DNA from: Infirmifilum sp.
Lineage (GTDB): Archaea; Thermoproteota; Thermoprotei; Thermofilales; Thermofilaceae
Direction of reading: 5' to 3'
DNA length: 21,347 nt
Assembly (NCBI GenBank): GCA_041287245.1
Contig: JBEULP010000026.1
Coordinates: 1-21,347, forward strand
The notes under the pieces: generated by a model
What the model was told of the DNA's origin: nothing
The model's database searches: none
What the model saw: the letters and a program-made list of their open reading frames with translations, nothing else
Shown here: positions 1-21,347 of the stretch, in pieces
Numbering within the stretch: the first letter of the stretch is position 1
Layout of the letters: each line of letters starts with the position of its first letter
Position numbers and translations under genes: made by a program

Positions 1-777
1 ATCGTTTATGCTTTCATCGACGCCTACAGGGCAAACCCCAAGGATCCCTTCAGCGAGTTCATTATCTCGAAGGTGTTACTCAGTTCACACCCACTTGTGT
101 ACGCTGTAGGCGCTCTCGTATGGATCCTGGGGACGCTAGTGTTCCTTCTAGAGCTCTCAGGGTTCACCCTGACACTCCACGGTCTGAGAAAAACAGGCTT
201 TGGAGTCGGCAGTTGGAGCGTCGTCGACATCGCGTTGGTGGCGCTCAGCGCCGCTGTGTACGGTGCACTTCTAATATCAACTGCGCCTCTCGTAATATTC
301 CCAGGGTTCACATGGCTTAGACCTGCCAACTCACTAGCACCCCTCTTCGGGATGTTTTTCGGCATCCCGGGCTGTTTCGGCGCGGCTCTGGGAAACCTTA
401 TCGCCGATATGGTTGGAGGATTTTTCGGCGTGGGCTCAATCGGGGGGTTCATAGGCAACTTCCTTATAGCCTACCTGCCCTACAAATTCGTCCGTGACCA
501 AACCTTTGCCACTTCATCCTCTATTGGAGAATTCTACCTTTGGGGAGTTATCGTCCAGGCTGTTGTCAGCGCTCTCTATATCTGCTGGTGGCTCGACGTG
601 ATGCAGGGCGTTGTAGGCCTTCCGCTCTTCGTGACCTGGGGGGCGATTGCCCCCTCCATAATCTTGAACAACCTTGTTGTTACAGCTGTGCTTTCACCCA
701 TACTCGGCCGCATACTCTACCCCCTGATTAAAGGCAGAGGACTATACTGGAGAGATAGAGCCAGACCGGCCGCATAA
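1..777 (+). CDS. ECF transporter substrate-binding (S) component, QueT-like; 5'-truncated by the window edge
   Basis: Frame 1 is open from base 1 (IVYAFIDAYRANPKDPFSEFIISKVLL...), so the true start lies upstream. Multi-TM protein with S-component motifs LRPANSLAPLFGMFFG..G..GAALGNLIAD; directly upstream of ecfT-ecfA-ecfA'. Confidence 0.8.
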   Translation: MVYAFIDAYRANPKDPFSEFIISKVLLSSHPLVYAVGALVWILGTLVFLLELSGFTLTLHGLRKTGFGVGSWSVVDIALVALSAAVYGALLISTAPLVIFPGFTWLRPANSLAPLFGMFFGIPGCFGAALGNLIADMVGGFFGVGSIGGFIGNFLIAYLPYKFVRDQTFATSSSIGEFYLWGVIVQAVVSALYICWWLDVMQGVVGLPLFVTWGAIAPSIILNNLVVTAVLSPILGRILYPLIKGRGLYWRDRARPAA

Positions 778-785
778 AATTCAAA

Positions 786-792
786 TTTTTTT
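786..792 (+). terminator. Oligo-T tract (T7) after the S-component gene; possible archaeal intrinsic terminator/attenuator
   Basis: TTTTTTT begins 9 nt after the TAA at 777 and continues as a pyrimidine-rich run. Confidence 0.35.
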
Positions 793-817
793 CTCCTCTT
801 ATATACGGTGAATCCTT

Positions 818-1588
818 TTGTTGTCCGGCATCTACGTCGAGAGGAAATCCTTCTTCCACTCCCTTGACCCCCGCGTCAAACTACTCTGGGCTACTCTAGT
901 CCTCGTCTCCTCGATTTTAACTCAACATAATGGGTTGGAGAGCCTACCGATCTTCGCCTCCACGCTCGTGGCACTTTACCTTGCAGGCATCGGTGTTGGC
1001 TTAGCCATACTCCTGATCTTCAATGCCTCTGTCTTCCTGCTTGTCACGACCCTTATATGGGCTGGGATGTACTCGTCCCAAGGAGTACCCATCTTGGAAC
1101 TTGGGTTCCTTAGGCTGACGGACGTGGGGCTGCTGGTCGCGCTTGGAAAATTCTTCTTGATAATAAACCCTGTAATAGCGTTTATAGTCTTCTTTGCGAC
1201 GACCAAACCATCCCATGTCTCGTGGACCCTTGAAAAATTGGGACTACCCTCGAAGGTCTCCCTCTCCTTCATCATCGCGCTGAGCCTACTTCCATCCGTG
1301 GTGAGAGCTGTAAGGGACGTAATCGACATGCAGAAGCTTAGAGGGCTTAGCCTCGATAAGGGGAACCTATTCGAAAGGCTTAGAAAATACGTCCCCGTAA
1401 TTGTCCCGGTGATCTCAAGGTTGCTGACCGACGTCTGGGATCTGAGCATGGTGTTAGCATCACGGTACGCCGGGGCTTTTCCCAGGAAAACCTACACGTT
1501 CGAGCCAAGATGGAAAAGGGTTGACTCGATATTCCTGGTGTTTTCCATGGCTTTTTACGGAGGTGTCATAGGGTGGGCGCTGCTATAA
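818..1588 (+). CDS. ecfT: ECF transporter transmembrane (T) component, CbiQ/EcfT family
   Basis: SFFHSLDPRVKL N-terminal motif; Q-KLRG and ASRY coupling-helix motifs; TTG start. Confidence 0.92.
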   Translation: MLSGIYVERKSFFHSLDPRVKLLWATLVLVSSILTQHNGLESLPIFASTLVALYLAGIGVGLAILLIFNASVFLLVTTLIWAGMYSSQGVPILELGFLRLTDVGLLVALGKFFLIINPVIAFIVFFATTKPSHVSWTLEKLGLPSKVSLSFIIALSLLPSVVRAVRDVIDMQKLRGLSLDKGNLFERLRKYVPVIVPVISRLLTDVWDLSMVLASRYAGAFPRKTYTFEPRWKRVDSIFLVFSMAFYGGVIGWALL

Positions 1589-2415
1589 CTGTTAAAAATT
1601 TGAGCGTAAGGTACGTCGGCTCTAACGCGTGGGCACTGCGGGACGTAAACCTGGGTGTCCGTGAGGGCGAGATGCTCGTCTTAATGGGGCTGTCCGGGTG
1701 CGGTAAGAGCACTCTCCTCAAGGTTCTAGCCGGGCTCATGCCCTGGGTCATCCCCGGGACGGTGGAAGGTTATGTAGAGGTAGCCGGTATCAACGTGTTA
1801 TCCTCCGGGTATAAGGCACTGGCGGGCCGTGTGGGTATTGTTTACCAGAACCCGGAGGTACAGGTGATTACGAGGTCCGTGTTCGAGGAGCTCGCGATGG
1901 CACCCGAGAACCTCGGCCTGCCGAAGGATGAGGTCGTGGAGAGGGTCTACAGCGTTGCCCGGTCATTGGGGCTTGAAGACTACTTGTCGCGCGACCCTCA
2001 GACGCTCTCAGGGGGTGAGAAGCAGCTTGTGGCAATCGCAAGTGTCCTCACCATGAGACCTAGGATACTGCTTCTAGACGAGCCCACGTCGATGCTGGAC
2101 CATGCTGGCACGAGGATGGTCCTAGAGCTTGTAACTAGGCTTAAGAGGGAGCAGGGGTTGACTATCGTCGCGGCGGAGCACAGGGTTGAGTGGGCAGTAG
2201 ACGTCGCCGATAGAGTCGCGGTAATGAGTGAGGGTAAAGTAGTTATGGACGGTCCTCCAGAGGAGGTTTTCAGCAGAATCGAGGAAGTCGAGAAGTACGG
2301 GGTACGCCCGCCAGGGGCCAGCGAGGTTGCCTACAAGCTGACGAAACTAGGTGTGGACATAGGCATCCCCGTTAAGCTGGACAGCCTTGCGCGAAAGGTG
2401 GGGGTTCAACTATGA
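1573..2415 (+). CDS. ecfA: ECF transporter ATPase (EcfA/CbiO)
   Basis: Walker A GLSGCGKST, Q-loop YQNPE, signature LSGGEKQ, Walker B ILLLDEPT, EH switch. Confidence 0.93.
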   Translation: MGAAITVKNLSVRYVGSNAWALRDVNLGVREGEMLVLMGLSGCGKSTLLKVLAGLMPWVIPGTVEGYVEVAGINVLSSGYKALAGRVGIVYQNPEVQVITRSVFEELAMAPENLGLPKDEVVERVYSVARSLGLEDYLSRDPQTLSGGEKQLVAIASVLTMRPRILLLDEPTSMLDHAGTRMVLELVTRLKREQGLTIVAAEHRVEWAVDVADRVAVMSEGKVVMDGPPEEVFSRIEEVEKYGVRPPGASEVAYKLTKLGVDIGIPVKLDSLARKVGVQL

Positions 2416-3212
2416 TCACCCTTGAAAACGTGAGCTACCAGTACCCAGGCGGCCCCCTTGCGATAAGGGAGGTCTCCCTGACCATCAACCGGGGCGAGTT
2501 TATAGGCGTGATAGGTCACAGCGGGGCGGGCAAAACCACGCTAGCCAAGCTGATAGTCGGCCTTCTAAAGCCGACGAGGGGGCGAGTCTCTGTCGAAGGG
2601 CTAGACACTTCAACCACACCCGTATCCGACCTTGCCAGGCGCGTAGGCTACGTATACCAAAACCCCGACATGATGCTCTTCGCCTCCACAATATTCGAGG
2701 AGGTCGCCTTCGCGCTGAGGAACTTCGGCTTCCCCGAGGAGGAGATCCGCGATCGTGTTCTCAAAGCTCTGCGGGACATAGACCTCGAAAAACCCCTTGA
2801 AGCCTCACCCCACGCCCTGAGCTTCGGCGAGAAACACAGGCTCGCCATAGCCAGCGTGCTAGCCGTCGAGCCCGACTACATAATCCTAGACGAGCCTACA
2901 ACAGGGCTGGACTATGCAAGGTGCCTCACACTATTCACCGTGCTCCGGGAGCTACGCGGAAAGGGCAAGACAATCATAGTCATCACACACGACCTAGACC
3001 TGTTAGCACGCTTCGCAGAACGCATAATCGTACTCGAAAAGGGCAGCATAGTCAAGGACGGCCCACCGTCTGAGGTTCTGGGAGACACCGGCTTCCTAAG
3101 GACACATGGCTTCATCCCAACCCACATATTGACACTTGCCCACCTACTCCAAGTGAAAGAGCTGACTCCTGAGGCCATAGCCCGAGAAATCTACTCACGC
3201 CTACGACGCTAA
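2412..3212 (+). CDS. ecfA: ECF transporter ATPase (EcfA')
   Basis: Walker A GHSGAGKTT, YQNPD, signature LSFGEKH, IILDEPTTGLD, ITHD; ATGA overlap with the upstream gene. Confidence 0.93.
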   Translation: MITLENVSYQYPGGPLAIREVSLTINRGEFIGVIGHSGAGKTTLAKLIVGLLKPTRGRVSVEGLDTSTTPVSDLARRVGYVYQNPDMMLFASTIFEEVAFALRNFGFPEEEIRDRVLKALRDIDLEKPLEASPHALSFGEKHRLAIASVLAVEPDYIILDEPTTGLDYARCLTLFTVLRELRGKGKTIIVITHDLDLLARFAERIIVLEKGSIVKDGPPSEVLGDTGFLRTHGFIPTHILTLAHLLQVKELTPEAIAREIYSRLRR

Positions 3213-3311
3213 GCTAGCCCCGCGTTTTCTCTTGAAGTTAAAGCTTAACCTGGTAGCACAACCCTAAGCCAGCCTTATTATTTCACGCGGGAGCTTTCAG
3301 AGTCCACCAGC

Positions 3312-3914
3312 CTACCTATAGAAAAGCCCCCACTCGAGGAGAGCTGAGTGTATCATCTCCGCGCTTATAGAGGCTATGATCACCGCCATAAACCTTCCCA
3401 TGCTCCTAACCACGTTCTTGCCGGCAACCTCTAGGAGCAGGTCCCCGAAACGCAGTGTTAGGTACACGAGGAGAGCTGCGGCGACCGTCGCTGGCAGAGT
3501 TTTAAGCAGCCCGTGGGTCGCCGTCAAAACGACAAGCGTAGTCATCGTCCCCGGACCCACGAGCAGAGGCGTGGCGATGGGCACTATAAGCGATTCCTCC
3601 GTGTTCTCGAGCATCTTCGTCCTGCTTATGCCAGACAGCATGTCGATAGCAATAACCATTAACAGCACACCACCTCCGAACCTTAGCGACGCTATACTCA
3701 CATTCAAGAAGCTCAGGAGGACGCCCCCCGACACGGCGAAGACAACCATCAAAGTCAGCACGTAGACACTGGCTTTCTTGACCGCCTCAGCCTTCTCAGC
3801 CTGGCCAAGTCCTCCCACGAGGCTGGCAAAAGTGGGTAAGACGCTGACAGGGTTCAGCACAGCGTAGAGCTGCGCAGTCATCAACACGACGTCTAGAAGC
3901 CAACCCCCATCCAT
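3312..3914 (-). CDS. marC: MarC family integral membrane protein
   Basis: LYAVLNP, GGVLL..IAIDML, IVPIATPLLVGPGTMT and RFMAVII motifs. Confidence 0.92.
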   Translation of the reverse strand: MDGGWLLDVVLMTAQLYAVLNPVSVLPTFASLVGGLGQAEKAEAVKKASVYVLTLMVVFAVSGGVLLSFLNVSIASLRFGGGVLLMVIAIDMLSGISRTKMLENTEESLIVPIATPLLVGPGTMTTLVVLTATHGLLKTLPATVAAALLVYLTLRFGDLLLEVAGKNVVRSMGRFMAVIIASISAEMIHSALLEWGLFYR

Positions 3915-3935
3915 AACACCACCAGGGCAACACGC

Positions 3936-3943
3936 AATATAAG
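3936..3943. promoter_or_regulatory. TATA box, possibly bidirectional (marC on -, structured RNA on +)
   Basis: AATATAAG/CTTATATT lies ~25-28 bp from the marC ATG (3914) and ~25-30 bp from the start of the structured element (~3963-3968). Confidence 0.55.
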
Positions 3944-3962
3944 GCTTACCCGCCTACACATC

Positions 3963-4137
3963 GTTTACAGGGGGCCCTCTATACCCCCTTGGAGACGGAG
4001 GGGGACTCGCCCGGTGAAGGGGATTGTCTAAAGGCGGAGCCCATAGCCCACCACTGGACGGGCAGTGCGGTTTAGCAAAACCCACAGCTATGACGAGTTG
4101 AAGTGAAGACGGCGCGCCCGGAGCCCCTGAAACTCAA
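3963..4137 (+). ncRNA. Structured intergenic RNA candidate; probable IS200/IS605 tnpB 3'-end (omegaRNA-like) remnant without tnpB
   Basis: Closing helix GTTT(A)CAGGGG 3963-3973 / CCCCTGAAAC 4124-4133; internal hairpins CCCCCTT..GAGGGGG, CACTG..CAGTG, GGTTT..AAACC, CAGCT..AGTTG; K-turn-like ATGACGA/GTGAAGA/CTGA. Conceptual translation (LKAEPIAHHWTGSA, ..SYDEL.., VKTARPEPLK) resembles crenarchaeal TnpB C-terminal tails as I recall them. Confidence 0.5.
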
Positions 4138-4151
4138 GGAGCTCTGTCCTG

Positions 4152-4166
4152 ACAAACGCTTAAATA
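4152..4166 (+). promoter_or_regulatory. BRE + TATA box for the 4202 gene
   Basis: ACAAACGC-TTAAATA, ending 36 bp upstream of ATG 4202. Confidence 0.5.
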
Positions 4167-4201
4167 TCGCGTATTCGTATAGATTACGCAAGGGTTTTTG
4201 T

Positions 4202-4825
4202 ATGTCCGGTATAGCGAGTAGAGCCTCTCTAGAAGAGGAGATATACCTGAGATCCCTGACCGGCTACCTGGTGGGCCAACACCTACTCGAAGGATACAGC
4301 AAGGTTGCGGTGATCACATACCCGGACAGAATATGCTCCGCAATGGCCGCAGCGCTAGTCACCTCATACATCTCCAGGTCTGGGTACAGGGAGAGCCCCG
4401 CGGCCGTGCTGACCTACGAGGAGGGTAAGGAGAGGGATCTGGCTAGAAAGGTTCTTGAGCTAAAACCCGACGCCGTGTACATATCCTTCGGAGGAGAGCA
4501 GAAGCTCAGCTACGTAGGCGAGATCACCAGAAAGGTGGTCACTTCACTGTCCCAAGAGGGCTACAGGGGCTCGCTCCTCCTTCACGTTAGAGTGTGGCTC
4601 GCCACTAAACAGCTCTCGCTACTGCTCTCGGATCCCAGCCTCGCAGCCTATCTCGCATCCCTAAAGGAGATCAGGGTGTTCACGGCAGACGTTCCGAACA
4701 GGAAGTTCCTATTCCACAAGGTTGTCATCGAAGGCTCGAGCGCCAAACTAGAAAAGCTCAAAGAGGCGCCCATAACCCAAGAACACGCTAAACTCCTCTC
4801 TATATCTCTACCCCCACCCGAGTAG
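4202..4825 (+). CDS. Hypothetical protein (207 aa), alpha/beta pattern
   Basis: Long ORF with typical codon usage and alternating strand/helix pattern (KVAVITYPDRIC; PDAVYISFGGEQ). Start moved from GTG 4103 to ATG 4202 because the upstream stretch overlaps the structured element and a TATA box. Confidence 0.75.
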   Translation: MSGIASRASLEEEIYLRSLTGYLVGQHLLEGYSKVAVITYPDRICSAMAAALVTSYISRSGYRESPAAVLTYEEGKERDLARKVLELKPDAVYISFGGEQKLSYVGEITRKVVTSLSQEGYRGSLLLHVRVWLATKQLSLLLSDPSLAAYLASLKEIRVFTADVPNRKFLFHKVVIEGSSAKLEKLKEAPITQEHAKLLSISLPPPE

Positions 4826-5080
4826 AACCCCCCGAAAAGAGCTTTTTCCTAGCTTACTTTCACTGGCCACCCAGGGTTTCACTAAGCGCCAGCTGCGCCC
4901 AGTTTCTTCATATACGCCCAAACAAATGCCAAAACTGTATGAAGGAACAATAAAGCTACTCCCAAATGGATTAAGGTTAAATTCGGATAACAAGAAGAAT
5001 ATTGTGGAGGCAGCAAGGAAGTCCCATGGCTTTGGACGCGAAAATTTTTATTAAGCATTCTTCTTAACTTTGAAATTGAA

Positions 5081-6199
5081 ATGGCTCCGAGGATAAAGGA
5101 TAGCATAAGTGAAAATTGTAAAACTTGTATATTCTATGACCCCGAGAACAGGTTCTGTAACTTCCTCTCCATGCGGGTCGACAACCCCTACAAGCCTCCT
5201 TGCGCACGAATCCCGCAGCCTCAAGCCGCGGTGCACACAGAGCGCGAAATGGATTCGAGAGGGCTCGACATTAATATTCCCCGGAGGACATACTACAGTA
5301 AGGAGAAGGGCGGTATGAGAAAGGTGGCCGCCCTACTGGTTTTAGCGTTAATAGTTTACTTGTTACTCCTGTACGAAACAATCGCGTCGATCGACGCGCG
5401 CGTGGAGAGCGCCGATTTTCCCAGCCTGGGCGACCTTATAAGCTTCCCTGCTACCCGGCGCCTCAACTTCAACGTAAAGCTCCGCCTGACCTCGAAGGGC
5501 ATCCTACCTGTAACGGTAAGATCCGTCTCCTTCAAGGTCTACGTTGAGGAAGTATACATCGGCACCGTGCGGAGCACCGAGTCTTTCACGGTTGAGCCAG
5601 GTGTAGATAAAACAATACCGTTCACATTTACCCTAGACGCCTCCTCCATATCGCCCGGAGACGTAGTTTACGCGATCCAATCCGCAGCCAACCGCGGGGG
5701 AAACGTGGTTGTTAGGCTAGACGGCTACATGGAGCCAATAGTGATCCTTGTACCCGTGGAGATACCTGCTGTGCGCTCCTACACACTGAACCTGGGCTCT
5801 CCCGCTCCCCGGAGCACCCCGCAGCCTAGCGGCAAGGGCTCCACCGGGTTCCTATCAATTCAAGACGCCTACTGGACTGTGAACAATAGGATGGTGACAA
5901 GCTGTAAGCTTGGGGACACTGTCGTCGCACATGTTGTCGTTAAGGCTGAAGGGGGACCTGTCAGCGGCACCCTTACCATTAAAATCAAGGAGGATCTCGC
6001 CGCCTTACCCGACTCGGTGTACGTGGTCTCTACCCCTTATGTGAGCCTGAGGGAGGGTGAGACGAGAGACATAGAAGTGTCCTTCATAGCCAGGCGCACC
6101 AGCGGAGTCATCTTCCGCGGCTACTTTATCGAAGTCGAGGGATTAGCCTCATGGACCATGCCCAGCTCGTACCCGCCGAGGCTGAGGGTTGAGGGTTAG
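5081..6199 (+). CDS. Membrane-anchored LEA_2/WHy-domain protein with N-terminal Cys motif and C-terminal Ig-like domain
   Basis: C-x2-C-x9-C-x14-C N-terminus; single TM (VAALLVLALIVYLLLLY); LEA_2-like LPVTVRSVSFKVYVEEVYIGT..FTVEPG; Pro/Ser linker; beta-rich C-terminal domain (VSLREGETRDIEVSF). TATA-like TTTATTAA near 5047-5054. Confidence 0.75.
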   Translation: MAPRIKDSISENCKTCIFYDPENRFCNFLSMRVDNPYKPPCARIPQPQAAVHTEREMDSRGLDINIPRRTYYSKEKGGMRKVAALLVLALIVYLLLLYETIASIDARVESADFPSLGDLISFPATRRLNFNVKLRLTSKGILPVTVRSVSFKVYVEEVYIGTVRSTESFTVEPGVDKTIPFTFTLDASSISPGDVVYAIQSAANRGGNVVVRLDGYMEPIVILVPVEIPAVRSYTLNLGSPAPRSTPQPSGKGSTGFLSIQDAYWTVNNRMVTSCKLGDTVVAHVVVKAEGGPVSGTLTIKIKEDLAALPDSVYVVSTPYVSLREGETRDIEVSFIARRTSGVIFRGYFIEVEGLASWTMPSSYPPRLRVEG

Positions 6200-6452
6200 C
6201 GCCAGCCAAAACTGTAATTATAGGCGTACTTAAACTCCGGCGAGGGAATGCTAACAGGCGCCGCGCCTTCCACTTTGAGTGTGAGTATAAGCATCAGCCC
6301 GTGGGGCTTGGCGAGTTTTAGGGTTTTGATCTTGCCGGCCTGCTCTCGACCTTCGCGTCTCACAGTGTAGCTGCGGTGCGTGAAATTCCCCTGTGATGGC
6401 ATGGGAGAGGAGCTACTCGTTGAAAGCTTTTGACTGTGCAGCCCGGCTACTT

Positions 6453-6492
6453 TTACGATGGCGAATCATCGTAATCTCCTCGCTTTTTTTTT
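6453..6492. terminator. Perfect 8-bp inverted repeat followed by a T9 tract in a convergent intergenic gap
   Basis: TTACGATG-GCGAAT-CATCGTAA (6453-6474); T9 at 6484-6492. Confidence 0.4.
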
Positions 6493-6568
6493 AACCGTAC
6501 TGCTGTTACAACCTACTTTAGCAATGGGCTGTATTGATATTATTTTTAAAACTTTTAGAAAGGCCTGA

Positions 6569-6985
6569 CTACAGGGTACGTGGGTCCACTCTTGTTAGCC
6601 CTGGGACCTTGTCGAAAACTGTGTCTGTCGAGATTATTGTGTGGTCTGGGACCTGGTTTAGGGCGGTTGCCGCGTAGTAGGCGTCGAATATTGAGCTAAA
6701 CCCGTATTGCTTCATTAGGATGAGCGCGAGAAGGTCGACCTCATGGGTTGTCTCGAGAAAGACGAGGTTGTCGATGGAGGTGAGAAGCGCGAACCTCGCG
6801 ATTATCTCATCAAGTGACACGCCTTCCTGAACTGATATGTAGTAAATTTCGTGTAGGCTCTCCCTAGAGGCGTAGACAGGTCCCAGCTCTCCCCCGGCTA
6901 TCTTATGGATGAGTGCGTCAGCCACCGGCTTGAGCCAGTCATCGCGCTTAACATAAGCATAGAGGAGATCTGTCTCCACCATCAT
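6569..6985 (-). CDS. vapC: VapC-type PIN-domain ribonuclease toxin
   Basis: PIN acidic residues: ETD (N-terminal), HEI, FDAYYAATA, IISTDTVFD; 4-bp overlap with the upstream antitoxin. Confidence 0.9.
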   Translation of the reverse strand: MMVETDLLYAYVKRDDWLKPVADALIHKIAGGELGPVYASRESLHEIYYISVQEGVSLDEIIARFALLTSIDNLVFLETTHEVDLLALILMKQYGFSSIFDAYYAATALNQVPDHTIISTDTVFDKVPGLTRVDPRTL

Positions 6986-7230
6986 AGCTGCTTCCTCCTT
7001 TTAGCTCGGGCTACGGCATCCCTCATAGCTGCTTCTTCCGCAGCTTTCTTCAGTTCAGTCCTGCTCCTAGACGAGGGCAGCCAACCGCCGGCTCCCTCAG
7101 GTGGAGGCGTTGGGAGGGGTATTAGGACTAAGAAGGATCCAGAGGGTATTATTACTACCTTCGTTCTCCTCACGTTGAACTCCTTTGGGATCACGATCCT
7201 TCCGCGCTCATCCACTTTTACCACAGCCAC
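6982..7230 (-). CDS. vapB: AbrB/MazE/SpoVT-family antitoxin (VapB)
   Basis: VKVDERGRIVIPKE AbrB motif; 82 aa; coupled to the PIN gene; GGTGA ribosome-binding site upstream of GTG. Confidence 0.9.
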   Translation of the reverse strand: MAVVKVDERGRIVIPKEFNVRRTKVVIIPSGSFLVLIPLPTPPPEGAGGWLPSSRSRTELKKAAEEAAMRDAVARAKRRKQL

Positions 7231-7248
7231 GAATATTCACCCACTAGG

Positions 7249-7274
7249 TTATAATTCGACCCCGGCTTATAATT
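7249..7274 (-). promoter_or_regulatory. vapBC promoter / putative autoregulatory operator (two TTATAATT copies)
   Basis: TTATAATT at 7249-7256 and 7267-7274 (18-bp period), each containing the palindrome TTATAA. Confidence 0.5.
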
Positions 7275-7506
7275 TTATCCCCCAAGCTAGGAAAAATACC
7301 ACAAAGGGGATGGTCTGCTTAGCGGCAGGAATGCTTTTCCCAGTGGGACACCCAAGGTTTAAAAACTCTTGCACCACTCACCTGGGAAAAGAAAAAACTT
7401 TAAAGCCTGCCCTTGAAGCGTAGCGGGCCAGGGACTGTGAACCCTATAGGAAGAGAGCTGGGTGGATGGGATTAACCTTAATAAAGCCGGTTATTTGAGA
7501 CTCTTG

Positions 7507-8763
7507 ATGGCGTCGGGCCTGCAGTATCGGCTTTTATCGGTGCTGATGGTCGGCTGGGCTGTGGGCGCTCTCTACGCTGGCCTGGTGAGCGGCACTCTAC
7601 CTCTCATCCGGTCTGAGCTGGGCTTGAGCCCGGAGGAGGCGGGTAGGGTTTTAAGCGCGTGGCTGGTTGGTATGCTACTTGGAGCTGCACTTGCAGGCTA
7701 TGCGTCGGACTGGGTTGGGAGGAGAGCCACTCTCGCCGTGTCGGCGCTTCTCATGGCTGTCTTCACACCTTTGAGCTCGGCTGCTAGGGGCTGGGTTGAC
7801 CTGGCTGTCTACCGTGTCCTTGCTGGGGCGGGTAACGCGGGGTACATGGTGACGGCTAGCGTGTTGCTGAGCGAGTACGCCCCGGCTCGGGTTCGCGGCA
7901 GGAGTGTCGTCTTGTTGGAGAGCGCCTGGGCTGTGGGCTGGCTTGCATCCCTGCTCCTCTCGAGGCTTTTGGCGCCGAGGTATGGCTGGAGGCCTGTGTT
8001 TGCAGTTTCGGGTGCCGCCGTAGCGCTGGTCCCAGTCTTGCTGTTTTCCGTTCCGGAGTCGCTGAGATACCTCATTGCTAGGGGCTATGTAGATGAGGCT
8101 CGTAGAGTGGCTGCGAAGCTCGGCGTAGAGCTGCCTGGTGAGAGGCCTGCGGGGCGGGGGAGTATTAGGGAGCTTTTATTACCCGCGCACAGGAGGAGGA
8201 CCTTGATGCTCTGGATACACTGGTTCTTCCTCGTCTTGGCATACTGGGGGATTTTCCTCTGGCTAACAGACATCCTCTACGCTAAGGGGCTTCCTTTTGT
8301 GAAGAGCCTTGACTATTCTATCGCGATTACCCTAGCCCAGGTTCCAGGATACCTTGCGGGGGCTTACCTTATCGAGAAGGTTGGGAGGCGTTGGACTCTA
8401 TCAAGCTTCATGCTGGCGGCGGGGGTGGCAAGCGTGGGCATGTGGCTCGCATCTTCCGAGGCGGAGGTACTACTCTGGGGCATCTTGGTCTCGTTCTTCA
8501 ACCTCGGTGCGTGGGGTGTTACCTATGCCTACACGCCCGAGCTTTACCCGACGAAATTGAGAGGTACAGGCAGTGGCTGGGCGAACGCCTTCGGTAGGAT
8601 TGGAGGGATAGTCGGACCCTACCTAGCCGGTGCTCTCATAGGGGCTACGGGGAACCCCCTCATACCGTTCTTGGCCTTTGCATTTGTCCAGCTAGCCTCA
8701 GCTGTTGTGGTCGCTGCACTGGGGGTTGAGACGAGAGGGATAGCTCTAGAGGAGCTGGCATAG
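7507..8763 (+). CDS. MFS transporter, NiaP/YceI (SV2/AAHS-like) family
   Basis: 12-TM pattern; SDWVGRR and IEKVGRR motif A; PESLRYL; SFFNLGAWGVTYAYTPELYPTKLRGTGSG..RIGG as in NiaP-like carriers. Start ATG 7507 chosen from TATA-like TTAATAAA near 7478-7485. Confidence 0.85.
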   Translation: MASGLQYRLLSVLMVGWAVGALYAGLVSGTLPLIRSELGLSPEEAGRVLSAWLVGMLLGAALAGYASDWVGRRATLAVSALLMAVFTPLSSAARGWVDLAVYRVLAGAGNAGYMVTASVLLSEYAPARVRGRSVVLLESAWAVGWLASLLLSRLLAPRYGWRPVFAVSGAAVALVPVLLFSVPESLRYLIARGYVDEARRVAAKLGVELPGERPAGRGSIRELLLPAHRRRTLMLWIHWFFLVLAYWGIFLWLTDILYAKGLPFVKSLDYSIAITLAQVPGYLAGAYLIEKVGRRWTLSSFMLAAGVASVGMWLASSEAEVLLWGILVSFFNLGAWGVTYAYTPELYPTKLRGTGSGWANAFGRIGGIVGPYLAGALIGATGNPLIPFLAFAFVQLASAVVVAALGVETRGIALEELA

Positions 8764-8846
8764 CGCGTCGCAGCGTGGGGTTTAATGAAGCGTTTTCGAC
8801 GTGTTAATATTTTTAAGCTGTAGACACCTATTGGAGGATGGTTGTT

Positions 8847-9491
8847 ATGTTCGTAGTGATCGTAGGTGGCGGCAGGGTAGGTCAATCCATAGCGGGTTTT
8901 TTCTCGAGGAGGGGGGACAAGGTTGTAATTATCGAGAGGAAACATGAGACTTGTGAGTCGATAGCTAAGAGCGTCGACGCTGTGGTCTACTGCGGAGATG
9001 CGAGGTCTAAGAGGCTGTTGCAAGACGCGGAGGTGGATAAAGCTGATGTCCTCTTCGCAGTTACGGACAACGATAATGTAAACTTGAGGGTTGCAGCCAC
9101 AGCCAAGGAGCTAGGCGTCCCCAAGGTTGTCGCTAGGATAAACCATGGTGAGAACTGCGATACTAAAGTTTTACAGGACGTAGACGTGCCGGTCTGCATA
9201 GACGAGATTACCCCCGACTTGTTTATCAGTGCTGTTGTGAACCCCGAGTACAGGTATCTCTTGAGGGGCGGGGGCAACGCGGTAGCTCTTATCCGCGTGC
9301 AGCCTGAGTCTAGGCTCGTAGGGGCTAGGGTGGGGGGGCTTGAGGACGATGCACTGATCGTGGCTCTAGTGGCGCGGAAGGGTGTTTACATGAGGGCTGA
9401 GAAGGATCTTGTCCTAGCGGGTGACGACGAGATTATTGTAGCTGGGAGCGAGGAGAAGATTGCATCGCTCATCGAGAGGTTATACGAGTAA
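8847..9491 (+). CDS. trkA: TrkA/KtrA-type RCK regulatory protein (TrkA_N + TrkA_C)
   Basis: VIVGGGRVG Rossmann motif, GDA, AVTDNDNVN, VVAR, C-terminal RCK_C (L.GDDEIIVAG). GGAGG at 8833-8837 favours ATG 8847 over 8838. Confidence 0.88.
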   Translation: MFVVIVGGGRVGQSIAGFFSRRGDKVVIIERKHETCESIAKSVDAVVYCGDARSKRLLQDAEVDKADVLFAVTDNDNVNLRVAATAKELGVPKVVARINHGENCDTKVLQDVDVPVCIDEITPDLFISAVVNPEYRYLLRGGGNAVALIRVQPESRLVGARVGGLEDDALIVALVARKGVYMRAEKDLVLAGDDEIIVAGSEEKIASLIERLYE

Positions 9492-9578
9492 AGGAGTGGA
9501 TAAGCCTAGCCTTCGCGTGTGCGTTCTGGTGGAAGGAATATAAGCTTAGCATGAATTTTTCAGCTTGGTGTTTGGCGC

Positions 9579-10304
9579 TTGACAGATCTCTACGGTTTAG
9601 AGCTGCAGGGTGTTCTCGTAGTCGTTGCCAGTCTAGTAGCGACTGTTATTATCGGCTATCTCTTCTCGTACGTTACTAGAAGGTCTCTTAGAAAGTATAA
9701 CCCCTTGCTGGCGGAGGCGCTTGCCCGCTATGGTTCTTGGACCATATACATGGCTGGGGTATTGTTCTCGCTGGAGCTCCTAAACTTGAAGCTTGAGACT
9801 TTACTCGTCTTCATCGTTTTCATCGGGATCCTCGTTGTGATAGGACTTAGGGACACGCTGCCAAACTACTTTGCTAGGCAGTTTATAGAGATGTACCAGC
9901 CGTTCAACGTGGGCGAGTGGATAGAGGTCGACGGCATCACAGGCAGGGTTATAGAGGTGAACGACCTGTACACCCAGCTCGTAACCCCGTCTCACGTCAG
10001 AGTTCTCATACCTAACCGCGTCTTCCTAGAGAAGGGAATCAAGAACATCTCTAGGAGCGGGGGTGTAATTGTACCGATATTCTTTAATATTCCTTTAACA
10101 GGTGACGCCGAGAAAACCGTCGAGAAGATTGTAAAGGCAATCCAGGAAGACGTGAAGGAGGAGGGCGCAGAGGAGCCGGAGATCAGAATAGTGGAGGTGG
10201 ACAAGGACCACCTGAGAGTCGCGGTAAATCTTAGGATACTGAACCCGCAGCGTTTAGAAGACGTCCGCTCCAAGATACTCTTAAAGGTTAGTAAGCTCAT
10301 TTAA
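9579..10304 (+). CDS. mscS: Small-conductance mechanosensitive channel (MscS family)
   Basis: 3 TM helices, then LRDTLPNYFA, PFNVGEWIEVDGITGRV.EV, IPN..F...IKN; TTG start. Confidence 0.9.
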   Translation: MTDLYGLELQGVLVVVASLVATVIIGYLFSYVTRRSLRKYNPLLAEALARYGSWTIYMAGVLFSLELLNLKLETLLVFIVFIGILVVIGLRDTLPNYFARQFIEMYQPFNVGEWIEVDGITGRVIEVNDLYTQLVTPSHVRVLIPNRVFLEKGIKNISRSGGVIVPIFFNIPLTGDAEKTVEKIVKAIQEDVKEEGAEEPEIRIVEVDKDHLRVAVNLRILNPQRLEDVRSKILLKVSKLI

Positions 10305-11661
10305 CATTCAGGAATTTCCTTTCTCTCCTACTGGCATATGCGGCGTAGAGCAGGAACCCAGCGAAGAGCCAGGCGAACCCCACGATACGGCCCTCCTCGT
10401 GAGTGGCTACGACCATAAGCCACATCAAGAGGTTTGCAAGGAAGCCTACTATCGCGCCCAACGGAATGCTGTACCTCCGACCCTTGTATCTAATCGTAAC
10501 GTTCCCCGGAACCATGAAGGGCCTGTACCTGTAGGGGTCCTTTATCCTTAGAGCTACAACAGAAAGATTCACAACCATGTAGGATAGGAGCGCGCCGAAA
10601 TTGTAGAGGTCAGCCGCTAAGCCCAAGTGCCCCATGAAAGCTAGAAGCAGCTGGAAAACAGCGAACACGATGATAGCCCTATAAGGCGTCTGGAACTTAC
10701 GATGTAGAGTCGTCAACCACTCTGGAAGCATACCCTCCTCGCCCATGGCATAGACCATCCTGGAGACGCCAACCACCCCGGTGTTCGTAGCAACGTAACA
10801 GACGGTCATGCCGATAATCGAGACCCAGAGAGATAATATCGACCCATAGGGGAGGTGCTCAGCCACCACGGCGGCGGGGTCCTTTTCCGACGCGGCGAGA
10901 GTCTCCCATCCAACCACCCCGAGGGCAAGCGTCGAGAAAAGAAGGGCGAACATGATAACCACAACGCTCACCAACTTGACGGCTAGAGGTATCGTTAAGC
11001 CGGCCTTCTTAGTCTCACCGGCTGTCTGGGATATAACCTCGATGCCCAGGTAGGAAGCCATCGCCACGGTTGAGCCGTATAGAAAACTATTCCAGGTGGG
11101 GTTCCTGCCCAGGGATATTTGGTCGAAGAACGGCTTAAAACTAGTGGTGTAGCCTACCAGCATTATCAGCGATAAACCGGCAATATCCATTATCACAAGT
11201 ATCGATGAAACGTTAGCCGACTCCTTAATGCCGAGAATGTTGAGTACTATGAGCGAGGAAACGAGTAGAGTCGCGGTAACCCCGAACAATGGGTCGCCCT
11301 TTAAGGGTGGGATTAGGTGTCCAAGGTAGCCTGTTGCAGACAAGGCGAAGATAGAGCCCGTCACAATGTAGTCTAGAAGAAGGCTCCAGCCCGCGAGGAA
11401 AGCTACAGCCCTGCCAAAAGCCCTCTCAGCGAACTTCATACCACCGCCGGCTTCAGGCATGCTTGAGCTGAGCTCCGCGTAGCTGAAAGCTGTGAATAGA
11501 TACGAGATGCTTGCGATGGCGAAGGCTAACGGCGTAGCAGGGCCAGCGTGGGCCGCGACAAGCCCTAGGGTCATGTAGATGCCTGCGCCTACGTCGGCAT
11601 AGCCAAAGCTGAAGGCGCCGAGCAGGCCTATTCTACGGCGAAGCCTTTGCTCCTTATTCAT
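10297..11661 (-). CDS. APC-superfamily permease
   Basis: 12 TM; GYADVGAGIY (TM1), SYAELSSSMPEAGG, YLGIEVISQTAGE (TM6), SRMVYAM, HRKFQTPYRA, YRPFMVP. Confidence 0.9.
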   Translation of the reverse strand: MNKEQRLRRRIGLLGAFSFGYADVGAGIYMTLGLVAAHAGPATPLAFAIASISYLFTAFSYAELSSSMPEAGGGMKFAERAFGRAVAFLAGWSLLLDYIVTGSIFALSATGYLGHLIPPLKGDPLFGVTATLLVSSLIVLNILGIKESANVSSILVIMDIAGLSLIMLVGYTTSFKPFFDQISLGRNPTWNSFLYGSTVAMASYLGIEVISQTAGETKKAGLTIPLAVKLVSVVVIMFALLFSTLALGVVGWETLAASEKDPAAVVAEHLPYGSILSLWVSIIGMTVCYVATNTGVVGVSRMVYAMGEEGMLPEWLTTLHRKFQTPYRAIIVFAVFQLLLAFMGHLGLAADLYNFGALLSYMVVNLSVVALRIKDPYRYRPFMVPGNVTIRYKGRRYSIPLGAIVGFLANLLMWLMVVATHEEGRIVGFAWLFAGFLLYAAYASRRERKFLNVK

Positions 11662-11751
11662 AGCGCATCACTGCTCTAAAACTAATCAAGCAGGCTAAGA
11701 GCCTCTGGAATTGGGAAAGAATCTATGAATAAAAATGTATTGTAAGAAAAA

Positions 11752-12165
11752 CTACTTTTTCTGAGCCTTGCCCAGGACTTTAAGTATCTCGATGGCTACG
11801 CCTAGACCCCTCTTCACGTCAGGGTCCGACATAGCCGCTGGTAGGCCCATAATGCCCACAGGTTTAGGCTCCTTCTCCATCGCCTTCAGGACATCTCCTA
11901 GAAGCGATGCCGAGTTGATCAAGGAGTCCGGGTCTATTTTTCCAAGAGCGTCAAGTATATCGTCTAAGCGGTCTATAAGCTGCAGAGTAGAGGGTCTCAG
12001 CAGGATCTCAGAGAGCCTCCCGACCAGCTCCGGGTCCAGGATGTCCCGAACCGCATCTAGGAAGCCCATGTTGTTCAGCTTTACAAGCGTGTCAAGGAAC
12101 TTCTCTAACGCCTCCCTCCTCTCGGGAGTAAGTATCTCCTCCAAACCTCCCGGCATGCTTACCAC
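11752..12165 (-). CDS. DUF1641 (YjgD/YjlC-like) helical membrane-associated partner protein
   Basis: C-terminal PVGIMGLPAAMSDPDVKRGLGVAIEILKVLGK motif; coupled to the upstream oxidoreductase (alternative start ATG 12156). Confidence 0.85.
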   Translation of the reverse strand: MVSMPGGLEEILTPERREALEKFLDTLVKLNNMGFLDAVRDILDPELVGRLSEILLRPSTLQLIDRLDDILDALGKIDPDSLINSASLLGDVLKAMEKEPKPVGIMGLPAAMSDPDVKRGLGVAIEILKVLGKAQKK

Positions 12166-13340
12166 CTACCACCAGATCTTAACATCTCGTCTGTAGCCTC
12201 GAAGTAGGCCTTAAAGATCGGGCTCCAAAGCTCGGGGTATTTAACTGCGCCCCAATAGGTGGCTACGAACAGGTCTTCCATTAGACGCTTAAACCTCGAA
12301 AGCCTCACAGGCATCGGCGGGTGGTCGTAGTCGCTTATGACGAACAAACCCTTGCCGTCTGTGATTAAGGGGCAGTTCGTCCTCCCGTTGTACCTGGCGT
12401 CGAAGCCCTGTAAACGCTGTGCAACCACCTCTGCCTGCAGGTGTGCCGTGACGCCGCTCTTCGAGGTGGGGGCGTTGGTGCAGTCGCCTATAGCGAACGC
12501 GTCATCAAAGCCTACAATGTTGCTCGTATACTTGTCGATCTTTATGAAGCGGCTCTGATCCCTAACCTCCTGAGGCTCAACGGTGTAGCTGGGCCCGCTG
12601 TGCGGGGGTATAACGGAGGCCACGTCGAAGGACAGCTCTTCGCCTTCAAGGCTTATAATCTTCTTGTTCTTAACGTCTATCTCGTTCACGGTGAAGAAGG
12701 TGTGGAGCTCTATACCCCTCTTCTCGATCTCGGGGTCTATAATATCCGCTATGGTCTTGGAGGGGTATGAGTGGGGGACTGGGACGGCGAGGACAACTTT
12801 AACCTTGCCGCTCAACCCCCTCCTGTTGAACATATCCCACGCTAGAAAAGCACCCTTGTGCGGACCTGGTGGGCACTTGTACACGGGGTCGGCAATCCCT
12901 ATGACGAACCTGCCCTCCCTGAGATTAAGAAGTGACTGTTGAAGCTTCCTCGCGTTCTCGATGGTGGAGTAAAAGTCACCGTGCATCTGGACTAGCTCCG
13001 AGTGCCCGGGGATAGCGGTGTAATCCAGTTCCGCGCCGCTGGCAAGCACGACGTAGTCGTAGTGAAAAACCTTGCCGCCACTCGTAGATACAGTTCTCTC
13101 GTTTAGGTTTACAGAGGTAACCTCATCCTGGACCAGCCTCACCCTTGGTTTTAAAAGCTCCCTTATAGGTCTGACAAACCTCTCTCCACTCTCGCCTTTA
13201 AAAGCCACCCAGAGGAACCCAGGCTGGAACACGTGGAGGGAACTCTTATCAATCACGGTGACGTCAAAATCCGGGGGTAGGAGGTTGGCAAGAATTGCCC
13301 CTCCACCTCCCCCACCTACAACTACAACCTTTTTAGCCAT
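12159..13340 (-). CDS. sqr: Sulfide:quinone oxidoreductase-like FAD-dependent oxidoreductase
   Basis: VVVVGGGGGG FAD loop, FQPGFLWVAF, YDYVVLASG, YKCPPGP, IPPH, FAIGD, SKSG..AH.QA, YNGRTNC: the SQR/FCSD redox Cys pair. Confidence 0.82.
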   Translation of the reverse strand: MAKKVVVVGGGGGGAILANLLPPDFDVTVIDKSSLHVFQPGFLWVAFKGESGERFVRPIRELLKPRVRLVQDEVTSVNLNERTVSTSGGKVFHYDYVVLASGAELDYTAIPGHSELVQMHGDFYSTIENARKLQQSLLNLREGRFVIGIADPVYKCPPGPHKGAFLAWDMFNRRGLSGKVKVVLAVPVPHSYPSKTIADIIDPEIEKRGIELHTFFTVNEIDVKNKKIISLEGEELSFDVASVIPPHSGPSYTVEPQEVRDQSRFIKIDKYTSNIVGFDDAFAIGDCTNAPTSKSGVTAHLQAEVVAQRLQGFDARYNGRTNCPLITDGKGLFVISDYDHPPMPVRLSRFKRLMEDLFVATYWGAVKYPELWSPIFKAYFEATDEMLRSGGRW

Positions 13341-13361
13341 AAAAGAACACCTGGAAAAAAA

Positions 13362-13595
13362 CTATTTTTTGGCTACAACCTTGATCTTAGCCTTTATAAC
13401 GCCTGTGTCCTTCGTCAGCTCTACAAGCTCGTTTCCAGTACGCTCAACCCACGCTTTAACGTCCGGCTCGAAGCCAGGGTCAGTCGCCATTACTACTATG
13501 ATATCACCGTTCTTCGCGTTACGGTACGCCCTGGTTAGAGCAGAAATTGGTCCAGGGCAGGCCATTCCTCTCGCGTCAACCGTTATCTCTGGCAT
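13362..13595 (-). CDS. tusA: TusA/SirA-family sulfur carrier protein
   Basis: VDARGMACPGP, GDIIVVMATDPG..DV.AW motifs; 77 aa from ATG 13595. Confidence 0.92.
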   Translation of the reverse strand: MPEITVDARGMACPGPISALTRAYRNAKNGDIIVVMATDPGFEPDVKAWVERTGNELVELTKDTGVIKAKIKVVAKK

Positions 13596-13604
13596 TACCC
13601 ACAC

Positions 13605-14012
13605 CTAGATGAAGATGACTTCGTACTCGGCCGTCTCCTTCATGAAGAAGGTGGCTCCGACAATATCGTCCACTATCGGATCCAGGTGCTCTTTCTTTAG
13701 TCCCAACGCCTCTGCAATTAGGCTGCAGACATAGACCTTTACATCTCCTACCTCCTTCGCCTCCTTAAGCATGTCGTACCAGCTTGGTGCATTCATCTTC
13801 TGGAGACCCTGCATTAGGCCTGGAACCATGTCCTCGAACTCTTTGGGGAAGCGGGGCTGAGGCTTGTTCTTGGTGAAGTAGGGGGTTGCGAATCCAGTTA
13901 CGAAGATCCTAACGGGGACACCGAGGTTCGCCGCAGTCTGTGTTAGGACGCCGAGCGGTATGAACTTGTCGGCTGTGCCCGAGAACATTATAATTGCTAA
14001 CCCTTTGCTCAT
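13605..14012 (-). CDS. DsrE/DsrF/DrsH-like sulfur-transfer (peroxiredoxin-like) protein
   Basis: LAIIMFSGTADK, VRIFVTG, VKVYVCS, DDIVGATFF motifs typical of DsrE2-like proteins; adjacent to tusA. Confidence 0.85.
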   Translation of the reverse strand: MSKGLAIIMFSGTADKFIPLGVLTQTAANLGVPVRIFVTGFATPYFTKNKPQPRFPKEFEDMVPGLMQGLQKMNAPSWYDMLKEAKEVGDVKVYVCSLIAEALGLKKEHLDPIVDDIVGATFFMKETAEYEVIFI

Positions 14013-14112
14013 GTTTCTTCAGCGATATATTACAATTAAATACAACTATTTATTTGTTTATTTCAAAATTTAGATATATTTATAATAAAATCTTCCCTAA
14101 AATCTTCGGGAA
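14013..14112 (-). promoter_or_regulatory. Very AT-rich promoter/operator region of the sulfur operon
   Basis: Sharp AT enrichment; imperfect palindrome AGATATATTTATAATAAAATCT (14072-14093); TTCCC-N10-GGGAA inverted repeat. Confidence 0.5.
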
Positions 14113-14297
14113 TTGGAAATGCATAGGTACCATCGAGCCTCCCTTAAATTATGGTTTTTTTCAACTCGCTCGCGAAAAAGCTACACCTTCTAAAGTTATA
14201 GTCGAGCTTTCACTTGAAAAAACAGTCGCATACACGAGGGAAGTCTTCAAAGGGTTTCTACGTGTATTATCCGGGGAGGTTGCCTGTGATCAGATAA

Positions 14298-14442
14298 GGC
14301 TAGGACTCACGTGTAGGGGGGCGTGCGGAAAACAAGGAGAGTTTATAGTGAAAGCTTGAGGAGAGAAGTCGAGGAAGAGTTCTGGGAGTCCTCTAATCTA
14401 TACGCTGCGAGGCCTGTTTTCGCCATGATAAGTCCACGTTAA
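14298..14442 (+). pseudogene. Frameshifted Nudix hydrolase remnant
   Basis: G-*-DSRVGGRAENKESL (14298-14345), then +1 shift to SESLRREVEEEF (14347-14382), rebuilds the Nudix box G-x5-E-x7-RE-U-x-EE. Confidence 0.55.
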
Positions 14443-15140
14443 GCCAGCCTCCGGCCGAAGCCCGCTGGGGAGGCGCTGTTGTTATAGACTTCTTCTACGT
14501 GGAATAGGTAGGCGGGGCGTCTCGCCCGGGCTTCCGGAGGGGTATAGTGGAAGGTGTCGTGGACGAGGCTTACGAACCTGTGGTAGATGTCGTTTTCGTG
14601 AATGCTGACGCTACACCTCACCTCGAAGCTTGTAGCGGGGGGCTGGTAGAACACTAGCGAAGCTTTTCCAGATCTTTGCACGATGCTCCAGGTGTGCTTT
14701 GACGAGTGGGGTATCCTTAGTGCGAGTTCCAGGCTTGCCAGTTTCTGGAAGTCTACTCTTTCGTCTGCTACATCATCAGGGAGGTATAGGAGGTCTAGTA
14801 GTAGATCTACCCCGCGGTCGGCGTGCCTAGCTAGGATTCTATCCTTGTCTTCCGGGTTTGCGGCGAGCTCTTCGTCGGTTGTCCTGACGTGGTCCTCGAG
14901 CCTAGCTACCGCCTCGCTAAGGTACTCTTTTTTCAACACGTAGCCGATACCGATCACTTTACCGTTTACTTCCATGGTGCCGTCCTCTCGCGGCGCCGCT
15001 GTACATAAAACAGGGTTGTGCCTGGTAAACTCTAGCTGAAGCCTGTAAGGGTCGAAATGCCCTCCGGATCTAAGGTTCTTTATAAGGGAGCGCCTAGCCT
15101 TGTAGTTCCAGCTGATAAACTCCTGGGGGAGACGCACCAT
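14439..15140 (-). CDS. Hypothetical protein, probably FMN-binding split-barrel (pyridoxamine 5'-phosphate oxidase-like)
   Basis: HNPVLCTAA, KHTWSIV....KASLVFYQPP..SFEVRC.V.IH, AYLFHVEEVYNNS pattern; TATA-like CTTAATAAG ~25-30 bp upstream of the ATG. Confidence 0.6.
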   Translation of the reverse strand: MVRLPQEFISWNYKARRSLIKNLRSGGHFDPYRLQLEFTRHNPVLCTAAPREDGTMEVNGKVIGIGYVLKKEYLSEAVARLEDHVRTTDEELAANPEDKDRILARHADRGVDLLLDLLYLPDDVADERVDFQKLASLELALRIPHSSKHTWSIVQRSGKASLVFYQPPATSFEVRCSVSIHENDIYHRFVSLVHDTFHYTPPEARARRPAYLFHVEEVYNNSASPAGFGRRLA

Positions 15141-15273
15141 AGACCAAGAAGGGCTACCATTCTTATTAAGTCTAACCTGTAGGCTTCGCCTGAGAGACTA
15201 CCAGGGGATAGCCTCGGAGTATTACCCGTGGCGGAGATAGACATCCTGGGGGTGAGAGCACCGGGTAATATTT

Positions 15274-16065
15274 TTACAAAAGGTATCTCCTGATCATGAG
15301 GAGAGTGAGCAGGATTAGGGAGGCTAGGATCACCAGGTAGTCGTACTTGCTCATCTTTAGCTTTCTATACCAGGTGTAGCATTTCCCAGCTCCAAAACCC
15401 CTGAGCTCCATAGCGTCTGCGATGTCGTAAACGTTGAGCGCTGCGCTGACCGTCACGGGGAGAATCAAAGGGATGACTTGCAAAATGCGGGCTAGGGGGT
15501 TCTTGCCTCCCCGCGGCTTATACCCTCTCGCCATCTGGGCTTCAAGGGTTTTCCGTAGCTCCGCGATCATCTCGGGGATGTATCGAAAGCTCAGCTCCAC
15601 AACGTACGCGGTCTTATATGGGAGCCCTAGCTGGCCCAGGGCTGGCGCGTAGAGGTTCGGGGGTGTTGTGAAGATGAGTGTCAAGGTGACAGTTGCTATT
15701 GAGAGTAGCCTCACCACCGGGGTTACGGAGTGCACAAGGTTTTCCATCGTTATACGTACTGGCCCGTACTCGAGCAGGACGTGCTCTCCCTTAGGGTAGA
15801 GGAGTGTCAGTGTGAAGAGGTTTAGAAACGAGAGGAAAAGAATTATCAACAATATGAACCTCCAAGTTGGGTATGTTTCCCGGAAGCTTAGCCGGGCTGA
15901 CAAGTAGAATGCCAAGGCTGCGACGAATAGGAGGAGGGTCTCAACAAGCCCGGGCGCTAGTAGTGTCGAAGCTATAAAAGCGGAGACAAAAACAAGTTTT
16001 GCACGGGGGTCGAGCTTGTGTACCGGGCTTTCCCCACCTATGTATCTTACCAGTCGCTCGCTCAT
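15274..16065 (-). CDS. ecfT: ECF transporter T component
   Basis: SPVHKLDPRAKL, RYIP, AQMARG, AMELRGF motifs. Confidence 0.93.
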   Translation of the reverse strand: MSERLVRYIGGESPVHKLDPRAKLVFVSAFIASTLLAPGLVETLLLFVAALAFYLSARLSFRETYPTWRFILLIILFLSFLNLFTLTLLYPKGEHVLLEYGPVRITMENLVHSVTPVVRLLSIATVTLTLIFTTPPNLYAPALGQLGLPYKTAYVVELSFRYIPEMIAELRKTLEAQMARGYKPRGGKNPLARILQVIPLILPVTVSAALNVYDIADAMELRGFGAGKCYTWYRKLKMSKYDYLVILASLILLTLLMIRRYLL

Positions 16066-16070
16066 AAACG

Positions 16071-16664
16071 CTATGCCCTTCTAGCTCTTCCACGAGCAGC
16101 TTGGTAGTACGCCGCAACTAGGAGGGGAGTCAGTATTGCGCCGTTGACGGCGTCGGTTACCGCCGCCGGTAGGAATAACGCGTAAATCGCCTCCTCGAGT
16201 GTCGAGATGCCGTATCCGAAAAGGTAATCTGTGAAAGCGGCGAACCCCATCCCAACTATAGAGCCGAGGACTGCTAGCACACCACACCAGATCAAGCCAA
16301 TCTTCTGGCTTCTCCTCTCCTCCGTTAGGAAGTACACTGCAAGTCCAGGTATAAGGCCTAGGAGCCCGTTTCCCACATCCCAGTTCCACCAGAAGCCGCC
16401 CCACGAGATAGCATCGCTTATAATGTTGCCTAGAAACCCTGAGACAAAACCTACTATTGGCCCAAAGACGTAGCCGAAGAACATTGGGATAGCTACGCTC
16501 GGCCTCAAGGCTACGAGCTGCGTTCCGGGTAGCTGCAGCATATTGAAGAATACGTTCAAGGCGGCGTAAAGGGCTGTTCCCACCGCCATTGCGACAATGC
16601 TTACCGTGCTAAAACCCTTTTTACTCGTACCGGCTGCCACAATACGTCTACTCTCCAAAAGCAT
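16071..16664 (-). CDS. ECF transporter S component (UPF0397/MtsT-like)
   Basis: IVAMAVGTALYAAL, FGPIVGFVSGFLGNIISDAISWGGFWWNW motif; lies between the ATPase and ecfT genes (alternative start GTG 16640). Confidence 0.85.
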   Translation of the reverse strand: MLLESRRIVAAGTSKKGFSTVSIVAMAVGTALYAALNVFFNMLQLPGTQLVALRPSVAIPMFFGYVFGPIVGFVSGFLGNIISDAISWGGFWWNWDVGNGLLGLIPGLAVYFLTEERRSQKIGLIWCGVLAVLGSIVGMGFAAFTDYLFGYGISTLEEAIYALFLPAAVTDAVNGAILTPLLVAAYYQAARGRARRA

Positions 16665-18272
16665 TTAAGCTTTTTCCAAGAGGCTCTTCAACTCACGCTT
16701 CCTGAATACCCTCTCGCCCCCTGACAACTCCCTTCCAAGCCTGATGAGCTGCGTTTCCCGTAATCTACCCCTCCTCAAAACGTTTTCGTCGGCCAATACC
16801 TTAACCGTCTCGCCGTCCGCTATTACCTTCCCCTTGGAGAGGACAACAGTCCTGTCCGTATACTCTAGCGCTATATCCACGTCGTGCGTAATTAGAACCA
16901 TAGTCTTCACATGTTCAAGCTGCATCACAAAGTCCAGAAATCCCGTGTAACGGGCATAGTCCTGCCCCGCAGTCGGCTCGTCGAGTATAAGGATGCTGGG
17001 ATACATGGTTAGAACCGCGCCTACGCATATCCTCTTCTTCTCTCCGAAGCTCGAAGAGAAGGGAGACCTGGCGAGAAGGTGCTCAATACCACACGCCCTT
17101 GAAACTTCTTTTATCCTTGCCTCGACCTCCGCCTCGGGGACTCCGAGGTTTCTCGGGCCAAAGGCAAGTTCCTCCCAAACGGTTCTGGCGAAGAGCATGG
17201 AATAGGGATCCTGTACGACCAGTCCCACCTTACCAGCCAGCTCGTAGGGCTCTTTTTCCCTGGTGTCGACTCCGTCGATGAGCACTCTCCCCTTGGTTGG
17301 CTTAAGTAAGCCTAGAATGTGCTTAGCAAGGGTTGATTTTCCAGCCCCGTTGTTGCCGAGAAGCGCGACCTTCTCTCCTTCCCTTATCGTGAGGGAAACA
17401 CCCTCCAAGGCGTAGCTGCTGCCGTCATAGGAATAGTAAACGTCGTCAAACACCACCAACTCTCGACCCAGAACCCGCTTTTCCTCGTTACCTATGGGTA
17501 GGACTAACTCTTTACCCTTGGGAGGAGGGAATAGGAGGTTCGAAGGTACCCTTATCTTATCCTTAAACTCAACTAGACCATCGGGAGAGTCGAGCTCCCT
17601 AACTATCCTGCCGTTATCCATCACAACAATCCTGTCGACCCTAACACCCTCTAGTATCTCCTCGGTCCTGTGCTCCGCTATTACTACAGTCTTCCCGCGA
17701 CGTTTAAACTCCTCAACCTGGCTCAAAACCAGCCTAACCCCCTCGCTGTCAAGGTTAGCTAAAGGCTCATCTAAAAGTACGACCTCCGGGTCCATGGCGA
17801 GGATACCGGCGAATACCACTCGCTGCTTCTCGCCCCCGCTGAGGGCGTTGATGTCCCTGCCGCGCAGGTGCAAAGCCCCCACAGCCTCTAGCCCGGCTAT
17901 AACCCTCCTCTCAACCTCTTCCCGGGGGAGGCATAGATTAGAGGGGCCGAAGGCAACATCATCCTCCACGGTCTGGGCGACGAGCTGCCTGCTGACTTCC
18001 TGCATGACTGTACCAACCATCTTAGAAAGCAGCTGAGGAGGCGTGCTGGGGACGCTAACCCCTGCGACAGTTACGCTACCGGAGTACACACCGGCGTACC
18101 TATGAGGGATAAGCCCGTTCAAGGCTCTTATTAGCGTGGACTTCCCGCAGCCGCTGGGGCCTACGAGGAGTACAGTCTCTCCCCTGTCTACAGTGAGGTT
18201 TATGTTTTCGAGGGCTGGTTTATCGCTACCCAGGTACTTGAAGTTGAGCCCCTGAACCTCTATGTGAGACAC
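16665..18272 (-). CDS. ECF transporter fused dual ATPase (EcfA-EcfA')
   Basis: Two NBDs: GPSGCGKST/LSGGEKQ/LLDEP and GNNGAGKST/SSFGEKK/ILDEPTAGQD. Confidence 0.93.
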   Translation of the reverse strand: MSHIEVQGLNFKYLGSDKPALENINLTVDRGETVLLVGPSGCGKSTLIRALNGLIPHRYAGVYSGSVTVAGVSVPSTPPQLLSKMVGTVMQEVSRQLVAQTVEDDVAFGPSNLCLPREEVERRVIAGLEAVGALHLRGRDINALSGGEKQRVVFAGILAMDPEVVLLDEPLANLDSEGVRLVLSQVEEFKRRGKTVVIAEHRTEEILEGVRVDRIVVMDNGRIVRELDSPDGLVEFKDKIRVPSNLLFPPPKGKELVLPIGNEEKRVLGRELVVFDDVYYSYDGSSYALEGVSLTIREGEKVALLGNNGAGKSTLAKHILGLLKPTKGRVLIDGVDTREKEPYELAGKVGLVVQDPYSMLFARTVWEELAFGPRNLGVPEAEVEARIKEVSRACGIEHLLARSPFSSSFGEKKRICVGAVLTMYPSILILDEPTAGQDYARYTGFLDFVMQLEHVKTMVLITHDVDIALEYTDRTVVLSKGKVIADGETVKVLADENVLRRGRLRETQLIRLGRELSGGERVFRKRELKSLLEKA

Positions 18273-18414
18273 AATTAACCAACCACTAAAACATCATATT
18301 ATTATCGGTCGCGGCACCCCCCTCTAGCCGCTGAGACACGCGGAGTTTCTGCGAAGACCCTTTATTGCGAAACGCTACTGTCAGCTTTATAGGGAACCGG
18401 GTTAGTCATGAAGC

Positions 18415-19143
18415 ATGGTGCATATGGAAACAGAGCTCTTATACGAGTCGAACCCGTACCTCAAGACTTGCAACGCCAGGGTCTTAAGGGTCGAGCACCA
18501 CAAGGGGAGGCGCTTCTACCTAGTCATGGACAAGACCATCTTCCACCCGCTCGGCGGAGGCCAGCCCTCTGACGAGGGGAGAATAAAGGGTGAGAAAGGG
18601 GTTTTCGAGGTCAGGAAGACCCTTGTACTCGACGGGGTGCTTAAGCACTGGGGCGTTCTCACGGAGGGAAGCGTGGAGGAAGGCGAGAACGTTGTGTGCG
18701 AGCTTGACTGGGAGAAAAGGTACCTGGTAATGAGGCTCCACACAGCCGGGCACATCCTCGACTACGCGATGGCTAGGCTCTACGGAAGGCTTGTAGACAC
18801 CGTCGACGCTTTCCACGGGCCCCCCGAGGCCTACCTGGAATACAATGTTGAGAACGCTCCAGACCCCTCCGCCCTCGAGAGGCTCGCCCGGGAGGTCGTG
18901 GACGCGCGCCTAGACGTGGTTATCAAGTACGTGTCCCCAGGGGAGCTCTCTAAAAGCATCTACAACGCCCCCAACCTCTCGCGGCTTCCCCAGGCGGATA
19001 TGTACAGGATTGTCGAGATCCCCGGTGTTAACGCGATGCCCTGCACAGGCACCCACGTAGCCAACACGGCAGAAGTCGGGGATGTAAAGATACTCCGCGT
19101 TGAGAAGCACACGGGCTACAGGGTCTACTACACCGTTGCCTAG
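18415..19143 (+). CDS. alaX: Alanyl-tRNA editing protein AlaX (AlaX-M size class)
   Basis: DKTIFHPLGGGQPSD.G, MRLHTAGH (HxxxH), PCTGTHV.NT.EVG (CxxxH) zinc motifs; TTTATA at 18386-18391 fits a leaderless start. Confidence 0.93.
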   Translation: MVHMETELLYESNPYLKTCNARVLRVEHHKGRRFYLVMDKTIFHPLGGGQPSDEGRIKGEKGVFEVRKTLVLDGVLKHWGVLTEGSVEEGENVVCELDWEKRYLVMRLHTAGHILDYAMARLYGRLVDTVDAFHGPPEAYLEYNVENAPDPSALERLAREVVDARLDVVIKYVSPGELSKSIYNAPNLSRLPQADMYRIVEIPGVNAMPCTGTHVANTAEVGDVKILRVEKHTGYRVYYTVA

Positions 19144-19187
19144 CCCCGCTTAGCTCGTTAAACACAAAAAGCAATCATTACTAATGC

Positions 19188-19961
19188 GTGTTGAGCGGGT
19201 CCTCGATGAAGCCGCGAGGCCTCCTGCAGGGCAAGCCAGGTCCGCTCGAGCTAGCATCCCTTCTACTCGCAACGGCCTACACGGCGGACTCCCTCCTAAT
19301 CCTAGCCGGCTCTCGCCAGCTGGGCGAGCTCCTCCTCTTGCTCATAACTCTCGCCTCACTTGTATCCGCGTCTCGCACATGGTCAGACTCTTACAAGCTT
19401 GTCATGTCAGGCTCCCTCGTAGGCTTCACAGGAGAGTACCTGGGATTGCGCTACGGCTTCCCGTTCGGGAGGTACGAGTACCTCAAGTTCTCCAGGGCAA
19501 GCATACTCGGAGTACCAATACCCATAATCTTCGCATGGGGCATCTACCTCTACACAAGCTATCTAGCCTCGATGTACCTCTGCAGCGGGAGGCGCTGCCG
19601 CGTACTCGCAACGGGCATCATGATGGTCGCGCTAGACCTGTCCATCGACCCGGTTATGGTCAGCAGGGGTTTCTGGAGGTGGCTTCAGCCCGGCCCATGG
19701 TTTGACGTGCCCCTGGAGAACTTCCTGGGATGGTTTACAGTATCTTTAGTGGCATGCCTGTTCTACTCGGCTGTCTCGGAGAGAGAGCCTATGGGTAGGC
19801 AGAGCCCTCTACTCCTAGCGGGCTACATCGGGGGGTTTCTGCCCGTAGCGGTCATCGCTGACGCGAGTCTCCTGGCAGCCTTTATCGGGAGCTTCGCTTT
19901 AATTCTAGTTTTAGCCACCCTCTTACGCTTGGAAGGCCTTTCTCAATCGCTTAACCTGTGA
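19188..19961 (+). CDS. CruF-like carotenoid biosynthesis family membrane protein (isoprenoid hydratase-like)
   Basis: EYLGLRYGFPFGRYEY, GVPIPIIFAW, DLSIDP, FWRW, VPLENFLGWF motifs; start uncertain (19188 GTG to 19206 ATG). Confidence 0.8.
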   Translation: MLSGSSMKPRGLLQGKPGPLELASLLLATAYTADSLLILAGSRQLGELLLLLITLASLVSASRTWSDSYKLVMSGSLVGFTGEYLGLRYGFPFGRYEYLKFSRASILGVPIPIIFAWGIYLYTSYLASMYLCSGRRCRVLATGIMMVALDLSIDPVMVSRGFWRWLQPGPWFDVPLENFLGWFTVSLVACLFYSAVSEREPMGRQSPLLLAGYIGGFLPVAVIADASLLAAFIGSFALILVLATLLRLEGLSQSLNL

Positions 19962-19970
19962 AGACGCACG

Positions 19971-20807
19971 TCAGAAACCAACTTTTTCAATAGTTGTCTT
20001 CACGAGAGCTGGGTCAGCTGCTGTTATAAAATCTACGCCGTACTCCAAGGCGCTCCTCACCTCCTCCTCAGTCCTAATCCCCCAGACGTCTACCAATAAG
20101 CCCCTCCTGTGGGCCAGCGCGACCACCTGGGGGTTCAGCGCCGAAGTGTGGATGCTGACGATGTTAGCCAGGGCCATGAGAGCCCCCCGGAGGGATGCGG
20201 CGCTAGGCCTGGGAAGGGAAATCTGAGTCGTAATAGCAGGGTTCAGCTCCTTAACCTTCCTGACACTACCCCAGTGCTCGGAGTGCACCACAACCCTATC
20301 CTCCAACCCCCAGCGCTGAACCTTCCCCACAACGTCCTCCACTATGCCGGGCTGCTTCACATCGAGAAACCCGCCAACCCCCTCCTCCTCTAGGAGATCC
20401 AAGAATTCCTCTAGAATCGGGACTTTCACTCCACTATAGCCATCTGAGAACCAGCCTCCGGCGTCGAATTGGCGTAGCTCGTGGGACGTTAGCTCCCACA
20501 CAAAGCCTTTGCCGTTGGTGGTCCGGCCCACGTCCGGATCATGTATGCAGACTATCTCCCCGTCACGGGTTTTTCTCAGGTCGGTCTCGATGAAGTCTGC
20601 TCCAAGCCTCACAGCCTCCTTGAAAGCCGGAATGGTATTCTCAGGGGCACGCGTACTCGCGCCGCGGTGGGCTACAACAAACACTTTGCGAGCCACAGCC
20701 CGCTTAAGCCTGCTCAGCTTATAAAGATTTAAGGCGTAGATGGCTACTCCACGCGTTAAGGGAGCTGAGGCAAACTTATATTTCTCGGCGAAGCCGCCGA
20801 CCTCCAT
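19971..20807 (-). CDS. Glycerophosphodiester phosphodiesterase (GDPD/UgpQ family)
   Basis: VAHRGAS..APENT..AF, ETDLRKTRDG..VCIHD, RTTNGKG, GVDFITA.DP. Confidence 0.92.
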   Translation of the reverse strand: MEVGGFAEKYKFASAPLTRGVAIYALNLYKLSRLKRAVARKVFVVAHRGASTRAPENTIPAFKEAVRLGADFIETDLRKTRDGEIVCIHDPDVGRTTNGKGFVWELTSHELRQFDAGGWFSDGYSGVKVPILEEFLDLLEEEGVGGFLDVKQPGIVEDVVGKVQRWGLEDRVVVHSEHWGSVRKVKELNPAITTQISLPRPSAASLRGALMALANIVSIHTSALNPQVVALAHRRGLLVDVWGIRTEEEVRSALEYGVDFITAADPALVKTTIEKVGF

Positions 20808-20846
20808 GACTACGCACCCGTCGCCATCGTCAACCCGCCCCCCAGG

Positions 20847-20987
20847 CTAGCGCAACACCCAGCTTTCTCCTCTAAGGCCCCTGCAGAGCCTCCAAGATAT
20901 TTCTCCCGAGTCTCTCAGCGCCTCTCTAAACTCTCCTCTAACCTTAGTTGGGACGGTGATCTCGCTTCTCGGCAGGTGCGCTGTCAA
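20847..20987 (-). pseudogene. Degenerate crenarchaeal RHH antitoxin (VapB/CcdA-like) remnant
   Basis: Across two frameshifts reads ITVPTKVRGEFREALRDSG / NILEAL / RALEEKA, resembling the VxTKV..E......GINISE.LR.ALEE pattern. Confidence 0.4.
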
Positions 20988-21056
20988 ATCGGGCAGCTTT
21001 CCGCTACCGACGAAACTAGAAATAGCCTTAAATAGAGGATAAAGTAAGACGAAGTG

Positions 21057-21347
21057 ATGGTTTTATCTAGCGAGGAGAAGAAGAAGTTTCTGAAAGCCCT
21101 GGAGCAGGACGAGGAGTTCAGGTACGCCATAGCAGGTCTAGTCGGCTATGGAGAGATACTTGCACGCCTCAGAGAGCACGACAGGAAGTTCGAGGAGATT
21201 GTGAAGAGGCTTGAGGAGCACGACAGGAAGTTCGAGGAGATTGTGAAGAGGCTTGAGGAGCACGACAGGAAGTTCGAGGAGATTGTGAAGAGGCTTGAGG
21301 AGGACGACAGGAAGTTCGAGGAGATTGTGAAGAGGCTTGAGGAGCAC
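21057..21347 (+). CDS. PaREP/DUF3782-type coiled-coil protein, 3'-truncated (family members often end in a PD-(D/E)XK-like domain)
   Basis: Absent from the ORF track because no stop occurs in the window: MVLSSEEKKKFLKALEQDEEFRYAIAGLVGYGEILARLREHDRKFEEIVKRLE...; CTTAAATA TATA at 21027-21034. Confidence 0.85.
   Translation, partial: MVLSSEEKKKFLKALEQDEEFRYAIAGLVGYGEILARLREHDRKFEEIVKRLEEHDRKFEEIVKRLEEHDRKFEEIVKRLEEDDRKFEEIVKRLEEH
21174..21347 (+). repeat. In-frame 42-bp tandem repeat (4 full copies plus a partial copy, running off the window)
   Basis: Unit GAGCACGACAGGAAGTTCGAGGAGATTGTGAAGAGGCTTGAG = EHDRKFEEIVKRLE; copies start at 21174, 21216, 21258, 21300 (C>G at 21303, H>D) and 21342. Confidence 0.97.

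Follow-up and report, generated by a model that had tools for sequence, protein, structure and literature searches.

An intergenic stretch of Infirmifilum sp. is very probably a decayed, end-less remnant of an omegaRNA-encoding IS200/IS605 tnpB element

The omegaRNA of ISDra2 consists of the 3′ end of tnpB together with the right end of the element, and its terminal bases form a pseudoknot, as described for that element in PMC10097598. Gene-less members of the IS200/IS605 family, known as PATEs, often encode omegaRNAs that depend on a TnpB supplied in trans, according to the accounts of them in two reports (PMC10055086; 10.1101/2023.11.20.567912), and the expression of archaeal omegaRNAs is reported in three others (PMC11043419, PMC12558985, PMC12817955). 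A literature search, supplements aside, found no paper on the omegaRNA of the particular tnpB family considered here. The window that we analyzed is a 21,347-nt stretch of DNA from Infirmifilum sp., contig C46 of a 119-contig, 1.81-Mb assembly that is 99.99% complete by markers. An earlier note on it had proposed that positions 3963 to 4160 encode an orphan omegaRNA-like RNA with its own TATA box, which would have lost its coding capacity while keeping its base pairing, and which might be a guide scaffold for a TnpB or TldR whose gene lies at another site, or an L7Ae-bound small RNA.

Our analyses make it very probable that this stretch is a decayed, end-less remnant of an omegaRNA-encoding IS200/IS605 tnpB element, most likely a non-functional one (Table 1). 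The basis of this conclusion is the homology to the family; the loss of coding capacity, of the right end and of half of the core pairs; the absence of a cognate tnpB and of a Y1 tnpA from the assembly; and the presence of several sister remnants in the same genome. The remnant lies within the 287-bp gap that separates the divergent marC and 4202 genes. The window sequence was also matched in hot-spring metagenomes, in three DNA runs of a single study that is possibly the assembly's own source; no RNA run was listed among the matches.

Table 1. Features of the remnant and its surroundings (positions are those of the window).
Feature	Positions	Strand	Basis or remark
marC-family membrane protein gene	3312-3914	-	PF01914, E 9e-36; left neighbour, divergent
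TATA box, most likely of a leaderless marC promoter	3936-3943	-	genome-trained promoter models
Closing helix, 5′ arm	3963-3973	+	no counterpart in family alignment; borderline chance
Likely 5′ extension, corresponding to the first C-rich stem strand of the family	3977-3986	+	CM alignment; model includes the window
Core remnant of omegaRNA-encoding tnpB 3′ end (IS1341-type)	3987-4113	+	nhmmer; ~60% identical to intact members
Expected place of the rest of the tail, right-end hairpin and GGTCAG	4114-4160	+	homology undetectable; -1.4 bits
TATA box of 4202 gene	4159-4167	+	best-scoring site of region, both models
Conserved protein gene, right neighbour, divergent	4202-4825	+	no Pfam or NCBIfam family

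The resemblance to tnpB tails of archaea that the earlier note had pointed out was borne out independently. A profile of 20 archaeal IS200/IS605-family tnpB 3′ ends, built with the window left out, matched 3987-4113 with 42.8 bits (E 2e-11 in the genome) over model positions 61-201 of 264, which supports the proposed derivation from an omegaRNA-encoding tnpB 3′ end. In the likely 5′ extension, one of the two stacked first-stem helices has been lost. Coding capacity is gone, as had been proposed: stops at 4073-4075 and 4104-4106 and two frameshifts disrupt the tail, the frame from 4019 reading GDCLKAEPIAHHWTGSAV up to the first stop and a shifted frame at 4077-4103 reading KTHSYDELK before the next. 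The tail of intact relatives reads GNGLKTQPVVYRWT...PTSNEAMRMKAVNHKPMN, and full genes end GNGLKTQPVVYRWT...MKAVNHKPMN. BLASTN of 3960-4140 found five places in 4 of 400 other genomes, namely three gene-less mini-elements with a tnpB tail and two chance 19-mers in a coding gene. With one mini-element as query, matches were obtained in 51 of 120 genomes of the class, full tnpB genes among them, and the proteins of these parent genes belong to the RNA-guided TnpB family NF040570 (155 bits, cut-off 100). Searches of phage and plasmid sets by BLASTN returned chance pieces of 21-38 nt only. Pattern scans gave no match in the genome contigs, none and then four in metagenomes, and 15 in viral contigs; at E 0.01 the family profile recognized none of these 19 metagenomic and viral loci, and a viral locus (L145) that came up at E 0.049 when the window served as query was taken as chance.

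The family structure was derived from 25 of 27 extracted rows (35 near-full-length matches were available), leaving out one row with a trimming error (L097) and one that was too decayed (L105). It comprises four helices, and these covary: two-sided changes were counted in 8 of 27 pairs and in 19 cells, compared with 3.3 pairs and 4.6 cells in shuffles, in a count that includes the window row (about 3 of the 19 cells) and a shuffle test that relatedness inflates. In slid controls, the paired fraction dropped from 94.5% to 37-53%. The omegaRNA region of the family (alignment A3, with L064, L065, L070, L073 and others) contains a long-range helix of 12 bp that covaries, along with one or two motifs that, judged by eye, resemble K-turns and flank variable hairpins. 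Of the 18 pairs in P2 and P3, the helices whose alignment is robust, the window keeps 9 (P2 3/6, P3 6/12), the same score as that of a visibly broken sister copy on contig C43, compared with 17-18 in all seven rows with a long tnpB frame and 14-18 in all 25 family rows. When the window's 33 substitutions were placed at random on the family majority sequence, 10.3±1.8 pairs were left, and the ancestral fold therefore bears no sign of having been kept. The claim that pairing persists in the window is not supported. Conservation in the window was lower in paired columns (0.58) than in unpaired ones (0.70). Two of the changed P3 pairs are compensated (U-A to C-G), which speaks slightly against pure drift.

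Both ends of the element are missing from the window copy. In the family, the right end is a hairpin followed by GGTCAG, with a sharp boundary beyond which the flanks are unrelated, and the left end has a hairpin of the same kind, located about 15-20 nt after TGAC (in 6 of 10 rows among the matches listed). The left-end hairpin motif was not found upstream in the window, and the alignment places no GGTCAG terminus in the window copy. When 4112-4200 was compared with the last 65 positions of the family, its score (Table 1) was equalled or exceeded by 246 of 402 scored shuffles (500 made). The region where these parts would be expected contains the closing helix's 3′ arm (4124-4133), the TCAA at 4134-4137 that had been proposed as the right end, and the proposed guide at 4138-4157. 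In the alignment, this TCAA falls about 45 nt inside the element, the family terminus of hairpin and GGTCAG lying that much further on and being absent here. With the right end missing, the TCAA at 4134 does not mark it, and 4138-4157 does not qualify as a guide. By analogy with ISDra2, the GGAC loop of the family would likely pair with the terminal GTC, both sets of columns being invariant; the window retains the loop at 4056-4059, and the GTC partner is gone. Two short matches noticed post hoc, TGAC-AAACG at 4150-4158 (resembling a TAM plus the start of a left end) and GTCC at 4146-4149 (as a possible GGAC partner), were set aside.

Elsewhere in the genome, the family is represented by a complete gene-less PATE of 340 bp (C86:44240-44579; L077/L114), which runs from TGAC through the left hairpin, the omegaRNA region and the right hairpin to GGTCAG, and by progressively broken copies on contigs C43, C44, C54, C86 (at 64.3 kb) and C49, with weaker ones on C6 and C83. 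The complete PATE is a better candidate for a trans-acting omegaRNA than the remnant at 3987-4113, though it keeps 8 of 12 core-helix pairs and no TGAC-flanked target was found for it. An end-less remnant in another genome (L166 in G273) stops at nearly the same point as the window copy. Three loci of that genome, which is of another family (L058, L062, L166), have in common with window 4040-4056 a 17-nt core-strand variant, with at most one mismatch, and a scan of 401 genomes for the 17-nt pattern found six places outside the window, three of them G273 remnants and three unrelated. The common variant may reflect either a shared sublineage or a recurrent mutation path. A second mini-element family, which lies after TTAC, shares the terminal hairpin: its copy at C9:1557-1832 has the same tail as the intact TnpB encoded on C86 (L001), a possible cognate nuclease within the genome, and its copy at C25:17185-17226 consists of ends only.

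Target duplications and TIRs are not expected of IS200/IS605 PATEs. The alternative that the stretch is one of many dispersed MITE copies is correct insofar as dispersed, gene-less sister remnants exist, but these belong to an IS200/IS605 PATE rather than to a TIR-type MITE. A classical MITE was rejected: the stretch is single-copy in the genome by BLASTN, and the arms of its closing helix are not common to the sister copies. We propose that the element inserted after a TGAC motif and that most of tnpB was lost by internal deletion, as in the complete PATE on C86; both ends would then have been lost, possibly during a rearrangement that joined marC and the 4202 gene. A remnant deprived of the right-end hairpin could not be excised by TnpA, and one deprived of the terminal GGTCAG would have neither a pseudoknot partner nor a guide boundary, both of which TnpB would need. 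Since the promoters on either side face outward, the remnant probably has no transcript of its own and would be subject to drift.

The alternative that survives best, although we consider it unlikely, is that the remnant has been exapted as a refolded, stand-alone small RNA, in which new helices and the closing stem replace the core helix. Such an RNA might be bound by L7Ae through inherited K-turn-like motifs and be transcribed from a bidirectional TATA box shared with marC. The motifs of the earlier note are all in place (AATATAAG at 3936-3943, ATGACGA at 4090-4096, GTGAAGA at 4103-4109, CTGA at 4127-4130, as well as the TCAA), and the stretch is GC-rich as claimed (61% G+C, compared with 54% for the window). 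The claim of a structured RNA fares less evenly. Its closing helix exists, 3963-3973 forming 10 Watson-Crick pairs with 4124-4133 around a single bulged base (A3967), but comparable helices (10 bp or more, a single bulge, 100 nt or more between the arms) arise in 11 of 200 dinucleotide shuffles (~5.5%), and the fold is not clearly above chance, with z of -0.51 for 3950-4165, about 0 for 3974-4135 and -1.58 for the best-chosen segment, 3964-4132. Intact family members range from +0.2 to -4.7, some of them being weak too. The predicted fold of the window uses 3984-3990/3998-4004, 4060-4073/4107-4119 and the closing stem, none of which has a homologous helix. In favour of refolding, 4060-4073/4107-4119 is predicted at high probability, and both this helix and the closing helix use positions at which the window departs from the family; the best segment's z is a further point against the decay reading. 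Against refolding, one X3 contig has G4061A, the family majority base, with which pair 4061-4118 of the window-specific helix would be disrupted, although this variant is weak evidence (depth 7, same study).

L7Ae reportedly binds RNAs of Sulfolobus transposons, a finding credited to Zago in 2005. An imperfect K-turn-like motif inherited from the family survives at 3984-3994/4015-4022 (by eye, alignment A3), but the predicted fold, in pairing 3984-3990 with 3998-4004, does not form the K-turn arrangement. The box motifs are not those of a canonical box C/D sRNA, a candidate that we rejected after the C-guide-D′-C′-guide-D pattern gave no match on either strand; the rRNA stretches and 19 tRNAs tested yielded no complement of 10 nt (the 23S having been located only roughly). 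Rfam, which the earlier note had recommended consulting, gave no match to the window copy up to E 1. Intergenic ncRNAs resembling IS1341 tnpB ends are described as expressed in Halobacterium and Pyrococcus (PMC4615843), which lends the small-RNA reading some plausibility. Orthologues of the window copy were sought in 60 relatives by BLASTN and in 40 genomes of the order with a CM that includes the window, and none was found; the relatives are distant (flanking proteins 43-79% identical), and this absence therefore limits old conservation only, a recent lineage-specific exaptation being invisible to it.

The promoter evidence also weighs against a refolded small RNA. In this genome, YTTWWAW words peak 30 nt before the ATG, the modal distance, and on the minus strand the box at 3936-3943 begins exactly 30 nt before the marC ATG (3914). 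On that strand it scored 9.8 bits (45th percentile) in a seeded model, which is biased to TT, and 7.4 bits (median 7.3) in an unseeded model free of that bias; on the plus strand it scored -2.5 and 1.7 bits, below the 5th percentile. The box that had been assigned to the RNA as its own thus fits marC, on the opposite strand, better. ATATAA-type words are somewhat enriched upstream of genes in the genome, which would leave room for a weak plus-strand promoter at 3936-3943. The box of the 4202 gene occupies the expected place of the right-end hairpin, and the promoters of both neighbours face away from the remnant.

It is very unlikely that the stretch encodes a functional omegaRNA which uses 4138-4157 as its guide and serves, in trans, a TnpB or TldR encoded at another locus. 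The omegaRNA-region ancestry is genuine, the loop word GGAC, a likely pseudoknot partner by the ISDra2 analogy, is kept, the genome has two intact TnpBs, and PATE-encoded omegaRNAs working in trans are proposed in PMC10055086. Against these points, the right end is missing, the central 12-bp helix is half broken, and the two intact TnpBs of the assembly, like a third, broken one, have tails unlike that of the remnant's family, with whose TnpB the genome's TnpBs align over 52-261 residues only, at 23-40% identity. Searching for a cognate tnpB by tblastn with six cognate-family proteins yielded tail remnants and short cross-matches in the zinc-finger region only; such a gene could perhaps be unassembled, the assembly being in 119 contigs. 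The intact TnpBs keep the D-E-D residues (by eye) and are therefore not TldR-like. A Y1 transposase had no match in the assembly. PF01385 likewise had none in the genome despite the two TnpBs present, and this family is therefore insensitive here. The proposed guide fared no better: its best other genomic matches (two sites) had four mismatches and none followed TGAC, and in viral contigs seven exact 16-mers were found, none of which extends or follows TGAC.

A cis role for the remnant, as a spacer or insulator that takes up most of the gap between the two outward promoters, is also very unlikely, given that marC and the 4202 gene are unlinked in relatives and that the sequence bears no sign of selection. 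In a check of synteny, which the earlier note had suggested, the two genes were adjacent at none of the eight orthologue loci of the 4202 gene (±1.5 kb read). Eight of 22 other genomes of the family encode a counterpart of the 207-aa product of 4202-4825, with identities of 30-55% and in varying neighbourhoods; a longer frame from the GTG at 4103 was rejected, orthologue matches starting at about 4202. None of the marC loci checked in four genomes of the genus and nine others carries the element, and an empty site with marC beside the 4202 gene, by which the insertion might be dated, was not found among the orthologue loci examined. In one orthologue of marC, an interruption of about 2.4 kb includes a TnpB-like frame (L054/L056, G007:C1:185455-188152), and another orthologue is divided into two frames (L045/L055, G006:C1:36849-37425). 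Just after the 4202 gene, at 4870-4952, the contigs of runs X1 and X3 differ at four sites, and one run contig departs from the reference at 4952, a variable junction beyond that gene.

As such, the remnant matters little, being one of several tnpB remnants in the genome and of a kind already described. Its analysis yielded by-products of modest use for a widespread TnpB family of hot-spring archaea whose omegaRNA region had no Rfam match here (window copy scanned): a core fold supported by covariation, TGAC as a candidate TAM, and GGTCAG as the right end. Should a refolded RNA prove to be expressed, it would illustrate a route from guide scaffold to host sRNA, as a recent instance in which an omegaRNA scaffold was domesticated in the absence of the nuclease.

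Compared with described systems, the Pyrobaculum box C/D sRNA/MITE-like elements, as presented in PMC6009581, likewise have C-like and D-like words in DNA derived from a mobile element; in the window, the C-like words descend from the tnpB tail, the boxes are spaced non-canonically and no target was found. Closer are the sotRNA-like ncRNAs of Pyrococcus abyssi (sRK48, sRK52, HgcC-like), described in PMC4615843 as intergenic and similar to IS1341 tnpB 3′ ends; those RNAs are expressed and keep the right-end hairpin, whereas the window copy lacks the hairpin and is known from its sequence alone. With the omegaRNA/reRNA of IS1341-type archaeal TnpBs (L064, L065, L070, L073; NF040570), it has about 60% scaffold-core identity and conserved loop words in common, but there is no upstream tnpB, right-end stem or guide boundary, and the core helix is half broken. 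PATEs of Geobacillus stearothermophilus (PMC10055086) and VNG_R0052 of Halobacterium (PMC4615843) are, as described there, likewise protein-free tnpB derivatives with omegaRNA-region sequence. Its sister copies, both in this genome and in related ones, have the textbook form of a PATE, with TGAC, left hairpin, tail, right hairpin and GGTCAG; the window copy, in contrast, has neither terminal palindrome and is, rather than a mobile PATE, a fragment of a PATE or of a tnpB gene.
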